Assembly: GCA_903884535.1 (NCBI GenBank)
Contig: CAISEZ010000142.1
Coordinates: 24,800-88,799 of the forward strand
Length of the DNA stretch: 64,000 nt
Origin: an uncultured Verrucomicrobia subdivision 3 bacterium
GTDB taxonomy: Bacteria; Verrucomicrobiota; Verrucomicrobiia; Limisphaerales; UBA11358
Direction of reading: 5' to 3'
Shown here: positions 1 through 64,000 of the stretch, one piece after another
How positions within the stretch are numbered: the first letter of the stretch is position 1
How the letters are laid out: each line of letters opens with the position of its first letter
Made by a program: the position numbers and the translations under genes
The notes under the pieces: model-generated
Databases searched by the model: none
The model's input: the letters and a program-made list of their open reading frames with translations, nothing else
Told to the model about the DNA's origin: nothing

Positions 1-331
1 TAAACGCCAGCGGCTGGCCGGTCGCATCCACCGGCAGCGGCGTGCTGCCGGTCGTGTCCACGCCGATGCCGATGACCTGTTCAGCCTTGAAACCTTTCAC
101 GGATTTCTTCGCCGCCGCGAGCGCCTGCTTGATGGTGGTTTCCGCGCCGTTGACGTAATCGAGCGGATGCTGCCGCGCGAGATTCGGATCGCGCGACAAG
201 ATCACACCCTGCGTGCCGTGGGCGTAAGTCCACACGGCGGCGGCGACTTCCGCGCCGTTGGCGACGTTGACAATGAGGGCGCGAACCGAGTTCGTGCCGT
301 AATCCAGACCGATGGTATATTTCGCTGACAT
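1..331 (-). CDS. araB: Ribulokinase (FGGY carbohydrate kinase), 5' part only; gene runs off the left edge
   Basis: Not in ORF track. Own translation of minus strand from ATG at 331..329: MSAKYTIGLDYGTNSVRALIVNVANGAEVAAAVWTYAHGTQGVILSRDPNLARQHPLDYVNGAETTIKQALAAAKKSVKGF... GLDYGTNSVR is the FGGY/ribulokinase N-terminal motif. Last member of the araA-GH51-GH127 gene string. Confidence 0.8.
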   Translation of the reverse strand, partial: MSAKYTIGLDYGTNSVRALIVNVANGAEVAAAVWTYAHGTQGVILSRDPNLARQHPLDYVNGAETTIKQALAAAKKSVKGFKAEQVIGIGVDTTGSTPLPVDATGQPLAF

Positions 332-338
332 AAATTAA

Positions 339-2696
339 TTATTTCGCGCACAAAATGCGCAAGCCATATAAGCCGCCGGCAATGTTTCCGGAATGCGCGG
401 CGAATTTCACCGTGACCGACGGTTTGCCCTGCGTCAGCTCCGCGGCGAGCGGAAATGTGGCATCAAAAAACTCGCCGGGTTTGTTATTGTTGAGCGTTTG
501 CGTGGCGATGATTTTTCCGTCCACGAGCACATCAAATTCCCGGGCGCCCACATCGCCGCCCCAGAGCGTGCAAACCAATTCCTGCGGCTGGCCGGGCAAC
601 ACTTTCACTTGATAGCTAAACCAATCGGTGGCATGACGCCATTTGCGGCCGTAAAAATCCCCGGTCTGCGTGGCTTCCCCTTGGAACTTGTGATCGGTCT
701 CGGATTGCGGTTCGCCGGGACGGACGACATCCACCACGCGCGCCTCCGCCGCCAGGCGCCGCGCGTCGGCGGCGGCGATGTCGCCGGCCTGCGCTTTCCA
801 ATCCGTTTCGGAAATCAATTTCCAATAAACGGAATAACGCTGCCGGTGCAATTGGTAAAACGGGATCAGCGTCACGTCCGCCGGTCGGCCGATGCCGTGC
901 GTGTGGAATGTCAGCGCTTTCCTTGAAACTGGTTTGACATGCTGGAGCAATTCATCCGCCGTGGTCACCAGCATCGGTGCGGACGGCGCGGGCAGCCGGC
1001 TGAAATCTGTCTGCACCCGGGCGAACGGGACGGGCATCGAGTTCGTGCCCAGTTCACCCGCCAGCACGATCGGGCCGTAAAGCAAGGCGACTTCGTTGCT
1101 GACGCCGGGCAAAAATTCAGTGTGCAGCTTCATCGGAAAATGGATTTCAATTTTGTCACCGTCATGCCATTCGCGTGACAAGGTGAGGTAACTTCCGGGC
1201 GCGGAAACGTCCGACTGTTTTTTGCCATTGACCGAAACCAACAAGCCGGTCGTCGCCCACGCCGGATGCCGGATTTTCAACGCGAAGTTCACCGGCTTCG
1301 GTGTTTTGATTTTCAACACCGTAAGATCGCTTTCGGGAAATTTTGTTTCCTGCCGGACGACGAGACCTTTTTCTTTCCACGACAATTCCGACGCGATAAA
1401 CAAGTTGACGTAAAGCGAACCCGCGTCATGGAAATAAATCGTGTCGCCGTATTTGGAATGATTTTCCATGCCGGTGCCGACGCAGCACCAGAACGAATCT
1501 TCCGGCGTCGAATACGTTTTGAAATGTCCCGGCTTGAGCGACATCAGATAGACAAACATGCCGGTCTCCGGGTCCTGCGACGCGAGGATGTGGTTGTAAA
1601 GTCCGCGTTCGTAAAAATCCATTTTTGCCGCGTCCGGTGCAAGCGAGAACAGCTCGCGCGTCAGCTTGAGCATGTTGTAGGTGTTGCAAGTCTCGCAAGT
1701 GTCCGTGCTCAAATGTTTCGCGAAATCATTGGTCGAAAAGAAATGTTCGTGGTCGCTGTCGCCGCCGATGACGTAGGAACGATGCAGCGCAACGGAATCC
1801 CAAAATGTTGTGGCGGCGGTCAGGAATTGCGGATCGCCAGTGAGCTCGTATTCGCGCGTCGCGCCGATGATTTTCGGGATTTGCGTGTTGGCGTGCAACC
1901 GGTCCAGCTTGTCCTCGCCGCGTTCGAGCGGAGCAAAAACTTTTTGATGGTTGAAGGCTTCGGCGACCTGCAAATAATTGGTATCGCCCGTCGCTGCGTA
2001 AAGATTGGCCAGCACTTCATTCATGCCGCCCTGCTCGGCCTCGAGTGATTTCTGCATCTGCGCCGGCGACAAACGATCCACGCGGAATTTCACCCAGTCC
2101 GCCATTTTGGTCAGCACAGCCAGCGCCTGCGCGTTGCCGCAATGCTGGTTGGCATCGAGCAAGCCCGCCATGATTTTGTGCAAAGTATACCACGGCGCCC
2201 AGACCGGTTTGCCCTGCTCCACCCGGTCAATCAACGATTCGGGGAAAGCCGATAAATAACCTGCGTGAAATCCAGCGGTGGGTGAATTGCTCTGGCACTT
2301 CGCCAGTTCAGCCACGAGGTAATCCACGCGTCGCTTGAACTCCGCGTCACCGGTGGTGGCATACATCAGCGCCAGTGCCGAGAGATAATGGCCGAGGCTG
2401 TGCCCGCGCAATTCGCAATTCGGTTCTTCCCAGCCGCCGAGCGGTTTCGCACTCGAAGGCAGGCCAACGTTCACGCGGAAATTATGCAGCAGCCGGTCGG
2501 GATCCAGTGCCAGCAAATATTTCTGATCACGCAGCATTGCGTCGCGGAAGGGTCCGTCCAGCAAACGCACATCCGACATTTCAAATGGCTCGGCCACCCG
2601 CGCGACTTTCATTGCCGCCGGATCCGCCAAAGCTACGACGGCAAAGGCCAGCACGCCAATGAACGCAGCGTAAATTTTGTTAGGCACGAGTGGCAT
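339..2696 (-). CDS. GH127-like beta-L-arabinofuranosidase (DUF1680 family), secreted
   Basis: 785-aa ORF with signal-like N-terminus AAFIGVLAFAVVALA. E-x-C (DTCETCNTYNML) and CC (DSFWCCVGTGMENH) motifs as in the Zn/Cys catalytic centre of GH127. 3-nt gap to the upstream GH51 gene. Confidence 0.75.
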   Translation of the reverse strand: MPLVPNKIYAAFIGVLAFAVVALADPAAMKVARVAEPFEMSDVRLLDGPFRDAMLRDQKYLLALDPDRLLHNFRVNVGLPSSAKPLGGWEEPNCELRGHSLGHYLSALALMYATTGDAEFKRRVDYLVAELAKCQSNSPTAGFHAGYLSAFPESLIDRVEQGKPVWAPWYTLHKIMAGLLDANQHCGNAQALAVLTKMADWVKFRVDRLSPAQMQKSLEAEQGGMNEVLANLYAATGDTNYLQVAEAFNHQKVFAPLERGEDKLDRLHANTQIPKIIGATREYELTGDPQFLTAATTFWDSVALHRSYVIGGDSDHEHFFSTNDFAKHLSTDTCETCNTYNMLKLTRELFSLAPDAAKMDFYERGLYNHILASQDPETGMFVYLMSLKPGHFKTYSTPEDSFWCCVGTGMENHSKYGDTIYFHDAGSLYVNLFIASELSWKEKGLVVRQETKFPESDLTVLKIKTPKPVNFALKIRHPAWATTGLLVSVNGKKQSDVSAPGSYLTLSREWHDGDKIEIHFPMKLHTEFLPGVSNEVALLYGPIVLAGELGTNSMPVPFARVQTDFSRLPAPSAPMLVTTADELLQHVKPVSRKALTFHTHGIGRPADVTLIPFYQLHRQRYSVYWKLISETDWKAQAGDIAAADARRLAAEARVVDVVRPGEPQSETDHKFQGEATQTGDFYGRKWRHATDWFSYQVKVLPGQPQELVCTLWGGDVGAREFDVLVDGKIIATQTLNNNKPGEFFDATFPLAAELTQGKPSVTVKFAAHSGNIAGGLYGLRILCAK

Positions 2697-2699
2697 TTT

Positions 2700-5075
2700 T
2701 TATTTCGTATGCAGCCGCAGCACCGTGAAGGAATTTCCGGGGAACACACGGGTCAAACTTGTGCCGCTGTATTCAACCGGCTCGGATTTCGGCGAAACTT
2801 TGGTTGGTTCCGCCAAAGAATTTTCATCCACGCCGCTGGCCGAGGTCAGCACGGTGGCTGTGCCCTTGCCGGTCAGATTGTTCGCGCCGGACAAATCGAG
2901 CTGCGTTTCGAGCGGCTGGGTGCCGGCGTTGACGACTTTCACAATTACATCGCCGGTCTTGTCTTCGTGCGACGCGCAGGCGTAAAGGCTCCTGACGCTG
3001 CCGGCCTTTTCAAATTCCACATCGTGAACCAGCTTGCCATCCAAATAGCATTTCACATTGCCGCCGTTGACCACGAGTTTGATGTCATACCAGCGGCCCG
3101 TCTCGATGTGGCTCGGCTTGCGATCCAGGGTTTCGCCAAACTCGATGCCGTCGGTTGAATTTTCCCAGCCGCCAATGTTCCACCAATTGCGGGCATCGTC
3201 GCTGGCGACGTGAAACAAAATCAAAAAGCCTTCGCGGCCGGAAATTTTCCGCGCCTTGAGCGTGAAGGTGTAATTCGTCCAGCTACGCTCGCCGGCGAGC
3301 GCGCGGACGTTTTCCTTCTCGGCCGTTTCCCGCATCGCGCCGTCTTTCACCGTCCACGCGCCGTTGCCCAATTTTTGCCAATCATTGGTTCCGCTGCTCA
3401 AATCGGGTTGCAACAAAACCGTTCCGTCCGGCGCGGTCACTTTCATGTCCTTGAATTCCGCCGCGGTGTTCCAAGTGCCCACGCCGACCTGACCCCGACT
3501 CTTTTCCACTTCAGCCATCGGCGACGCCACCGTCACCGGCAAAACCTCGTCGCCGCGATTCGCGCTGAACATCTGCTGCACAAAATACCCAGGCAAACCA
3601 TACCAGTTCGCGCTGTCGAAATTGATGAGGTCCGGATTCCAAGCGCGATGGTTTAAATTCACGAGCAGCGGCGCGTAGCTAGCGAGCGTCACAACGTCGG
3701 AATTCCGTTCCATGCCGGTCATGAACGCCGCCTCGCCGATGGCTGCGCGCAAATTGCCCTTGCCGGCATTTTGCGTGACCGCGTATTCGCCGATGAAAAT
3801 TTTCGGCCCGGTGCGGTCGTAGCTGTCATACTGGTCAGCTCGGCGCATGAACGATTCCGGCGTTTCGTAATAATGTTCGTCCACGATGTCCGCCGGCGGC
3901 GATTTCGGAAACGGCCGGCCGCGTAAATCTGTGTTCATGATAAATTGCAGATACGGATATTTTTCGCGCAGGGGATTCACCAGCAGCGGCCAGCGCTCAA
4001 CATAATCCGGCCCGCCGTTTTCGTTGCCGATTTCAATGTATTTCAAATTGAACGGTGTGGGATGGCCCATCGTCGCGCGGCGGCCGCCCCAAATGGAATT
4101 AGTCGGACCGTTCGCAAATTCCACCGCGTCGAGCGCGTCCTGCACCCATTGATCCATACGGTCCAGCGGGATGGTTTCCTTGTGCGAAATGCCGACGTTG
4201 ATGTCGAACAGTGGCTCCGCGCCGAGGTCTTCGGCCATCTGGAGATATTCGTAAAAACCCAGTCCGTGCGTGGCGTAATAACCCCAGATATTCCAGAGCG
4301 GCGTGCGCGTATCAATATTACCGACGGTATTTTTCCAATGGTTCATGTGCGCAAAATCATCGCCCTCCACCCAGCAGCCGCCAGGAAAACGCAGGAACGA
4401 CGGATGCAAACCCGCGAGCGATTCTGCGAGGTCGGGCCGCAGGCCGTGATCTTTCCACGTTTTTTTTGGCAGCAGCGAAACCATGTCGAGGAACAAAACG
4501 CTTTTGCCGTCGCCGGAAATTTCCAGCTTCGCTTTCGGATCGCTGCCAGTCGCGGTCAAGTCCAGCGTGTGATATTTCCAGCCATTGCCGATGTTGGAAA
4601 TGTCGCCGCTTGCTAGAACTTCGTCGGAGGTGCTCAAAATTTTCGCGGTGAGCTTGCCGTCAAACTTTTCGCCGCGCGCGGCCAGTTTCAGCGTGTAGCC
4701 ATCGCCGGAAACAATGTTCATGCCCCAATAGCCGTCATTCTCCACCGAAAAATCTCCGGCTGTTTTCAGGCGGAGCGATTTTCGGTTGAAAGGATTCAGC
4801 GGCTTGCTCTCATCAATCGTCGCCTCCGCGCCGGTGATTTTCCAACTCTCCGGTTTGTCCGCATCCTCGAAGGAACGGTTGCGCACGAGCTCGGGATAAA
4901 TGCCGCCGTCGGCGGACAGATTGATGTCCTCGAAGAAAATGCCCCACAGCGTCGGCGAAATTTTATGGCCGGGCTGATCCATGGCCACGAAAATTTTCGC
5001 CGGCTGCGCGTTCAGGGAAATGGCCGCGGCCAAAATTCCGGCGACCAGCCACCTGTGCAATTCCATTTTTCTCAT
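2700..5075 (-). CDS. Alpha-L-arabinofuranosidase, GH51-like catalytic domain with N-terminal carbohydrate-binding-like domain, secreted
   Basis: 791-aa ORF with signal peptide MRKMELHRWLVAGILAAAISLNA. YIEIGNENGG (GNE acid/base-type motif) and KIFIGEYAV (nucleophile-type Glu). Operon context with araA/araB. Confidence 0.75.
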   Translation of the reverse strand: MRKMELHRWLVAGILAAAISLNAQPAKIFVAMDQPGHKISPTLWGIFFEDINLSADGGIYPELVRNRSFEDADKPESWKITGAEATIDESKPLNPFNRKSLRLKTAGDFSVENDGYWGMNIVSGDGYTLKLAARGEKFDGKLTAKILSTSDEVLASGDISNIGNGWKYHTLDLTATGSDPKAKLEISGDGKSVLFLDMVSLLPKKTWKDHGLRPDLAESLAGLHPSFLRFPGGCWVEGDDFAHMNHWKNTVGNIDTRTPLWNIWGYYATHGLGFYEYLQMAEDLGAEPLFDINVGISHKETIPLDRMDQWVQDALDAVEFANGPTNSIWGGRRATMGHPTPFNLKYIEIGNENGGPDYVERWPLLVNPLREKYPYLQFIMNTDLRGRPFPKSPPADIVDEHYYETPESFMRRADQYDSYDRTGPKIFIGEYAVTQNAGKGNLRAAIGEAAFMTGMERNSDVVTLASYAPLLVNLNHRAWNPDLINFDSANWYGLPGYFVQQMFSANRGDEVLPVTVASPMAEVEKSRGQVGVGTWNTAAEFKDMKVTAPDGTVLLQPDLSSGTNDWQKLGNGAWTVKDGAMRETAEKENVRALAGERSWTNYTFTLKARKISGREGFLILFHVASDDARNWWNIGGWENSTDGIEFGETLDRKPSHIETGRWYDIKLVVNGGNVKCYLDGKLVHDVEFEKAGSVRSLYACASHEDKTGDVIVKVVNAGTQPLETQLDLSGANNLTGKGTATVLTSASGVDENSLAEPTKVSPKSEPVEYSGTSLTRVFPGNSFTVLRLHTK

Positions 5076-5113
5076 GCGAACAAATTTTCTTTGAGAATTT
5101 TACCGATTTGAGT

Positions 5114-6628
5114 TTAGGCCGCCCAGCCGCCCTTCAAACCGTAGGCGCAGTCGTTCCACGTCAGTTCCTGTTTGAACTGGCGCAGCTTGGTGTCCGCGTC
5201 AATCACGACGACTTCGATGCCGGCCATTGCGCCGAAATCTTCGAGCATCTCGGTCGTGACCGCCTGACTGAAGCCGGTGTGATGCGCGCCGCCCGCATAA
5301 ATCCACGCCGCGCACGCATCCTCGAAATTTGGACGGCACTTCCAAACCGCTTGCGCCACGGGCAGTTTCGGCATCGAATGTTCCGGCGCGACGCAATCCA
5401 CTTCGTTGATGAGCAGACGAAAACGGTTGCCGAAATCCATCAGCGACGCATTCACCGCCGCGCCCGCCGGCGTGTTGAATACCAGCCGCGCCGGATCCGC
5501 CTTGCCGCCGATGCCGAGCGGATGCACTTGCAAGGAAACTTTTCCGTCTGCGATGGATGGACAGATTTCCAGCATGTGCGCACCGAGCACCAGCTTGTTG
5601 CCGGGCTGCAAATGGTAGGTGTAATCCTCCATGAACGACGTGCCACCTTTGAGTCCGCTGGCCATGACTTTCATGGCGCGGACCAGCGCGGCGGTTTTCC
5701 AATCGCCTTCACCGCCAAAGCCAAAACCTGCGGCCATCATGCGCTGCGAACCAACGCCCGGCAATTGCGCGAGGCCGTGCAAATCTTCAAACGTGTCGGT
5801 GTAGCCTTTGAAACCGCCGGCGGTGAGAAACTGCTCGATTCCCAATTCGATGCGCGCGGCTTCGCGGATGGATTTGTGGCGCTTGCCGCCTTTGCGCAAG
5901 TCGGCGGACATTTCGTAAATCGCCTCGTAGTTTTTGCATAGGGCGTCCACTTCCTTTTCAGTGACGGCGTTGACCACTTTCACCAGATCACCGACGCCGT
6001 GAGTGTTGACGGAGAAACCAAATTTAAACTGCGCGGAAACTTTGTCGCCGTCGGTCACGGCCACTTCGCGCATGTTGTCGCCGAAGCGCACAAACTTCGC
6101 GGTCTGCCAGTCGGCCCACGCCGCGGCGGCGCGCGCCCACGCGCCGAGTTTTTCCTGCGTGGATTTTTCCTGCCAGAAACCGACAACGACCTTGCGGCTC
6201 AACCGCAGCCGGCTCCAGATGAAACCGTGTTCGCGGTCGCCGTGCGCGGCCTGATTCATGTTCATGAAATCCATGTCGATCGTCGCCCACGGAATGTCGC
6301 GGTTGTATTGCGTATGCAGATGCGCCACCGGTTTGCGCAATTGTTTCAGGCCGTTGATCCACATCTTTGACGGCGAAAACGTGTGGCACCAGGTGATGAG
6401 ACCGATGCACTTCGCCGCGTTGTTCGCCGCCTGGCACAATTCCGTGATCGCGTCCGGCGAAACCATCACCGGCTTGAACACGACTTTTACCGGAATCGCC
6501 GGCGACGCGCCGAGCGCCTTGGCGATTTCCTGCGAATGCAGCGCGACGGCTTTCAGCGTTTCTGGTCCATAAAGATGCTGGCTGCCGGTGACAAACCAGA
6601 CTTCGAGTTGTTTCAGATTAATGTTCAT
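5114..6628 (-). CDS. araA: L-arabinose isomerase
   Basis: 504-aa ORF starting [25 protein letters not shown]..., the length and N-terminus typical of AraA. First gene of the arabinose operon. Confidence 0.9.
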
Positions 6629-6731
6629 AAATTAAATTTGTTGGGCGCGCTGCGGCGTCTGCTGTGTCGTTTTTCTAATTGTTAATGCGATAATTTGAAC
6701 GGTTATCCGCCAATAAAGTTGCCGCGATATT

Positions 6732-7922
6732 TCAAGCCGCCGGTTTTTTGCCGCGGGAAATTTTCGGTTCAGCCTCCGGCACGACCAGTTGATCGAGCCC
6801 GACGGCGACCAGCCCGGCGGTGCGGTGGCGCGGGGCGCTGACACATTCAATTTCACCAAAGCGCGCCCACATCGCGCCATCCCGGATCGCCTTGGAAAAA
6901 TGCTGCAGCACCGCCGGCGGCAGCTCCGTCAAATTGCCGGTGACCACCACCCGCCGCAAACCGAGGACGTTGAGCGCCGCCGCAATGGCCACGGCCGCCG
7001 CGTCCAGCGATTGCGCGAGCCATGGTTCCACGCCCGTTTCGGCCAGATGATTTTGCAACGCCGCCCAACTTTTCGTTTTGCCCGGTTGCGCGGCGGAAAA
7101 ACTTTTCAACAGCCCCGCCGTGGACATCAAGGTTTCCACGCAGCCGACCGCGCCGCAGCCGCAACGCCGCGAGTTGCCCAGCACCGGCGTGTGGCCGAAT
7201 TCGCCGCTGATGGGCAGCGGATGCGTCAACGGCTTGCCGCCGACGATGACCGCGCCGCCGACGCCCTCGCCAAAATCCGCGAGCAGAAAATCTTCGTGGT
7301 CGAGATGATGGCTGTGATAGCCGAGCGCCAGGGCGCGCTCCTCCTGCACCAGCAGCACCGGCGCGTCCCAGATTTTGCCGATCCGCGCGCACAAATCCGC
7401 CGACTCGCTCCAATGGATGTTCGGCGAAAACAAAATGCGGCGGGCGGCTTCATCCACAATGCCGGGGACGCTCAGCACCACCCCGAGAAATTTTTTAGAA
7501 TGCAACTGACGCGCGACCGAACGTAATTGTTTTTCCCAGGCCGCCGCCGGATTCTCCGTGGTGGTGGCCTGCGGAAACGAAAACTGCCAGTCGCTTTCGT
7601 CGCCGGCGCCGAGCGGGAGTTCCGCCAACCGGGTTTCGTGAACGCCGAGCTGGATGCCGAGAAAACTGGGCTGTGACCGGTTCAACCGCAACTGCCGGCC
7701 GGGCCGGCCCAGCCGTGCCGCGCCGCGCCCGTTGTTTTCCAGCACGTCCACCTCTTCCAAAATCTCCTGCGCCAGCAATTCGTCCACGATTTTTCCTGCC
7801 GTCGGCTGGCTCATGCCGAGCGCCCGCGCCAGCCCGGCGCGCGACGCCACGCCGTCTTTCCGCAACTGGCGGATCAGGGCGCGCTTGTTCAGCCGGCCCA
7901 TGCGTGACGGGGAAAAAATCAT
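6732..7922 (-). CDS. ROK-family transcriptional regulator (wHTH + sugar-kinase-like domain)
   Basis: 396-aa ORF. N-terminal HTH SRAGLARALGMSQPTAGKIVDELL and ROK zinc motif CGCGAVGCVETL. Sits immediately upstream of the arabinose operon. Confidence 0.8.
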   Translation of the reverse strand: MIFSPSRMGRLNKRALIRQLRKDGVASRAGLARALGMSQPTAGKIVDELLAQEILEEVDVLENNGRGAARLGRPGRQLRLNRSQPSFLGIQLGVHETRLAELPLGAGDESDWQFSFPQATTTENPAAAWEKQLRSVARQLHSKKFLGVVLSVPGIVDEAARRILFSPNIHWSESADLCARIGKIWDAPVLLVQEERALALGYHSHHLDHEDFLLADFGEGVGGAVIVGGKPLTHPLPISGEFGHTPVLGNSRRCGCGAVGCVETLMSTAGLLKSFSAAQPGKTKSWAALQNHLAETGVEPWLAQSLDAAAVAIAAALNVLGLRRVVVTGNLTELPPAVLQHFSKAIRDGAMWARFGEIECVSAPRHRTAGLVAVGLDQLVVPEAEPKISRGKKPAA

Positions 7923-8063
7923 TTAATTAATAAAACTACGAAAGTCCCCCACCCGTCAAGTTTCTTCCACAAAAATTTCATTTTGAACCGCGCCGCCTGC
8001 GGCCGGTCAAATGACAGTTGCGCCACCGGGCGAAAAATGAAATCGTCTGGTTTAGTTTTCACC

Positions 8064-8918
8064 ATGAAAAAAATCATCGTCCTTGTCCTCGTCGCCGTGG
8101 CGACCGGCTTCACGGCCGTCGCCCAGACCAATAACGCCACTCAAACCCAGCTCCAAGCCCTCGTCCAAAAAATCGAGGACAAGCTTCAGGCGGGCAAAAA
8201 TACCGAGGCGGATTTGACCGGCGAGTTGAAAAGCTTTGACGGACTCGTCGCCGCCCAAAACGGTGCGAAGACCGACGAGGTAGCGCAGATTATTTTCATG
8301 AAGGCGATGCTTTACATCGAGGTGCTCAAAAACAAGGACAAAGGCGTCGAACTCATCAAGCAGATCAAGGTGAATTATCCCGACACCAAATACGGCCAGA
8401 GGGCCGATCAGATCCTGGCGTCCATCGCCAAACAGGCCGACGAGGCCAGGGCAAGACAGACCGAAGCCGAAAAGGCGCAAGACGCGATGTTCGCCGCCGG
8501 CAAACCCTTTCCCGATTTCGCCGTGTCGGGCTTGGACGGCAAACCGCTGTCCGTCGGCGCGCTCAAGGGCAAAGTCGTTATGGTGGATTTCTGGGCGACA
8601 TGGTGCGGTCCCTGCCGCGGCGAACTGCCGAATGTTATCGCTACCTACAAAAAACACCATGCTGGTGGCTTTGAGATCATTGGCGTGAGCCTGGATTCCG
8701 ACCGCGACAAGCTGGACGCTTTTCTGAAAAAGACCGCCGGCATGACTTGGCCGCAGTTTTTTGACGGTAAGGGCTGGCAAAACGAACTTGCCGTGAAATA
8801 TGGTGTGCAATCCATACCCTTCGCCGTGCTCATCGGCCCCGACGGCAACATCCTCGGCAAAGATCTGCGCGGTGAAGAACTGGAAAATGCCGTGGCCGCG
8901 GCGCTCGCCAAAAAATAA
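8064..8918 (+). CDS. TlpA/ResA-like thiol:disulfide oxidoreductase with N-terminal helical domain, exported
   Basis: ORF 7983..8918. I prefer the ATG at 8064 (MKKIIVLVLVAVATGFTAVAQ signal peptide). Thioredoxin motif FWATWCGPCRGELP. Confidence 0.8.
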   Translation: MKKIIVLVLVAVATGFTAVAQTNNATQTQLQALVQKIEDKLQAGKNTEADLTGELKSFDGLVAAQNGAKTDEVAQIIFMKAMLYIEVLKNKDKGVELIKQIKVNYPDTKYGQRADQILASIAKQADEARARQTEAEKAQDAMFAAGKPFPDFAVSGLDGKPLSVGALKGKVVMVDFWATWCGPCRGELPNVIATYKKHHAGGFEIIGVSLDSDRDKLDAFLKKTAGMTWPQFFDGKGWQNELAVKYGVQSIPFAVLIGPDGNILGKDLRGEELENAVAAALAKK

Positions 8919-8920
8919 CG

Positions 8921-9568
8921 TCAGCTTAATTTGTCGCCGCACTCGGGACAAAATTTCGCGCCGGGTGCAATTTCGGCGGAACATTTCGGACATTGCGTCT
9001 GCACGGCAAGCTTGAACCCGCATTCGGGACAAAATTTTGCGCCATGCGTTTCCGCCTTGCACTGGGGACAGACCAATTGCCGGTCGCGTTTGACATCAAT
9101 CTGCGCCCCGCGCGCCTTGCCTTCAAGCTCCGCCGCTTCGCGGACGGCCGCTACTTCGCCGGCCGCGCGGGCGGCGTCAACTTCCACCTCGGCATCCGGC
9201 GCGCAATCGCGGCATAAACCTTTGGCGGTGTTCCAACAGGTGTCGCAGGCAAACTTCATGCAGCGCGCGCAGCGATGAAAATGTTTCTGGGCCTGCTCGA
9301 TGGCGGCGGCGAAAGCCGCGTCATGCGCCTTGCCATAACCGGCCTGCGCCAGACCTTCGGCGGCGGTGCTGGCCTCGCGCAAAATCCCGCCGAACATTCC
9401 CGCCGCCTTGCCGATCCAACTCGACGTCTGCTCGCCGCGATAGGGCACAAAGTCCGACCGCCAGGCGTCCTGGCAGCGCTCGCAGTTGAATTCAAATTGG
9501 AAGCCGGAATTGGCCCCGCTCTGCACCGAATGATCCCGGAAGTTCTTGCTGAATTTGATTTCGCTCAT
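8921..9568 (-). CDS. Multi-zinc-ribbon protein of unknown function
   Basis: 215-aa ORF with seven CxxC pairs, including the tandem ribbons CPQCKAETHGAKFCPECG and CPKCSAEIAPGAKFCPECG at the C-terminus. Confidence 0.5.
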   Translation of the reverse strand: MSEIKFSKNFRDHSVQSGANSGFQFEFNCERCQDAWRSDFVPYRGEQTSSWIGKAAGMFGGILREASTAAEGLAQAGYGKAHDAAFAAAIEQAQKHFHRCARCMKFACDTCWNTAKGLCRDCAPDAEVEVDAARAAGEVAAVREAAELEGKARGAQIDVKRDRQLVCPQCKAETHGAKFCPECGFKLAVQTQCPKCSAEIAPGAKFCPECGDKLS

Positions 9569-9636
9569 GGCTGGATTCTCATGGATGGTTGTTTCGATTC
9601 TTAAACCAAACTTTTACGGCGGCAACCTAAAAATAT

Positions 9637-10434
9637 TTACGAACTCGCGCTCGTGTATTTGCGGAGGGACACCCGCCAGAACCATTCCGACAGGACCGCC
9701 CACATCACGCCCACACCGAGCAGCAGCAGCCACGAATGCCACGAGACGAGCGTATTCGCCAACACGCGCGTCGGCACATTGGAGACCAGCAGCACCGGCA
9801 ATGCAAACGTGAAAACCGCTCTGAACGCCCCGTGAAACGCCTCGTCCGGCATCCGCGCGATGTTGAATAGATTGTAGTAGCCCCAGACGATGCCCTGCGC
9901 CCGCACCGTCCAGAAGCTGATTGCCGCCAGCATGAACATCAGCGAATAATGGATCAGCACGCCCACGCCGCACAACGCGCCGAAGCCGAGCACCTGCCAC
10001 AACGTCGGATGCAGTTCCGCCTTGTGCGCCGCAAAGATCATCACACATAAGCCAAACGCCGCGTTGACGAACGCGCCCAAATCCACCACGCGCAGTGAAA
10101 TGATGAAGCGCGTGTTGATGGGCAGCGCCAGCAGGAAATCCATCTTGCCCGTGCGCACCAGTTCCGAAAGGTTCGTGCAGTTCGTCAGAAAGAACGCCTG
10201 ATAAATCTGCTGGATGAAATTGCTCGCGCCCACGAGCATGACCATCTGCCATTTTGTCCATGAGCCGATGGCATTGGTCTGCGAGAAGACCACGGAAACG
10301 AAACTCAATTGCAAACCGAACCAAAGCAGCTCCACGATGATCCACAGGATGAAATTGCCCTTGAACGACATCTCGCGCGACACGGAATTCTTCCAGAGCG
10401 CGGCGTAAATGGTGGCGTAACGTTTCAGGTTCAT
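9637..10434 (-). CDS. ABC-2 family transporter permease (COG3694/COG4587-like), no cognate ATPase adjacent
   Basis: 265-aa polytopic membrane ORF. RTGKMDFLLALPINTRF resembles the conserved G-x-LD-x-LL-x-P block of ABC2_membrane_6-type permeases as I recall it. Confidence 0.65.
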   Translation of the reverse strand: MNLKRYATIYAALWKNSVSREMSFKGNFILWIIVELLWFGLQLSFVSVVFSQTNAIGSWTKWQMVMLVGASNFIQQIYQAFFLTNCTNLSELVRTGKMDFLLALPINTRFIISLRVVDLGAFVNAAFGLCVMIFAAHKAELHPTLWQVLGFGALCGVGVLIHYSLMFMLAAISFWTVRAQGIVWGYYNLFNIARMPDEAFHGAFRAVFTFALPVLLVSNVPTRVLANTLVSWHSWLLLLGVGVMWAVLSEWFWRVSLRKYTSASS

Positions 10435-10500
10435 GGCAACCGCGCCACCCTAACCCATCCGGCAAACGCCGTCCACCAATTCGGAGGCAACGCAGGATGG

Positions 10501-10540
10501 AAATAAAAAACCGGCGGGAGGAATCGCTTCATCCCGCCGG
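10501..10540 (-). terminator. Intrinsic terminator downstream of ilvB
   Basis: Minus strand: CCGGCGGGA-12 nt loop-TCCCGCCGG followed by TTTTTTATTT, 17 nt after the ilvB stop codon. Confidence 0.75.
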
Positions 10541-10557
10541 TTGATATTTTTTAGATT

Positions 10558-12441
10558 TTACGGCTTCCAGATCATGTCCGCCACAGTTTTGCCGGCGGGA
10601 ATGAACGGGATGACGTGCGTGCTGTAAGGCACCACCACGTCGAGGACGTAGGGTTCGTCGGCGTCGAGCATCCGCTGCATGGCGGCGCGCAAATCTTTCT
10701 TATACATCACACGCTCACACTTCACGCCGAAGGAATTGCACACGGCAACGTAGTCGGGATAAATGCTGGGACGATCTTTCGGATCGCCGAGATAGGTGTG
10801 ACCGCGGTTGCCGGCGTAGAAATTATCCTCCCACTGCACAACCATACCGAGATGTTGGTTGTTCAGGATGATGGCTTTCGCGGCAATTTTTTCAACATGC
10901 GCGGTGGCGAGTTCCTGAATATTCATCAGGAAAGAGCCGTCGCCGTCAATGTCCACGACCTGCTTGTCGGGATGCGCCACCTTCACGCCGAGCGCGGCGG
11001 GATAGCCGTAGCCCATCGAGCCGAGGCCGCCGCTGGTGACGAACTGGCGCGGGAATTTGTATTTATACCATTGGCCGGCCCACATCTGATGCTGGCCGAC
11101 GCCGGTGGTGATGTAGGCGTCGCCCTTGGTCAGATTGTAAAGCTCCTCGATGACCATTTGCTGGAGGATGACTTCGCTCTCCTTGCCGCCCATGTGATCA
11201 ATCATGTGATCGCTGTTGGCGATCTCGGGCGTGATGCGATAAGCGAACGGCCCTTTCTTCTGCCACTCGGCAATTTGTGCGAGCCAGGCGGTATGTTTCT
11301 TTTGGATCGGACGCTTGGCGACCAATTTGTTGAGGCGCGTGAGCGCGTCCTTGATGTCGCCGACCACGGGCAGATTCGCCTTGCGATTTTTGTTCAACTC
11401 GGAGGCGTCAATGTCAATGTGGACGATGGTTCCGCTCTTGCAGAACTCTTCAAATTTGCCGGTGACGCGGTCATCGAAGCGCACGCCGAACGAGAGCAGC
11501 AAATCCGCGCCGTCTTTCATCTTGACCATCGGGTCGTTGAAGGATTTGCGGTATTCGTATTCGCCGTTCACCGCCCAGTTCGCCACCGCCGAACCGTGCA
11601 TGCCCAGCCAGCGCAGCGAGAGCGGATGCGTTTCCGGAAAACCGCCGATGCCCATGAGCGTCGTGGTGACAGGGATGTTCGTGGCTTCGGCGAATTTTTT
11701 CAATTCCGCCGCCGCGCCGCTGGTGATGATGCCGCCGCCGCAATAAATCACCGGGCGTTCCGCCTTTTCAATCAAGCCGATGATTTCGTTGAGCGAAAGA
11801 TCATCCGCCTTCAAATTCGGCTGCGTGTAACCGGGCAGACCTTTCTTGATTTCTTCGAGCGTCGGCCAGACGGGCTGCGCCTTGGCCTGCTGGAGGTTCT
11901 TCGGAAAATCAATGACGACCGGGCCGGGCCGGCCGGACTGCGCGATGTAAAACGCTTCCTTCACGATCCGCGGAATGTCGTTGATGTCCGTGATAAGATA
12001 ACTGTGCTTCACGATAGGCAGCGTGAGCCCGATCATGTCGGTTTCCTGAAACGCGCCGCGGCCGATCATGGCCTGCGTCACCTGCCCGGTGATGGCGACG
12101 AGCGGTGTGGAATCCATGTAGGCATCCGCAATGGCGGTGACGAGGTTCGTCGCGCCCGGACCGCTGGTGGTCATGCACACGCCGGCTTTGCCGGTTACGC
12201 GCGCATAGCCTTCGGCGGCAAAACTGCCGCCCTGCTCGTGGCGCGGGAGGATGGTGCGGATTTTGGATTTGGTGAGCGACTGGTGGATTTCCATGCTCGC
12301 GCCGCCGGGATAGGCGAAGATGACTTCCACGCCTTCGCGCTCGAGGGCTTCGACGAAGATGTCGCGGCCGAACATTGCCGGGCCGACTTCGGCGCGGGCT
12401 TTGGCTTTGGCGGTGGCGGCTTTCTTAATGGTTTTGCTCAT
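10558..12441 (-). CDS. ilvB: Acetolactate synthase (acetohydroxyacid synthase) large subunit
   Basis: 627-aa ORF. N-terminal FAYPGGASMEIHQSL...GPGATNLVTAIADAYMDSTPLVAITGQV and TPP motif IDGDGSFLMNIQELAT. No small-subunit gene follows. Confidence 0.9.
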   Translation of the reverse strand: MSKTIKKAATAKAKARAEVGPAMFGRDIFVEALEREGVEVIFAYPGGASMEIHQSLTKSKIRTILPRHEQGGSFAAEGYARVTGKAGVCMTTSGPGATNLVTAIADAYMDSTPLVAITGQVTQAMIGRGAFQETDMIGLTLPIVKHSYLITDINDIPRIVKEAFYIAQSGRPGPVVIDFPKNLQQAKAQPVWPTLEEIKKGLPGYTQPNLKADDLSLNEIIGLIEKAERPVIYCGGGIITSGAAAELKKFAEATNIPVTTTLMGIGGFPETHPLSLRWLGMHGSAVANWAVNGEYEYRKSFNDPMVKMKDGADLLLSFGVRFDDRVTGKFEEFCKSGTIVHIDIDASELNKNRKANLPVVGDIKDALTRLNKLVAKRPIQKKHTAWLAQIAEWQKKGPFAYRITPEIANSDHMIDHMGGKESEVILQQMVIEELYNLTKGDAYITTGVGQHQMWAGQWYKYKFPRQFVTSGGLGSMGYGYPAALGVKVAHPDKQVVDIDGDGSFLMNIQELATAHVEKIAAKAIILNNQHLGMVVQWEDNFYAGNRGHTYLGDPKDRPSIYPDYVAVCNSFGVKCERVMYKKDLRAAMQRMLDADEPYVLDVVVPYSTHVIPFIPAGKTVADMIWKP

Positions 12442-12477
12442 ACTATTTTTCTTGGTTGTGGCGGCGCGGCTCAGGGT

Positions 12478-12510
12478 AACAAAAAACCCACAGCCGTTTC
12501 CAGCCGTGGG
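12478..12510 (-). terminator. Attenuator terminator in the ilvB leader
   Basis: Minus strand CCCACGGC-TGGAAAC-GGCTGTGGG (8-9 bp including G-U pairs) followed by TTTTTTGTT, about 40 nt upstream of the ilvB ATG. Confidence 0.7.
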
Positions 12511-12546
12511 TTCTTGTTAAAGTCTCGTTCAACAAGCACCAACGGC
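12503..12546 (-). promoter_or_regulatory. Putative antiterminator helix of the ilvB attenuator
   Basis: GCCGTTGGTGCTTGTT (12546..12531) is complementary at 14/16 positions to AACAAGAACCCACGGC (12518..12503). The latter contains the 5' arm of the terminator, so the two structures are mutually exclusive. Confidence 0.55.
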
Positions 12547-12597
12547 GTCGCTAACTACGACGACCAGAATGACAGCTTGTGACACGTTTTTCAACAT
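12529..12597 (-). CDS. ilvB leader peptide (22 aa, branched-chain-amino-acid rich)
   Basis: Own translation: ATG TTG AAA AAC GTG TCA CAA GCT GTC ATT CTG GTC GTC GTA GTT AGC GAC GCC GTT GGT GCT TGT TGA = MLKNVSQAVILVVVVSDAVGAC. It has 7 Val, 2 Leu and 1 Ile. Too short for the ORF track. Confidence 0.65.
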   Translation of the reverse strand: MLKNVSQAVILVVVVSDAVGAC

Positions 12598-12606
12598 TGC
12601 GAATGC

Positions 12607-12634
12607 AGTTTAATCAAAACCGGCGCAGGGTCAA
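12607..12634 (-). promoter_or_regulatory. Sigma70-like promoter candidate for the ilvB leader
   Basis: Minus strand TTGACC (12634..12629), 16-nt spacer, TAAACT (12612..12607), 9 nt before the leader ATG. Pattern match only. Confidence 0.35.
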
Positions 12635-12698
12635 GTTTTGAGTCAGGCTGGAATTTGCCGCCAACAGGACAATTCCCGTTCTGGACAACCAGAGGGCG

Positions 12699-14093
12699 TT
12701 GCGGCAGGCTCGCCAAGTGAATAATCCGCCCATTCTGCCCCCAGCGGTTGCGGCCCCCAGGCGCAAGGGACATAAAAAACTCATCATCTTTTCCATCCTC
12801 GGCGTCATCGTGCTGGCGGTCGCGATGTTCTTCGCGCTGCACAAAAAAGAACCCGTCATCACCGTGCAGACCGAGAAGGTTTCACGGCACACCATCACCG
12901 AAACAGTCATCGCCAACGGCAAGATTTATCCGGTGCTGCAAGTCCACATCAGCGCCGAAGTCAGTGGCGAAATCATCGAACTGCCGGTCAAAGAAGGGCA
13001 GTTCGTCCACAAGGGTGATTTGCTGTTGAAGATCAATCCCAAGACGCCGCTGGCGATGCTCAACCAAACCAAAGCGAGCTACGAATCGTCGCGCGGTTCC
13101 GTGACCACTGCTGCCGCCAACCTCGAAAAGGCCGACGCGGATTTCAAGCGGAACAAGGAATTGTTCGACCACAAACTGATTTCCGACGCGGACTTCATCG
13201 GCTTCAAGGTCGCGCTGGACATCGCCCACGCGCAACTGGAGAGCGCCGGACATTCGGTGGAGCTGGCCAAGGCGTCCGTGGACAGCGCGCAGGATTCACT
13301 CGACAAGACCACCATCACCGCGCCGCTGGACGGCACGATCACCAAGCTGAATTCGCAGCTCGGCGAGCGCGTGCTGGGCACCGTGCAAAACGCGGGCACG
13401 GAAATCATGACCATTTCCGACTTGAGCGCGATGGAGGCGCGCGTGGACATCGGCGAGATGGACATCGTCCTGCTGCTGCCCGGCCAGAAGGCGAAGCTGG
13501 AAGTGGATTCGTTCAAGGACCGGAAATTTGCCGGCGTAGTGACGGATGTCGCCAATTCGTCGGAAGGCTTGAACGCCAGTTCCGCCGCCTCGGCTTACAG
13601 CAGCTCGTCGTCGTCCTCGTCGTCCTCGGCGACGCAGTTTCAGGTGCGCATCCGCCTCACCGAAGGCGACCAGTTCCGGCCCGGCATGTCCGTCAGCGCG
13701 GAAATTGAAACTCGCACGCGCACCAATTCGCTGGCGGTGCCGATCGCCAGCGTCACCACGCGGCTCCTCAAAAAGAAATCCGAGGCCGGCAAAACGAATT
13801 CCGCGCCGACCAATGCCACCGCTTCCGTCGGCAGCGAAACCAATTCCACCCGGTTAAAATCCGACGAAAAGCAGAAGCCGGTGGAAGTGGTTTTCACCGT
13901 GGACGGCAACCATGTGAAAACGGCTCCGGTGAAGATCGGCATCAGCGATGATAATTTCTGGGAAATCACTGACGGCTTGAAGGAGGGCGATGAAATCGTC
14001 ACCGGCAGTTACCACGCCATCAGCCACGACCTCGACGACGGTAAAAAAATTGTGAAAGGGCCGGCGGCCCCCGAAATCCCCAATTCAAAATGA
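12699..14093 (+). CDS. Efflux transporter periplasmic adaptor (HlyD/MacA family)
   Basis: 464-aa ORF. No ATG near the start, so TTG at 12699 or GTG at 12717 is used. N-terminal TM LIIFSILGVIVLAVAMFFAL, coiled-coil and beta-barrel-type sequence. Followed by the MacB-type ATPase and permeases. Confidence 0.8.
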   Translation: MRQARQVNNPPILPPAVAAPRRKGHKKLIIFSILGVIVLAVAMFFALHKKEPVITVQTEKVSRHTITETVIANGKIYPVLQVHISAEVSGEIIELPVKEGQFVHKGDLLLKINPKTPLAMLNQTKASYESSRGSVTTAAANLEKADADFKRNKELFDHKLISDADFIGFKVALDIAHAQLESAGHSVELAKASVDSAQDSLDKTTITAPLDGTITKLNSQLGERVLGTVQNAGTEIMTISDLSAMEARVDIGEMDIVLLLPGQKAKLEVDSFKDRKFAGVVTDVANSSEGLNASSAASAYSSSSSSSSSSATQFQVRIRLTEGDQFRPGMSVSAEIETRTRTNSLAVPIASVTTRLLKKKSEAGKTNSAPTNATASVGSETNSTRLKSDEKQKPVEVVFTVDGNHVKTAPVKIGISDDNFWEITDGLKEGDEIVTGSYHAISHDLDDGKKIVKGPAAPEIPNSK

Positions 14094-14160
14094 AAAATGC
14101 AAAATTAAAAACCAGGCTTCCCGCGCCGTATGTTTTTGCATTTTTAATTTTTAATTTTTA
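14070..14160. repeat. AT-rich 7-nt-periodic inverted repeat spanning the adaptor-gene stop codon
   Basis: Arms AATTCAAAATGAAAAATGCAAAA (14082..14104) and TTTTGCATTTTTAATTTTTAATT (14134..14156) are complementary at 21/23 positions. The GC-rich spacer is 29 nt. Right side continues as (ATTTTTA)x3. The last codons of the adaptor gene (..PEIPNSK*) are encoded by the left arm. Confidence 0.75.
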
Positions 14161-14169
14161 ATTCTGCCG

Positions 14170-14856
14170 ATGAGCCTGATCCGTCTCCAGAACATTTCGC
14201 GGCGATACCAGATGGGCACGGAGACCGTCCACGCGCTGCGCGAAGTCTCGCTGGAAATCCAGCGCGGCGAATACGTCGCCATCATGGGGCCGTCCGGCTC
14301 CGGTAAATCCACGCTGATGAATTTGCTCGGCTGCCTCGACACGCCGACCGGCGGCGATTATGAATTGAACGGCAGCCGTGTCAGCGAGATGAACGACAAT
14401 GCGCTCGCCGAAATCCGCAACCGCGAAATCGGTTTCATTTTTCAAACGTTCAATCTGCTGCCGCGATCCGATGCGTTGCGAAATGTGGAATTGCCCTTGG
14501 TTTATGCGGGCATCGCGTCAAAGGAACGTCGCAAGCTGGCACTGGAAGCCTTGGCCAGTGTCGGCCTCGCCGACCGCGTGCATCACCGGCCAAACGAACT
14601 TTCCGGAGGCCAGCGCCAGCGCGTGGCCGTGGCGCGGGCGCTGGTGAACAAGCCGTCCATCCTGCTCGCCGACGAGCCGACGGGCAATCTGGATTCCAAG
14701 ACCGGCACGGAAATCATGGCGCTGTTCCAACTGCTCGCGGACAAAGGCCACACCATCATCGTCGTCACGCACGAGGAGGAAGTGGCGCTGCATGCGCAGC
14801 GCGTCATTCGTATTCGTGACGGTTTGATCGCCAGCGACGAGCGCGTGAAAAAATAA
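14170..14856 (+). CDS. ABC transporter ATP-binding protein (MacB/LolD type)
   Basis: 228 aa. Walker [10 protein letters not shown], signature [15 protein letters not shown], Walker [13 protein letters not shown]. Confidence 0.9.
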
Positions 14857-14865
14857 TTATTCCAG

Positions 14866-16095
14866 ATGAACTTCGTCACCGAACTGCGCGAAGGGCTGCT
14901 GATTTCGTGGAGCGCCATCCGCGCGAATAAGCTTCGATCGGTGCTGACCACGCTGGGCATCGTCATCGGCATTGTCACGGTCACGCTCATGGGCACGGCC
15001 ATCGAAGGCTTGAACAATTCCTTTCTGAAAAGCATTTCCTCCATCGGCGCGGACGTGCTTTACCTGGATCAGCGCAGTTGGTTGATCCAATCGCATCAGG
15101 AATGGGTGAATGCGATGAAGAATCCCAAAATTATGCCCGGCGAGTTTGACGCGCTACAGCGGCAAATGACACTGGCCAGCGCGATGACCTTGGTCGCGCA
15201 GGACAATGATTCGGTAAAATATCAAAAGCGCGGTTCGAGCAGCGCCCCGGTTATCGGCACGACCGAGCAGTATCAAATCACCAGCGGCCTGACGGTGGAT
15301 CAGGGCCGGTTCTTCAACTCGGCCGAATGCAACGGCGGCCGGCCGGTATGCGTTCTCGGGGCGGACCTGGCCACCAATCTTTTTCAAGGTGCCTCGCCGC
15401 TGGGCGAACGGATTTATGTGGACCGCATGCCGCTGGAAGTGATCGGCGTGCTTGAAAAACAAGGCGGCTTTGGAGAAGGCGGCGGCACGGACAACACGGT
15501 CATTATGCCGCTCGCCCAGTTCACCGCCGAGATTTGGGAAAATCCGCCGTATGACATCCAGGTCAAGGCGAAAAGTCTCGCCCAGCTCGACGATGCGAAA
15601 GAAGAACTGCGCGCCATCCTGCGGCGCAACCGACACATCCCGCCCGGCGATCCGGACAATTTCGCCATCAACCAGCAGGACCAATTCTTAAAATTATTTC
15701 ATAAAGTTGCCGGCACCATCGCGGCGGTCGGGCTGTTCATCACCGGGCTGTCGCTCTTCGTCGGCGGCATCGGCATCATGAACATCATGTTTGTCTCGGT
15801 CGCGGAACGGACGCGCGAAATCGGCGTGCGGAAAGCCATCGGCGCCAAGCGGCGGACCATCCTGCTGCAATTTTTGATCGAGGCCGCATGCATCTGCGTC
15901 ATCGGCGGCGTCATCGCGCTGCTCATCGCGTGGCCGGCGACCGTGCTGATGCGCAAGGCGATGCCGGCCACGATGTCGCCCCTGATCGTGGGCATCGCGC
16001 TGCTGGTCTCAGCGGTGACCGGCGTGCTGTCCGGATTTTTCCCCGCGTGGCGCGCGGCGCGGATGAACCCCGTGGATGCGTTGCGAAATGAATAG
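14866..16095 (+). CDS. ABC transporter permease (MacB-like periplasmic domain + FtsX domain)
   Basis: 409-aa ORF. N-terminal TM, large periplasmic loop, C-terminal FtsX-type segment MFVSVAERTREIGVRKAIGAKRR. Confidence 0.85.
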   Translation: MNFVTELREGLLISWSAIRANKLRSVLTTLGIVIGIVTVTLMGTAIEGLNNSFLKSISSIGADVLYLDQRSWLIQSHQEWVNAMKNPKIMPGEFDALQRQMTLASAMTLVAQDNDSVKYQKRGSSSAPVIGTTEQYQITSGLTVDQGRFFNSAECNGGRPVCVLGADLATNLFQGASPLGERIYVDRMPLEVIGVLEKQGGFGEGGGTDNTVIMPLAQFTAEIWENPPYDIQVKAKSLAQLDDAKEELRAILRRNRHIPPGDPDNFAINQQDQFLKLFHKVAGTIAAVGLFITGLSLFVGGIGIMNIMFVSVAERTREIGVRKAIGAKRRTILLQFLIEAACICVIGGVIALLIAWPATVLMRKAMPATMSPLIVGIALLVSAVTGVLSGFFPAWRAARMNPVDALRNE

Positions 16096-17350
16096 GCACA
16101 AAATCTCCATTCTCGGCGAGGTGCGCGAAAGCTTCTCCATGGCGATGGGCGCGATCACCGCGCATAAACTGCGTTCGGCGCTGACGCTGCTCGGCGTGCT
16201 GGTGGGCGTGTTTTCCATCATCGTGGTGATGACCGCGATGCGCGTAATGCAAAGCAGTATTGAAGACCAGTTGAGTTCGCTTGGCGGCCAGACCTTCATG
16301 GTGCGCAAATGGCCAAATGCGTATTTTGGCGGGTCCAGCGGCGACTACGAAAAATATTGGCGGCGGAAAAACATCACGATGGCGCAGGTGAAATTGCTGG
16401 AGCAAAAAGCCGCGCTGCCGGCCAACATTGGGATGGAATCCATGTTCTGGTCGGGCGAAATCAAGACGCGCTACAAAACCAGCGCGCCCGTCGTGCGGCT
16501 TTACGGCGAAACACCCGGCAGCTTCGCCGCGCACAACTGGAACCTCGCGGACGGCCGTTTGTTTTTTGACGCGGACGTGGACAATGCCCGCAACGTCTGT
16601 GTGCTCGGCTACGGGCTGGCCACGAATATTTTTCCGAATAGTTCGCCGGTCGGCGATACGGTGAAGATTGACGGCATTAATTACAACGTCATCGGCACGC
16701 TGGAATCCAAAGGCAGCGCGGCCGGCGGCGACCAGGATAATTTCGCCGTCGTCCCGCTCAAGACCGGCCTGAACCGCTACGGCCGCTGGAGCCGCAGCCT
16801 GAACATCCTCGTGCAGGCGCGCGACCGCGAGACTTATGACGCCACGCTCGAGGAAGTGCGCAGCATTTTGCGCGTGCTCCGCAAAGTGATGCCGGGCAAG
16901 GAGGAGGATTTTGAAATTTCCTCAAACGATTCGCTGATCGAACAGTTCAAAACCTTCACGCGCACGGTGCGCATCGGCGTGACGGTAGTGAGTTCCATCG
17001 CGCTGCTCGCGGCGGGCATCGGCATCATGAACATCATGCTCGTGTCGGTCACGGAACGGACGCGCGAAATCGGCATCCGCCGCGCGATCGGCGCGAAAAA
17101 GCGCAACATCATGGTGCAATTTATTCTGGAGGCGATTGTCCTCTGCGAAGTCGGCGGCGCGGCCGGCGTGGTGCTGGGCATCCTCGGCGGCAACCTGACG
17201 GCGGTGCTGTTGAAACTGCCGCCGGTGATTCCGTTCGACTGGGTAGCCATCGGTTTGGCGATCTGTTCGGTGGTGGGAATTATTTTCGGAACGTATCCGG
17301 CATGGAAGGCAGCGAATTTGGATCCGATTGAGTCCTTACGCTACGAGTAG
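16088..17350 (+). CDS. ABC transporter permease (MacB-like periplasmic domain + FtsX domain), paralog of the previous gene
   Basis: ORF 16076..17350. ATG at 16088 (MNRHKISILG...) overlaps the previous stop. Conserved MLVSVTERTREIGIRRAIGAKKR. Confidence 0.85.
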   Translation: MNRHKISILGEVRESFSMAMGAITAHKLRSALTLLGVLVGVFSIIVVMTAMRVMQSSIEDQLSSLGGQTFMVRKWPNAYFGGSSGDYEKYWRRKNITMAQVKLLEQKAALPANIGMESMFWSGEIKTRYKTSAPVVRLYGETPGSFAAHNWNLADGRLFFDADVDNARNVCVLGYGLATNIFPNSSPVGDTVKIDGINYNVIGTLESKGSAAGGDQDNFAVVPLKTGLNRYGRWSRSLNILVQARDRETYDATLEEVRSILRVLRKVMPGKEEDFEISSNDSLIEQFKTFTRTVRIGVTVVSSIALLAAGIGIMNIMLVSVTERTREIGIRRAIGAKKRNIMVQFILEAIVLCEVGGAAGVVLGILGGNLTAVLLKLPPVIPFDWVAIGLAICSVVGIIFGTYPAWKAANLDPIESLRYE

Positions 17351-17430
17351 TTTTAATTTGATCGGCCGGAAATAAAATTTCACTGCCAATTGTCTGGCAT
17401 TTGACAATTACAAAAGCGTCGTGAACGGAC

Positions 17431-17463
17431 AAAATAAAAAAGCCACGGAAAAATTCCGTGGCT
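17431..17463 (-). terminator. Intrinsic terminator after rplI (hairpin also usable from the plus strand)
   Basis: Minus strand AGCCACGGAA-TTT-TTCCGTGGCT (10-bp stem) followed by TTTTTATTTT, 21 nt after the rplI stop. Confidence 0.8.
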
Positions 17464-17484
17464 TTGATGAAAACGATTTGAAGA

Positions 17485-18084
17485 CTAGGCCTTCTTTTCG
17501 ACTTTGGCTTTCTTTTCGGCCTTGGGCTTGGCTTCGGCCGTTTCGGCTTTGGGCGCTTCGGCATGCTTGCCGCGTTTTTCGCTGTGCGGGCGCTTGTCTT
17601 CAGCCACCGGCGCGGGCGCGACGATCGGCGTGGTGCTTTCCACGCGGAGTTTCAAAGTGCCTTTGACGTCGTGGTGGAGATTCAATTCCACTTCGTGTTC
17701 GCCCAACTGCTTGAGCGGTTCACCGAGATGGATTTTCCGCTTGTCGAGCGCGATGTCGAACTGCTTCTTCAGTTCGTCGGCAATGAGGCCGGCGGTGACC
17801 GTGCCGAACATCTTGCCATCCTCGCCGGTCTTGACCTTGACGACCAGGACGAGCTTGCCGAATGCCTTGGACATTTCCGTCATGGCGTTCAGCTCATGCG
17901 CTTCGCGCTCGGCGCGGCGCTGCTTGAGCGATTCCATCTGCCGCTTATTGGCCTGCGTCACGGGGATCGCGAGGTGCTGCGGGATGAGATAGTTGCGGGC
18001 GTAGCCGGAGGCAACTTTGACCTGGTCGGATTCACCGCCGAGGCCGATGATATTGTGAGTGAGGATAACTTCAGTTTTTGCCAT
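17485..18084 (-). CDS. rplI: 50S ribosomal protein L9 with Lys/Ala/Glu-rich C-terminal tail
   Basis: 199 aa. MAKTEVILTHNIIGLGGESDQVKVASGYARNYLIPQHLA is a typical L9 N-terminus. About 50 extra C-terminal residues (..AEAPKAETAEAKPKAEKKAKVEKKA). Confidence 0.9.
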   Translation of the reverse strand: MAKTEVILTHNIIGLGGESDQVKVASGYARNYLIPQHLAIPVTQANKRQMESLKQRRAEREAHELNAMTEMSKAFGKLVLVVKVKTGEDGKMFGTVTAGLIADELKKQFDIALDKRKIHLGEPLKQLGEHEVELNLHHDVKGTLKLRVESTTPIVAPAPVAEDKRPHSEKRGKHAEAPKAETAEAKPKAEKKAKVEKKA

Positions 18085-18115
18085 ACGAAAAATAAATAAT
18101 TACGGAGTTAAAAAA

Positions 18116-18580
18116 TCAGAACGGAACATCGTCGTCGTGCGGTGGTTCGGAATCACTGGCATCCGGCGCAGGCGCGGCAGGGGCGGCGGGACGAGCCGCG
18201 CGCGGTGCCGCCGGAGCGGACGGTGCGCCGCCTTCTCCACCACCTGGGGCGCTGCCTAAAAATTGAACAGTTTCAGCGACGACACCGAGTTTGCTCTTTT
18301 TCTGGCCAGTCTGCTTGTCGTCCCACTGGTCCAAACGCAACCGTCCTTCGATCAGAATCGGCCGGCCTTTGCGCATGTATTGGCCGACGTTTTCGGCGGT
18401 GCGGCCAAAAACATCGACGTCCACAAAAGTGACTTCTTCCTTTTTTTCGCCGGCTTCATTCGTCCAGACGCGGTTGACCGCGAGGCCGATTTTGGCAATG
18501 GCCGTCCCTTTGGGTGTGTAGCGCAATTCAGGATCGCGCGTCAGGTTGCCCACCAGGATGACTTTGTTGAAGCTGGCCAT
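18116..18580 (-). CDS. ssb: Single-stranded DNA-binding protein
   Basis: 154 aa. MASFNKVILVGNLTRDPELRYTPKG OB-fold start, Gly/Pro/Ala-rich linker, acidic tip DDDVPF. Confidence 0.9.
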   Translation of the reverse strand: MASFNKVILVGNLTRDPELRYTPKGTAIAKIGLAVNRVWTNEAGEKKEEVTFVDVDVFGRTAENVGQYMRKGRPILIEGRLRLDQWDDKQTGQKKSKLGVVAETVQFLGSAPGGGEGGAPSAPAAPRAARPAAPAAPAPDASDSEPPHDDDVPF

Positions 18581-18589
18581 GACGGAAAA

Positions 18590-18895
18590 TTACTTCGCGG
18601 GTTTCGGTTCCGGCGAGGCGCTGAACAGCACGCGGAACACGTCGTCGTTGTGCGCGAACTTGGTTTGGAGCGAGGCGATGACCGCCGGCGTGCAGTTGAA
18701 AATGATGTTGGCGTAGAAACCCGAGCTGTGCCGTTTGTCGGCCACGCGCGAGAACGCTTTCTTCTCCATTTTCTGCACGGTCTCAACCTTGCCGCCCGCC
18801 GTGGTGATCTCGGCGGAAATTTTGTCGAGGGCGTCTTTCACGCCTTCTTCTTTGCCAGCTGTGTTCAAGATGAACAGACCTTCGTAACGTTTCAT
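18590..18895 (-). CDS. rpsF: 30S ribosomal protein S6
   Basis: 101 aa starting MKRYEGLFILNTAGKEEG... Position upstream of ssb and rplI. Confidence 0.85.
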   Translation of the reverse strand: MKRYEGLFILNTAGKEEGVKDALDKISAEITTAGGKVETVQKMEKKAFSRVADKRHSSGFYANIIFNCTPAVIASLQTKFAHNDDVFRVLFSASPEPKPAK

Positions 18896-19491
18896 TTTTT
18901 ATTTTCTGTGGGACTGATCGTCCCGTTAAATTGGCTCATCGCCTTTTGCAAACCCGCATCCAGCCAGCATTCGATCTGGCCGGCGGCCCGTTCCAAAACT
19001 TTTTCCAACACCGCAGTCTCGGCCGCATCAAACTTGCCGAGCACAAAATTCGTAATCTCACGCGTCCCGTCGCGCCGGCCGATCCCGATCCGCAACCGCG
19101 CAAACTCGCGCGTGCCGAGGTGCTGCTCGATGGACTCCAGTCCGTGATGACCGCCGCTGCTGCCGCCCGGCCGCAGCCGGATTTCGCCCAGCGGCAAATC
19201 CGCGTCGTCCACCGTCACCAGCAATTGCGCCAGCGGCAACTGATAAAACTTCACCAGCGCGCCGACCGTTTCGCCGCTCAAATTCATGAACGTTTGCGGT
19301 TCGGCCAGCAAAAACTTTTTGCCGGCTTTTTCCCCGCGCGCAACACGAGCAACAAATTTTCGCTCGTTCGTCCAGCCTGCTTTCCCCTGCTCCGCCAGTT
19401 TTTCGACCAGTAAAAACCCGGCGTTGTGACGCGTCTTCGCGTAATCCGCGCCCGGATTCCCCAAACCCACGATGAGGTGCATCGGCTCCAT
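18892..19491 (-). CDS. pth: Peptidyl-tRNA hydrolase
   Basis: 199 aa with LIVGLGNPGADYAKTRHNAGF motif. ATGA overlap with the rpsF start. Confidence 0.9.
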   Translation of the reverse strand: MEPMHLIVGLGNPGADYAKTRHNAGFLLVEKLAEQGKAGWTNERKFVARVARGEKAGKKFLLAEPQTFMNLSGETVGALVKFYQLPLAQLLVTVDDADLPLGEIRLRPGGSSGGHHGLESIEQHLGTREFARLRIGIGRRDGTREITNFVLGKFDAAETAVLEKVLERAAGQIECWLDAGLQKAMSQFNGTISPTENKK

Positions 19492-19518
19492 GCGCGGGGG
19501 CGGCTTCCGCCGCGTAAA

Positions 19519-20262
19519 TTATTTTTTCTTCTCGGCCTTCGCTTCGGGCTTGGCTTCGGCTTTCTTGTCGCCGGCCGGTGCTTTCGCATCGCCCTTCGCC
19601 GCCGGCGCTGCGCCCGCTTCGTCTTTCTTTTCCTTCGTCATTTCGACATCGCCCGGAGCCGGAGCAGCCGCGTCGGCGGCTACCGCAATTTCTTCGGTGC
19701 GCGGCGCGGCGACAGAGACGACCGCGATGTGCGAGTCACCCAAAATCTGCACGCCGGGAATCGCCGGGATTTCGCCGATGTGAATGGCCTTGCCGATTTC
19801 GAGGCTGGTGACGTCCAGAACAATTTGTTCCGGCAAATCCTTGGCCGTGGAGCGCACTTTCAATTTGTGCAAAACATGTTCCAGCGTGCCGCCGCCGTTC
19901 TTGACGCCGTTGGCTTCGCCGGTGGTTTCCACCGGGACCATGACGGTCAGAATTTCAGTTTCGCCGACTTCGTGAAAATCAACATGGACGATTTTGCCGT
20001 CGAGCGGATGATGCTGGACTTCCTGCACGAGCGCGAGGCGCTTAGCGCGGGCATCATTTTCCACGGACAAATCCACCAGAATGTTTTCCGAGGCGGAGTG
20101 GTTGAGCAGGTCGGCAAACTCCTTGGAGTTCAGCTCCAGGTTTTGGGGTTTGACCTGACGGCCATAAATGACCGCCGGCACACGACCGCTGGCGCGGAGT
20201 TTTTTGACTTCGGCGCGCTGCACTTGCGAACGTGAAAACGCTTTTAATGCTACTGATTTCAT
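19519..20262 (-). CDS. rplY: 50S ribosomal protein L25 / general stress protein Ctc, with Lys/Ala-rich tail
   Basis: 247 aa with Ctc-type two-domain sequence (..GRVPAVIYGRQVKPQNLELN..). C-terminal tail ..KKAEAKPEAKAEKKK. Confidence 0.85.
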   Translation of the reverse strand: MKSVALKAFSRSQVQRAEVKKLRASGRVPAVIYGRQVKPQNLELNSKEFADLLNHSASENILVDLSVENDARAKRLALVQEVQHHPLDGKIVHVDFHEVGETEILTVMVPVETTGEANGVKNGGGTLEHVLHKLKVRSTAKDLPEQIVLDVTSLEIGKAIHIGEIPAIPGVQILGDSHIAVVSVAAPRTEEIAVAADAAAPAPGDVEMTKEKKDEAGAAPAAKGDAKAPAGDKKAEAKPEAKAEKKK

Positions 20263-20294
20263 TTTTTTCTTAAATTATTTTGTCCGGCGACGCC

Positions 20295-21239
20295 CTAACT
20301 TGTGCGTCCGCCTTTGAATTCAAACAGCGAGTTCACTGACGAATTATTATGAATCCGTTTAATGGCTTCGCCCAAAAGCCCCGCGACAGACAACGTGGTT
20401 ATTTTCAAACCGTCAATCGCAGGGCGTTGGACTGTATCAGTTGTTATGAGTTCGTCAATGGCAGAATTGCGTAATCTTTGGATGCCCGTCTCGCCGAGCA
20501 GCGTGTGCGACACGCAGGCGAGGATTTGCTTGGCGCCTTTCGTCTTCAAAATCGCCGCCGCCGCGGTCAGGGTGCCGGCGGTTTCCGTCAAGTCGTCCAC
20601 CAGCAAAACATTTTTGCCCTCGATCTCGCCGATGACCGCCATGCTCTCCACTTCCGTGGCGCTCTTGCGACGTTTGGCCACGATGGCCAGCTCGGCCTCC
20701 AGCGTCTGCGAATAGGCGTGCGCCATCTTGATGCCGCCCGCGTCCGGGCTGACGACGACGAGATTGGTCAGCGACTTTTTCTTCAAATAATCATACATCA
20801 CCGGCGCGGCATACAAGTGATCCACCGGAATATCAAAAAAACCTTGAATCTGCTGCGCGTGCAAATCCATCGCCAGAATCCGGTTCACGCCGGACGCCAC
20901 CAGTAGGTTCGCGACGAGCTTGGCGGTGATCGGCACGCGCGGTTGGTCTTTTCGGTCCTGACGCGCGTAGCCATAAAACGGCAGCACCGCCGTGATGCGC
21001 ATGGCACTCGCCCGGCGCAAGGCGTCAATGATGATGAACAGCTCCATCAGATTGTGGTTCGTCGGCGGCGAGGTCGGCTGGATGATGAAAATATCCTCGC
21101 CGCGCACATTCTCCTCGATCTTCACAAACGTCTCGCCGTCGGGGAACGGCGTGATGGTGATCTTGCCGAGTTCGCAGCCGATGGATTTGCAGATGGCGCG
21201 AGCCAGCGGCTCGTTGGCGGTGCCGGAGAAAACTTTCAC
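20295..21239 (-). CDS. prs: Ribose-phosphate pyrophosphokinase (PRPP synthetase)
   Basis: 314 aa with GTG start at 21239. DLHAQQIQGFFDIPVDHL and PRPP-binding loop VLLVDDLTETAGTL. Confidence 0.9.
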   Translation of the reverse strand: MKVFSGTANEPLARAICKSIGCELGKITITPFPDGETFVKIEENVRGEDIFIIQPTSPPTNHNLMELFIIIDALRRASAMRITAVLPFYGYARQDRKDQPRVPITAKLVANLLVASGVNRILAMDLHAQQIQGFFDIPVDHLYAAPVMYDYLKKKSLTNLVVVSPDAGGIKMAHAYSQTLEAELAIVAKRRKSATEVESMAVIGEIEGKNVLLVDDLTETAGTLTAAAAILKTKGAKQILACVSHTLLGETGIQRLRNSAIDELITTDTVQRPAIDGLKITTLSVAGLLGEAIKRIHNNSSVNSLFEFKGGRTS

Positions 21240-21259
21240 AGATAAAATAAGTTCGGGTT

Positions 21260-21289
21260 AAAAAACAAAATCCGCCACGACCGGCGGAT
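21260..21289 (-). terminator. Terminator-like hairpin in the 5' leader of prs (attenuator or 3' end of an unannotated sRNA)
   Basis: Minus strand ATCCGCC-GGTCGT-GGCGGAT followed by TTTTGTTTTTT, ending about 20 nt before the prs start. No minus-strand gene lies upstream of it. Confidence 0.5.
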
Positions 21290-21536
21290 GAAAACGTGTC
21301 GAAACTGTAACAACGAAACATGCTGGCGCAAGGGGAAATTATCCACCGCCGCCCGCCGGCGGGCGACAGCGGAAGCCCCACCCCGCGCCCGGCACCCCCG
21401 CTGCAAAGCCACGCCGATATAATTGGGCCAAATTCTTGCGTAAGGGTTTCCCTTACCAGACTAACAATTTCCCTGCGACCCGAATCAGGCATCGCCCCAA
21501 TTGTGGATTTCGGTGGAGTGGCCTTAAATTGCGCTC

Positions 21537-22520
21537 ATGCAGACAATAATTGCTAAACCGATTTCCGCTTCCAATGGCTCAACCCCGGCCGAGAGCGGCC
21601 GCACCACCCCGCTCCCCATGCCCGGCGCGCCCGAAAACGGCAACGGCAACCGGGCACTGGTGGACGCGCTGGTCAACTCGCGGATGTATCGCGACTACGA
21701 ACGCGCGTTTGGCAATCTCACCGGCCTGCCCATCGCTTTGCAGCCGGTCGAAACGTGGCAGTTGCCACACCACGGCAAGCGCAATGAAAACAATCTCTGC
21801 GCGTTGATGTCGCAGAAAAGCCGTGCGTGTGCCGCCTGCCTGCAAGTGCAGGAACACCTGTGCCTCGAAGCCGCCAACGAACCGCACACTATCACCTGCC
21901 CGGTGGGCTTGTCCGATAGCGCCGTGCCGGTGCGCATGAGCGACCGCTTGATCGGCTTTCTGCAAATCGGCCAGGTCTTTCGCAAAAAACCGACCAACGC
22001 GCAGTTTGAAAAAGTGGTCAAGCTGACGGAAAAGTGGGGAATCGAAACCGATCGCGCCACGCTGAAACAGGCGTTTTTTTCCGGCAAGGTGGTCACGCAA
22101 AAGGAACATGATTCCGCCATCAAACTGCTAAGCATCTTTGCGCAACATTTGGCCATGATGAGCAATCAGGTCTTCATCCAGCGCGAAAATGCGGAGCCGC
22201 CGGTCATCGCCAAGGCGCGCGCCTACATCCACGAACACCAGACCGAGGAACTTTCGCTCGGGCAGGTCGCCAAGGCCGTGAACACGAGCAGTTTTTATTT
22301 CTGCAAAATGTTCAAAAAAGTCTGCGGCATCAATTTCACCGACTACGTCGTCCGGGTGCGGATTGAAAAATCCAAAAACCTGCTGCTCAATCCCAATCTC
22401 CGCATCAGCGAAATCGCCTTTGAAGTCGGCTTCCAGTCGCTGACGCATTTCAACCGCGTGTTCAAAAAAATCCTTGGCCAGTCGCCGACGGATTACCGCG
22501 CGCAACTGCTGACGCATTGA
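21537..22520 (+). CDS. AraC-family transcriptional regulator with PocR-like N-terminal sensor domain
   Basis: 327 aa. N-terminal region with a Cys cluster (CALMSQKSRACAACLQVQEHLC..ITCPVGL) as in PocR domains. C-terminal AraC HTH SLGQVAKAVNTSSFYFCKMFKKVCGINFTDYVVRVRIEKSKNLL. Confidence 0.8.
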   Translation: MQTIIAKPISASNGSTPAESGRTTPLPMPGAPENGNGNRALVDALVNSRMYRDYERAFGNLTGLPIALQPVETWQLPHHGKRNENNLCALMSQKSRACAACLQVQEHLCLEAANEPHTITCPVGLSDSAVPVRMSDRLIGFLQIGQVFRKKPTNAQFEKVVKLTEKWGIETDRATLKQAFFSGKVVTQKEHDSAIKLLSIFAQHLAMMSNQVFIQRENAEPPVIAKARAYIHEHQTEELSLGQVAKAVNTSSFYFCKMFKKVCGINFTDYVVRVRIEKSKNLLLNPNLRISEIAFEVGFQSLTHFNRVFKKILGQSPTDYRAQLLTH

Positions 22521-22602
22521 GCGCGTGCCCCGGTCGCCGGTAAAATTAAGCGCCGCGCGGGTCATTTTCGACTCGGCGATTGGCATTGGCTTTGACCGCC
22601 CG

Positions 22603-23709
22603 ATGGCCGACAATTCCGGCGTTACCGGAATGAAGCCAAAACGAAAACCATCCGCCGGGGAAAAGCTGTCCGCGGCCGCCTTGCGCGACAGCGAAGCCCG
22701 GCTGCGCGCCATTCTCGAAACCGCCGTCGAGGGCATCATCACCATCAACGAGCGCGGCATCATCGAATCTTTCAACCGCGCTTCGGAAAATATTTTCGGC
22801 TACACCGCCGCCGAGGTCATCGGCAAAAATGTGAGCGTGCTGATGGCCACGCCGCACCGCGAGCAGCACGATTCGTATCTCCACAATTATCGGGAAACCG
22901 GCCACGCGAAAATCATCGGCATCGGGCGCGAAACTGTTGCCCGCAAAAAAGACGGCACGCTGTTTCCGATGGATTTGTCGGTGAGCGAGGTGAAGCTGAG
23001 CGACCGGCGGTTGTTCACCGGTTTCATCCGCGACATCACGGAACGCAAGCGGCTGGAAAAAGAAAATCTAGAAATCAGCGAGCGCGAGCAGCGGCGCATC
23101 GGCCAGGATTTGCACGACGGTTTATGCCAGCAACTCGCGGGCATCGAAATGTTGAGCCAGGTGCTGGCGAAAAAACTCGCGCCGAACGCGAAGGCGGCAG
23201 CGGCCCGCGCCCAGGACATCGCCGGTGCCGTGCGCGCGGCCATCAGCCAGACGCGGTTGCTGGCGCGCGGACTTTCGCCCGTCACGCTCGAAGCGGAGGG
23301 CCTGATGGCCGCGCTGGCGGAACTGGCGTTGAACACGGAAAAAATGTTCCATGTCCGCTGTGAATTCATCTGTGCGGAAACCGTGAAATTCCCCGACCAC
23401 GCGGCGGCGACGCATTTATTCCGCATCGCGCAGGAGGCGGTCTCCAACGCCATCAAACACGGCCACGCGAAGAAAATTTCCATCCGGCTCGCCGCCGGCG
23501 CGGAGCAACTGCAACTGAGCGTGCAGGATAACGGCTCCGGTTTTCCCGAAAAAAAATCACACGGCCAGGGCATGGGCCTGCGCATCATGCAATCCCGCAT
23601 CGGCATGGTCGGCGGCACTTTGAGAATTGAAAACCTGCGCGGCGGCGGCGTGACCGTGAGCTGCACCGCGCCCAAAAATTCCGGCACCGCCCATGGCTGC
23701 AAAAAGTAA
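22603..23709 (+). CDS. PAS-domain sensor histidine kinase (HisKA_3/NarX-type), cytoplasmic
   Basis: ORF 22525..23709. Start chosen at ATG 22603 (MADNSG..) and is uncertain. PAS (LRAILETAVEGIITINERGIIESFN), H-box RIGQDLHDGLCQQLAG, ATPase NAIKHG / DNGSGF. Confidence 0.8.
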   Translation: MADNSGVTGMKPKRKPSAGEKLSAAALRDSEARLRAILETAVEGIITINERGIIESFNRASENIFGYTAAEVIGKNVSVLMATPHREQHDSYLHNYRETGHAKIIGIGRETVARKKDGTLFPMDLSVSEVKLSDRRLFTGFIRDITERKRLEKENLEISEREQRRIGQDLHDGLCQQLAGIEMLSQVLAKKLAPNAKAAAARAQDIAGAVRAAISQTRLLARGLSPVTLEAEGLMAALAELALNTEKMFHVRCEFICAETVKFPDHAAATHLFRIAQEAVSNAIKHGHAKKISIRLAAGAEQLQLSVQDNGSGFPEKKSHGQGMGLRIMQSRIGMVGGTLRIENLRGGGVTVSCTAPKNSGTAHGCKK

Positions 23710-24367
23710 ATCTTCCGCCAAGCGCCTGCTCATCGTGGACGATCACCCGATGATGCGCCACGGGCTGGCGCAGTTGATCGGCACCGAGCCGGATTTGAAA
23801 GTGGTGGCCGAAGCGGACACCGCCGGGCAGGCGCTCGCCGTCGTCACCAAAAATCCGTTTGACCTCGCGTTGCTCGACATTTCCCTGCCCGACAAAAACG
23901 GGCTGGAACTCATCAAGGATCTGCTGGCGGTGCGGCCCGGCCTGTTGATTCTCGTCGTCTCGATGCACGATGAAATGATTTATGCGGAACGCGTGCTGCG
24001 CGCCGGCGGCCGGGGTTACATCATGAAACAGGCGGGCGGCGAAAAATTTCTGCACGCCATTCACCAAGTGCTGGCCGGCCAGATTTACGTCAGCGAAAAA
24101 ATGTCGGCGCGCATTTTGGAAATTTTTTCCGGCCACGCGGCTAACCACGACGGCTCGCCGGCGCAAACTCTCTCCGACCGCGAATTTGAAGTGTTCGAGC
24201 TCATCGGTCAGGGCATCGGCACGCGCGACATCGCCGGGCAACTGCATTTAAGCGTGAAGACCGTGGAGGTGCATCGCGCCAACATCAAAAAGAAATTGAA
24301 TTTGAAAACGGCGCCGGATCTCGTCCGCCAAGCCGTCCGCTGGTTCGACTCCAAGAACCAGCCCTAA
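23693..24367 (+). CDS. LuxR/NarL-family response regulator
   Basis: 224 aa. Receiver RLLIVDDHPMM..DLALLDISLPD and LuxR HTH LSDREFEVFELIGQGIGTRDIAGQLHLSVKTVEVHRANIKKKL. Overlaps the kinase gene by 17 nt. Confidence 0.9.
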   Translation: MAAKSKSSAKRLLIVDDHPMMRHGLAQLIGTEPDLKVVAEADTAGQALAVVTKNPFDLALLDISLPDKNGLELIKDLLAVRPGLLILVVSMHDEMIYAERVLRAGGRGYIMKQAGGEKFLHAIHQVLAGQIYVSEKMSARILEIFSGHAANHDGSPAQTLSDREFEVFELIGQGIGTRDIAGQLHLSVKTVEVHRANIKKKLNLKTAPDLVRQAVRWFDSKNQP

Positions 24368-24494
24368 TGTCCGGCTGAGTTCGTTCACCCTTGATTGTTG
24401 GATGGGCAACAATAAACGGTGATGATTTGCCAATTGGCGAGAAGTTTCAGCTTCGTTTGCGTGTCATTTTTCTTCTGTCAGACAAAAAGAATTT

Positions 24495-27251
24495 ATGACC
24501 AAGCCCGCATCTGCCATTTCGACCATCGAATCCGCCCACGACATTCTCGGCCAGCATCACCGGCGCGGACTGCACCCCATCCTCGCGCCCAAAAGCATCG
24601 CCGTCATCGGCGCGACGGAACGCAAACGCAGCGTCGGCCGCACGGTGATGACCAACCTGATTGAAGGCGGTTTTGCCGGTAAAATTTTTCCGGTCAATCC
24701 GATCCAAGAGACGATTCTCGGCCGGCACGCTTATCCAAACGTGGCCGCGCTGCCGGAAAGGCCGGACCTCGCCGTCATCATCACGCCGCCGAAAACCGTG
24801 CCAGGCATCATCAAGGAATGCGCGGCCGCCGGCATTCCCGGCGCGATCATTATCTCAGCCGGTTTCAAGGAAATCGGTCCGGAGGGCGCGGCGCTGGAAC
24901 AGCAGGTTTTGGAAGAAGCGCGGCGCGGCCACATGCGCATTGTCGGCCCGAACTGCCTGGGCGTGATGGTGCCGGGTTTGAAATTCAACGCCACGTTCGC
25001 CGCCGACATGGCAAAGCCGGGCAGTGTCGGATTTTTAAGCCAGAGCGGCGCGCTCTGCACGGCGATTCTCGATTGGAGCCTGAAGGAAAATGTCGGCTTT
25101 AGCGCGTTCGTCTCGCTTGGCTCCATGCTCGATGTCGGCTGGGGCGATTTGATTTATCATCTCGGCGACGATCCGAATACGAAAAGCATTGTCATCTACA
25201 TGGAATCCATTGGCGATGCGCGGGCGTTTTTGTCCGCCGCGCGCGAAGTGGCGCTGACGAAACCGATCATCATCATCAAGCCCGGCCGCACCGAGGCCGC
25301 CGCGAAAGCCGCCGCGTCGCACACCGGCTCGCTCACCGGCAGCGATGAAGTGCTGCAAGCGGCATTCCAGCGCGTCGGCGTTTTGCGCGTGGACACCATT
25401 TCCGAATTGTTCGACATGGCCGAAGTGCTCGCCAAACAGCCGCGCCCGAAAGGTCCGCGCCTGACGATTGTGACCAATGCCGGCGGCCCCGGCGTGCTCG
25501 CCACGGACATGCTCATCGGCAGCGGCGCGCAGCTCGCCGATTTGACGCCGGAGACGATGGCGGCGCTGAATCAGATTTTGCCGCCGACGTGGAGCCACAA
25601 CAATCCGGTGGACGTGATCGGCGATGCCGGCCCGGAAATTTACGCGAAGGCCGTGGACATTACGGCAAAAGATCCAAACACGGACGGTCTGCTGGTCATT
25701 CTCACGCCGCAGGCGATGACGGATCCGACGGCGACCGCCGAAGAGCTCAAGCCGTTTGCGCACATCGAGGGCAAGCCGATCATCGCGAGCTGGATGGGCG
25801 TCGGCCAGGTCGAAGCGGGCGAAAACATTCTCAACGCGGCGAACATTCCGACCTTCAAATATCCCGACCGCGCGGCGAAGGCGTTTTATTACATGTGGGC
25901 TTATAGCGACAACCTGCGGTCGCTTTATGAAACGCCGTCCGCGCCAACGCAATTCGCCCGCGGCGAGATTGACCGGGAGCACGCGGAAAAAATCATTGCC
26001 GAAGTGCGCAAAGCCGGGCGCACGATCCTGACGGAATTTGAATCCAAAAAACTTCTGGCCGCTTACGGCATCCCGACGGTCGAAACGCACATCGCGCTCA
26101 CGGAAAATGACGCGGTGAAGGAAGCCGCGCGCCTTGGTTTTCCGGTCGTGCTGAAATTGCATTCTGAAACCATCACGCACAAAACCGATGTCGGCGGCGT
26201 GCAATTGAATCTGCGCACCGCCTCCGCCGTCCGGCAGGCGTGGCGGGTGATCGAAACGTCGTGCGCCAAAAAAGCCGGCAAAGAACATTTCTGCGGTGTC
26301 ACCGTGCAGCCGATGATCAAACTTGAAGGTTATGAATTGATTATTGGCAGCAGTATTGATCCGCAATTCGGCCCGGTGCTGCTCTTCGGCACCGGCGGAC
26401 AATTGGTGGAAGTTTTCAAAGACCGCGCGCTCGCGCTGCCGCCGCTGAACGCCACGCTCGCGCGGCGCATGATGGAACGCACGAAAATTTTCACCGCGCT
26501 CAAAGGCGTGCGCGGTCGCAAGGCCACGGACATCGCCGCGCTCGAACAATTGCTCGTGCGATTCAGCCAACTCGTCGTCGAGCAGCCGTGGATCGCGGAG
26601 ATTGACATCAATCCTCTGCTCGCCTCGACGGAACGGATTTTTGCGCTCGACGCGCGCGTCGTCCTGCACGATCCGAAAACGCCGGAAGATAAATTGCCCA
26701 AGCCCGCCATCCGGCCATATCCGGTGCAATATGTCATGCCGTGGAAATTAAAAAACAAGGCGCCGGTGACCATTCGCCCAATTCGTCCCGAAGACGAACC
26801 GGAAATGGTGAAGTTCCACGAGACGCTGTCCGAGGAAAGCGTTTATCACCGCTATTTCAGCGCGCTGAACCTGTCGCAGCGCATCACGCACGAACGACTG
26901 ACGCGCATTTGCTTCAATGATTACGACCGTGAAATCGCGCTGGTCGCCGAATTGAAACCGGCGAAGGATGACGATGAAAAATTGATTCTCGGCGTCGGGC
27001 GGTTGAGCAAGCAGCACGGCGCGAACGAGGCGGAATTCGCACTGCTCATCAACGACCACTGGCAAAATCTCGGTCTAGGACTTGAATTGCTCAAGCAACT
27101 CATCGCCGTGGGCCGCGCCGAAAAACTGGACCGCATCAACGGCACAATTCTCACCGACAACCATGCCATGCAGCACATCTGCAAAAAGCTCGGCTTCAAA
27201 ATGGTGGCCGACGACGACAACCGCACCTGCACCGCCCAATTCAATTTTTAA
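24495..27251 (+). CDS. Acetyl-CoA synthetase (ADP-forming, fused alpha/beta) with C-terminal GNAT acetyltransferase domain (Pat-like architecture)
   Basis: 918 aa. CoA-binding start [18 protein letters not shown], phosphohistidine-type motif [14 protein letters not shown]-grasp region, C-terminal [33 protein letters not shown]. Confidence 0.8.
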
Positions 27252-27255
27252 TGCC

Positions 27256-30200
27256 ATGAAATATCCGCGCGTTTTCAAAACCATTGACGGCTGCGAGGCC
27301 GCCGCCTACGTCGCCTACCGTCTCAACGAAGCGATGGCGATTTATCCCATCACGCCGTCGTCGCCCATTGCCGAGTGGTGCGACCAGTGGGCGTCCGAAG
27401 GCAAAAAAAATATCTGGGACACGCAGCCGGCCATTATCGAAATGCAAAGCGAAGGCGGAGCCGTCGGCGCGGTCCATGGCATGTTGCAGACCGGTTCCAT
27501 CAGCACGACGTTCACGGCGTCGCAGGGTTTGCTGCTGATGATTCCGAACATGTTCAAGTTCGCCGGCGAATTGCTGCCGACGGTTTTTCACGTCACCGCG
27601 CGCACGGTGGCCACGCACGCGCTTTCGATTTTCGGCGATCACAGCGACATCATGGCGTGCCGCTCGACCGGCTGGGGAATGCTTGGCGCGGCGTCCGTCC
27701 AGGAGACGATGGATTTTGCTTTAATTTCGCAGGCGGCTTCGCTGCGATCGCGCCTGCCGTTCATTCATTTTTTCGACGGCTTCCGGACGTCGCACGAAGT
27801 TTCCAAGATTGAAATGCTCGACGAGGCGGTGTTGCGTGCGCTGATTGACGACAAAATCATTGCGCAAATCCGCGCCCGCGCGATGTCGCCGGACCAGCCG
27901 GTGCTGCGCGGCACGGCGCAAAATCCCGACGCCTTTTTTCAAGGCCGCGAGGCGGCGAATAGTTTTTACACCGCGTGTCCCGACATCGTGCAGAAAGTCA
28001 TGGACGAATTTGCGGAGCAGACCGGGCGCAAATACCAATTATTTGATTACGTCGGCGCGCCGGATGCCGAGAATGTCATTGTTCTGATGGGTTCCGGCTG
28101 CGAAGCGGCCGAGGAAGCCGTGGAACACCTGAATCGCCATGGCGAAAATGTCGGCGTGCTCAAAGTGCGCTTGTATCGGCCATTCGATGGCAAACGCTTT
28201 GTCGAAGCACTGCCGCCGTTCGTCCGCAAAATCGCCGTGCTGGACCGCACCAAAGAACCGGGCGCAATGGGCGAACCGCTTTACCAGGATTGTCTCACGG
28301 CAATTCTTGAGGAAATGTCCGCCGGACGTTCGCATCTGAAATTTCTGCCCAAAATCATCACCGGCCGCTACGGTTTGTCGTCCAAGGAATTCACACCGGC
28401 GATGGTCAAGGCGGTGCTCGACAATCTGGCGAGCGATGCTTCCATCAATCATTTCACCGTCGGCATCAACGACGACGTTTCGCACACCAGCCTGCCGTTC
28501 GACGCGAATTTTTCCACCGAGGCGGACAATGTGGTGCGCGCCTTGTTTTACGGCCTCGGCGCTGACGGCACGGTCGGCGCGAATAAAAATTCCATCAAGA
28601 TCATCGGCGAAGAAACGGAAAACTACGCGCAGGGTTATTTCGTTTATGACTCAAAAAAATCGGGTTCGATGACGGTGTCGCATTTGCGCTTCGGGCCGAA
28701 ACCAATTCACTCGACGTATTTAATTTCCAGCGCGAACTTCATCGCGTGTCATCTGCCGGGATTTTTGGACCGTTACGAAATGTTGCGCAGCCTGGTGACC
28801 GGTGGAACCTTCTTGCTGAATACGCCTCACACCAAAGACGAAATCTGGGCGCAACTGCCGTCGCCGGTGCAAGCCACCTTGCTTGAAAAGAAGGCCAAAT
28901 TCTTCGTGATTGACGCCACCAAGGTCGCACGCGATAGCGGCATGGGCGGCCGCATCAACACGATTATGCAAGTTTGTTTCTTCGCGCTCTCCGGCGTGCT
29001 GCCGAAGGACGAGGCGATTGACGCGATCAAAAATTCCATCAAAAAAACCTACGGCAAAAAAGGCGAGGAAGTCGTAAAGATGAACTTGCAGGCCGTGGAC
29101 AACACGCTCGCGCATTTGCACGAAGTCGCGGTGTTGAACAGCAAGTTGAACGGCACGGGCGCATTGCTGCCGCCGATTTCGCCGGAAGCTCCGACTTTTG
29201 TGCGCGACGTGCTCGGCAAACTCGCCTCCGGTTTTGGCGACGAACTGCCGGTCAGCGCGTTTCCGCTGGACGGTTCGTTCCCGACCGGCACGGCGCAGTT
29301 TGAAAAACGCAATCTCGCGCTGGACATACCGGTGTGGGACGAAAAGGTTTGCATCCAGTGCCTGAAGTGCGTGGCGATTTGTCCGCACGCGACCATCCGG
29401 GCCAAAGTTTATGACGCGACGGAATTGAAAAATGTGCCGGCGACGTTCAAGGTCACCGACGCGCGCGTGCCGGAATTCAAGGGCTTGAAATTTTCGCTGC
29501 AAGTCGCGGCGGAAGATTGCACCGGCTGCGCGTTGTGCGTGGATGTCTGTCCGGCGCGCAACAAAACCGAGTCAAAATTAAAGGCCATCAACATGCGGCC
29601 GCAGGCGCCGCTGCGCGCGGCGGAGCACGACAACTGGAATTACTTTTTGACGCTGCCAGAATTTGACCGGCGCAAAATCAAGACGACCACGCTGCGCCAG
29701 CAGCAGATTTTACAGCCGCTGTTTGAGTTCAGCGGCGCGTGCGCGGGCTGCGGCGAGACGCCGTATATCAAGATGCTCACGCAGTTGTTCGGCGACCGCG
29801 CGGTCATCGCCAACGCCACGGGCTGCTCCTCGATTTACGGCGGCAACCTGCCGACGACACCTTACACAAAAAACTCCCAAGGCCGTGGGCCGACGTGGTG
29901 CAATTCATTGTTTGAGGACAACGCGGAGTTCGGTCTCGGTTTCCGCGTCTCGATTGACAAGCAAAAGGAATTCGCGGAAGAACTGGTGAAAAAACTCGCC
30001 GCGCAAATCGGCGACGATCTGGCCACGCAGATTTTGTTCGCCGACCAAAGCGACGAGGCGGGCATTTACGACCAGCGTGAACGCGTCGTAGCGTTGAAGC
30101 TGAAATTGCAGAAGCTGGATTCACCGGAAGCGAAGCTGCTGGTTCCGCTCGTGGATCAGCTCGTGAAAAAGAGCGTGTGGATTCTCGGCGGCGACGGCTG

Positions 30201-30861
30201 GGCTTACGACATCGGCTACGGCGGGCTGGATCACGTGCTCGCCAGTGGCCGCAAGGTCAACGTGCTGGTGATGGACACGGAGGTTTATTCCAACACCGGC
30301 GGGCAGATGAGCAAAGCCACGCCGCGCGGGGCGATTGCCAAATTTGCAGCCGGCGGTAAACCGGCGGGCAAAAAAGATCTGGGCCTGATTGCGATGAGCT
30401 ATGGAAATATTTACGTCGCCAGCGTGGCGATGGGCGCAAAAGACGAACACACGCTCAAGGCGTTTGTCGAAGCGGAATCATTTCCCGGCCCGTCGCTGAT
30501 CATCGCCTACAGCCATTGCATCGCGCACGGCATCGCGCTGGACACGGGCATCGGCGCGCGCCAGCAAAAGCTCGCGGTCGAATCCGGCCAATGGCTGCTC
30601 TACCGCTACGACCCGCGGCGCGCAGAACGCGGGGAAAATCCGCTGCAAGTGGATTCCAGCACGGCGAAATTCAAAGTGAAGGATTTCATGCTGACGGAAA
30701 ACCGGTTCAAGATGCTGACGAAAAGCAAACCGGAGGACGCGAAGAAATTTTTTGCCCAGGCGCAGACCGACGCCGACCGGCGCTGGAAATTTTATCAATT
30801 CATGGCCGCGCGCGACACCAAGGCGGAATCCACACCGGCCGTTCCGGCAGCCCAACCGTAA
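27256..30861 (+). CDS. nifJ: Pyruvate:ferredoxin (flavodoxin) oxidoreductase, single-polypeptide type
   Basis: ORF 27082..30861. True start taken at ATG 27256 (MKYPRVFKTIDGCEAAAYVAYRLNEAMAIYPITPSSP). Two ferredoxin clusters CIQCLKCVAICP / CTGCALCVDVCP and TPP motif GGDGWAYDIGYGGLDHV. 4 nt after the ACS-GNAT stop. Confidence 0.95.
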   Translation: MKYPRVFKTIDGCEAAAYVAYRLNEAMAIYPITPSSPIAEWCDQWASEGKKNIWDTQPAIIEMQSEGGAVGAVHGMLQTGSISTTFTASQGLLLMIPNMFKFAGELLPTVFHVTARTVATHALSIFGDHSDIMACRSTGWGMLGAASVQETMDFALISQAASLRSRLPFIHFFDGFRTSHEVSKIEMLDEAVLRALIDDKIIAQIRARAMSPDQPVLRGTAQNPDAFFQGREAANSFYTACPDIVQKVMDEFAEQTGRKYQLFDYVGAPDAENVIVLMGSGCEAAEEAVEHLNRHGENVGVLKVRLYRPFDGKRFVEALPPFVRKIAVLDRTKEPGAMGEPLYQDCLTAILEEMSAGRSHLKFLPKIITGRYGLSSKEFTPAMVKAVLDNLASDASINHFTVGINDDVSHTSLPFDANFSTEADNVVRALFYGLGADGTVGANKNSIKIIGEETENYAQGYFVYDSKKSGSMTVSHLRFGPKPIHSTYLISSANFIACHLPGFLDRYEMLRSLVTGGTFLLNTPHTKDEIWAQLPSPVQATLLEKKAKFFVIDATKVARDSGMGGRINTIMQVCFFALSGVLPKDEAIDAIKNSIKKTYGKKGEEVVKMNLQAVDNTLAHLHEVAVLNSKLNGTGALLPPISPEAPTFVRDVLGKLASGFGDELPVSAFPLDGSFPTGTAQFEKRNLALDIPVWDEKVCIQCLKCVAICPHATIRAKVYDATELKNVPATFKVTDARVPEFKGLKFSLQVAAEDCTGCALCVDVCPARNKTESKLKAINMRPQAPLRAAEHDNWNYFLTLPEFDRRKIKTTTLRQQQILQPLFEFSGACAGCGETPYIKMLTQLFGDRAVIANATGCSSIYGGNLPTTPYTKNSQGRGPTWCNSLFEDNAEFGLGFRVSIDKQKEFAEELVKKLAAQIGDDLATQILFADQSDEAGIYDQRERVVALKLKLQKLDSPEAKLLVPLVDQLVKKSVWILGGDGWAYDIGYGGLDHVLASGRKVNVLVMDTEVYSNTGGQMSKATPRGAIAKFAAGGKPAGKKDLGLIAMSYGNIYVASVAMGAKDEHTLKAFVEAESFPGPSLIIAYSHCIAHGIALDTGIGARQQKLAVESGQWLLYRYDPRRAERGENPLQVDSSTAKFKVKDFMLTENRFKMLTKSKPEDAKKFFAQAQTDADRRWKFYQFMAARDTKAESTPAVPAAQP

Positions 30862-30879
30862 ATCTCAACCTGAAAAAAT

Positions 30880-31878
30880 ATGGATCTCACCACCAATTAT
30901 CTCGGTTTGAAACTGCGCTCTCCGCTGGTCGTCTCGGCTTCGCCGATGTCGGAGGACGTGGACAACATCAAGCGCATGGCCGACGCCGGCGCCGCGGCCG
31001 TGGTTTTGTATTCACTGTTTGAAGAGCAGTTACGCCAAGACCGGCTGGAGTTGCACCGCAGCCTCGAACACGGCACGAATAGTTTTGCCGAGGCGCTCAG
31101 CTATTTTCCCGAACCGGCGGAATTTCGGCTCGGCCCGGAGGAATATCTGAAACATATCGCGGCGGCGAAAAAAGCGACAAAAATCCCGATCATCGCCAGC
31201 CTCAACGGTTCGTCTGACGGCGGCTGGACTTCATTTGCGAAACAAATCCAGCAAGCCGGCGCGGACGCGCTCGAGCTGAATATTTATTATATCCCGACCA
31301 GCCTGGAACTGACCGGCACGGAAGTCGAAATGACCTATCTCGACATTTTGAAAGCCGTGAAAGCGAACGTCACCATTCCGGTGGCGGTGAAATTAAGCCC
31401 GTTTTTCAGCAACTTCGCCAACATGGCCAAACGCTTTGATGACGCCGGGGCTGATGGCTTAGTGCTGTTCAACCGGTTTTACCAGCCGGACATCGAATTG
31501 GAATCGCTGGAAGTGAAGCCGAATATTTTGTTGAGCACGCCGATGGCGATGCGGCTGCCGCTGCGGTGGATTGCGCTGCTGCACGGCCGCGTCAACGCCA
31601 GTCTCGCGGCGACCAGCGGCATTCATCGCGCATCGGATGCGCTGAAGATGCTCATGGCCGGGGCGGATGTAACGATGCTTTGCTCAACCTTGCTCCGGCA
31701 CGGCATCCCGCAGATTGCCGCGATCGAGCGCGACATGATTGACTGGATGGCGGAACGCGAATACGAATCCGTCAAACAGCTCAAGGGCAGCTTGAGCCAA
31801 AAGAACTGCCCGGAACCGGCGGCGTTTGAGCGGGCGCAATACATGAAGGCGCTGACAGGCTACACGTCGGACCGTTAA
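30880..31878 (+). CDS. Dihydroorotate dehydrogenase-like TIM-barrel flavoprotein
   Basis: 332 aa. MDLTTNYLGLKLRSPLVVSASPMSE.. and later ..GADGLVLFNRF.. resemble the class-1 DHOD-like family. Same operon as PFOR. Confidence 0.65.
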   Translation: MDLTTNYLGLKLRSPLVVSASPMSEDVDNIKRMADAGAAAVVLYSLFEEQLRQDRLELHRSLEHGTNSFAEALSYFPEPAEFRLGPEEYLKHIAAAKKATKIPIIASLNGSSDGGWTSFAKQIQQAGADALELNIYYIPTSLELTGTEVEMTYLDILKAVKANVTIPVAVKLSPFFSNFANMAKRFDDAGADGLVLFNRFYQPDIELESLEVKPNILLSTPMAMRLPLRWIALLHGRVNASLAATSGIHRASDALKMLMAGADVTMLCSTLLRHGIPQIAAIERDMIDWMAEREYESVKQLKGSLSQKNCPEPAAFERAQYMKALTGYTSDR

Positions 31879-31897
31879 TTTTTTGCGGCTTGAAATG

Positions 31898-31936
31898 ACA
31901 AAACCACCCCGGCGCAAGCCAGGGTGGTTTTTAAAT
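31898..31936. terminator. Bidirectional intrinsic terminator between convergent genes
   Basis: AAACCACCC-12 nt-GGGTGGTTT with TTTTTAAATT on the plus strand and TTTTGTCATTT on the minus strand. Lies between the DHOD-like stop (31878) and the radical SAM stop (31950). Confidence 0.75.
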
Positions 31937-31949
31937 TGGCCGCCGCCGC

Positions 31950-32840
31950 CTAAAAAACTTCCGCCTTCAACCCCGCAACCTGACGGACGGTTTGCGCGAT
32001 TTGCGACAATACCCGCAGCGGCAAATGCCCCCAGTCGCTCTGGCTGCCGGGCCGTGCGGCGGAATAGATCTGCACCAGGGAAATCTGCGCGCCGGCGGCC
32101 TTGAGTTCTTTCAGGCGCTGGGCGAATTCTTGAAGTTCCTCCAGCGGGGGTTCCTCGCCGTGAATCGCGGGAAACAAACTTTGGATGACCACCGGCCGTT
32201 GCCGGCCGACGAGCCGAATATTTTCCAGAATTTTTTCCAGCGGCACGCTCGGACGATTGACTTTTTCCAAAAACGGCTGGGTGCCGCCGTCGAGCTTGAT
32301 CCAGATTTCGTCGGACTTGGTCAGGTAGTCCAGTCCGCGCAACACCGACGGATGATCCAGGCCGGTGCCGTTGGTGATGAGGACAATTTTGAAAAAACCA
32401 CCAAGCGCCCGCAGGCGCACAACGGCCTGTAATGCCTCGATAAAATTAGCTGCCAGTGTCGGCTCGCCGTCGCCGCTCAACGCCACCTGCCGGAGCTGCA
32501 GCAATTCGGCGGGCAGCGTGCGGTAGGCGGGCTGTTCCACCAGCCGGCCACTGCGAATGAAGGCAATCGACTTCCGCAATTCCTGCGCCATCACATCCAC
32601 ATCCAACTTGGTTTCAGTCGCCGGCACCCGGCGATCCACCTCGCAATAGGCGCAGTCAAAATTGCAACGCTTGTCCGGGTTCATGTTCACGCCGAGCGAC
32701 AGCCCGCCGGCTCGCGACGAGATCACGGCATACACAAACCGGTTGCCCAGAAAGTCGCGCGGCCGGTCGAACGCCGTCTCGCGTGCCGGCACATGAAAGG
32801 AAACACCGGGTTTCTTTTTGGGCGGCGCGGTCGCGATCAT
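31950..32840 (-). CDS. Radical SAM protein (COG0731-like)
   Basis: ORF 31950..32999. Start preferred at ATG 32840 (MIATAPPKKK..). Cluster motif CNFDCAYCEV and SGDGEPTL. Confidence 0.7.
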   Translation of the reverse strand: MIATAPPKKKPGVSFHVPARETAFDRPRDFLGNRFVYAVISSRAGGLSLGVNMNPDKRCNFDCAYCEVDRRVPATETKLDVDVMAQELRKSIAFIRSGRLVEQPAYRTLPAELLQLRQVALSGDGEPTLAANFIEALQAVVRLRALGGFFKIVLITNGTGLDHPSVLRGLDYLTKSDEIWIKLDGGTQPFLEKVNRPSVPLEKILENIRLVGRQRPVVIQSLFPAIHGEEPPLEELQEFAQRLKELKAAGAQISLVQIYSAARPGSQSDWGHLPLRVLSQIAQTVRQVAGLKAEVF

Positions 32841-33076
32841 AGGTTGGTTGTTTTCCGGTTCCACAATTTTCAAGCTAAACCTAATCCAATCCGATTGCCG
32901 GCAGCCACACCCTGATTGTTTAATCATAAGCAATTTTTGCACTAATGCTGATGCGCGTCCCGGCACCGAAACGCCGCCCCGGCTGATTTGCTTTCGCATT
33001 TCTTGCCCAAGACCGCACGCATTTTGGGAAAGTGATCATCACCGCTTTGGTAAGCACGAAAAATATGTTAACCTAA

Positions 33077-33868
33077 GTGATGAATGAAAACTTATTTTCC
33101 CCGAAAGCCGGAGGTGCCGCTGCCGCGCCAAAACATGACCGGACCGCGTGGCTGAAAGGCGGTGATGCCACCTGCCTCATGCCCCCGCGCAAACCGCCCG
33201 GTCAGGTGTGGCGCATTATCATGCTCGGCGCGCCCGGCGTCGGCAAAGGCACGCAGGCCGACCTGTTGAGCGAGCGGCTGGGTTGCTGCCACCTTTCCAC
33301 CGGTGATGTGTTTCGCTCCGCCCGGTGCAGCGGCGCCGCCCGGCTTTCTCCCGCGATGCAGGACGCGGTCAACCACATGCACCGCGGCGAACTGGTGCCC
33401 GATACGACGGTGCTTGATCTGGTGCGCGAACGGCAGCGGTGCTTGCATTGCGCCGGCGGTTTTTTGCTCGACGGTTTTCCGCGCACGGTCGCGCAGGCTG
33501 AGGCTTTGGAAAAATTATTGGCCGAGGAAAAGGTCCAACTCGACGTCGTGCTGAATTATGAACTACCCCTGGCACAAGTCATCGCCCGCATTGCCGGCCG
33601 TCGCACCTGCTCGGAATGTAAAGCGGTTTATCATCTGGCCAAGCATGCGCCGCAAATCGCCGGCCGCTGCGATGCCTGCGGCGGAGAATTGTTCCAACGC
33701 GATGACGACCGGCCCGAATTCATCATGGTGCGGATGCAGGCCTACGAAGAAAGCAGCCGGCCGCTGATTGATTTTTACCAGCAACGCGGCCGCCTCGTCA
33801 CCATTTCCGCCGAAGGGGCACCCGAAGAAATTTACCAACGAACCCAAGCTCTCGCGCTGGCCCGCTGA
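33077..33868 (+). CDS. adk: Adenylate kinase (zinc-lid type); N-terminus uncertain
   Basis: P-loop IIMLGAPGVGKGTQ and Cys4 lid CSECKAVYH...CDACGGELFQRDDD. The ORF has a ~45-aa N-terminal extension, and an alternative ATG at 33179 would give a normal-length protein. Confidence 0.85.
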   Translation: MMNENLFSPKAGGAAAAPKHDRTAWLKGGDATCLMPPRKPPGQVWRIIMLGAPGVGKGTQADLLSERLGCCHLSTGDVFRSARCSGAARLSPAMQDAVNHMHRGELVPDTTVLDLVRERQRCLHCAGGFLLDGFPRTVAQAEALEKLLAEEKVQLDVVLNYELPLAQVIARIAGRRTCSECKAVYHLAKHAPQIAGRCDACGGELFQRDDDRPEFIMVRMQAYEESSRPLIDFYQQRGRLVTISAEGAPEEIYQRTQALALAR

Positions 33869-33874
33869 ACGGAT

Positions 33875-34927
33875 TCAACAGATGCGCGGCAACTGCTCGC
33901 CGCTCGGCATGTCGAGAATCCGGCTCGCGCCGAGGGGACTTTTGATCGTCACCAGCGGCGCGGATTTTCCCACAACCAGACCGATGAGCGCTGCCCCGGC
34001 AGCTACTTCGTGCCGTTCCATGATTTTCAAAGCGCGGTCAACATCCTGCGCCGGAATAAAAGCAACAAATCTTCCTTCATTCGCCACATGCAGCGGATCC
34101 AGCCCCAGCATTTCGCAGGCGGCATGAACATCCTCGCGGACCGGAATCGCCTTTTGCTCAACGGCAATTTTCACACCGGCCGCTTCGGCAATTTCATTCA
34201 GCGCGCTGGCCAGGCCGCCGCGCGTCAGATCGCGCAGGCAGTGGATTTCGATTCCCGCCTGGAGCAAATCCAAAACCACTTCGTGCACCGGCGCGGAATC
34301 GCTTTCGATCGCGCTTTCAAATTGCAAGCCTTCACGCACGGCCATGATCGCCATTCCGTGCCGGCCCAAGTCGCCGCTCACGATCACGGCATCGCCGGGC
34401 TGGACATGCTGCGGCAGAATTTTTTGTTCATGTTCGATGACACCAATGCCCGCCGTGTTAATGAACAGGCCGTCGCCCTTGCCTTTGTCCACGACCTTCG
34501 TGTCGCCGGTGACAATCTGCACGCCGCATTTTTCCGCCGCCACGCGCATCGAACAGACCACGCGCCACAAGGTTTCCATCGGCAAGCCTTCCTCGATGAT
34601 GAACGCGCTGGTCAGATACAATGGCCGCGCCCCGCTCATCGCCAGGTCATTCACGGTGCCGTGGATGGCCATCGAACCGATGTCGCCGCCCGGGAAAAAA
34701 ATCGGCCGCACGACATAGGAGTCCGTCGTCATGGCGAGTTTGCCGGCGGGAAAGTTGAACTGCGCCGAGTCGTGGCGTGTGTCCAGAATCGAATTGCTGA
34801 ACGCCTTGCCGAAAACATCTTCCAGCAGCCGGTGCATCAGCTTGCCGCCGCCGCCGTGCGCCATCAGGACGTGCGGATATTGCGAAATCGGAATCGGACA
34901 CGAAGCGCCAAAATTAATGGGTTTCAT
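33875..34927 (-). CDS. hypE: [NiFe]-hydrogenase maturation protein HypE
   Basis: ORF 33875..35056. Start at ATG 34927 ([13 protein letters not shown]..), ATGA-overlapping the hypD stop. AIR-synthase-like fold sequence with C-terminal PRIC motif. Confidence 0.9.
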
Positions 34928-36036
34928 TTTGCACCCGCCAGTTCTTTCGCGTCGTGCCGGCGAAAGCGATAATAAGCCGCGCATGCACCTTCGCTCGAAA
35001 CCATCGTCGCGCCGAACGGATGTTCCGGCGTGCAGCGTGTGCCAAACGCCGGACATTCATGCGGCTTTTTTAGCCCCTGCAAAATCAATCCGGCGATGCA
35101 CTCGGCCGGCTCTTCGACGCGATGGTCGGCGAGCTTGAATTTCTTCGCGGCATCAAACACCGCGTAAGCCGCACTCAAGCCGAGACCGCTTTGTGGAATT
35201 TCGCCAATGCCGCGCCATTTGCGCGGAACGATTTTGAAAACTTTCTTGATCAAATCCTGCGCCGGTAGGTTGCCGGCACGGCTGACCGCCCGTGCGTATT
35301 GGTTTTCCACTTCGGCGCGGCCGGACTCCAGTTGCTGCACCGTCAGCAGAATGCCGTGCAAAATGTCCAGCGGCTCGAAGCCGGTGACGACAATCGGGAT
35401 GTGATATTTTTTCGCCAGCGGAAAATATTCCTCGTAGCCCATCACCGCGCAGACGTGCCCGGCGGCGAGAAATCCCTGCACGCGGCAGTTCGGCGACGAC
35501 ATCAGCGCCTCGATCGCCGGCGGCACGAGCACGTGCGAAATGAGCATCGAGAAATTTTTTAAACCCTTTTGCGCCGCTTGAAAAACCGCCATGGCCGTCG
35601 CGGGTGCGGTGGTTTCAAAACCGACGCCAAAGAAAACCACTTCGCGCGTTGGATTTTCCACGGCGAGCTTCACCGCATCAAGCGGCGAATAAACGATGCG
35701 CACGTCGCCGCCCAGCGCTTTCACCGCCAACAAATCCGTCGTGCTGCCCGGCACGCGCAGCATGTCGCCGAACGAGGTGAAAACCACTTCCGACCGCGCG
35801 GCGATTTTCAGCGCCTGGTCAATCACCTCGAGCGGCGTGACACACACCGGGCAGCCTGGCCCGTGGATGAGCGTGATTTGCTTGGGCAGCAGTTCATCAA
35901 TGCCGAATTTGATGATCGCGTGCGTCTGGCCGCCGCAGACTTCCATGATCGTCCAAGACTTCGTGGTGACACGGTGGATTTCGGCCGCCAGTTTTTGCGC
36001 CAGCTCGCCGTCACGGTATTCGTCGAGGAATTTCAT
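34924..36036 (-). CDS. hypD: [NiFe]-hydrogenase maturation protein HypD
   Basis: 370 aa. MKFLDEYRD.., [18 protein letters not shown] motifs. Confidence 0.95.
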
Positions 36037-36290
36037 TTCACGCCTTCCGGTTCCAAATCGCCGAGCTCGTCCATTTGCCGGAGATATTCAAAAACTTTTT
36101 GCGCCTCGGCCTCGTCCACTTTGCTCAACGCAAACCCGACATGCACGATGACGTAATCGCCGATCACCACCTCCGGCACATACGCAAGGCTGACTTCCTT
36201 GATGATGCCGCTGAAATTGATTTTGCCCATCCGCACCAGCGGATCGTCACCGCTGATACTCACGACTTTTCCGGGGATGGCGAGACACAT
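36033..36290 (-). CDS. hypC: [NiFe]-hydrogenase maturation chaperone HypC
   Basis: 85 aa starting [13 protein letters not shown] overlap with hypD. Confidence 0.95.
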
Positions 36291-36295
36291 AATTT

Positions 36296-38605
36296 TTATT
36301 TCAAATGGAGTTGGTTGCGGGCCGCATAAATCTGGCCAAGCGCGATGCCGCCGTCATTTGGCGGCACCCGTTGATGCCAGAACGGCTGAAAATTTTCCGT
36401 GCGCAACCGCGTCACGGCGCGTTCGGTCAGACAGCGGTTCTGGAAACAGCCGCCGCTCAAAACGACGCGCGGCTGCCCGAATTTTTTGGCGACGGCGACC
36501 ACCGCCTCGGCCAAAGCGTTGTGAAATTTCGCGGAAATTTCCGCCACGGAAACGCCGCCGTTCACGTCCGCCAAAATTTCATGTATCATCAGCGACCAGT
36601 CCAAAGTGAGTGGCGAGTGATGAGTGATGAGTGGCAAGCCATAGCAATCATCTGTCGCAAAACCGGCTTGTGCGAATTCCAATTCCATGGCCGGCTGGCC
36701 TTCAAATCGCATCTGTTGTTGCAGGTTGATCAGCGACGCCACCGCGTCGAACAGCCGACCCATGCTGGAAGTGACCGGCGAATTAAACCGGCGCTGCAAC
36801 ATGCCGCGCAAGGTCACCATCTCGACCGGCGGCATTTCGCGCAGCGGCGGCAGGTGCGTCATTTCGAAAACTGCCTCGCCGTATAATTCATAAAGCAAAC
36901 CCAGCGCGGCCCGACGCGGTTCCTTCACCGCCTTGTCGCCGCCGGGCAGGCGGAACGGCCGCAAATGCACTATCCGTTCGACATTTTCTTTGGTGACTAA
37001 GAAAAATTCACCGCCCCAGATCGTGCCGTCAGGGCCATAACCAGTGCCATCCCAGGCTACGCCCAGCGCGGGCAGTTCCACTTCGTTTTCTGCAATGCAC
37101 GATAAGACGTGTGCAACGTGGTGCTGCACCCCGAAAATTTTCCGTCCGCTAGTTTGTGCAAACTGCGTGGACAAATAATCCGGATGCAAATCGGCGGCGA
37201 TTAGTTCCGGTTCCACGCCGTAAAGTTTGGGCAGTTCCTTGGTGACGCGCCGGAAGGCGGTGTGCGCCGGTTCGGTTTCCAGATCGCCCACATGCTGGCT
37301 GAGAAAAATATTGTCGCCGACCGCCAGTGCCACGGAATTTTTCAGATGCGCGCCGACGGCCAGGACATTTTGAATTTTGAATTTTGAATTTGGAATTTGA
37401 ATCGGCAGCGGCGCGTAGCCGCGGGCGCGGCGTAGCATCATTTCGCGGCCCAGTAGCACGCGGACGATGGAATCATCTTCGTGTCGCACCACCGGCCGGT
37501 CGTGCACGAGGAAAAAATCAGCAATTCCGCGCAAGCGTTCGAGCGCCTCGAATTCATCCGTGCAAATCGGCTCGTCGCTCAGATTGCCGCTCGTGGCGAC
37601 GACCGGAAATTTCAACACCGACATCAGCAAATGATGCAGCGGATTGGACGGGAGCAGCACGCCAAGATCGGGATTGCCGGGAGCGGCGGAATTTCCAATT
37701 CCCAATTTCCAATTCCCAATTTTCCGCAACAAGACAATCGGCGCTTCCGGTGACCCCAACAATGGTTCCTCCAGCGGTGAAACCTTGCAGACTTGTTTAA
37801 TTGCGGCTAACGACGGGAACATCACCGCGAACGGCTTTTCCTCGCGGTGCTTGCGGTCCCGCAAAAGCTGGATAGCCGTTTCATTGCGCGCATCCGCCAG
37901 CAAGTGAAAGCCGCCGATGCCTTTGACCGCCACAATTTTTCCACGGCGAATCGCCTGCGCAGCCGCCAACAATGCTTCGTCGCCACCCAAAATCGCGTCG
38001 CCGGCGGGATTCCAGATTTCCAGATGCGGGCCGCAAACCGGGCAGGCATTAGGCTGCGCGTGAAACCGGCGGTCGCTTGGATTCTCATACTCCGCTTGGC
38101 AAGACGGACACATCGCGAATTTTTTCATTGAAGTGTTCGCGCGGTCGTAAGGCACGGACTCGATGATGCTGAAACGCGGGCCGCAGCGCGTGCAATTGGT
38201 GAACGGATAGCGGAACCGGCGGTTTTTCGGATCAAAAATTTCCCGCAGACAATCGGGACAGGTGGCGAGGTCCGGCAGGACGAGCGTGGTTTTGTCACCG
38301 CCGGTTTCACTGCTGCGGATCTCAAACTTCTGGAAACCGACCGCGTCCAGCCAGGTCGTCTCCATGCTCTGGATGGAACTGCGCGGCGGCTTTTCGGTTT
38401 CCAGGCGGCGCAAAAATTGTTCCAACGCCGGACGCGGGCTTTCCACCTCAACGAAGACGCCCTGCGACGAATTATTGACCCAGCCGGTCAGCGCCAGTTC
38501 GGTGGCGAGCCGGTGGACGAACGGACGAAAACCCACGCCCTGCACCGCGCCGCGCAAGGCGATCTTCACGCGGACGCGTGGGTGAAGCGGGTGATTGATC
38601 TTCAT
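36296..38605 (-). CDS. hypF: Carbamoyltransferase HypF
   Basis: 769 aa. Acylphosphatase RGAVQGVGFRPFVHRLA, two zinc-finger pairs (CPDCLREIFDPKNRRFRYPFTNCTRCGPRFSI; CPSCQAEYENPSDRRFHAQPNACPVCGP), and YrdC and Kae1-like regions. Confidence 0.95.
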   Translation of the reverse strand: MKINHPLHPRVRVKIALRGAVQGVGFRPFVHRLATELALTGWVNNSSQGVFVEVESPRPALEQFLRRLETEKPPRSSIQSMETTWLDAVGFQKFEIRSSETGGDKTTLVLPDLATCPDCLREIFDPKNRRFRYPFTNCTRCGPRFSIIESVPYDRANTSMKKFAMCPSCQAEYENPSDRRFHAQPNACPVCGPHLEIWNPAGDAILGGDEALLAAAQAIRRGKIVAVKGIGGFHLLADARNETAIQLLRDRKHREEKPFAVMFPSLAAIKQVCKVSPLEEPLLGSPEAPIVLLRKIGNWKLGIGNSAAPGNPDLGVLLPSNPLHHLLMSVLKFPVVATSGNLSDEPICTDEFEALERLRGIADFFLVHDRPVVRHEDDSIVRVLLGREMMLRRARGYAPLPIQIPNSKFKIQNVLAVGAHLKNSVALAVGDNIFLSQHVGDLETEPAHTAFRRVTKELPKLYGVEPELIAADLHPDYLSTQFAQTSGRKIFGVQHHVAHVLSCIAENEVELPALGVAWDGTGYGPDGTIWGGEFFLVTKENVERIVHLRPFRLPGGDKAVKEPRRAALGLLYELYGEAVFEMTHLPPLREMPPVEMVTLRGMLQRRFNSPVTSSMGRLFDAVASLINLQQQMRFEGQPAMELEFAQAGFATDDCYGLPLITHHSPLTLDWSLMIHEILADVNGGVSVAEISAKFHNALAEAVVAVAKKFGQPRVVLSGGCFQNRCLTERAVTRLRTENFQPFWHQRVPPNDGGIALGQIYAARNQLHLK
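37367..37401. repeat. Heptanucleotide tandem tract inside hypF (tract 1)
   Basis: Plus strand (ATTTTGA)x3 ATTTGGA ATTTGAA. Read in frame on the minus strand as ..PIQIPNSKFKIQNVLA.. AT-rich island in a GC-rich gene. Confidence 0.85.
37690..37725. repeat. Heptanucleotide tandem tract inside hypF (tract 2)
   Basis: Plus strand AATTTCC AATTCCC AATTTCC AATTCCC AATTTTCC. Read in frame on the minus strand as ..LLRKIGNWKLGIGNSAAPG.. Confidence 0.85.
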
Positions 38606-38759
38606 AAAAACTAAATCAGGCGAACCGTGCCGATGCTACAGTTTCGTCCCGCTTTTCCGGCGCAACCTTCCCTTTCTTGGCAATCCAAACCCAAAAATTG
38701 TCAAATGGCCGGAAGGATTTGATTTTGTCGCCCCGGCGGTTCACGTTGGCAGCGCATTC

Positions 38760-39101
38760 ATGCACGAAGTTGCCATCATGACTGAAGCGCTGCGGATGGC
38801 CGTGGACGCCGCGAAATCCGCCGGGGCGAGCCGCGTGTCGAAATTGCGCCTGCGCATCGGCAGCTTGAGCGGCGTGGTGCCGGACTCGATGCGGTTTGCG
38901 TTTGACGTCGTGTGCCACGGCACGCTGGCAGACGGGGCGACGCTGGAAATCGAGGCGATTTCCGCCGCGTGCTGGTGCATGACGTGTCAGACGGAATTTG
39001 AATGCGTGGATTTTTTCAACGAATGTCCCCGATGTCACAACGTCAGCGGCGAGTTGCGGCACGGGCGGGAACTGGAAATCGCCGACGTGGAGATCTCATA
39101 A
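38760..39101 (+). CDS. hypA: Hydrogenase nickel-insertion protein HypA
   Basis: ORF 38595..39101. Start at ATG 38760 (MHEVAIMTEAL..), the typical MHE start. Zinc site CWCMTCQ...CPRCHN. Confidence 0.9.
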   Translation: MHEVAIMTEALRMAVDAAKSAGASRVSKLRLRIGSLSGVVPDSMRFAFDVVCHGTLADGATLEIEAISAACWCMTCQTEFECVDFFNECPRCHNVSGELRHGRELEIADVEIS

Positions 39102-39102
39102 T

Positions 39103-39876
39103 ATGTGTCAAGAATGCGGCTGCGGCAATGTCGGTGGCGACGTGAAAATCGGCGCGCACTCGCCCGAACACGAACATCATCACGGTCTCGAACATGGCCA
39201 CGGTCATGCGCACGACCACGGCAAAAAAACTGTGGATCTCAACCGTTCGCTGATGGAGAAAAACGCACTGCTGGCCGAGCGCAACCGGGGATTTTTCCGC
39301 GCGAAAAAACTGCTCGTGCTAAACGTAGTTTCCTCGCCGGGTTCAGGCAAAACCACTTTCATTCGCGAAACTGCGACCCGGCTCGGCACCAGCTTGCGCG
39401 TTGGCGTGATTGTCGGCGACCTCGCCACAGACAACGACGCCGCGCGTTTGCGCACCGCCGGCATTCCTGTCGTGCAAATCACCACCGGCACGGTTTGCCA
39501 TCTGGACGCCGACATGGTGGCCAAAGCGGCGGCGCAGCTTGATCTCGATAAACTCGATGTGCTGGTCATTGAAAATGTTGGCAACCTCGTCTGCCCGGCG
39601 GACTACGATCTCGGCGAAGATTTGCGCGTAGTGTTGCTGTCCGTCACCGAAGGCGAAGACAAACCGCTGAAATATCCGCCCATGTTTCATTCGGCCCACG
39701 TCGCGGTGGTGACGAAAAGTGACCTGGCCGCCGCCGCCGGTTTCAACCGCGACCTCGCGCTGGTCAACCTCCACCGCATCAGCCATCACGCCCGCATTTT
39801 CGAATTGTCGGCCAAGACGGGCGACGGCATGAAACCGTGGCTGGATTTTTTGGCGCAGCAGCGCGCGGCGGTCTGA
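39103..39876 (+). CDS. hypB: Hydrogenase nickel-incorporation GTPase HypB with His-rich N-terminus
   Basis: ORF 38998..39876. Start at ATG 39103 (MCQECGCGN..). His-rich HSPEHEHHHGLEHGHGHAHDHG, P-loop SSPGSGKTTF, ENVGNLVCPA. Confidence 0.95.
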   Translation: MCQECGCGNVGGDVKIGAHSPEHEHHHGLEHGHGHAHDHGKKTVDLNRSLMEKNALLAERNRGFFRAKKLLVLNVVSSPGSGKTTFIRETATRLGTSLRVGVIVGDLATDNDAARLRTAGIPVVQITTGTVCHLDADMVAKAAAQLDLDKLDVLVIENVGNLVCPADYDLGEDLRVVLLSVTEGEDKPLKYPPMFHSAHVAVVTKSDLAAAAGFNRDLALVNLHRISHHARIFELSAKTGDGMKPWLDFLAQQRAAV

Positions 39877-39976
39877 CTTCCACAAAGGTTGAAAACTTGT
39901 CGTGAATTTTATTTCGCACGAATATTAATTTGCCGTTGACCTCTTGGGATCGGGTCGCGAGTATTTGCGGCATTCC

Positions 39977-41533
39977 ATGAACAATCGTCATGACAAAATT
40001 CTTTTCTGGGGCTGCTTCATTGCGCTCATTACCACCAGCTATGCGTTTATTAGCCGCATGATTTTATGCGGCGGCCAATTTAAGGCCGACTTCGGATTGG
40101 ACAACGTCGTCGCCGGCGAGTTGCAGGGCGCGGGCATCTGGTCGTTCGGCGTGAGCATTATCATTTTCAGCCTGTTCATTGATCGCATCGGCTACAAGGT
40201 GGCGATGATTTATTCCTTCGTCAGTTATCTCGCTTACACCGGGATGGCGATCGCCGCTTACAGTTGCATTCATGGCGTGACGGGCGATGCGCTGGTGGCC
40301 GGACAAAAGCACGGTTACCAATTGCTCTACTGGGGGAGCATCATCCTCGGTCTCGGCAACGGAACGGTTGAGGCTTACGCCAATCCCATTGTTTCCACGA
40401 TGTTCAACACGGACAAAGTAAAATGGCTGAACCGCCTGCACGCCGGCTGGCCGGCGGGACTCGTGATGGGCGGGCTTTGCACCATCGCGCTGGCCAACAA
40501 CGCCGACTGGCGCATCAACCTCGGTTTGATTTTGATTCCGGCCGTCACGTTTTTTCTGCTGCTCATCGGCCAGCAATTTCCAAAAAGCGAACGCGAGCAG
40601 GCCGGCGTCAGCTATCTCGCCATGCTCAAGGAACTGGGCGTCTTTGGCGCGTTCGTTGGATTTGGACTGGTGTTCGCACAGCTCGGCCAGGTGTTTGGCT
40701 GGTCGCAAACGGTCAGTTGGATTCTCACCGGTTTGGTTGTGCTCGCCTTCACCGCCATCACCAAATCCTTTGGCCGGCTGCTGCTCGCGTTTCTCATCAT
40801 CATCATGATGCCGCAGGCGACGACGGAACTCGGCACCAACGGCTGGATCACCGCGCTGATGGAAGATCCGATGAAAGCCGCCGGCTACAATTCCGCCTGG
40901 GTGCTGGTTTACACGTCGGCCATCATGCTGGTTTTGCGTTTCTGCGCCGGGCCGCTCGCCCATAAATTTTCGCCCGTTGGCCTGCTCGCGACATGTTCCG
41001 CGCTCGCAGGTTTAGGCATCCTGGCGCTTTCGCACACCGCCCACGCCGGCACTGGCACCATTTTCGCCGCCGCCACTTTGTTTGGCATCGGCATCACTTT
41101 TTTCTGGCCGACGATTCTGGGCCTGACTTCGGAGCAATGTCCGCGCGGCGGTGCGCTGACCTTGAACGCGATGGGCGGCATCGGGATGCTGGCCGTCGGC
41201 ATCCTCGGCGCGCCGTTTCTCGGTTACATGCAGGAAACCTCCACCACCCAGCAGTTGCAGGCCGCGAATCCCGCGCTCTACCAGCAGGTGACGATGAAAC
41301 AAAATTATCTGCTCGGCGCATATCAGGCCGTGGACCCGGCGAAGAGCGCCGCCGTCACCGACGCGAAATCGCAGGCCGACCTCCAGGCGGCCACGACCGC
41401 CGGCAAGTTCAGCGCGCTCGGCAAAATGGCGATGTTTCCCGCGTTCACCTTCGCCTGTTATCTCGCGCTGTTTCTGTATTTCAAATCCAAGGGCGGCTAC
41501 CGGCCGGTGCAACTGGCGGCGAAGAACGAATAG
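39977..41533 (+). CDS. MFS-type transporter (substrate unknown)
   Basis: ORF 39944..41533. ATG 39977 (MNNRHDKILFWGCF..). About 12 hydrophobic segments, 518 aa. Confidence 0.6.
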   Translation: MNNRHDKILFWGCFIALITTSYAFISRMILCGGQFKADFGLDNVVAGELQGAGIWSFGVSIIIFSLFIDRIGYKVAMIYSFVSYLAYTGMAIAAYSCIHGVTGDALVAGQKHGYQLLYWGSIILGLGNGTVEAYANPIVSTMFNTDKVKWLNRLHAGWPAGLVMGGLCTIALANNADWRINLGLILIPAVTFFLLLIGQQFPKSEREQAGVSYLAMLKELGVFGAFVGFGLVFAQLGQVFGWSQTVSWILTGLVVLAFTAITKSFGRLLLAFLIIIMMPQATTELGTNGWITALMEDPMKAAGYNSAWVLVYTSAIMLVLRFCAGPLAHKFSPVGLLATCSALAGLGILALSHTAHAGTGTIFAAATLFGIGITFFWPTILGLTSEQCPRGGALTLNAMGGIGMLAVGILGAPFLGYMQETSTTQQLQAANPALYQQVTMKQNYLLGAYQAVDPAKSAAVTDAKSQADLQAATTAGKFSALGKMAMFPAFTFACYLALFLYFKSKGGYRPVQLAAKNE

Positions 41534-41540
41534 TCGGTAG

Positions 41541-41601
41541 GGCTGACCTGCTGGTCAGCCAGCCGGCGGCGCAGCAGCGCCGCCCCCCAAGACGCGTCTT
41601 G
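41541..41601. repeat. Cluster of three GC-rich hairpins between convergent genes (REP-like)
   Basis: GGCTGACC-TGCT-GGTCAGCC (41541..41560), GGCGGCGC-AGCA-GCGCCGCC (41565..41584) and palindrome CAAGACGCGTCTTG (41588..41601). The first motif recurs at 60075..60094 and, degenerate, at 46523..46544. Confidence 0.8.
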
Positions 41602-41603
41602 AT

Positions 41604-42434
41604 TTACGCAGATGGCGGCAGCGGGCGCTGACCCAGTTGCCGCCATTTTTTTTCTTCGTGGAGAAAGATGAGCCACGAATTATTTTTGGCGAGGACTTCG
41701 GCGATTTCACTTTCGCTCAAAACCATCGCCGCCGTCGAAAGCGCATCCGATTCAGCGGCGGAATCGGCCAGCGCCCAGGCGCGATTTTGCCGCCGCGCCG
41801 GCTGGCCGGTGCGCGGATCCAAAATATGTTTTCCCTTCACCGCCAGGCCGGAGCCGCTCAGCGAAATATTTTTTAGCCAGTAACGCTGCGGGGAATTATC
41901 GTCGCCCAAGCCGCAAGACCAGCCGGCGGTTTCCGCAGGCGCATCGCCGGCGAGAATGCTGCTGCCGCCGGCGACGAGCAGAAACGCCGGACATTCCCAC
42001 TCGCGCAAAACGTCCGCCATGCGATCCAGTGCAAAACCTTTGCCGATCGCGCCGAGATCGAACCCCAATTTCCCGCTATCGCAACGGATGGAAAATTCGT
42101 TTGGTAGCAACGACCAGAGCGGTCGCGTGGGCTGGTTTTTCAGCGCCGCCGCCGTCACGGAAAAAGCGCCGCGCGAGGCGAACTCCAGCCGCTGCGCGAT
42201 TTGCAAACATGCGAACACCGGTTCGCAGACCCGAAGTTTTTCGCCGGGCGCGAGCTGGGCCAGTTGCGTGATGTCGCTGTTCGCCCGGAAACGGCTTAAC
42301 TGCGCTTCCAATTCATCGGTGAGCGCGAACGCTGCCTGCGCGGCCTGCGCGGCGTAAGTTTTTTCCTCGGCGGCGATGCGCACCTGAAATTGCGTCGCCA
42401 TCGCGTGATGGTTGAAGACGTTAATCTCACTCAT
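41604..42434 (-). CDS. apbE: FAD:protein FMN transferase (ApbE family)
   Basis: ORF 41604..42671. Start at ATG 42434 (MSEINVFNHHAMATQFQVRI..), ATGA-overlapping the upstream stop. GAIGKGFALD motif. Confidence 0.8.
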   Translation of the reverse strand: MSEINVFNHHAMATQFQVRIAAEEKTYAAQAAQAAFALTDELEAQLSRFRANSDITQLAQLAPGEKLRVCEPVFACLQIAQRLEFASRGAFSVTAAALKNQPTRPLWSLLPNEFSIRCDSGKLGFDLGAIGKGFALDRMADVLREWECPAFLLVAGGSSILAGDAPAETAGWSCGLGDDNSPQRYWLKNISLSGSGLAVKGKHILDPRTGQPARRQNRAWALADSAAESDALSTAAMVLSESEIAEVLAKNNSWLIFLHEEKKWRQLGQRPLPPSA

Positions 42435-43933
42435 GGCTGCATTGAAGGGAGCAACACCTCCGCCGCCTTTTTCTCCGGCAACGGCGTCCACAAAATCAGC
42501 AGCACATTCGGCCGCCAGCCAAAAAATTCCGGCTGAAAACTTTTTAGGCGTTCGGCCAATTTTCCGGCCACGTCCGTGGTCGTGATGAAAAAATCCGCAT
42601 TGCCGGTTTCCTGGTTCGGCTGCCAAAAACCAACCTGCGAGAATTTCCGCAGATACCACGGCAGCGGCCACGCGTCGGCTGCGACCACGGCGATACGCGG
42701 GCTGGAAAGTTTTCCGGGCTGCGCCAGTTCCCGCAAGCGCGCCGGCAACCGCAGTAAATCTTCGCTGGTGTGTGCGTAAGCCAGCGGATTTTTTTCATCC
42801 GCCGGCTGATCAAACGCTAGCACTTTGGTTTGCGTTCCCAATTTCGCCAACAAAATGGCCAGTGCGATGGCCATGCCCCAGCGCGCGGCCGGACTTTTGA
42901 TGTGTTCCCAAAACGCCTGCACGCCAAAACCGCAAATCAGCGCCAGCGGCAACCAGAGATTCAACGCCAGCCACGGCGTTTTATAAGGAATGGCGGAGTA
43001 AATCACGAAAACCGCCAGCCCATAAACAATCAGCAACAGACTGGTCTTGCGCGTGCTGCCAACGGCTTCGCAAATCGCGCCATAGACGCCGGCGGCGGCC
43101 ACGAACGACAAAACGAACATCGGGTCCAGCAGATAAAAATAATAGCCGAACGGTTTTTCATGGCCTTCGCCGCCGGCGCGGGCGACGAGACGCGGGACGG
43201 CGTGGTTCAAATCGGTGAACACGGACCAATTGCGTCCAAACCAGGTGAACAAAATCATCACCGTGAAAAGAAATGCAACCAGTGTCGTCGCCAGGATTTT
43301 CGGCGCGGGAAGTTTTTCGCGCGGCTGCAGCCACCAACCGCAAAGTAGCGCCACGCCCAACGCAACGAAATGGATGATCGCGGTTTCCTTGCACGCCAGC
43401 ATCAGCCCGGCACAACCACCAGCGAGCGCGGCAAAGCCAAGCGAGTTATTTTTGCACGCGCGCCAGCCGGATAGAATAAATCCGAACGTCGCGGCGACAA
43501 ACAATGTTTCATGGATAAAATAGCGGCTGTAATAAACCGGCAGCGGCGCAACGGCGAACAGGATGGCGGCGACCAGACACGCAATAAAACCGAACATCTC
43601 CACGCCAGCGCCAAACATCAAAACCGTCACCACGCCGGTCAAAACAGGCACCAGACGGAGTTGAACCTCGGTCAGGTCGGCGAATTGTTTCGCACCGAAC
43701 AGCCGGGCGGCGGGCAAGGTTTCGGCGGCGAGGGCTGGGCCATGGCGATCCTGCGGGTCGTAGTGAAATTTTTCTCCGCCGAGCAACTGGCCGACAATAT
43801 ACGCGTTGATGGATTCGTCGGTGTGCATCGGCCGGACGCCGAGTTGCGGCAGACGGACGGCCAGGGCGAGCAGCGCCAGGGCGAAAAAAATCGCCCAGCG
43901 AAATTTAGGCGGCAGGTTTGCCAAACACTTCAA
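42431..43933 (-). CDS. GT39/ArnT-like polytopic membrane glycosyltransferase (TIGR03663-like)
   Basis: 500 aa with about 11 TM segments. N-terminal RLPQLGVRPMHTDESINAY resembles the D-E-x motif loop of GT-C enzymes. Confidence 0.6.
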   Translation of the reverse strand: MKCLANLPPKFRWAIFFALALLALAVRLPQLGVRPMHTDESINAYIVGQLLGGEKFHYDPQDRHGPALAAETLPAARLFGAKQFADLTEVQLRLVPVLTGVVTVLMFGAGVEMFGFIACLVAAILFAVAPLPVYYSRYFIHETLFVAATFGFILSGWRACKNNSLGFAALAGGCAGLMLACKETAIIHFVALGVALLCGWWLQPREKLPAPKILATTLVAFLFTVMILFTWFGRNWSVFTDLNHAVPRLVARAGGEGHEKPFGYYFYLLDPMFVLSFVAAAGVYGAICEAVGSTRKTSLLLIVYGLAVFVIYSAIPYKTPWLALNLWLPLALICGFGVQAFWEHIKSPAARWGMAIALAILLAKLGTQTKVLAFDQPADEKNPLAYAHTSEDLLRLPARLRELAQPGKLSSPRIAVVAADAWPLPWYLRKFSQVGFWQPNQETGNADFFITTTDVAGKLAERLKSFQPEFFGWRPNVLLILWTPLPEKKAAEVLLPSMQP

Positions 43934-44564
43934 CCTCGATGTAGTGGTTCAGTTTATTGGTCGTGTTGCCCTTGCTGTAGAGCCGGACATAACGGCCTGT
44001 GACACCTTTGGCATCAATCAATTTGCCTTGATAGCTTTCGATGTAGGGCCGGTCGGTGCCGGCGCCGAGGCCGAGTTCGTTCGCGGTGTCGGCGTTGAAA
44101 ATGGTTTTCACATCCTTGGCGAAATCCTTATCGTCGGAAACCTGCACGACGATGTCGAAATAAACCCGTTCCTGCGAGTGGAAATGCCAGACCATCACGG
44201 CGGAAATATCGGCATCTTTTTCCAGATCAATCTGCACCCACTGTTTGCCGGGGCCGAGTTCGACCCACGAACCTTCGTCGCCTTCCTTGTCGCCGTCGGT
44301 GACGAGGTCGAGCGTGCCGACCACCGGGTCATTGTCGCTCGCAGAAACCTTTTTACCCTTGGCAAGATTCACCGTGCCGGCGGGCACCAGGAAGTTCGGG
44401 CGCTGGCCCTTTTGCGCCGGCTCGAGATTCGGCACTTTGATCGCCACCGGCGTGCCCACAAATAGCGGCTTGGGCAGGTCGGTTTTGAGCGGCACCAGAT
44501 CGGCGGCGAACGCGGCGGTGACGGCGAGCAACACGGTGGCAATGGACAACTGCATTTTATTCAT
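43905..44564 (-). CDS. Secreted discoidin (F5/8 type C)-like domain protein
   Basis: 219 aa with signal peptide MNKMQLSIATVLLAVTAAFA. ..WVELGPGKQWVQIDLEKDADISAVMVWH..GRYVRLYSKGN.. is the pattern typical of galactose-binding-like domains. Confidence 0.55.
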   Translation of the reverse strand: MNKMQLSIATVLLAVTAAFAADLVPLKTDLPKPLFVGTPVAIKVPNLEPAQKGQRPNFLVPAGTVNLAKGKKVSASDNDPVVGTLDLVTDGDKEGDEGSWVELGPGKQWVQIDLEKDADISAVMVWHFHSQERVYFDIVVQVSDDKDFAKDVKTIFNADTANELGLGAGTDRPYIESYQGKLIDAKGVTGRYVRLYSKGNTTNKLNHYIEVEVFGKPAA

Positions 44565-44575
44565 AGGAGATCAAT

Positions 44576-45904
44576 TCAAGCTTCGGTTTCTTCGGGAGTG
44601 ATGGCAATCAATTTCCGTTCGGTCGCGGCTTCGTTGGCCTTGTGGATGACGTATTCGCTGGAAAACGCCTCGTCGCCGGGGCAGTTCAATTTTCCTTTGC
44701 CGTTGATGGCGTGGAAAAAATTCTCCAGATGCGGCATGTGCGGCGGCTTGTTGAACGACACGGGGATTTCAAACTCCGCGAGCTGGGCCGTTTCACGCAC
44801 GTCCACCTTCGCGGCGTCGGCCGGCACGGCGGGCGCGGCCTTGGCGCGGATGTAATTCTTCTGGATGATGTCGTCCCACGACGGCGCGCGGGCTTCGCGA
44901 TAAATCGCCGACAGAATCGGATTCTCCGACATCTTGAGCGAACCTTCGTCGCCCATGAAATACTCGAAATAACCGCCGCCGGCGCTCGTCGTGGTCTGCA
45001 CTTGGTAAAACGCACGGGCCACGCCGTCGGGCAGCGGGTATTCGTAAACCACCATGGCGTTGTCGAACCATTCGTGGTTTTTGTAGTAGTCCAAACCAGC
45101 GCTGGCAAACACCGAGGTCGGCTTCACGCCGAACCACCAGTTGAAAATGTCAATCTGGTGCGCACCCAAATCCGACAGCGGGCCGCCGCCGAGATTTTTG
45201 AACCAGCGCCAATTGCGGAACTGGTGCATGTCGGTGAAACCGTATTTGGCGAGCTGTTCCGGCGGCATCGCGGCCTTTTTCGGAAAACCGAAATCTTCCG
45301 TCACCGCGCGGTTCCACTGCGCCTGCGCGGCGGTGAGTCGGCCGCAAATCTTCGCGTCGCGCACGAGCCGGTTGAGTGCAAACAGGTAGCGCGGATTGCT
45401 CCGGCGCTGGTGGCCGATCTGCAGCAGCTTGCCGGTTTCCTGCATCGTCTTGACCATCGAGCGCGCACCTTCGATGGTGTTGCTCATCATCTTTTCGCAA
45501 TAAACGTGCAGGCCCGCCTTCAAGCAGGCGTTGGTGATCGGCGCGTGCCAGAAATCCGGCGTTGCCACCACGACCGCCTGCAAATCTTTTTCGTGCGCGA
45601 GCAGGTCTTCGAAGTTTTCGTAGGCGCGGATTTCTGCGCCCATTTTTTTGAGGTAGCGTTCGCCGTAGGTGCGGGCGTAATCCCAAATGTCCACTATCGC
45701 CACGAGATGGATGCTGTCTATTTTCAGCAGCGACTCCAGCAGCACGCGGCCCTGCGCGCCGAAGCCGATGAGCGCAATGTTGATCTTGCTGTTCGCGGAT
45801 TTGGCCTGGCCGAAAACTTTGGCGCCGGACGCGAGCATCAAGCCCGTGCCGACGGCAGCCGTCGTGCCGATAAACTCGCGGCGGGTAATGGTGGGCTTTA
45901 CCAT
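44576..45904 (-). CDS. Gfo/Idh/MocA-family oxidoreductase with twin-arginine signal peptide
   Basis: ORF 44576..45982. Start at ATG 45904 (MVKPTITRREFIGTTAAVGTGLMLA = TAT motif). Rossmann INIALIGFGAQGRVLLESL. Confidence 0.8.
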   Translation of the reverse strand: MVKPTITRREFIGTTAAVGTGLMLASGAKVFGQAKSANSKINIALIGFGAQGRVLLESLLKIDSIHLVAIVDIWDYARTYGERYLKKMGAEIRAYENFEDLLAHEKDLQAVVVATPDFWHAPITNACLKAGLHVYCEKMMSNTIEGARSMVKTMQETGKLLQIGHQRRSNPRYLFALNRLVRDAKICGRLTAAQAQWNRAVTEDFGFPKKAAMPPEQLAKYGFTDMHQFRNWRWFKNLGGGPLSDLGAHQIDIFNWWFGVKPTSVFASAGLDYYKNHEWFDNAMVVYEYPLPDGVARAFYQVQTTTSAGGGYFEYFMGDEGSLKMSENPILSAIYREARAPSWDDIIQKNYIRAKAAPAVPADAAKVDVRETAQLAEFEIPVSFNKPPHMPHLENFFHAINGKGKLNCPGDEAFSSEYVIHKANEAATERKLIAITPEETEA

Positions 45905-46440
45905 TTTTTGAGGAGGGCGAGTTTGTTGTGTTTCGCCAGCATCAGCGCAAATGCGACGAGCGCCACATGGATGCCCAGCCACGAAATGCCATCGTCCTGC
46001 TTGATCAAAATCAGCCCGACCGTCAGCGCGACGTAGATCATACCTTGCGTGAACAGCGCCAGCCGCGTGCCCAACCCGAGCAGTAGCATGATGCCCGTAG
46101 CGATCAGCGTCGGCCCCAGCAGATGGTCAAACATCCCCAGCAGCGAATGCGGCAGCAACGGCTCGTTGGCGAACTTGTCCTTCAGTGGCGCGGGAATGCC
46201 GGAATAATTCGTGAGTGAATAAAATTTTATTTTCACGTCCACCATCGCGCCGCTCGGATCTTCCATGCCGGTGGTCGGATCAATCAACGGTTTCTGGATG
46301 GTTTTGTAGGTGCCGAATTTTTCGATGCCGGTCAGGATCGCACGCACCGCCAGCCACAGGCGCAGCACTAGAAAAGCGAGCGAATAATCGCAGTTGCAGC
46401 TTTCGTCGCCATCATTTTTATTTTCGTTGGCATCACTCAT
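45898..46440 (-). CDS. DoxX-like integral membrane protein
   Basis: 180 aa with four hydrophobic segments. 7-nt overlap with the downstream oxidoreductase gene. Family assignment is from memory of DoxX-type topology. Confidence 0.5.
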   Translation of the reverse strand: MSDANENKNDGDESCNCDYSLAFLVLRLWLAVRAILTGIEKFGTYKTIQKPLIDPTTGMEDPSGAMVDVKIKFYSLTNYSGIPAPLKDKFANEPLLPHSLLGMFDHLLGPTLIATGIMLLLGLGTRLALFTQGMIYVALTVGLILIKQDDGISWLGIHVALVAFALMLAKHNKLALLKKW

Positions 46441-46522
46441 GTTGGGCCAGATTTAATCCGAACTGAATCCGTAAAGCAATTTGAAAAGCGTAACAATTCT
46501 TGTGCATTTGTAGCCCGAAGCC

Positions 46523-46544
46523 GGATGACCTGCGGGACCAAGCC
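46523..46544. repeat. Degenerate copy of the GGYTGACC-TGCK-GGTCAGCC hairpin motif
   Basis: GGATGACCTGCGGGACCAAGCC in the divergent intergenic region. Confidence 0.4.
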
Positions 46545-46646
46545 AATGACGCAGGACGAAGTGACGCGGTTTCATTTTATTTTTTCAAGCGCGCTTGACC
46601 TGCCCCCGCCGCTTGGCAACATGGCTGGACACAATTTCATTTATTT

Positions 46647-47693
46647 ATGCCAAGAACCGTCACCCTTTTCACCGGCCAATGGGCCGATCTGCCACTCGCC
46701 GAACTGTTGCCGCTCGCCAGAAAAATGGGCTACGACGGCGTGGAACTCGCCTGCTGGGGCGACCATTTTGAAGTGGACCGCGCGCTGGCCGAACCGGATT
46801 ACTGCAAAAAAAAATGGGCACTGCTCGCCAAGCATGGCTTGTCATGCTACGCCATTTCCAGCCACCTCGTCGGCCAGGCCGTATGCGATTTGATTGACGA
46901 ACGGCACCAGGCGATTTTGCCTGCCGATGTCTGGGGCGACGGAAAACCGGAAGGCGTCCGCCAGCGCGCCGCCGAAAAAATGAAAGTCACCGCCCGTGCC
47001 GCGCGAAAGTTTTTCAACGCGGCGCCCGCAATGCAAAAGGGTGGCTGTCCGCAAGGACCCGCCGTAGTGAATGGCTTCACCGGCTCCAGCATCTGGCACG
47101 CGCTTTACGCGTTCCCACCGACGAGCCAGGAATTTCTCGAACGCGGCTTCAAAGATTTCGCCAAACGCTGGCTGCCAATTCTGGATGTTTTTGAAAAAGA
47201 AAATGTCAACTTTGCGCTCGAAGTGCATCCGACGGAAATCGCCTTCGACATCGCCTCGGCCCAACGCGCGCTGGCCGCGGTCAACAACCATCCGCGTTTT
47301 GGTTTCAATTACGACCCGTCGCACCTCGGCTATCAGGGCGTAGATTATGTGAAGTTTATCCGCACATTTCCCGACCGCATTTTTCACGCGCACATGAAGG
47401 ATGTCTGGTGGGGACACGGCGACGGCACGGTCGGCGTGTTCGGCGGCCACACGGATTTCACGGACGCGCGCCGCTTCTGGGATTTTCGCTCGCTCGGCCA
47501 CGGCGATATTAAATTTGAAGATATCATCGTTGCGCTGAACGACGTCGGCTACCACGGTCCGCTGTCAGTGGAATGGGAGGACGGCCGCATGGACCGAATC
47601 CACGGCGCGACGGAAAGCAGCGCGTTCGTGCGCAAACTGGATTTCACGCCGAACCAGGCGGCGTTTGACGCGGCGTTTGCCCGGAAAAAATAA
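46647..47693 (+). CDS. Sugar phosphate isomerase/epimerase (xylose-isomerase-like TIM barrel)
   Basis: 348 aa. ..[21 protein letters not shown].., ..[14 protein letters not shown].., ..HAHMKDV.. motifs typical of the AP-endonuclease-2/xylose isomerase-like fold. Confidence 0.7.
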
Positions 47694-47699
47694 TTCAGT

Positions 47700-48200
47700 T
47701 CAAGCCGCACGCAGCCAGCTTTTCATATTGGGATAGGGAACGGCGCCGATTTCCCGGGCTTGTTTCTCATCATAAGTCATGCCGAGCCATTGCAGCATTG
47801 GCACCCCCAGAAAGCGTCCGGCCGCAAAATTTTCGAGGAGCGATAGCGAGCCACCACGATAGCCAGCCGCATGAAACACCACTTCAGGTGGAAGCTGCAG
47901 ATGCAGGATTGCCGCGTAAGACCAGCCGATGGCCATCATTTCTTCCGCCGGATCACTGCCCAAGTTGGCACCGGCCAGCTTTCGGTCGGCCGGCAACTTG
48001 ACCGCAAGGTGTCCGGCTTCGTGCAACAGGTCGCCCGGAAATTGCAGCTTGGCCGGATCGTAAAACAGAACGCCTTGATCCACCTTGATTCCGGGCAAAA
48101 TCACGTCGCCGGCAATGCCAGCCGCCCGCACCTCCAGGCCGATCTCGCGGAGAAACGCGACAATTTTTTCCGTCACTTCCGGGTTGGATGCTGGAGTCAT
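47700..48200 (-). CDS. Hypothetical protein with a single HExxH motif (possible small zinc metallopeptidase-like protein)
   Basis: ORF 47700..48332. Start preferred at ATG 48200 (MTPASNPEV..), giving 166 aa. Motif LLHEAGHLAV. Confidence 0.4.
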   Translation of the reverse strand: MTPASNPEVTEKIVAFLREIGLEVRAAGIAGDVILPGIKVDQGVLFYDPAKLQFPGDLLHEAGHLAVKLPADRKLAGANLGSDPAEEMMAIGWSYAAILHLQLPPEVVFHAAGYRGGSLSLLENFAAGRFLGVPMLQWLGMTYDEKQAREIGAVPYPNMKSWLRAA

Positions 48201-48302
48201 GGCGGGGCTTTGAGTAGCAATGAATTCGAGATTTGCCAAGGCGCAATGTGCCGGCGGGCGGGGCTTGCAATGCCGCTGGCGGCGATTCAGAATCCTCCGC
48301 GA

Positions 48303-48524
48303 ATGACGATCCTCGACGATGAGCGCCAGCAATTGATGCGGTTCCGCGATTTAGTGCTGGCCGAACCGGAACTACACGCCCGGCTGCGCGCCGCGGCCAA
48401 TCAACAGGATTTCATCGCGCTCACCGTTCAACTCGGCGCGGAACGTGGCTGTATTTTCTCGGCGGCGACGGTGGAAACCTCCGTGCGCGAGCAACGCCAG
48501 GCCTGGCTGGAAAGGTGGCTATGA
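48303..48524 (+). CDS. Small Nif11-domain-like protein (73 aa)
   Basis: C-terminal part of ORF 47871..48524. ATG at 48303 (alternative 48270). LMRFRDLVLAEPELHARLRAAANQQDFIALTVQLGAERGCIFSAATVE fits the Nif11 pattern as I recall it. Its stop overlaps the next gene's ATG (ATGA). Confidence 0.45.
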   Translation: MTILDDERQQLMRFRDLVLAEPELHARLRAAANQQDFIALTVQLGAERGCIFSAATVETSVREQRQAWLERWL

Positions 48525-49504
48525 CCGATTTCACCGGCTGGATTCCGATGCGGATTTTTTGGCGCGACGCCCGACCGCTGGTGGATTGGGGCTGGCTGGA
48601 TCAGCAGCGGTTCACCGACCCATTTTTTGCGCAGACTATTCAACCGTGCGTGCGGCATCCGGCCAACCTGCTGTTCCGCCCGCAAACGCCGTTGGAAAAT
48701 CTGGGCGAGATAGCCGCGAGGCAGCCGAGCGTGAAGCCGACGGGATTTATTTTCCATATGTCGCGCTGCGGCTCGACACTGATTTCACAAATGCTCGCGG
48801 TCGCGCCGGAAAACATCGTCCTCTCCGAACCCGGCCCGGTGGACGACATCCTGCGGGCGCATTTTCGCGATCCTCGCATCACGGAGGAACAGCGGGTGCA
48901 ATGGCTGCAATGGCTCGTCGCGATTCTCGGCTGGCGGCGGCAGCCGGCGGAAAAAAATCTATTCATCAAATTTGACTGCTGGCACGCACTGTTCCTGCCG
49001 CTGATCCAGCGCGCCTTTCCGGGCGTGCCGTGGATTTTTGTTTATCGCGATCCGGTCGAGGTGATGGCGTCGCATGTCAATCGCCACCGTGGGGCGCAGA
49101 TGATTCCGACCGTTTTGGATCCCGGCTTGTTCGGCTGGGATTATGAAATGGTCAGCCGCATGTCGCTTGATGAATATGGGGCCCGCGTGCTGGCCAAAAT
49201 CTGCGAGGCGATGCTGGCCCGGGCGCAGGCCGGCGAAGGGAAATTCATCAACTACCGGCAATTGCCCACCGCCGTCTGGCCGGAGTTATTGGATTATTGG
49301 ACCGCGAAATTTTCCGGCGAGGAAAATGCGCGGATGCTGGAGGTCGCGGGGATGAACGCCAAAAATCCCGGGCAGCCGTTTGAGCCGGACGGCCCGGCCA
49401 AGCGCGCAGCGGTGACGGCGGAGCTCCGCGAAATCACACAGCGCTGGCTGGATCCGGTGTATCAACAACTCGAAACGCAGCGGCTGGTTCAAGGATTCGC
49501 CTAA
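48521..49504 (+). CDS. Sulfotransferase-fold family protein (function unknown)
   Basis: ORF 48515..49504, ATG at 48521. P-loop-like FIFHMSRCGSTLISQML resembling the 5'-PSB loop of sulfotransferases. Confidence 0.5.
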   Translation: MTDFTGWIPMRIFWRDARPLVDWGWLDQQRFTDPFFAQTIQPCVRHPANLLFRPQTPLENLGEIAARQPSVKPTGFIFHMSRCGSTLISQMLAVAPENIVLSEPGPVDDILRAHFRDPRITEEQRVQWLQWLVAILGWRRQPAEKNLFIKFDCWHALFLPLIQRAFPGVPWIFVYRDPVEVMASHVNRHRGAQMIPTVLDPGLFGWDYEMVSRMSLDEYGARVLAKICEAMLARAQAGEGKFINYRQLPTAVWPELLDYWTAKFSGEENARMLEVAGMNAKNPGQPFEPDGPAKRAAVTAELREITQRWLDPVYQQLETQRLVQGFA

Positions 49505-50595
49505 CCGGCGAAGGCTTTATTAGCCGCCGCCGCCAGCAGTTGGTCGCGCAGCCAGTTGTTGACCACGCAGTCGATCACGAGATGGATGCGGTCCGTCGCG
49601 CCGCGATTGGCGACGCGGTGCGGCTGGTTCACATTGAGATACCAGCATTCGCCTTCGTTCATCATGACGCGAACCAGGTTCAGCACAAATTCCATTTCCG
49701 GATTGGTGATGACCGGGATATGCAACCGCACCTCGCCGTCCTCGAAACCGAGTTCGTGATCGCGATGTTCCTTGATGACCGATCCCGCCTTGAGTCGGAG
49801 GAAGCGGACGGCCTGCATCGGACAACGCAACGTCGCCAGCACTTCGCGGATGTAATCACAGCGCGCCAGCAACGGCGTGTCGGCAAACGCATTTTTCGCC
49901 GTCGGGTCGGGATAGATATGATCCGTGCGACCGCCGACCGCGCGCAGCGGCACCGCGCTCCAGTCACCTTGGTAATATGCGGTGTTGAAGTGCGGCACGA
50001 ATTCATCGGCCATCATGCGCGCCAGATCCGCCTGCATCCGCGCGACGTCAAAGCGCAGCGGGAGTTTCACGGCGTCCGGCAGCAGCGGCTCAACGACCGG
50101 CTCAGCCGGCGACCGCCATTCCAGCTCGAAATACAAATCCGTTTCGCCGATTTTTTGGAAACCCAGCCGTTCATATAGTCGCTCGGCGCGGCTGCCGCGA
50201 TCCACTTTCAAGCGCACAGGCTTTTTCGTGGCGGCCGCTTCGCCGAAAAGTTTGCGCAGCAGCGACGTGCCGACGCCGGCATTGCGAAACGGCGGCAGCA
50301 GCGCGATGTCCACCACGCGCAATTCCTCGCCGGTGCGATGGATGATGATCTGTCCGGCATTCACGCCGTTGACTAAAATAATCTGAAATTCCGCGCCCGC
50401 AAAGGCGGTGTGGTAGCCTTGCTGCCGGGCGCGAAATTGCATCGCGAGAAAGGCGCTCCGCATTTCTGGCGGAAAGCCCGCCGCGTCCAATTCCTCCTGG
50501 CGCGTGCTGGCATACAGCTCGAAGAGGAACGCTTCGTCCTCAGGTTGTTCGTCGCGGACAGAGATTGTGTTCAAAATGTTTGGCGGGGTTCGCAA
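49501..50595 (-). CDS. GNAT acetyltransferase fused to aspartyl/asparaginyl beta-hydroxylase-type cupin
   Basis: 364 aa. N-terminal GNAT (..VVDIALLPPFRNAGVGTSLLRKLF..). C-terminal ..IKEHRDHELGFEDGEVRLHIPVITN..NVNQPHRVANRGATDRIHLVIDC.. (His/Asp metal triad pattern of the AspH/LpxO family). Confidence 0.65.
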   Translation of the reverse strand: MRTPPNILNTISVRDEQPEDEAFLFELYASTRQEELDAAGFPPEMRSAFLAMQFRARQQGYHTAFAGAEFQIILVNGVNAGQIIIHRTGEELRVVDIALLPPFRNAGVGTSLLRKLFGEAAATKKPVRLKVDRGSRAERLYERLGFQKIGETDLYFELEWRSPAEPVVEPLLPDAVKLPLRFDVARMQADLARMMADEFVPHFNTAYYQGDWSAVPLRAVGGRTDHIYPDPTAKNAFADTPLLARCDYIREVLATLRCPMQAVRFLRLKAGSVIKEHRDHELGFEDGEVRLHIPVITNPEMEFVLNLVRVMMNEGECWYLNVNQPHRVANRGATDRIHLVIDCVVNNWLRDQLLAAAANKAFAG

Positions 50596-50845
50596 CGGGC
50601 AGAAATGCCCGGCAAAACGCCCCCGCTTTACTAGGTGAAAAAAGATTTTGAGACAAGCGCAATCGCCCGTGAATCCGCCGCTTCGGCGGTTTCGCCCGAA
50701 TCCATCCCGGCGGCTGAAAATTGTTTGACTCTGAGCAAATTATAGTCATTATAAAAACAATTAAACACGGACGAGATAATTTTTGAGTTTTGGAGCCCAA
50801 TGAAATAAATCACGCCGCCAATTTATTTTCGATTGTTCCGCCGCC

Positions 50846-51277
50846 ATGACAGCGCTGGCGGTCGCTCCGCTCACTTCCATTGCCGAGACGGCAACTTCCA
50901 CCCGTAATTTTCGCCCGCTCGAAACATTGAGCTACGCCGAGCTGGCCGCCCAGGTCAACACCGCTTTCCACGTTTGGGTTTCGCCCGGACAAGTGGTGGA
51001 ATTGAAGCTGCTCAAAGCCCCGCTCGCCCGGCCCACGCCCGTCCGGCCCGGAAAACCATTACCCGGCGACGCTGGCTACGAAAAATTTTCCCTCATTTTC
51101 AGCGGGGCAAACGATGTGATGGTGGCGTCATCCATTCACCGGTTTGAACACGACCACTTGGGCCGGTTTGAAATGTTCATCGGCCAGATCGGCATGCCCA
51201 AGAGTGACACCGTTCGTTATGAAGCGGGTTTCAACCGGCCTGCGTCTGCGGCTGCTTCCTTCGCGCAAACAACCTAA
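50846..51277 (+). CDS. Small protein of unknown function (DUF6916-like partner of tail-collar genes)
   Basis: 143 aa. ..FSLIFSGANDVMVASSIHRFEHDHLGRFEMFIGQIG....YEAGFNR.. resembles the family I recall accompanying tail-collar genes. 26 nt upstream of the tail-collar gene. Confidence 0.4.
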   Translation: MTALAVAPLTSIAETATSTRNFRPLETLSYAELAAQVNTAFHVWVSPGQVVELKLLKAPLARPTPVRPGKPLPGDAGYEKFSLIFSGANDVMVASSIHRFEHDHLGRFEMFIGQIGMPKSDTVRYEAGFNRPASAAASFAQTT

Positions 51278-51303
51278 AAATAGAATACTAAAAAAGGCAA
51301 ATT

Positions 51304-51870
51304 ATGTCAGAACCCTTTATCGGCGAAATCAGGATGGTCGGCTTTAATTTTAATCCGCGCGGCTGGATGCTGTGCAACGGCCAACTGCTGCCCATTCAAC
51401 AATACACGGCCCTTTTTTCGCTCATCGGCACATATTACGGCGGCAACGGCACGACCAATTTCGCCCTGCCCAACCTGCAGAGCCGCGTGCCGATCCATCA
51501 GGGAACGGGCCCTGGCCTTTCAACTTATGTCATTGGCCAGACGAGCGGAGTCGAACAGGTCACCCTGCAAACCAATAATTTGCCCGCTCACCATCATACT
51601 CTGAGCAGCGCCAACGCCAAACTGGGATTCGGAGCCTACGACGGCGCGGGCAACCAAGCCAGCCCGGCGGGGCATGTGCCGGCCATTGAGTCCACCGGCA
51701 CTTCCTTGAACTATTCTGATCAAACTCCCAACACATCGGCAGCCTTGGCCTACGGGAACGGGGCCGCGACGGACTTGGCCGGGAGCAACATACCGGTGCC
51801 CATTATGCCGCCTTACCTGTGCGTGAATTTCGTCATCGCCACGGTTGGTATTTTCCCCTCACGCAACTGA
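51304..51870 (+). CDS. Phage tail collar domain protein (MdpB/COG4675-like)
   Basis: 188 aa. MSEPFIGEIRMVGFNFNPRGWMLCNGQLLPIQQYTALFSLIGTYYGGNGTTNFALPNLQSR and C-terminal PPYLCVNFVIATVGIFPSRN are hallmark tail-collar sequences. Confidence 0.85.
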   Translation: MSEPFIGEIRMVGFNFNPRGWMLCNGQLLPIQQYTALFSLIGTYYGGNGTTNFALPNLQSRVPIHQGTGPGLSTYVIGQTSGVEQVTLQTNNLPAHHHTLSSANAKLGFGAYDGAGNQASPAGHVPAIESTGTSLNYSDQTPNTSAALAYGNGAATDLAGSNIPVPIMPPYLCVNFVIATVGIFPSRN

Positions 51871-51917
51871 TGGCGTGGCAGGCCGTTTCGGCAAATGGCG
51901 GTCAATTTTTTACATTC

Positions 51918-53108
51918 ATGCGCAAACTGATTTTAGCAGTCGGGCTTTTGGTGGTCAGCCTGCTGGCCACCCAGCCGGTGCAGGCCAACATCTCCTCGGT
52001 GCCGGTCTACTACAACACCAGCAGCGCCACCACAAACCTGAACACGCTGGACCGAGTCGGCTCCAATGGCGGCAGCCAGACCACCCTGTTCACGGCGTCC
52101 GGTTCCCCGGTTCACTGCACGGCGATGGCCGTGGATGGCTTGAATGGGAAGTTGTTTTTTATTGACGCTACCGACAAATCCATTTGGAGCGTGAACCTTG
52201 ACGGCAGCGGATTGACCCGGATCCAAAGCGGCGTGACCAGTTATCCCACCGACCTCGTTTTGGATGTGCTGAACGAACAAATTTATTTCACCACCAGTTC
52301 CACCATCCAAAACAACAACACCGTTCAGCGGATGGATTATACCGGAAGCAATCTGACCACGCTGTTCACGGCCACCGGTGGCTCCGCCGTGTCGCGCTGC
52401 ACGGCGCTCGCCGTGGATGTGGCGCACTCAAAAATGTTCGTTGCCGATGTCGGCACGAAAACCATCTGGAGCATGAGCCTCGCCGGCGGCAGCGCCACGG
52501 CGCTGGTCACCATCACCAATGCCTATCCTACCGACCTCGCGGCGGAGCCGACGAGCCAAATGGTTTATTTCACTGTCAGTTCCACCGTGCAGACCAACAA
52601 CTGCCTGCAGCGGGTGAGTTATGGCGGCGCCAACGTGGGTTACGGCATTCCCGGGTTGACCACATTGTTCACGGCGTCCGGCAGCGTGCAGCGCTGCACG
52701 GCGCTGGATTTGGATGTGGCCCACTCCGCGATTTATTTGTCCGACGCCGGAAATAATGCACCGGCGCTGTGGCGGATTCCGCTCGGCGGTGGCAGCGCCA
52801 GCAGCATTTTGAGTGGATTGACCGCGACCGCGAAGAAAGTGCGCTATTACAGCGGACAGACAACCCGGCCGGCGCCCGCGCTCACCGGCATCAGCCTTTC
52901 CGGCGGCAACGTTGTCCTCAACGCCACCAACGGAATTGCCGGCGGCACTTACTACGTGCTGACCAGCACAAATGTGGCCGCGCCGTTGAGCCAATGGCTG
53001 CCGGTGTTCACCAATGTTTTGAGCACCAGCGGAAGCTTCATCCTCACCACGACCAACGGTTTCTCATCCGCCTCATCGCAGCAATTTTATATTCTCCAAG
53101 TGCATTGA
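51918..53108 (+). CDS. Secreted beta-propeller repeat protein with C-terminal ~70-aa module shared with the giant protein
   Basis: ORF 51819..53108. ATG 51918 (MRKLILAVGLLVVSLLATQPVQA signal peptide). Four repeats of the type K(S/T)IWS(V/M).L.G.....L......YPTDL..........YFT.SST. C-terminal ..GGTYYVLTSTNVAAPLSQWLPVFTN...QQFYILQVH. Confidence 0.6.
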   Translation: MRKLILAVGLLVVSLLATQPVQANISSVPVYYNTSSATTNLNTLDRVGSNGGSQTTLFTASGSPVHCTAMAVDGLNGKLFFIDATDKSIWSVNLDGSGLTRIQSGVTSYPTDLVLDVLNEQIYFTTSSTIQNNNTVQRMDYTGSNLTTLFTATGGSAVSRCTALAVDVAHSKMFVADVGTKTIWSMSLAGGSATALVTITNAYPTDLAAEPTSQMVYFTVSSTVQTNNCLQRVSYGGANVGYGIPGLTTLFTASGSVQRCTALDLDVAHSAIYLSDAGNNAPALWRIPLGGGSASSILSGLTATAKKVRYYSGQTTRPAPALTGISLSGGNVVLNATNGIAGGTYYVLTSTNVAAPLSQWLPVFTNVLSTSGSFILTTTNGFSSASSQQFYILQVH

Positions 53109-53226
53109 GCACGGCGGGAATGCCTATCGCGCGGCCAGCAGTTGATGTTTAAAAAGCACTTGAAACTGGATGAATTTGTGTGTTCAATCTTTGCACACGA
53201 TTTAATTCAATTCTTTAGGGGAATTT

Positions 53227-53877
53227 ATGAATAATAAAAACTTGGCTTTCTTTATTGTGGTCGGCATCACGATGCTTGTGTTCCAAGCCCAGGCCCAAGA
53301 GAGAAAGGTTGATGGCAAGATTTACTCAGTCAACGACCCACGCTTTGGCACCTTCAATTGTTTTTTAGAAGTTCTTCAAATTTCCGGGAAGGACATGATT
53401 TGCCATGCCTATACAGTCGCTGGATCCTCTAAAATAGTGACCGGCCACAACATGAACGGGCGCACGGCTGCGGTAGCGAGTGAAACACACCGGGTCTATT
53501 TTGCGCCGCCCAATCCCCTTGCCGCCCCTTTTATTTTAAGAAATTCGGCCATCTACGGTGTTGGCATGTCGATTGATCCTGGCACGAGAGCCATGCTGAC
53601 TGGAAAAGTCGGCCCGTATCAAGTTTATGACATGGGCATAATGTTTATCCCGCCACAGCGAATCTTGACGCCAGTCGAGAAGTTCAATGAGCTTGATAAA
53701 AGGGCAAAATCTGGCAGCTCGGAAGCTTCCTACGAGTTGGGAGAATGTTATCTTGCTGGAAAAGGTTGCGAAGTGGATACCAACAAAGCCGTCCAGTGCT
53801 TCATGGACTCCTTTACCTCCAAGGAAGGCAATCCAAAAGCATTAAAGCGCTACAAAGAGTTGACAAAAGCTCAATAA
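53227..53877 (+). CDS. Secreted protein with C-terminal Sel1-like repeat; markedly AT-richer than its surroundings
   Basis: 216 aa with signal-like MNNKNLAFFIVVGITMLVFQAQA. Sel1-type SSEASYELGECYLAGKGCEVDTNKAVQCF. Confidence 0.55.
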   Translation: MNNKNLAFFIVVGITMLVFQAQAQERKVDGKIYSVNDPRFGTFNCFLEVLQISGKDMICHAYTVAGSSKIVTGHNMNGRTAAVASETHRVYFAPPNPLAAPFILRNSAIYGVGMSIDPGTRAMLTGKVGPYQVYDMGIMFIPPQRILTPVEKFNELDKRAKSGSSEASYELGECYLAGKGCEVDTNKAVQCFMDSFTSKEGNPKALKRYKELTKAQ

Positions 53878-53970
53878 ATTTGCGCTTCCCAGATCTGGTT
53901 CCGCCACCTTTTGCGTGTTGAAAATTGTGCGACTGGCCAACACCCGAATCCACGTTCAACCCGCGCCACA

Positions 53971-56055
53971 TCACCCATAAGCATTCGCCGGGCGCAGGTT
54001 CCATTCGTTCAACAAGTCCTTGGGAATCTCGGACAAAAAACGCGACGGCGATTGGAACATGTCGCTGCCGGAATTGCCGAAGCCGCCGCGGATCAGCGGA
54101 TAGGTCAGGTAGAGTTCGTTCTTCGCCCGCGTGACGGCCACGTAAAACAAACGCCGCTCATCTTCCTCACCCTCGGTGCTTTCCATCGAGCGCGTGGAGG
54201 GAAACATGCCGTCGCACAGCATGATCACGAACACGGCGTCGAACTCCAGACCCTTCGCCTGGTGGATGGTCGAGAGCTTGAGCTTTTCGTCGTCGCCCTT
54301 CGCCGCGTCGCCGTCCTCGGCCTCGACGTTGGTGAGCAACGCGAGTTGCGTGAGAAATTCCTCCACACTGCCAAATTGGTAAGCGAACTCGGCGAGCTGC
54401 TCCAATTCCTCCAGGCGCCGCTCGTAGTTGGCATAGGTCTCCTTCAGATAATCGTCGTAGCCCGCATCCATCACCAGCCGCAGCATCTTCGCCGCGCTTT
54501 TGCGCACGACCGGATCCTCGAGCTGCGAAATCGTGGCGACAAACTGCGCCCACGCCACGGCAGCCTTTTTTGGAACCGATTTGGAACAGGATTGCAACGC
54601 GGTCGCCATCTTGTAGCAACTAACGTAAGGAGGCTCTAACTCATTTCCGATTTCCGATTTCCGATTTCCGATTTCAATTTGAGCCTCGTTACCTCGGCTG
54701 CTGCTTTGAAAATTTCGAAACAGTTTGTCCGCGCCTTTCGCCGCCACGCCGGGCAGCAATTGCACCAGCCGTTTGAACGAAATTTCATCCCGCGGATTGG
54801 CGACGAGTTTCAAATACGCCGTCGCGTCCTTGATGTGCGCCTGCTCGAAAAACCGGATGCCGCTCGTGATGGAAAACGGAATCTGCTGCCGCGTCAGCTC
54901 CAACTGCAATTCCAGCGCGTGAAAATGCGAGCGGTAAAGCACCGCGACGTGGTTCAGGTTCTGGCCTTCCTCGCGCAATTCCAAAACGCGTTGGGCGATG
55001 AACGCCGATTGCTGGCCGGCGTCCTGGCATTGGATGAGCGCCGGCTTCACACCGGACTTGCGCGCGGGCGACAGCTCTTTCGCGAACTGGTTCACGTTCG
55101 CGGCGATGGCGGCGTTCGCGACGTTGAGAATTTCCGGCGTGCTGCGGTAATTCGTCTCGATCTTGAAAACCTTCGCACCGGGATAGCGCTTGGGAAATTC
55201 CAAAATGTTTGCAAAATTTGCGCCGCGCCAGGCATAGATGCTTTGCGCATCGTCACCGACCACCGTGACGTTGTGATGCCGCGCGGCGAGCAGATCAATC
55301 AAATCGCTCTGGAGCTTGTTCGTGTCCTGATACTCGTCCACCAAAATGAACTGGAACCGGCGCTGATACTGCTCGCGGATTTCGGCGTTGTCTTGAAACA
55401 GCTTCAGCCAGAGTGCGAGCAGGTCGTCAAAATCCATTGCGTTCGTCGCGCGTTTGCGCTCCGTGTATTTCTTGGCCAGCACGGCGATCTGCGCGGCGAA
55501 CGACTCAAAGTAGCTGAATTGTCCGGCCACCAATTCCTCGGTGGATTTGTGCGTGTTGGCCGTGAGCGAAAAAATTTCGTTCAGCACCGCCGGTTTTGGA
55601 AAATGCGTGCCCTTGGTTTCGATGCCGGCGTCGGTGACGCACGCCTTGATCAAATCCTGCGCGTCATCGCGGTCGAGAATCGTGAAGTCCGGCTGGTAGC
55701 CGACCGCCTCGGCGTGCAGCCGCAAAATCCGCGCGCCGATGGAGTGAAACGTGCCGCCCCAGAGCGCCCGCAATTCCTGGCCGAGCAAATCGGAAATGCG
55801 TCGCATCATTTCGCCGGCGGCCTTGTTGGTGAACGTGAGCAGTAAAATGCGGTCGGCGGGAATCCCCTGCTCCAGCAGATACGCCACGCGGTAAGTGAGT
55901 GTGCGCGTCTTGCCCGAACCCGCGCCGGCGATGACCAGCGCCGGCCCCGGCGGCGCGGTAACGGCAGCGAGCTGCTGTGGATTGAGTTCCTGCGCGTAAC
56001 CAATCTGGAGATGGACCTCCGGCTGATAGGGTTTCAGGACGTATTCGCGCGACAT
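53971..56055 (-). CDS. UvrD/PcrA/Rep-family ATP-dependent DNA helicase
   Basis: ORF 53971..56421. Start at ATG 56055 (MSREYVLKPYQ..ELNPQQLAAV). Walker A AGAGSGKTRT and motif II ILVDEYQDTN. Contains an in-frame repeat element. Confidence 0.9.
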   Translation of the reverse strand: MSREYVLKPYQPEVHLQIGYAQELNPQQLAAVTAPPGPALVIAGAGSGKTRTLTYRVAYLLEQGIPADRILLLTFTNKAAGEMMRRISDLLGQELRALWGGTFHSIGARILRLHAEAVGYQPDFTILDRDDAQDLIKACVTDAGIETKGTHFPKPAVLNEIFSLTANTHKSTEELVAGQFSYFESFAAQIAVLAKKYTERKRATNAMDFDDLLALWLKLFQDNAEIREQYQRRFQFILVDEYQDTNKLQSDLIDLLAARHHNVTVVGDDAQSIYAWRGANFANILEFPKRYPGAKVFKIETNYRSTPEILNVANAAIAANVNQFAKELSPARKSGVKPALIQCQDAGQQSAFIAQRVLELREEGQNLNHVAVLYRSHFHALELQLELTRQQIPFSITSGIRFFEQAHIKDATAYLKLVANPRDEISFKRLVQLLPGVAAKGADKLFRNFQSSSRGNEAQIEIGNRKSEIGNELEPPYVSCYKMATALQSCSKSVPKKAAVAWAQFVATISQLEDPVVRKSAAKMLRLVMDAGYDDYLKETYANYERRLEELEQLAEFAYQFGSVEEFLTQLALLTNVEAEDGDAAKGDDEKLKLSTIHQAKGLEFDAVFVIMLCDGMFPSTRSMESTEGEEDERRLFYVAVTRAKNELYLTYPLIRGGFGNSGSDMFQSPSRFLSEIPKDLLNEWNLRPANAYG
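54611..54706. repeat. Hairpin-type repeat element embedded in frame in the helicase gene
   Basis: Arms TTGTAGCAACTAACGTAAGGAGGCTC (54611..54636) and GAGCCTCGTTACCTCGGCTGCTGCTT (54681..54706) are imperfectly complementary (18/26 Watson-Crick). The core holds (ATTTCCG)x4 at 54643..54670. Confidence 0.75.
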
Positions 56056-56057
56056 GG

Positions 56058-56100
56058 CAGGGAATTGAACGGGCAAACGCCGGTTGGAGAAAGAAAAAAC
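56058..56100 (-). repeat. Copy A of a ~43-nt element abutting a start codon (fills the lnt-helicase intergenic gap)
   Basis: Minus strand GTTTTTTCTTTCTCCAACCGGCGTTTGCCCGTTCAATTCCCTG followed by CC-ATG (helicase). The 22-mer CAGGGAATTGAACGGGCAAACG (plus strand 56058..56079) is identical to 57519..57540. Confidence 0.8.
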
Positions 56101-56111
56101 GCACAGACTTT

Positions 56112-57551
56112 TCAAGCCTTCAGCCAAACGCGTTTTTCTTTCCAAGTGAGAAACATCAACGTCACCGTGACGATGGCGGTCACGCCGACGCAAAGCGGCG
56201 CGAGAAAACGATCCAAGGGCAGCGAGCCGCGCGGTGGCAGGCGAAGTTGCGCCGTCAGAATGTCGCCGTTGCCGGAAAATCGGGTTTGCGCGACGACGTT
56301 GCCGCCGCCGGTCACGGCTTGTGAAATGCCGGAACTGGCAAGGCGGAAAATCGGGATGCCGTATTCTGCCGCGCGCACCGGCGCGACGCGGGCGTGCAGC
56401 TCGTGCTGGTGCCGGCCCCATTCCGCCACGTCCATCGTCGGCACGATCAACAGCTGCGCGCCTTGCCGCACGAGTTCATCCGTAACACGCGTGTAGCTCA
56501 AATCGTAGCAGATGCAGAAACCGATCTTGCCCCATGGCGAATTCCAGACCATCTGTTCCGGCGCCGGCAGGCCATCGTGAAAAAACTGGATGGGCACGCG
56601 TTTGACCTGTTTGAACACAATCTCACCGTTCGTGCCGATGACAAAGGCCGTGTTGTAATAAACGTCATTCGTAATGACATCCTTGCCGCCCACGACAAGA
56701 AAGCGCGCGTGGTCGCGGCACCAGTTTTTCAGCGCGTCGGGCACGCCGCCGTCGAGCGTGTATTCGCTCAGGACAAAAATCGGCGCGTTGGTGTTTTTGG
56801 CCAAAGCCTGGTCGAGAATTCTGGGCAGAAGATGTTCTGGCGGGAATTCCATTTGGACACCGACGAGGGAAACCGGAGGAACGCGTTTGTGTTTTGTATA
56901 GGCTATCGCCGGAAGAAGGATTGCCCATAAAATTAACAACAATACCAAAATCAATATTGCTTCAATCATTTTCTGAGTCAGCAAATGCCTGTGGAAATAT
57001 AACGAAACAATTGCAAAAACAACGAAACCAAGGCCATACATTCCAGTTCCATTGAGCCAAGCCGGATAAGCGTAGCCAACATTCAGCCACGAAAACCTCA
57101 AGAAGTAGAGTTCGCTTCGGAAATATTCCACGCCGGTCCAGACTATCGGAATCAGCCACACAGCTTTGACTTGGCCCCAACGCCGGCGGCTGCCGCAAAC
57201 AATTGCTGCGAACAGCCCCACCCAAAACGCCAGCACCAGCCACAACACAATTGCGCACGGTCCGAAGATGCTCCACATGAAAAACAGTTGGGGCGCGTAA
57301 CACAAATATCCAGTGACCAGACCGAAATAAAACGCGCGCCGGACAGTTAACTGGTTTGTGAGTTGGACGAGTCCCCAAGCGTAGCCGAAGATAAACAAAC
57401 CCGTCGCCGGATATTTGAGCGACGTGTAAGCGACATGAAAACACACCACCGCCAGCGCGAGCCATAGGAAAGATTTTTTCCAACCGAGCGGTTCCACCGA
57501 TGGCCTGACGACATGCACCAGGGAATTGAACGGGCAAACGGGCCGTGGCAA
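56112..57551 (-). CDS. lnt: Apolipoprotein N-acyltransferase
   Basis: 479-aa maximal ORF starting at TTG 57551. GTG at 57518 or 57497 is more likely. Multi-TM N-terminal domain plus CN-hydrolase domain (..VLSEYTLDG.., ..KQVKRVP.., ..GFCICYDLSY..). Confidence 0.85.
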   Translation of the reverse strand: MPRPVCPFNSLVHVVRPSVEPLGWKKSFLWLALAVVCFHVAYTSLKYPATGLFIFGYAWGLVQLTNQLTVRRAFYFGLVTGYLCYAPQLFFMWSIFGPCAIVLWLVLAFWVGLFAAIVCGSRRRWGQVKAVWLIPIVWTGVEYFRSELYFLRFSWLNVGYAYPAWLNGTGMYGLGFVVFAIVSLYFHRHLLTQKMIEAILILVLLLILWAILLPAIAYTKHKRVPPVSLVGVQMEFPPEHLLPRILDQALAKNTNAPIFVLSEYTLDGGVPDALKNWCRDHARFLVVGGKDVITNDVYYNTAFVIGTNGEIVFKQVKRVPIQFFHDGLPAPEQMVWNSPWGKIGFCICYDLSYTRVTDELVRQGAQLLIVPTMDVAEWGRHQHELHARVAPVRAAEYGIPIFRLASSGISQAVTGGGNVVAQTRFSGNGDILTAQLRLPPRGSLPLDRFLAPLCVGVTAIVTVTLMFLTWKEKRVWLKA

Positions 57552-57562
57552 AAGAAAAAAAC
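57519..57562 (-). repeat. Copy B of the ~43-nt element, at the lnt 5' end
   Basis: Minus strand GTTTTTTTCTTTTGCCACGGCCCGTTTGCCCGTTCAATTCCCTG followed directly by GTG (57518). Confidence 0.8.
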
Positions 57563-57570
57563 TTCAGTTT

Positions 57571-57660
57571 GTCGCGCGAAGGACGCAAAGTCGGCGAAGG
57601 AATTTCAAGCCGCCGATAAATTAATTCCGTCCTTCGCAACCTTCGCGGTCTTCGCGCGAC
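57571..57660. repeat. Imperfect inverted repeat built from CCTTCGC-type units (REP-like; possible terminator of the GH42-like gene)
   Basis: Outer 11 bp are perfect (GTCGCGCGAAG 57571..57581 / CTTCGCGCGAC 57650..57660). Inner GCGAAGGA / TCCTTCGC also pair. A T-run follows on the minus strand. Confidence 0.7.
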
Positions 57661-57671
57661 TGGCCTTGCTT

Positions 57672-59753
57672 TTATTTTCCTTCATCTTGCGCCAGCACGA
57701 TCATCGAATATATCCGCAGGGGCGGCACCGTAAAACGGACGACATCACCGGTCGTTTCAAATTGGAGCGTCACCGGCTCATCCGCGTCCGGCGAGAAGCA
57801 GGTCACGGACTTCACCGCGCCGGCAAATTGTTTTCGCACGGTCATCTTGAACGGCGACAGCGGATTCTTCCGGTCGAAGTTGACGAAGTGAATGATCGTC
57901 TCGCGTGACTCCGTTCGAGTCAGCATTTCGGCCACGGTCGTCAGCGGCGCATCGCTCGTCAAAGAAAGCCCGCGCGGCAATGCGCCCGTGATCGCATCAT
58001 AAATTTCCTGATGATTTTTCGGCAGCAGCCATTGCGGCGGCGACAGCTTGGGCGTCGGCTGCGAGCTCGCGCCGGGTTCTGGATTGTCATTGCCGCCGGA
58101 AGTTTTTTCAAACTTCACGTCCGGCACTATTTTGGGAATGTTAACGATTTCTCCCCTGCCCTCGGCCCGCGCGGGCAGGAACGGATTCTTGTGGCGCTTC
58201 TCGCGCCAATCGTTGTATTCGCCGGTATTGTCGGTCACGACTAGCGTGCCGCCGCGGCGGACATATTCGAGCAACATTTTCGCCTGTGCATCCGAGACAC
58301 ATTCCTGGCCCGCGAGAATCACGGATTGATAATGGTCAAGGTTCGTCAACTCTTCGTCAAAGAGCAGATCGAACGGAATTTTATGCTGGATCAGCACCTG
58401 CTCCATCAGCGTGGCGGGCGTGTAGGTGGCGTTGATGCTGTAAGCCATGGACGGCCAATTGCGCAGCACCGCCACGTCCGCCACGTTGCGGGTGCCGGTG
58501 TAATAGCGCGAAAAATAATGCCGGTAAAATTCAATCGTCGCCGTGGTGCCGGAGCGCGCCGCCATCCACGGCGAGCCGGCGTAACCGGCCACCGGGGATT
58601 CGTAGCCAAACGCCATTTGTTGGGCGCAAAGCAGTTCATCGCCAAGCGGCGCGTCGCAACTCGCGCCGAGGTCGCGCGCCATTTTGTAGGAGCGAATTTG
58701 CGAAACGAGCGCGCCGGTCTTGGCATCAATCCGCGCATCGTAACCGCCGGTGTCGAACGCGAGGATGTCCACATGGCCGGCGTAAAGCGGATGATAAACG
58801 GCGTTCGCCCAATACCGGTTCCAACTGTAAACGCCCTTGATGTTCATCAACACGGCGACATTCGGGTTGAGGCTTTTGACGTAATCGGAAAGATCGTCGG
58901 CATAATGCGCCAGCGATTCGCAGCGAAAGCGTGTCCATTCCTGCAAGACCGGATCGTTCAACACCGACAGGCCGTCCGGCTGCGTGGCGTTGTCCCATTC
59001 ATTCGGCTTGATCCAATTCACATCCGGCAAGCCGAACCGGCGCAGGACGGCTGCCTTGGTCGGATATTTATTGCGGAGAAAATCGTGAAACGCGGCAAGG
59101 CAGCGCGGGCAGCGGCACGAGTCCGGCTCGGGTTGCAGCATGACATTGTCGAAAACAATCTGGTCCGCGTGCAATTCCTCCACGCCGATTTTCAAAATGC
59201 GCTTGAGATAGTCGCGATACGCGGGCTCGTTCGGACAGGCATAGTGCCGGTAAGTTTGCAGGCCGTAAGGCACCCAATGATTTCCCTGATTGCGTTGCTC
59301 CCAATTCTGCGCCTCGGGCAATTCGTGATACAGCGTTTCGGTGAACATCGTCCCGCCGACGTAAAGTCCCACCTTGATGCCGTGCTGGTGCAGTTCATCG
59401 GCGATGCGCTTGGATTCCACCATCGCCGGCCGCTCGTATTCGAGGCCGAATCCCTTGTAGAAATAAATCATCGCATAACGCACGCCGGCATCGGCCATGC
59501 GCTGGATGTTTTCCGGATCGCCCATATGCGCGTAATGTTCCGGCTCATCGTCAAAGTGATCGCCGCGCCGCAGCAGAAAATCCAGCGGCTCGTGCGTCAG
59601 CCAGGTGATATTCTTGACCAATTGCCGGTTCGTTTCGGCGCTGCGTTCCCAGCGCGTCACGCTGGCCTGACTGGAATTGGTGACCGATTCTGCCAGCGCA
59701 GGCATTGGGGCCAGCAGGCTTAAAATAGTGAAAACAATAAAGTGTAGTTTCAT
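57672..59753 (-). CDS. Secreted GH42-like (beta-galactosidase-like TIM barrel) protein
   Basis: ORF 57672..59849. ATG 59753 (MKLHFIVFTILSLLAPMPALA signal peptide). YACPNEPAYRDY and CRCPRC resemble the CPN-x-P and CxCxxC zinc-site motifs of GH42. Confidence 0.45.
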   Translation of the reverse strand: MKLHFIVFTILSLLAPMPALAESVTNSSQASVTRWERSAETNRQLVKNITWLTHEPLDFLLRRGDHFDDEPEHYAHMGDPENIQRMADAGVRYAMIYFYKGFGLEYERPAMVESKRIADELHQHGIKVGLYVGGTMFTETLYHELPEAQNWEQRNQGNHWVPYGLQTYRHYACPNEPAYRDYLKRILKIGVEELHADQIVFDNVMLQPEPDSCRCPRCLAAFHDFLRNKYPTKAAVLRRFGLPDVNWIKPNEWDNATQPDGLSVLNDPVLQEWTRFRCESLAHYADDLSDYVKSLNPNVAVLMNIKGVYSWNRYWANAVYHPLYAGHVDILAFDTGGYDARIDAKTGALVSQIRSYKMARDLGASCDAPLGDELLCAQQMAFGYESPVAGYAGSPWMAARSGTTATIEFYRHYFSRYYTGTRNVADVAVLRNWPSMAYSINATYTPATLMEQVLIQHKIPFDLLFDEELTNLDHYQSVILAGQECVSDAQAKMLLEYVRRGGTLVVTDNTGEYNDWREKRHKNPFLPARAEGRGEIVNIPKIVPDVKFEKTSGGNDNPEPGASSQPTPKLSPPQWLLPKNHQEIYDAITGALPRGLSLTSDAPLTTVAEMLTRTESRETIIHFVNFDRKNPLSPFKMTVRKQFAGAVKSVTCFSPDADEPVTLQFETTGDVVRFTVPPLRIYSMIVLAQDEGK

Positions 59754-60074
59754 GGTATTTGAGTTCGATTTTGACTTATCTTTCCAAAAATTTCCCGCCG
59801 GTTTATCAACTGCATTTTGCGGACCAGGTTTGCGAACTGCATCAGTCACTATTCCAACAGGTCGGACGGCACTTACCAGCCCACCACTTGCCGCACAATA
59901 ATTCGCTCCTGAAAATCTGGCTTCCTCCCGCTGCGCGGATAATCTGCCGACAAGCTAAATGCTAACCCAAGTAGATTCGGCGTCAGCTAAAATTGAAGTG
60001 AACTCGGGTAGAACGATCAGGCCAACGAGGCTCTTGATTTCAGCGAAGAATCCAGACGGATTTCAAGATTCAAG

Positions 60075-60094
60075 GGTTGACCTGCGGGTCAGCC
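60075..60094. repeat. Copy of the GGYTGACC-TGCK-GGTCAGCC hairpin motif
   Basis: GGTTGACCTGCGGGTCAGCC, compared with 41541..41560 GGCTGACCTGCTGGTCAGCC. Confidence 0.7.
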
Positions 60095-60150
60095 AAACCG
60101 GCCACGGAACGCGAATCATGACAGATCTAAAACCAGCAATTCCTTGCGCT

Positions 60151-60191
60151 TTCAAAATGACGACGGCACAGCGAGAAATTGTGCCGTCGTC
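60151..60191 (-). terminator. Terminator hairpin downstream of the giant gene
   Basis: Perfect 12-bp stem GACGACGGCACA / TGTGCCGTCGTC with a 9-nt loop, followed on the minus strand by ATTTTGAA (weak U-tract). 33 nt after the stop at 60225. Confidence 0.55.
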
Positions 60192-60224
60192 AAATTGGAA
60201 GGAAAATTTTCTAGTTGGACCTGC

Positions 60225-63200
60225 TCACGGGAAGACGAGCCGATAAAACAGCATGGGCTCGCCAGAGCCGGACGGTTGGAAGTTCAAGGTTCCGGAGTTG
60301 CCCGTGTTATTGGTAAATACCGGCACCCACGCTGATGAACCCAGATTCGTCGAAGCCTGCACGATGTAAGTCAGACCGGTAATCGTGGTGCCGCTCAACT
60401 GCAGTTGACCCGGTGTGCCGACACTTGCAGTCACCAACGGGGGCGCCGCCACAACCAGCGAGGCGACGCTGCTGGTCGCCGCTCCTGCTGAATTGGTGAC
60501 GATCACGACATAAGGTCCGGCATTGGCCGTCTGAACATTGGTCAGGCCGAGCACCGAAGTCGTCGCCCCGGAAATCCCATTGCTGTTAAAGAACCACTCA
60601 TAACCCAGGTTGGAGCCGGTGGCACCCACGTTGAAGCTGACGTTTTTTCCTGCCAAAACCGATTGACTGACAGGTTGATTGGTAATCACCGGACCGACTA
60701 GGAACAGGTCGCTCAAATCGTTCACGGTGGCGACGTTGTTATAGGTTCCGGATGGTGTGGATGCTGTTTCACTGGCGGGAATGGCATTACTCATATAATT
60801 CGCGCCAGCCGGATTGTTATAGTTCAGCCCAAAAATCTCCTCCATCGTTTTCACGTCCGAAGAATGGCTCATGACCACGCTGCTGGCATAAGCATTACCC
60901 TTGGCCAGCGGCGAGATGATGATTTCAGGAATTGTGTAGCTGGTGCTGTCGCCGCCTTCGCTTTCATCAAAACGAATGATGATAACGCCGTTGTTGGCGA
61001 ATGCAGGAGAAGCCATGATCTGGGGAATAATGATTGAAAGAAAGTTGTCACCCTGAGCAATAGCTGCCTGGTCACCTGTGTAACTAATGCCCTGATAGGT
61101 AAAGCCTCCAGATAGTGCGGAGTGCATGCAATTATAAATGTTGGGCATGACCCAATTGTATTTTCCAAGAGTATTATTGGCCAGGGCGGCAGCAAAATTG
61201 GTCAGGCTATAGACGTTTTTCGTCTGCGAATCGGTAAAGAATGCCATCGGGTTGTGCTTGACCGCATAATAATACTGGGTGGTGCCGTTATAGGCATTCA
61301 CCCTACTGCCAGAACCCGACTTACTAACTGTGGGCGTTGTATATTCGACATCCTCCTCAAAATTGCTCCAGGAAATTCCCGCCACGTCCAATTGTTTGGT
61401 GAAGTGCATCACATTAAAAAGATTGCCAACTCCCGCAGAAGGGTCGGTATCTGCATGGAACCCGAAATCCGTCCCCGCCTCCTCCCAGATATAGCTGGGC
61501 TCGGATGGATGCACGCCGGCACCAGCATTGTAATATTTTTTAGCAAAGGAAACATACGTTGCATTGGAATTGCCCGGCGTAATCAGGCTGTTGAGGTAGG
61601 GACAAGCTGGATTGTTGGAGATTTGTTGGGGGCTGGAGGTTGGGCTTGGCTGGGTGAAGTTATGGTTCTCCATGCCGATCATGAAGATTATCCCCACGTT
61701 TTTGTCAATAAACTGGGAGGCAAGCGCATTGGTCGAGATCACCGTGATATTCACCACGCCAGAGGTAGTCGAAGCGCCGCTGTCATCCGTCGCCATTGCC
61801 GTCAAAGCATAAGCCCCGGCGGTAACATTCGCCCAAGTGAAGTTATAAGGTGCGGAAGTAACATTAGTCAGCAAGGTTGAACCTTGGTAGAAGGCTACAT
61901 TGGTCACATTGCCGGTATTCGCCGCTGCGGTCGCAGAAAGTGAAACGCTGGCAGGAGCATTAAAGGTAGTATAATTCGCTGGACTCGTGAGACTGACGGT
62001 CGGTGGCACATGCCCCACGACAACCGTGACGTTGACCACCGATGAAGTTGCCATCAGGCCCAACGCATCAGTGGCCACAGCTGTCAAAGCGAAACTGCCA
62101 ACAACGACATTAGGCCACGTCAGACTGTAAGGAGCGGTGGTCGCACCTCCAAGATCGGTGGCATTGGCAAAAAATTCCACGTTGGTTATCGTGCCCCCCA
62201 ATTCCTGCGCGTCCGCAGAAATAACAGGGCTGGAGCCGGCATTTAAAATCGCCGCATTGGTTGGCGAAGTCACTTGAACGGTTGGGAAAGAATTCAATCC
62301 TGGGAATTGAAAGACGCCAGACGCATTGATGACCTGGTTAGAGCTGGCTAGTGTGAAACTTACAAAGTCCGAGGTCGTGAGCCGGTTGAGCGGCTCGGTG
62401 GCAAAGTAAGATCCCGCATTTGACTGGGCAAAGATGTAATATACCGGAGAGGTGGCTGGGGTGACGTTGATGGAATAAAGGCTGTTGCCACTATGGTCGT
62501 TGTAAACCTGTTCCGCCATCGCGCCCTCCAAGGTCCAGTTGGTCACGGATACTGTCGGATCGGACGATGACCATACCGAGAGGCCAGCCCCGCTACGGTT
62601 GGTCAGCATCAGGTTTTCCCCGCTAAAAAAGCCCTGACCTGCATCGTAGGCCGTTAAAAATTGGTTGGTATTGACAAATGGAATGATACCCGGGGTCACG
62701 CTGGCCCAATTCGTCCCAATGCGCAATTCATCCCAAGTGCTGGCGATGGTGCCGACCGTGCCAAGACTATTGGTTCCTTCATTACAGAGTGTAAAGTAAG
62801 CCAGGCTGGGTTTATTAACCGAACTGCCGGTGCCGCTGGCCGTGACCGTCACATCCGCGGTTGGCGCACTGCCTGCACCATAACTGCCACTAGCAGGATT
62901 GACCCACAATTCCAAGGTATCATGGGTGCTTGGGTGGAAAGTATATCTGGCCACAATCAAATTGGTCGCATTCAAGGTCAATACCGTGCTCCCAAATGCC
63001 AGCGTGCCATTGGCGGAAGAGCCACCGCCTTGATCAATCCCGACCTGCAGGCTTGAATTGATAAGAATGGCACCTGCCGTGCCACTTATCGCGTTTTCAT
63101 TGTTAACCGGTGCGGTATCATTAAAAAATGCAATTGAGGAGTTGAAGATTGGTGCCGCGTTTAACTGGTAAAGGAATGAAAAACAAACGCTCGCGCCTTC

Positions 63201-64000
63201 CACCGCCGATTGCGTGGCATATTGGGTTCCGATGTCCCTTGGGTTGCTGGAAGTTTTCGCCGTCGCTGCCCCGTTTGTCGCCGGTGCAAACCCAGATGGA
63301 GCGGTAAGTCCATTGGTGGCATAGGTAATCAGACTACTGCCGGTGCTGCCCTGCAACCAGGTATTGCCGCCTAATTTGGTGAGAATTCCGTTAGTGGGGC
63401 CATAATTAAAGCTATCGTAAAACGGGAGTTGGGCTATCGTCTGACCGGTGACGCCGGTCACCGTCACGGTTGTCGAATTCGTGCTCGTGCCCGCACAGCT
63501 GGCAGCCCGCACCCGGTAATAAAAAGTGCCCCCGCTTCCGGGCGTCACCGACTTGGTGGTGACATTCCCCACGGACAGATTGCTGTAACCTGAAACCAGC
63601 GATGTAAACAAGCTGTCATACGCCACGTCGAGGTAATATCCCGTGGCCCCAGTGGAAGCGGTCCAAGTGGCGGTGAATGAAGTAGTGGTGGTGGTCACCG
63701 TCCCGGGCACCACCGGCGTGGCGGGTGCCAGCAAGGAGCCGGTCGCCGAAGCACTGAAGGCCGTGGCCATACCAGCGCCATTTTCAGCAGCCACTTCAAA
63801 GTTGTAAGTGGTGCAGGAACTCAGGTTGGTCACGGTCACCGTGCCCCAGGTCGTGGCACTTTGATAGACCGGCGTGGCCGAAGTCAGCCCGCCAGTGGCC
63901 GTCACATACTTGGCCGTGGTTGCGTCATAAATGGCATAAAGCGTGCCCGCTGGATTGCCATCTCCAACTCCCAGCGTGACATTCAAACTATTGACTGTGC
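60225..64000 (-). CDS. Giant secreted multidomain protein (FN3-like, LamG-like, Ig-like x2, phosphoesterase/PLC-acid-phosphatase-like, I-set Ig, C-terminal module); 5' end outside the window
   Basis: ORF track starts at TTG 63986 but the frame stays open to 64000. FN3-like TATWTASTGATGYYLDV, LamG-like ..WDELRIGTNWASV.., phosphoesterase-like IIFMIGMENHNFTQ ... VIIIRFDESEGGD, Ig-like GPVITNQPVSQSVLAGKNVSFNV..ANAGPYVVIVTNSAG, end ..WVPVFTNNTGNSGTLNF...MLFYRLVFP. Confidence 0.7.
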   Translation of the reverse strand, partial: TVNSLNVTLGVGDGNPAGTLYAIYDATTAKYVTATGGLTSATPVYQSATTWGTVTVTNLSSCTTYNFEVAAENGAGMATAFSASATGSLLAPATPVVPGTVTTTTTSFTATWTASTGATGYYLDVAYDSLFTSLVSGYSNLSVGNVTTKSVTPGSGGTFYYRVRAASCAGTSTNSTTVTVTGVTGQTIAQLPFYDSFNYGPTNGILTKLGGNTWLQGSTGSSLITYATNGLTAPSGFAPATNGAATAKTSSNPRDIGTQYATQSAVEGASVCFSFLYQLNAAPIFNSSIAFFNDTAPVNNENAISGTAGAILINSSLQVGIDQGGGSSANGTLAFGSTVLTLNATNLIVARYTFHPSTHDTLELWVNPASGSYGAGSAPTADVTVTASGTGSSVNKPSLAYFTLCNEGTNSLGTVGTIASTWDELRIGTNWASVTPGIIPFVNTNQFLTAYDAGQGFFSGENLMLTNRSGAGLSVWSSSDPTVSVTNWTLEGAMAEQVYNDHSGNSLYSINVTPATSPVYYIFAQSNAGSYFATEPLNRLTTSDFVSFTLASSNQVINASGVFQFPGLNSFPTVQVTSPTNAAILNAGSSPVISADAQELGGTITNVEFFANATDLGGATTAPYSLTWPNVVVGSFALTAVATDALGLMATSSVVNVTVVVGHVPPTVSLTSPANYTTFNAPASVSLSATAAANTGNVTNVAFYQGSTLLTNVTSAPYNFTWANVTAGAYALTAMATDDSGASTTSGVVNITVISTNALASQFIDKNVGIIFMIGMENHNFTQPSPTSSPQQISNNPACPYLNSLITPGNSNATYVSFAKKYYNAGAGVHPSEPSYIWEEAGTDFGFHADTDPSAGVGNLFNVMHFTKQLDVAGISWSNFEEDVEYTTPTVSKSGSGSRVNAYNGTTQYYYAVKHNPMAFFTDSQTKNVYSLTNFAAALANNTLGKYNWVMPNIYNCMHSALSGGFTYQGISYTGDQAAIAQGDNFLSIIIPQIMASPAFANNGVIIIRFDESEGGDSTSYTIPEIIISPLAKGNAYASSVVMSHSSDVKTMEEIFGLNYNNPAGANYMSNAIPASETASTPSGTYNNVATVNDLSDLFLVGPVITNQPVSQSVLAGKNVSFNVGATGSNLGYEWFFNSNGISGATTSVLGLTNVQTANAGPYVVIVTNSAGAATSSVASLVVAAPPLVTASVGTPGQLQLSGTTITGLTYIVQASTNLGSSAWVPVFTNNTGNSGTLNFQPSGSGEPMLFYRLVFP

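Follow-up and report, generated by a model that had tools for sequence, protein, structure and literature searches.

A probable intragenic, translated copy of a REP-type repeat in a PcrA/UvrD-type helicase gene of an uncultured Verrucomicrobia bacterium

Why does a helicase gene of an uncultured Verrucomicrobia bacterium contain about 100 nt of repeat-like sequence that are translated in frame? The stretch of DNA analysed here, which we call the window, is 64 kb long. A preliminary description had pointed to two imperfectly complementary arms at 54611-54636 and 54681-54706. Both are present as quoted. They match at 18 of 26 positions by Watson-Crick pairing, or at 20 of 26 if G-U pairs are allowed, the latter by a hand count of the eight mismatches. 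In the minus-strand ORF the whole stretch is translated as ...FQSSSRGNEAQIEIGNRKSEIGNELEPPYVSCYKMATALQ..., and the ORF reading, Pfam and the solved structure of PcrA (1pjr) agree that this happens inside a UvrD/PcrA-type helicase. The features discussed below are these:

53971..56052, minus strand: host gene, a PcrA/UvrD-type superfamily-1 helicase of 693 aa from MSREYV (from the ORF list, Pfam, PDB and orthologue starts)
54613..54704, no strand assigned: whole repeat, 92 nt, an inverted pair of REP units with GTAG ends outward (an "HH" dimer in the terms of Di Nocera et al.; REPIN-like)
54681..54704, minus strand, read head-first: REP unit 1, GCAG CAGCC GA G GTAA C GA GGCTC
54613..54636, plus strand, read head-first: REP unit 2, GTAG CAACT AA C GTAA G GA GGCTC
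54637..54680, no strand assigned: spacer, 44 nt, AT-rich, 34% GC, separating the two units
54643..54675, no strand assigned: heptamer microsatellite, ATTTCCG x4.7 on the plus strand and CGGAAAT on the gene strand (TRF)

The host gene is a full-length member of the PcrA/UvrD/Rep superfamily 1A. Two Pfam models matched it end to end (UvrD-helicase, E=1.5e-82, and UvrD_C, E=7.5e-61), and its best solved relative is PcrA 1pjr (E=2e-115), in an alignment that spans residues 22-690. The minus-strand ORF as listed (53971..56421) reaches upstream past MSREYV. Because orthologues begin at MSREYV, the true start is probably there, at 56052. Nucleotide identity to the orthologue at locus L001 is 0.915 overall and 0.80 at third positions. 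This difference indicates that the helicase is still under selection, and its identity as a helicase is unaffected by any of the repeat findings below.

As a plain inverted repeat, the element is unremarkable. Composition-matched shuffles of the window, scored at a threshold of 18/26 with a gap of 30-60 nt, gave 2-11 positions (arm start plus gap) with at least 18/26 matches, and the element was not among the longest 25 of the 32 inverted repeats found in the window. The AT-rich core and ATTTCCG heptamers of the preliminary description were recovered by TRF as 4.7 copies with 100% matches and a score of 66, which ties for the top score in the window. Three heptamer units (21 nt) encode the 7-residue cycle EIGNRKS. 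The GC content, which had been said to drop sharply, is 34% in the spacer and 47% in the element against 58% in the CDS, so that the drop is real but modest. A proposed folding check gave z-scores of -2.2 and -2.7, the second for the mRNA strand at -38.2 kcal/mol, and the fold itself is modest. What makes the feature real, on sequence comparison, is its membership in a repeat family and its absence from orthologues.

The claim of an insertion was borne out by alignment. The linker K443-Q487 has 43 aa in the window, against a median of 16 (IQR 16-18) in 140 distant homologues (representatives at 39-66% identity), and HMMER alignments to most of the distant homologues break near residue ~450. 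Orthologues of 667 aa have a 22-residue linker at this site. Among close orthologues (79-99% identical), the same site holds the window's element, one of three other repeat types or the short 22-residue linker. On these alignments, the segment in the helicase is an insertion. The 92-nt element is translated within 32 residues, SSSRGNEAQIEIGNRKSEIGNELEPPYVSCYK (helicase residues 450-481). By alignment to 1pjr, the site corresponds to PcrA residues 417-492, which we take to be subdomain 2B. An AlphaFold model of the helicase (55 close orthologues) is poor overall, with a mean pLDDT of 53, and shows residues 454-479 of the insert as a low-confidence coil between more confident helices. Such a coil hints that the insert may form the surface loop that had been expected for it.

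The same pair stands at the same helicase site in many Limisphaerales orthologues, and the pair architecture at this site is shared by the orthologues at L001 and L004. The different states of the site are interspersed on the orthologue tree. Therefore, a history of one insertion and straightforward descent is too simple. There seems to be no earlier description of one helicase loop that holds, depending on the lineage, any of four repeat types, some of them nested. Between the window and L004, the arms have changed less than synonymous sites (identity of 0.79 versus 0.60), which pure neutral drift does not predict at this range. The spacers among orthologues differ in steps of 21 nt, equal to three heptamers. 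In a 95%-identical orthologue the number of heptamers is the same, and four corresponding units read CGGAAAG (G for T). Any one array contains only one of the variants CGGAAAT, CGGAAAG and CGGCAAT, and arrays of different variants are intermingled across the orthologue tree. Three independent assemblies of the window's lineage (P0001, L001 and L002) have in-frame alleles of equal length.

By sequence and architecture, the arms are copies of a GTAG-tagged REP unit found at scattered sites in Verrucomicrobiota genomes, where most copies form inverted pairs whose GTAG ends point outward. In this 24-nt unit, GTAG is followed by a stem of 5 bp, a tandem G·A/A·G mismatch and a single pair that closes a GNRA-type loop (GTGA or GTAA). 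In a scan of species-representative genomes, at least 120 stretches had the family, nearly all from Verrucomicrobiota. The loci contain 257 units, with 96 outward-GTAG pairs and 65 singles, among the matches listed, several of which share the same MAGs. Within 20 kb flanking the helicase, L004 has three more pairs and two single units. When structure was the sole criterion, 197 units were found, and GTAG precedes 181 of these. In the window GTAG is present on unit 2, and unit 1 has GCAG. The preliminary description had pointed to a dispersed repeat of PVC-group genomes. This was right for the phylum; however, the 64-kb window has one copy only. No second copy of the unit was found in it, GTAG hairpins occur there at chance level (2 versus 2.95), and neither a further unit nor a RAYT was found in 34 kb of the window's 95%-identical relatives.

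Two positions of the unit show compensatory change. Pair 12-17 is Watson-Crick in 186 of 192 arms, with C-G (54) and G-C (34) states alternating, and pair 8-21 occurs as C-G (42), A-T (20) and T-A (8). Self-pairing within units reached 83% of cells (96 distinct units) against 69% in shuffles (0/500), and the covariation score was 0.315 versus 0.101 in shuffles, a result to which these two pairs, each with few states, contribute most. The differences between the arms are compensated within each arm, so that each unit probably folds on itself. We also considered one long hairpin as the selected structure. However, position 12 agrees between the arms in only 45 of 96 pairs, and in the other 51 each arm is self-complementary there. 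Therefore, the inverted arms that had been called a hairpin are real, but they are two self-folding REP units and not primarily the halves of one hairpin. The predicted energies are weak. By nearest-neighbour energies, single units are hairpins of -2.1 to -2.7 kcal/mol, and shuffled sequences fold just as well.

In the window, the two units have fared differently. Unit 1 differs from its subfamily consensus by a single mismatch and is the sole match of the structure-only finder in the window. Its head has degenerated from GTAG to GCAG, its stem (AGCC/GGCT) is intact, as is the G-C pair that closes the GTAA loop, and the predicted hairpin is weak (-2.1 kcal/mol). Unit 2 has an intact GTAG head (54613-54616) and no predicted fold (0 kcal/mol). 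Three transitions relative to the family consensus disrupt its stem, and unit 2 is on that account a decaying copy. The orthologue L001 holds a better unit 2, GTGGCAGCCGACGTGAGGAGGCTC, with the stem and GTGA loop intact and the head GTGG.

Spacers range from 10 to 59 nt across the family, in steps of roughly 7. Their self-match at lag 7 was 0.42 versus 0.27 in shuffles (z=13, family-wide). A 43-46-nt spacer class recurs across the family, and one subclass, which has about four CGGNNNN heptamers, includes the (CGGAAAT)4 of the window. Heptamer tracts of at least 21 nt occur in 9 of 42 long spacers, all within this class, and the unit varies by locus (CGGAAAT, CGGAATG, CGGAGTG, CGGCAAT and others). 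Spacers with a 7-nt period seem to be undescribed. Two heptamer tracts in the window's HypF gene (37367-37402 and 37690-37722) were examined as similar insertions and set aside, with only 2-3 residues added relative to the solved HypF 3vth.

Most pairs are intergenic, at gene 3' ends. Among the matches listed, 60 of 96 lie outside long ORFs, and in 13 of these 60 the TAG of the head terminates an ORF of at least 100 codons. The three other pairs at L004 are directly 3' of gene ends. The remaining 36 of the 96 listed pairs are inside ORFs that extend for at least 80 codons to either side of the pair. We tested 32 such ORFs outside the helicase, and 24 had same-frame Pfam domains, which span or flank the element in 22. 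At least 22 of 93 pairs sampled outside the helicase locus, about a quarter, are in frame in real genes. Their hosts include Aminotran_3 (twice), UvrA, UvrB, MutS, XseA (twice), ArgJ, ValS, Glu/Gln-tRNA synthetase, AcrB (twice) and others. The family is read through as SSRREEA, SLLTSAAT and EPPHVGCY, and the peptide strings named in the preliminary description were indeed read-through translations of the repeat.

A candidate mobilizing enzyme was found in a relative. L015:935-1561 is a RAYT-like gene with the motifs PDHIHLVW (HUH) and YVLMNPVKDG (Tyr), and it is flanked by units of the same family with their heads outward. It matched NCBIfam REP_Tyr_transpos (NF047646) at E=7e-12 and 45 bits, below the curated cut-off of 80, and TnpArep of PDB 4er8 at E=8.5e-5; a Pfam search of the protein gave no match. 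A second RAYT-like fragment adjoins a pair in L034. No RAYT was found in the 64-kb window. In the window's lineage, mobility of the element is historical at best and may be extinct, and the window's copy looks like a decaying relic.

Taken together, we consider it likely, with a probability of about 0.8, that the feature is a copy of a non-autonomous REP-type repeat that lies within a gene and is translated. The pair would have inserted once, in an ancestor of the helicase clade, on single-stranded DNA and by a RAYT acting in trans. The insert would owe its survival to a length of 96 nt, exactly 32 codons, to the lack of a stop in this frame, and to the presumably permissive loop of subdomain 2B. 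Since then, the pair would have been carried as a largely neutral passenger, with the spacer heptamers turning over through slippage or conversion and, in the window's lineage, one unit and one GTAG head decaying. The idea of a mobile element tolerated in a repair helicase and worth documenting thus stands as to tolerance in frame, but mobility belongs at best to the past, and the phenomenon itself had already been documented (PMC3733652).

It is unlikely that the element is instead under selection as DNA or mRNA structure, be it for mRNA stabilisation, as a translational pause between domains or as a binding site for a DNA-binding protein. The excess of arm conservation over synonymous sites between distant orthologues and the z-score of the mRNA-strand fold would fit such a role, and so would the recurrence of repair genes among the 22 hosts (UvrA, UvrB, MutS and two XseA), a tendency also present in PMC3733652. 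However, conversion against other genomic copies can explain the arm conservation as well, close orthologues have unrelated repeats or the short linker at the site, and one unit of the window has lost its stem. Furthermore, Rfam gave no match at gathering scores over the window and none at E<=1 over the element, and no promoter or terminator pattern was found within the element. CsrA-type binding to the repeated GGA was also considered and was rejected, as the heptamers may run with or against the host gene (by inspection of tracts and host-ORF strands).

We think it improbable that the heptamers form a phase-variable switch, in which slippage by one unit would turn the helicase off and on and give a reversible mutator or hyper-recombination state. 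The perfect (CGGAAAT)x4.7 tract lies within an ORF and its unit is not a multiple of three. The concerted G-for-T change in the 95%-identical orthologue, at the same unit number, implies slippage or conversion, and the homogeneous arrays interspersed on the tree point the same way. In addition, L130 (GCA_016307145.1) has a single frameshift inside the insert, with (AAATGGC)x3, and 287 intact C-terminal residues follow in the other frame. The neighbouring genes are intact, and we judged this frameshift credible. However, four units are short for a contingency locus, the alleles of P0001, L001 and L002 are all in frame and of the same length, spacers of orthologues differ by 21 nt, and a metagenome scan for variants of the locus gave one contig only. 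A search with the C-terminal 212 aa returned many helicase fragments of 200-260 aa, two of which (L131 and L132) were inspected. We did not accept the split alleles L129, L131 and L132 as evidence: all are from long-read assemblies, L129 and L131 have frameshifts elsewhere, L131 ends at a contig edge, and the split of L132 is a sole frameshift and untrustworthy. Both the replacement of CGGAAAT by CGGAAAG and the L130 frameshift are compatible with a slippage switch, short of showing it. It would be a long shot to regard the spacer heptamers as active slippage tracts and the REP pairs of pcrA/uvrD, perhaps together with those of further repair genes, as reversible off-switches. If this were so, slippage in the REP pairs of repair genes would create transient mutator subpopulations.

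An acquired helicase function for the peptide, such as a partner-binding loop on subdomain 2B, is very improbable. Subdomain 2B is regulatory in UvrD, Rep and PcrA, and the segment is kept in many orthologues at 79-99% identity. However, the spacer-encoded residues change wholesale (IGNRKSEIGN to SGKRKAESGN to IGNQ), other orthologues have the whole segment replaced, the same peptides occur in unrelated proteins, and the insert is a low-confidence coil in a poor model. Least credible of all is that the 32 residues are ordinary helicase linker with a coincidental likeness to a repeat: a bare inverted repeat within chance expectation and a sole copy in the window would allow this, but the linker length in distant homologues, the orthologues that lack the segment, and the same units and architecture in intergenic DNA and unrelated genes contradict it.

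A REP-type repeat of this kind has precedents. Di Nocera, De Gregorio and Rocco (2013, BMC Genomics 14:522, PMC3733652) described intragenic GTAG REPs in Verrucomicrobia, many in repair genes. Within their survey, intragenic GTAG repeats are most numerous in the verrucomicrobium Opitutus terrae, and many host genes act in DNA synthesis and repair, among them UvrA/B and UvrD/REP helicases. Like the family here, the GTAG-tagged REPs are short palindromes with a terminal GTAG, mostly in inverted dimers (homo- and heterodimers) with GTAG outside; they lie 3' of genes, where the TAG of the head is often the stop codon, and some are located entirely within ORFs, to which they contribute 20-30 residues (PMC3733652). 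However, GTAG-17 to -20 of O. terrae encode GTGVPPV or VGPALAAG, whereas the family here encodes SSRREEA, SLLTSAAT and EPPHVGCY, and the spacers of HH dimers are conserved in PMC3733652, where heptamers are unmentioned, whereas here they vary in length with a 7-nt period. The family is a REP family without earlier description, and the element itself is a fresh example of a documented phenomenon.

The REPIN-RAYT system (Bertels and Rainey 2011, PLoS Genet 7:e1002132, PMC3116915; TnpArep 4er8) is similar in that two inverted REPs would act as one unit, a relative has a RAYT-like gene flanked by the same REPs, and orthologous sites differ in having or lacking the element. The RAYT here is divergent, however, falling below the NCBIfam cut-off, and none was seen in the window. 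Mobilization is putative. Spacing differs too: in Pseudomonas it is tightly conserved in REPINs, whereas the doublets of the 96 pairs here are spaced at 10-59 nt.

The parallel with Rickettsia palindromic elements was also sound. As far as Ogata et al. are reported in PMC3733652, those elements are in frame in housekeeping genes, are translated and presumably occupy permissive loops, and here the helicase is joined by at least 22 other host genes. The resemblance is one of behaviour only. The phylum and sequences are unrelated, and the hosts here are free-living with large genomes. RPE-4 and RPE-6 belong to a CGTC-tagged superfamily with no dedicated transposase known (PMC3733652), and by that description the tag (CGTC versus GTAG) sets our family apart, as does its almost complete restriction to Verrucomicrobiota.

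Simple-sequence contingency loci likewise have, in an ORF, a perfect tandem repeat whose unit length is not divisible by three, but here there are about four units, no length polymorphism was seen in the lineage, and orthologues differ by multiples of 21 nt. Cyanobacterial STRR heptamers, reportedly described by Mazel et al. in 1990, are said to form dispersed short 7-nt arrays as well. The TAACTGA repeats of Beggiatoaceae, cyanobacteria and Bacteroidetes, the origin of which is unknown, are dispersed 7-nt arrays of 2-6 copies, occasionally in ORFs (MacGregor 2015, PMC4679880). Both are fixed heptamers, whereas the arrays here lie between two REP units and the unit varies by locus.

Intragenic GTAG REPs, published for one cultured Opitutus, are thus also a feature of a second and widespread REP family, which occurs in uncultured bacteria of the Limisphaerales type. 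The 7-nt-periodic spacers and the four-type helicase loop bear on the site choice or survival of such elements. In Verrucomicrobiota metagenome-assembled genomes, translated repeats of this kind inflate or split ORF calls. SSRREEA, SLLTSAAT, EPPHVGCY and 7-residue cycles such as EIGNRKS flag them, and are neither domains nor separate genes. For the helicase of the window, the predicted tryptic peptides of the insert include GNEAQIEIGNR and SEIGNELEPPYVSCYK.

The minus-strand ORF encodes a full-length UvrD/PcrA-type helicase (Pfam; PcrA 1pjr, E = 2e-115). Because its orthologues begin at MSREYV, the gene was placed at 53971-56052. The frame remains open for 123 codons upstream of that start (56053-56421), overlapping the 3' end of an lnt-like gene, and a gene caller could over-extend the helicase ORF into this stretch. 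Within the gene, 54611-54706 is translated in frame as SSSRGNEAQIEIGNRKSEIGNELEPPYVSCYK. The arms, heptamer array, in-frame translation and GC drop were all as in the preliminary description: 18/26 positions match between the arms (54611-54636 and 54681-54706), the tandem ATTTCCG x4.7 array at 54643-54675 is perfect and has the joint-best TRF score in the window, and GC is 34% in the spacer versus 58% in the gene. Nothing about it stands out when it is taken as a hairpin alone. This level of arm match was reached at 2-11 positions in block shuffles of the window, the fold z-scores were -2.2 and -2.7, and a search of the window for further arm copies found no second copy.

Two GTAG-REP units, inverted relative to each other and separated by a heptamer-microsatellite spacer, make up the translated element. 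In gene sense, it reads as follows:

54681-54704, minus strand, unit 1: GCAG CAGCC GA G GTAA C GA GGCTC
54637-54680, minus strand, spacer: AAATTGAAAT (CGGAAAT)4 GAGTTA
54613-54636, minus strand, unit 2: GAGCC TC C TTAC G TT AGTTG CTAC

Its architecture and length are identical in the orthologous loci L001 (95% identical) and L004 (80%). An arm-pattern scan of one genome per species returned at least 120 stretches, nearly all from Verrucomicrobiota. Those listed (934 kb) held at least 257 units, with at least 96 inverted, GTAG-outward pairs and at least 65 singles, bearing out the earlier suggestion of a dispersed repeat in PVC-group genomes. In L004, the 20 kb around the helicase hold three more pairs, all intergenic and immediately 3' of genes, and two single units. 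Six contigs with the family (L009, L018, L039, L054, L077, and L078) have record titles that name metagenome-assembled genomes of Bifidobacterium, Bifidobacteriaceae, Klebsiella or Akkermansia muciniphila, probably through mis-binning or wrong taxonomy.

The preliminary observation and its interpretation hold, with a refinement to the hairpin. Each arm is palindromic by itself (a GTAG tag followed by a 5-bp stem, a tandem G·A/A·G and a single base pair that closes a GTGA or GTAA loop), and the mismatches between the window's two arms are compensated within each arm. A search by structure only found 197 units, 181 with GTAG directly ahead. The 12-17 pair is Watson-Crick in 186/192 arms and switches between C-G and G-C, with the two arms of a pair agreeing there in only 45/96 pairs. 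The paired fraction was 83% versus 69% in shuffles (0/500), and the covariation score was 0.315 versus 0.101. Counting against the unit fold, nearest-neighbour energies rate the REP units as weak hairpins, and by the same measure the window unit 54613-54636 has lost its fold.

Spacers are 10-59 nt long, clustering near 17, 23-26, 29-32, 36-38, and 43-46. Those of at least 28 nt self-match at lag 7 (0.42 versus 0.27, z = 13) and lag 14 (z = 7.7). Heptamer tracts of at least 21 nt occur in 9/42 long spacers, all nine being 43-46 nt, and the form CGGNNNN fits 8/9. Because such tracts recur, the window's (CGGAAAT)4 is typical of a subclass rather than a chance local event. In L001, the matching units read CGGAAAG, and helicase orthologues carry homogeneous arrays of CGGAAAT, CGGAAAG or CGGCAAT. 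Some have one heptamer unit instead of four, a 21-nt difference that keeps the frame.

Other 7-nt periodicity occurs in the window. The HypF gene (36296-38605, minus strand) has in-frame, AT-rich tracts at 37367-37402, 37690-37722, and 36607-36633, including (ATTTTGA)x5.3, translated as IQIPNSKFKIQN, and (AATTTCCAATTCCC)x2.4, translated as KIGNWKLGIGN. No REP arms adjoin these tracts. They add only 2-3 residues relative to the solved HypF 3vth, so native loops were overwritten, not lengthened. Inverted AT-rich arrays, (AAAATGA)n / (ATTTTTA)n, with 23-26-nt arms that are 85-91% complementary, lie in the gap at 14082-14166, with an HlyD-like gene (12699-14093) on one side and an ABC ATPase gene (14170-14856) on the other.

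The 120 closest helicase orthologues (79-99% identical, Limisphaerales-type Verrucomicrobiota) are conserved throughout except for the element segment, which is bounded by GADKLFxxF and IAxALQxCxKxVPKKA. The K443-Q487 linker has 43 residues in the window helicase, 22 in 667-aa orthologues, and a median of 16 (IQR 16-18) in 140 representatives at 39-66% identity. Orthologue comparison thus indicates an in-frame insertion, as first proposed, and not a native linker. The site aligns to PcrA residues 417-492, which we take to be in subdomain 2B. Where a surface loop had been expected, AlphaFold placed a low-confidence coil flanked by better-predicted helices, in a model that is poor overall.

Read-through is common in this REP family. 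At least one frame is open in 91/96 pairs, and 36/96 lie inside ORFs with at least 80 codons on either side. Outside the helicase, 24/32 such ORFs have Pfam domains in the same frame, which span or flank the element in 22, extending the suggested parallel with Rickettsia palindromic elements, which the family resembles in behaviour. The hosts included the following:

Repair genes: UvrA, UvrB, MutS, and XseA (one site, two genomes)
Other genes: two class-III aminotransferases, ArgJ, ValS, Glu/Gln-tRNA synthetase, AcrB-type pumps (one site, two genomes), a P-type ATPase, xanthine dehydrogenase, and restriction-modification enzymes

Same-site pairs occur in the exonuclease VII large subunit (L032:7477-7534 and L089:4941-5013) and in an AcrB-type transporter (L019:794-873 and L115:1042-1133). 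Therefore, the helicase is not alone in holding old, vertically inherited insertions.

Because gain or loss of one 7-nt unit would change the reading frame, we sought out-of-frame alleles. One helicase orthologue (L130:3001-5200; GCA_016307145.1, JADMIO011346911.1) has a single frameshift inside a repeat-derived insert holding (AAATGGC)x3. Another frame encodes its intact C-terminal 287 residues, and the rest of the gene and the neighbouring genes are likewise intact. The allele may be genuinely off, a recent pseudogene or the product of misassembly. Three further split alleles, all from long-read assemblies, cannot be trusted, and L129 and L131 have other frameshifts too. A population scan for locus variants revealed nothing new. 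We give heptamer slippage as a helicase off/on switch a low probability.

The element has probably long been carried as a passenger in a permissive loop of the helicase, and it is now decaying in the window lineage. The REP-pair state is spread throughout a neighbour-joining tree of orthologues, interspersed with four other states:

Heptamer arrays without REP arms, e.g., (AACATYC)5 in L125
A CCCTCTCCCC...GGGGAGAGGG hairpin, in L127
A TCGCGCGAAG... hairpin, in L126, of a family also intergenic at window 57571-57660
A short linker

In some orthologues (P0015, P0024, and P0038), the heptamer type has a second hairpin type nested within it. The element (0.83) and synonymous sites (0.80) have diverged similarly in the window-L001 comparison, whereas against L004 the element is more conserved (0.79 versus 0.60), which points to conversion from other copies, to re-insertion, or to a constraint of some kind.

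The intergenic inverted repeat at 57571-57660 has 31-nt arms, 81% complementary (GTCGCGCGAAGGACGCAAAGTCGGCGAAGGA / TCCTTCGCAACCTTCGCGGTCTTCGCGCGAC), and separates the lnt-like gene (56112-57551) from the next minus-strand ORF (57672-59849). Other helicase orthologues have members of its family translated at their insertion site (type 'REEREADEG...PSLPSLSSRD', L126). At L039:6580-6770, a REP pair has a 143-nt spacer because it encloses a second palindromic repeat, of the CCCTCTCCCC...GGGAGAGGG type, translated as 'PLTRPSATLSPSDGERD'; this is also the repeat enclosed by the heptamer inserts of P0015, P0024, and P0038.

GTAG-tagged REPs have been defined in Proteobacteria, Cyanobacteria, Chloroflexi, and the PVC group, with Opitutus terrae rich in them; dimers with GTAG outside are termed 'HH', homo- and heterodimers both occur, head TAGs serve as stop codons, and some copies fall entirely within ORFs, frequently those of DNA synthesis and repair genes such as UvrA/B and UvrD/REP helicases (Di Nocera et al. 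2013, PMC3733652). The O. terrae REPs encode different peptides, and heptamer spacers, which the present family carries, are unmentioned there. Therefore, this is a new family, a new instance of an already described kind. It resembles REPINs but lacks their conserved spacing. The element is worth recording for annotation and REP research, although its kind is known.

The window contains no RAYT-like gene. A candidate lies in a Verrucomicrobiota metagenome-assembled genome (L015:935-1561, JBBRQL010000008.1), a 208-aa ORF with the motifs PDHIHLVW and YVLMNPVKDG (HUH and Tyr). NCBIfam gives it a single match, to 'REP-associated tyrosine transposase' (E = 7e-12, under the curated cut-off), and among solved structures there is a match to E. 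coli TnpArep 4er8 (E = 8.5e-5). REP units of the present family flank it, heads outward:

L015:819-916, pair upstream
L015:1517-1540 and 1591-1614, units downstream

A REP unit supplies the codons for the protein's final residues, GQSLLTSVATETEGGS. A second, truncated RAYT-like copy adjoins a pair in L034. Distinct from the RAYT-like gene is an IS200-type Y1 transposase (L131:3957-4403, HVHILLS motif), which has hairpin ends of its own and sits 3 kb away from a helicase orthologue, near a single REP unit at 4550-4573.
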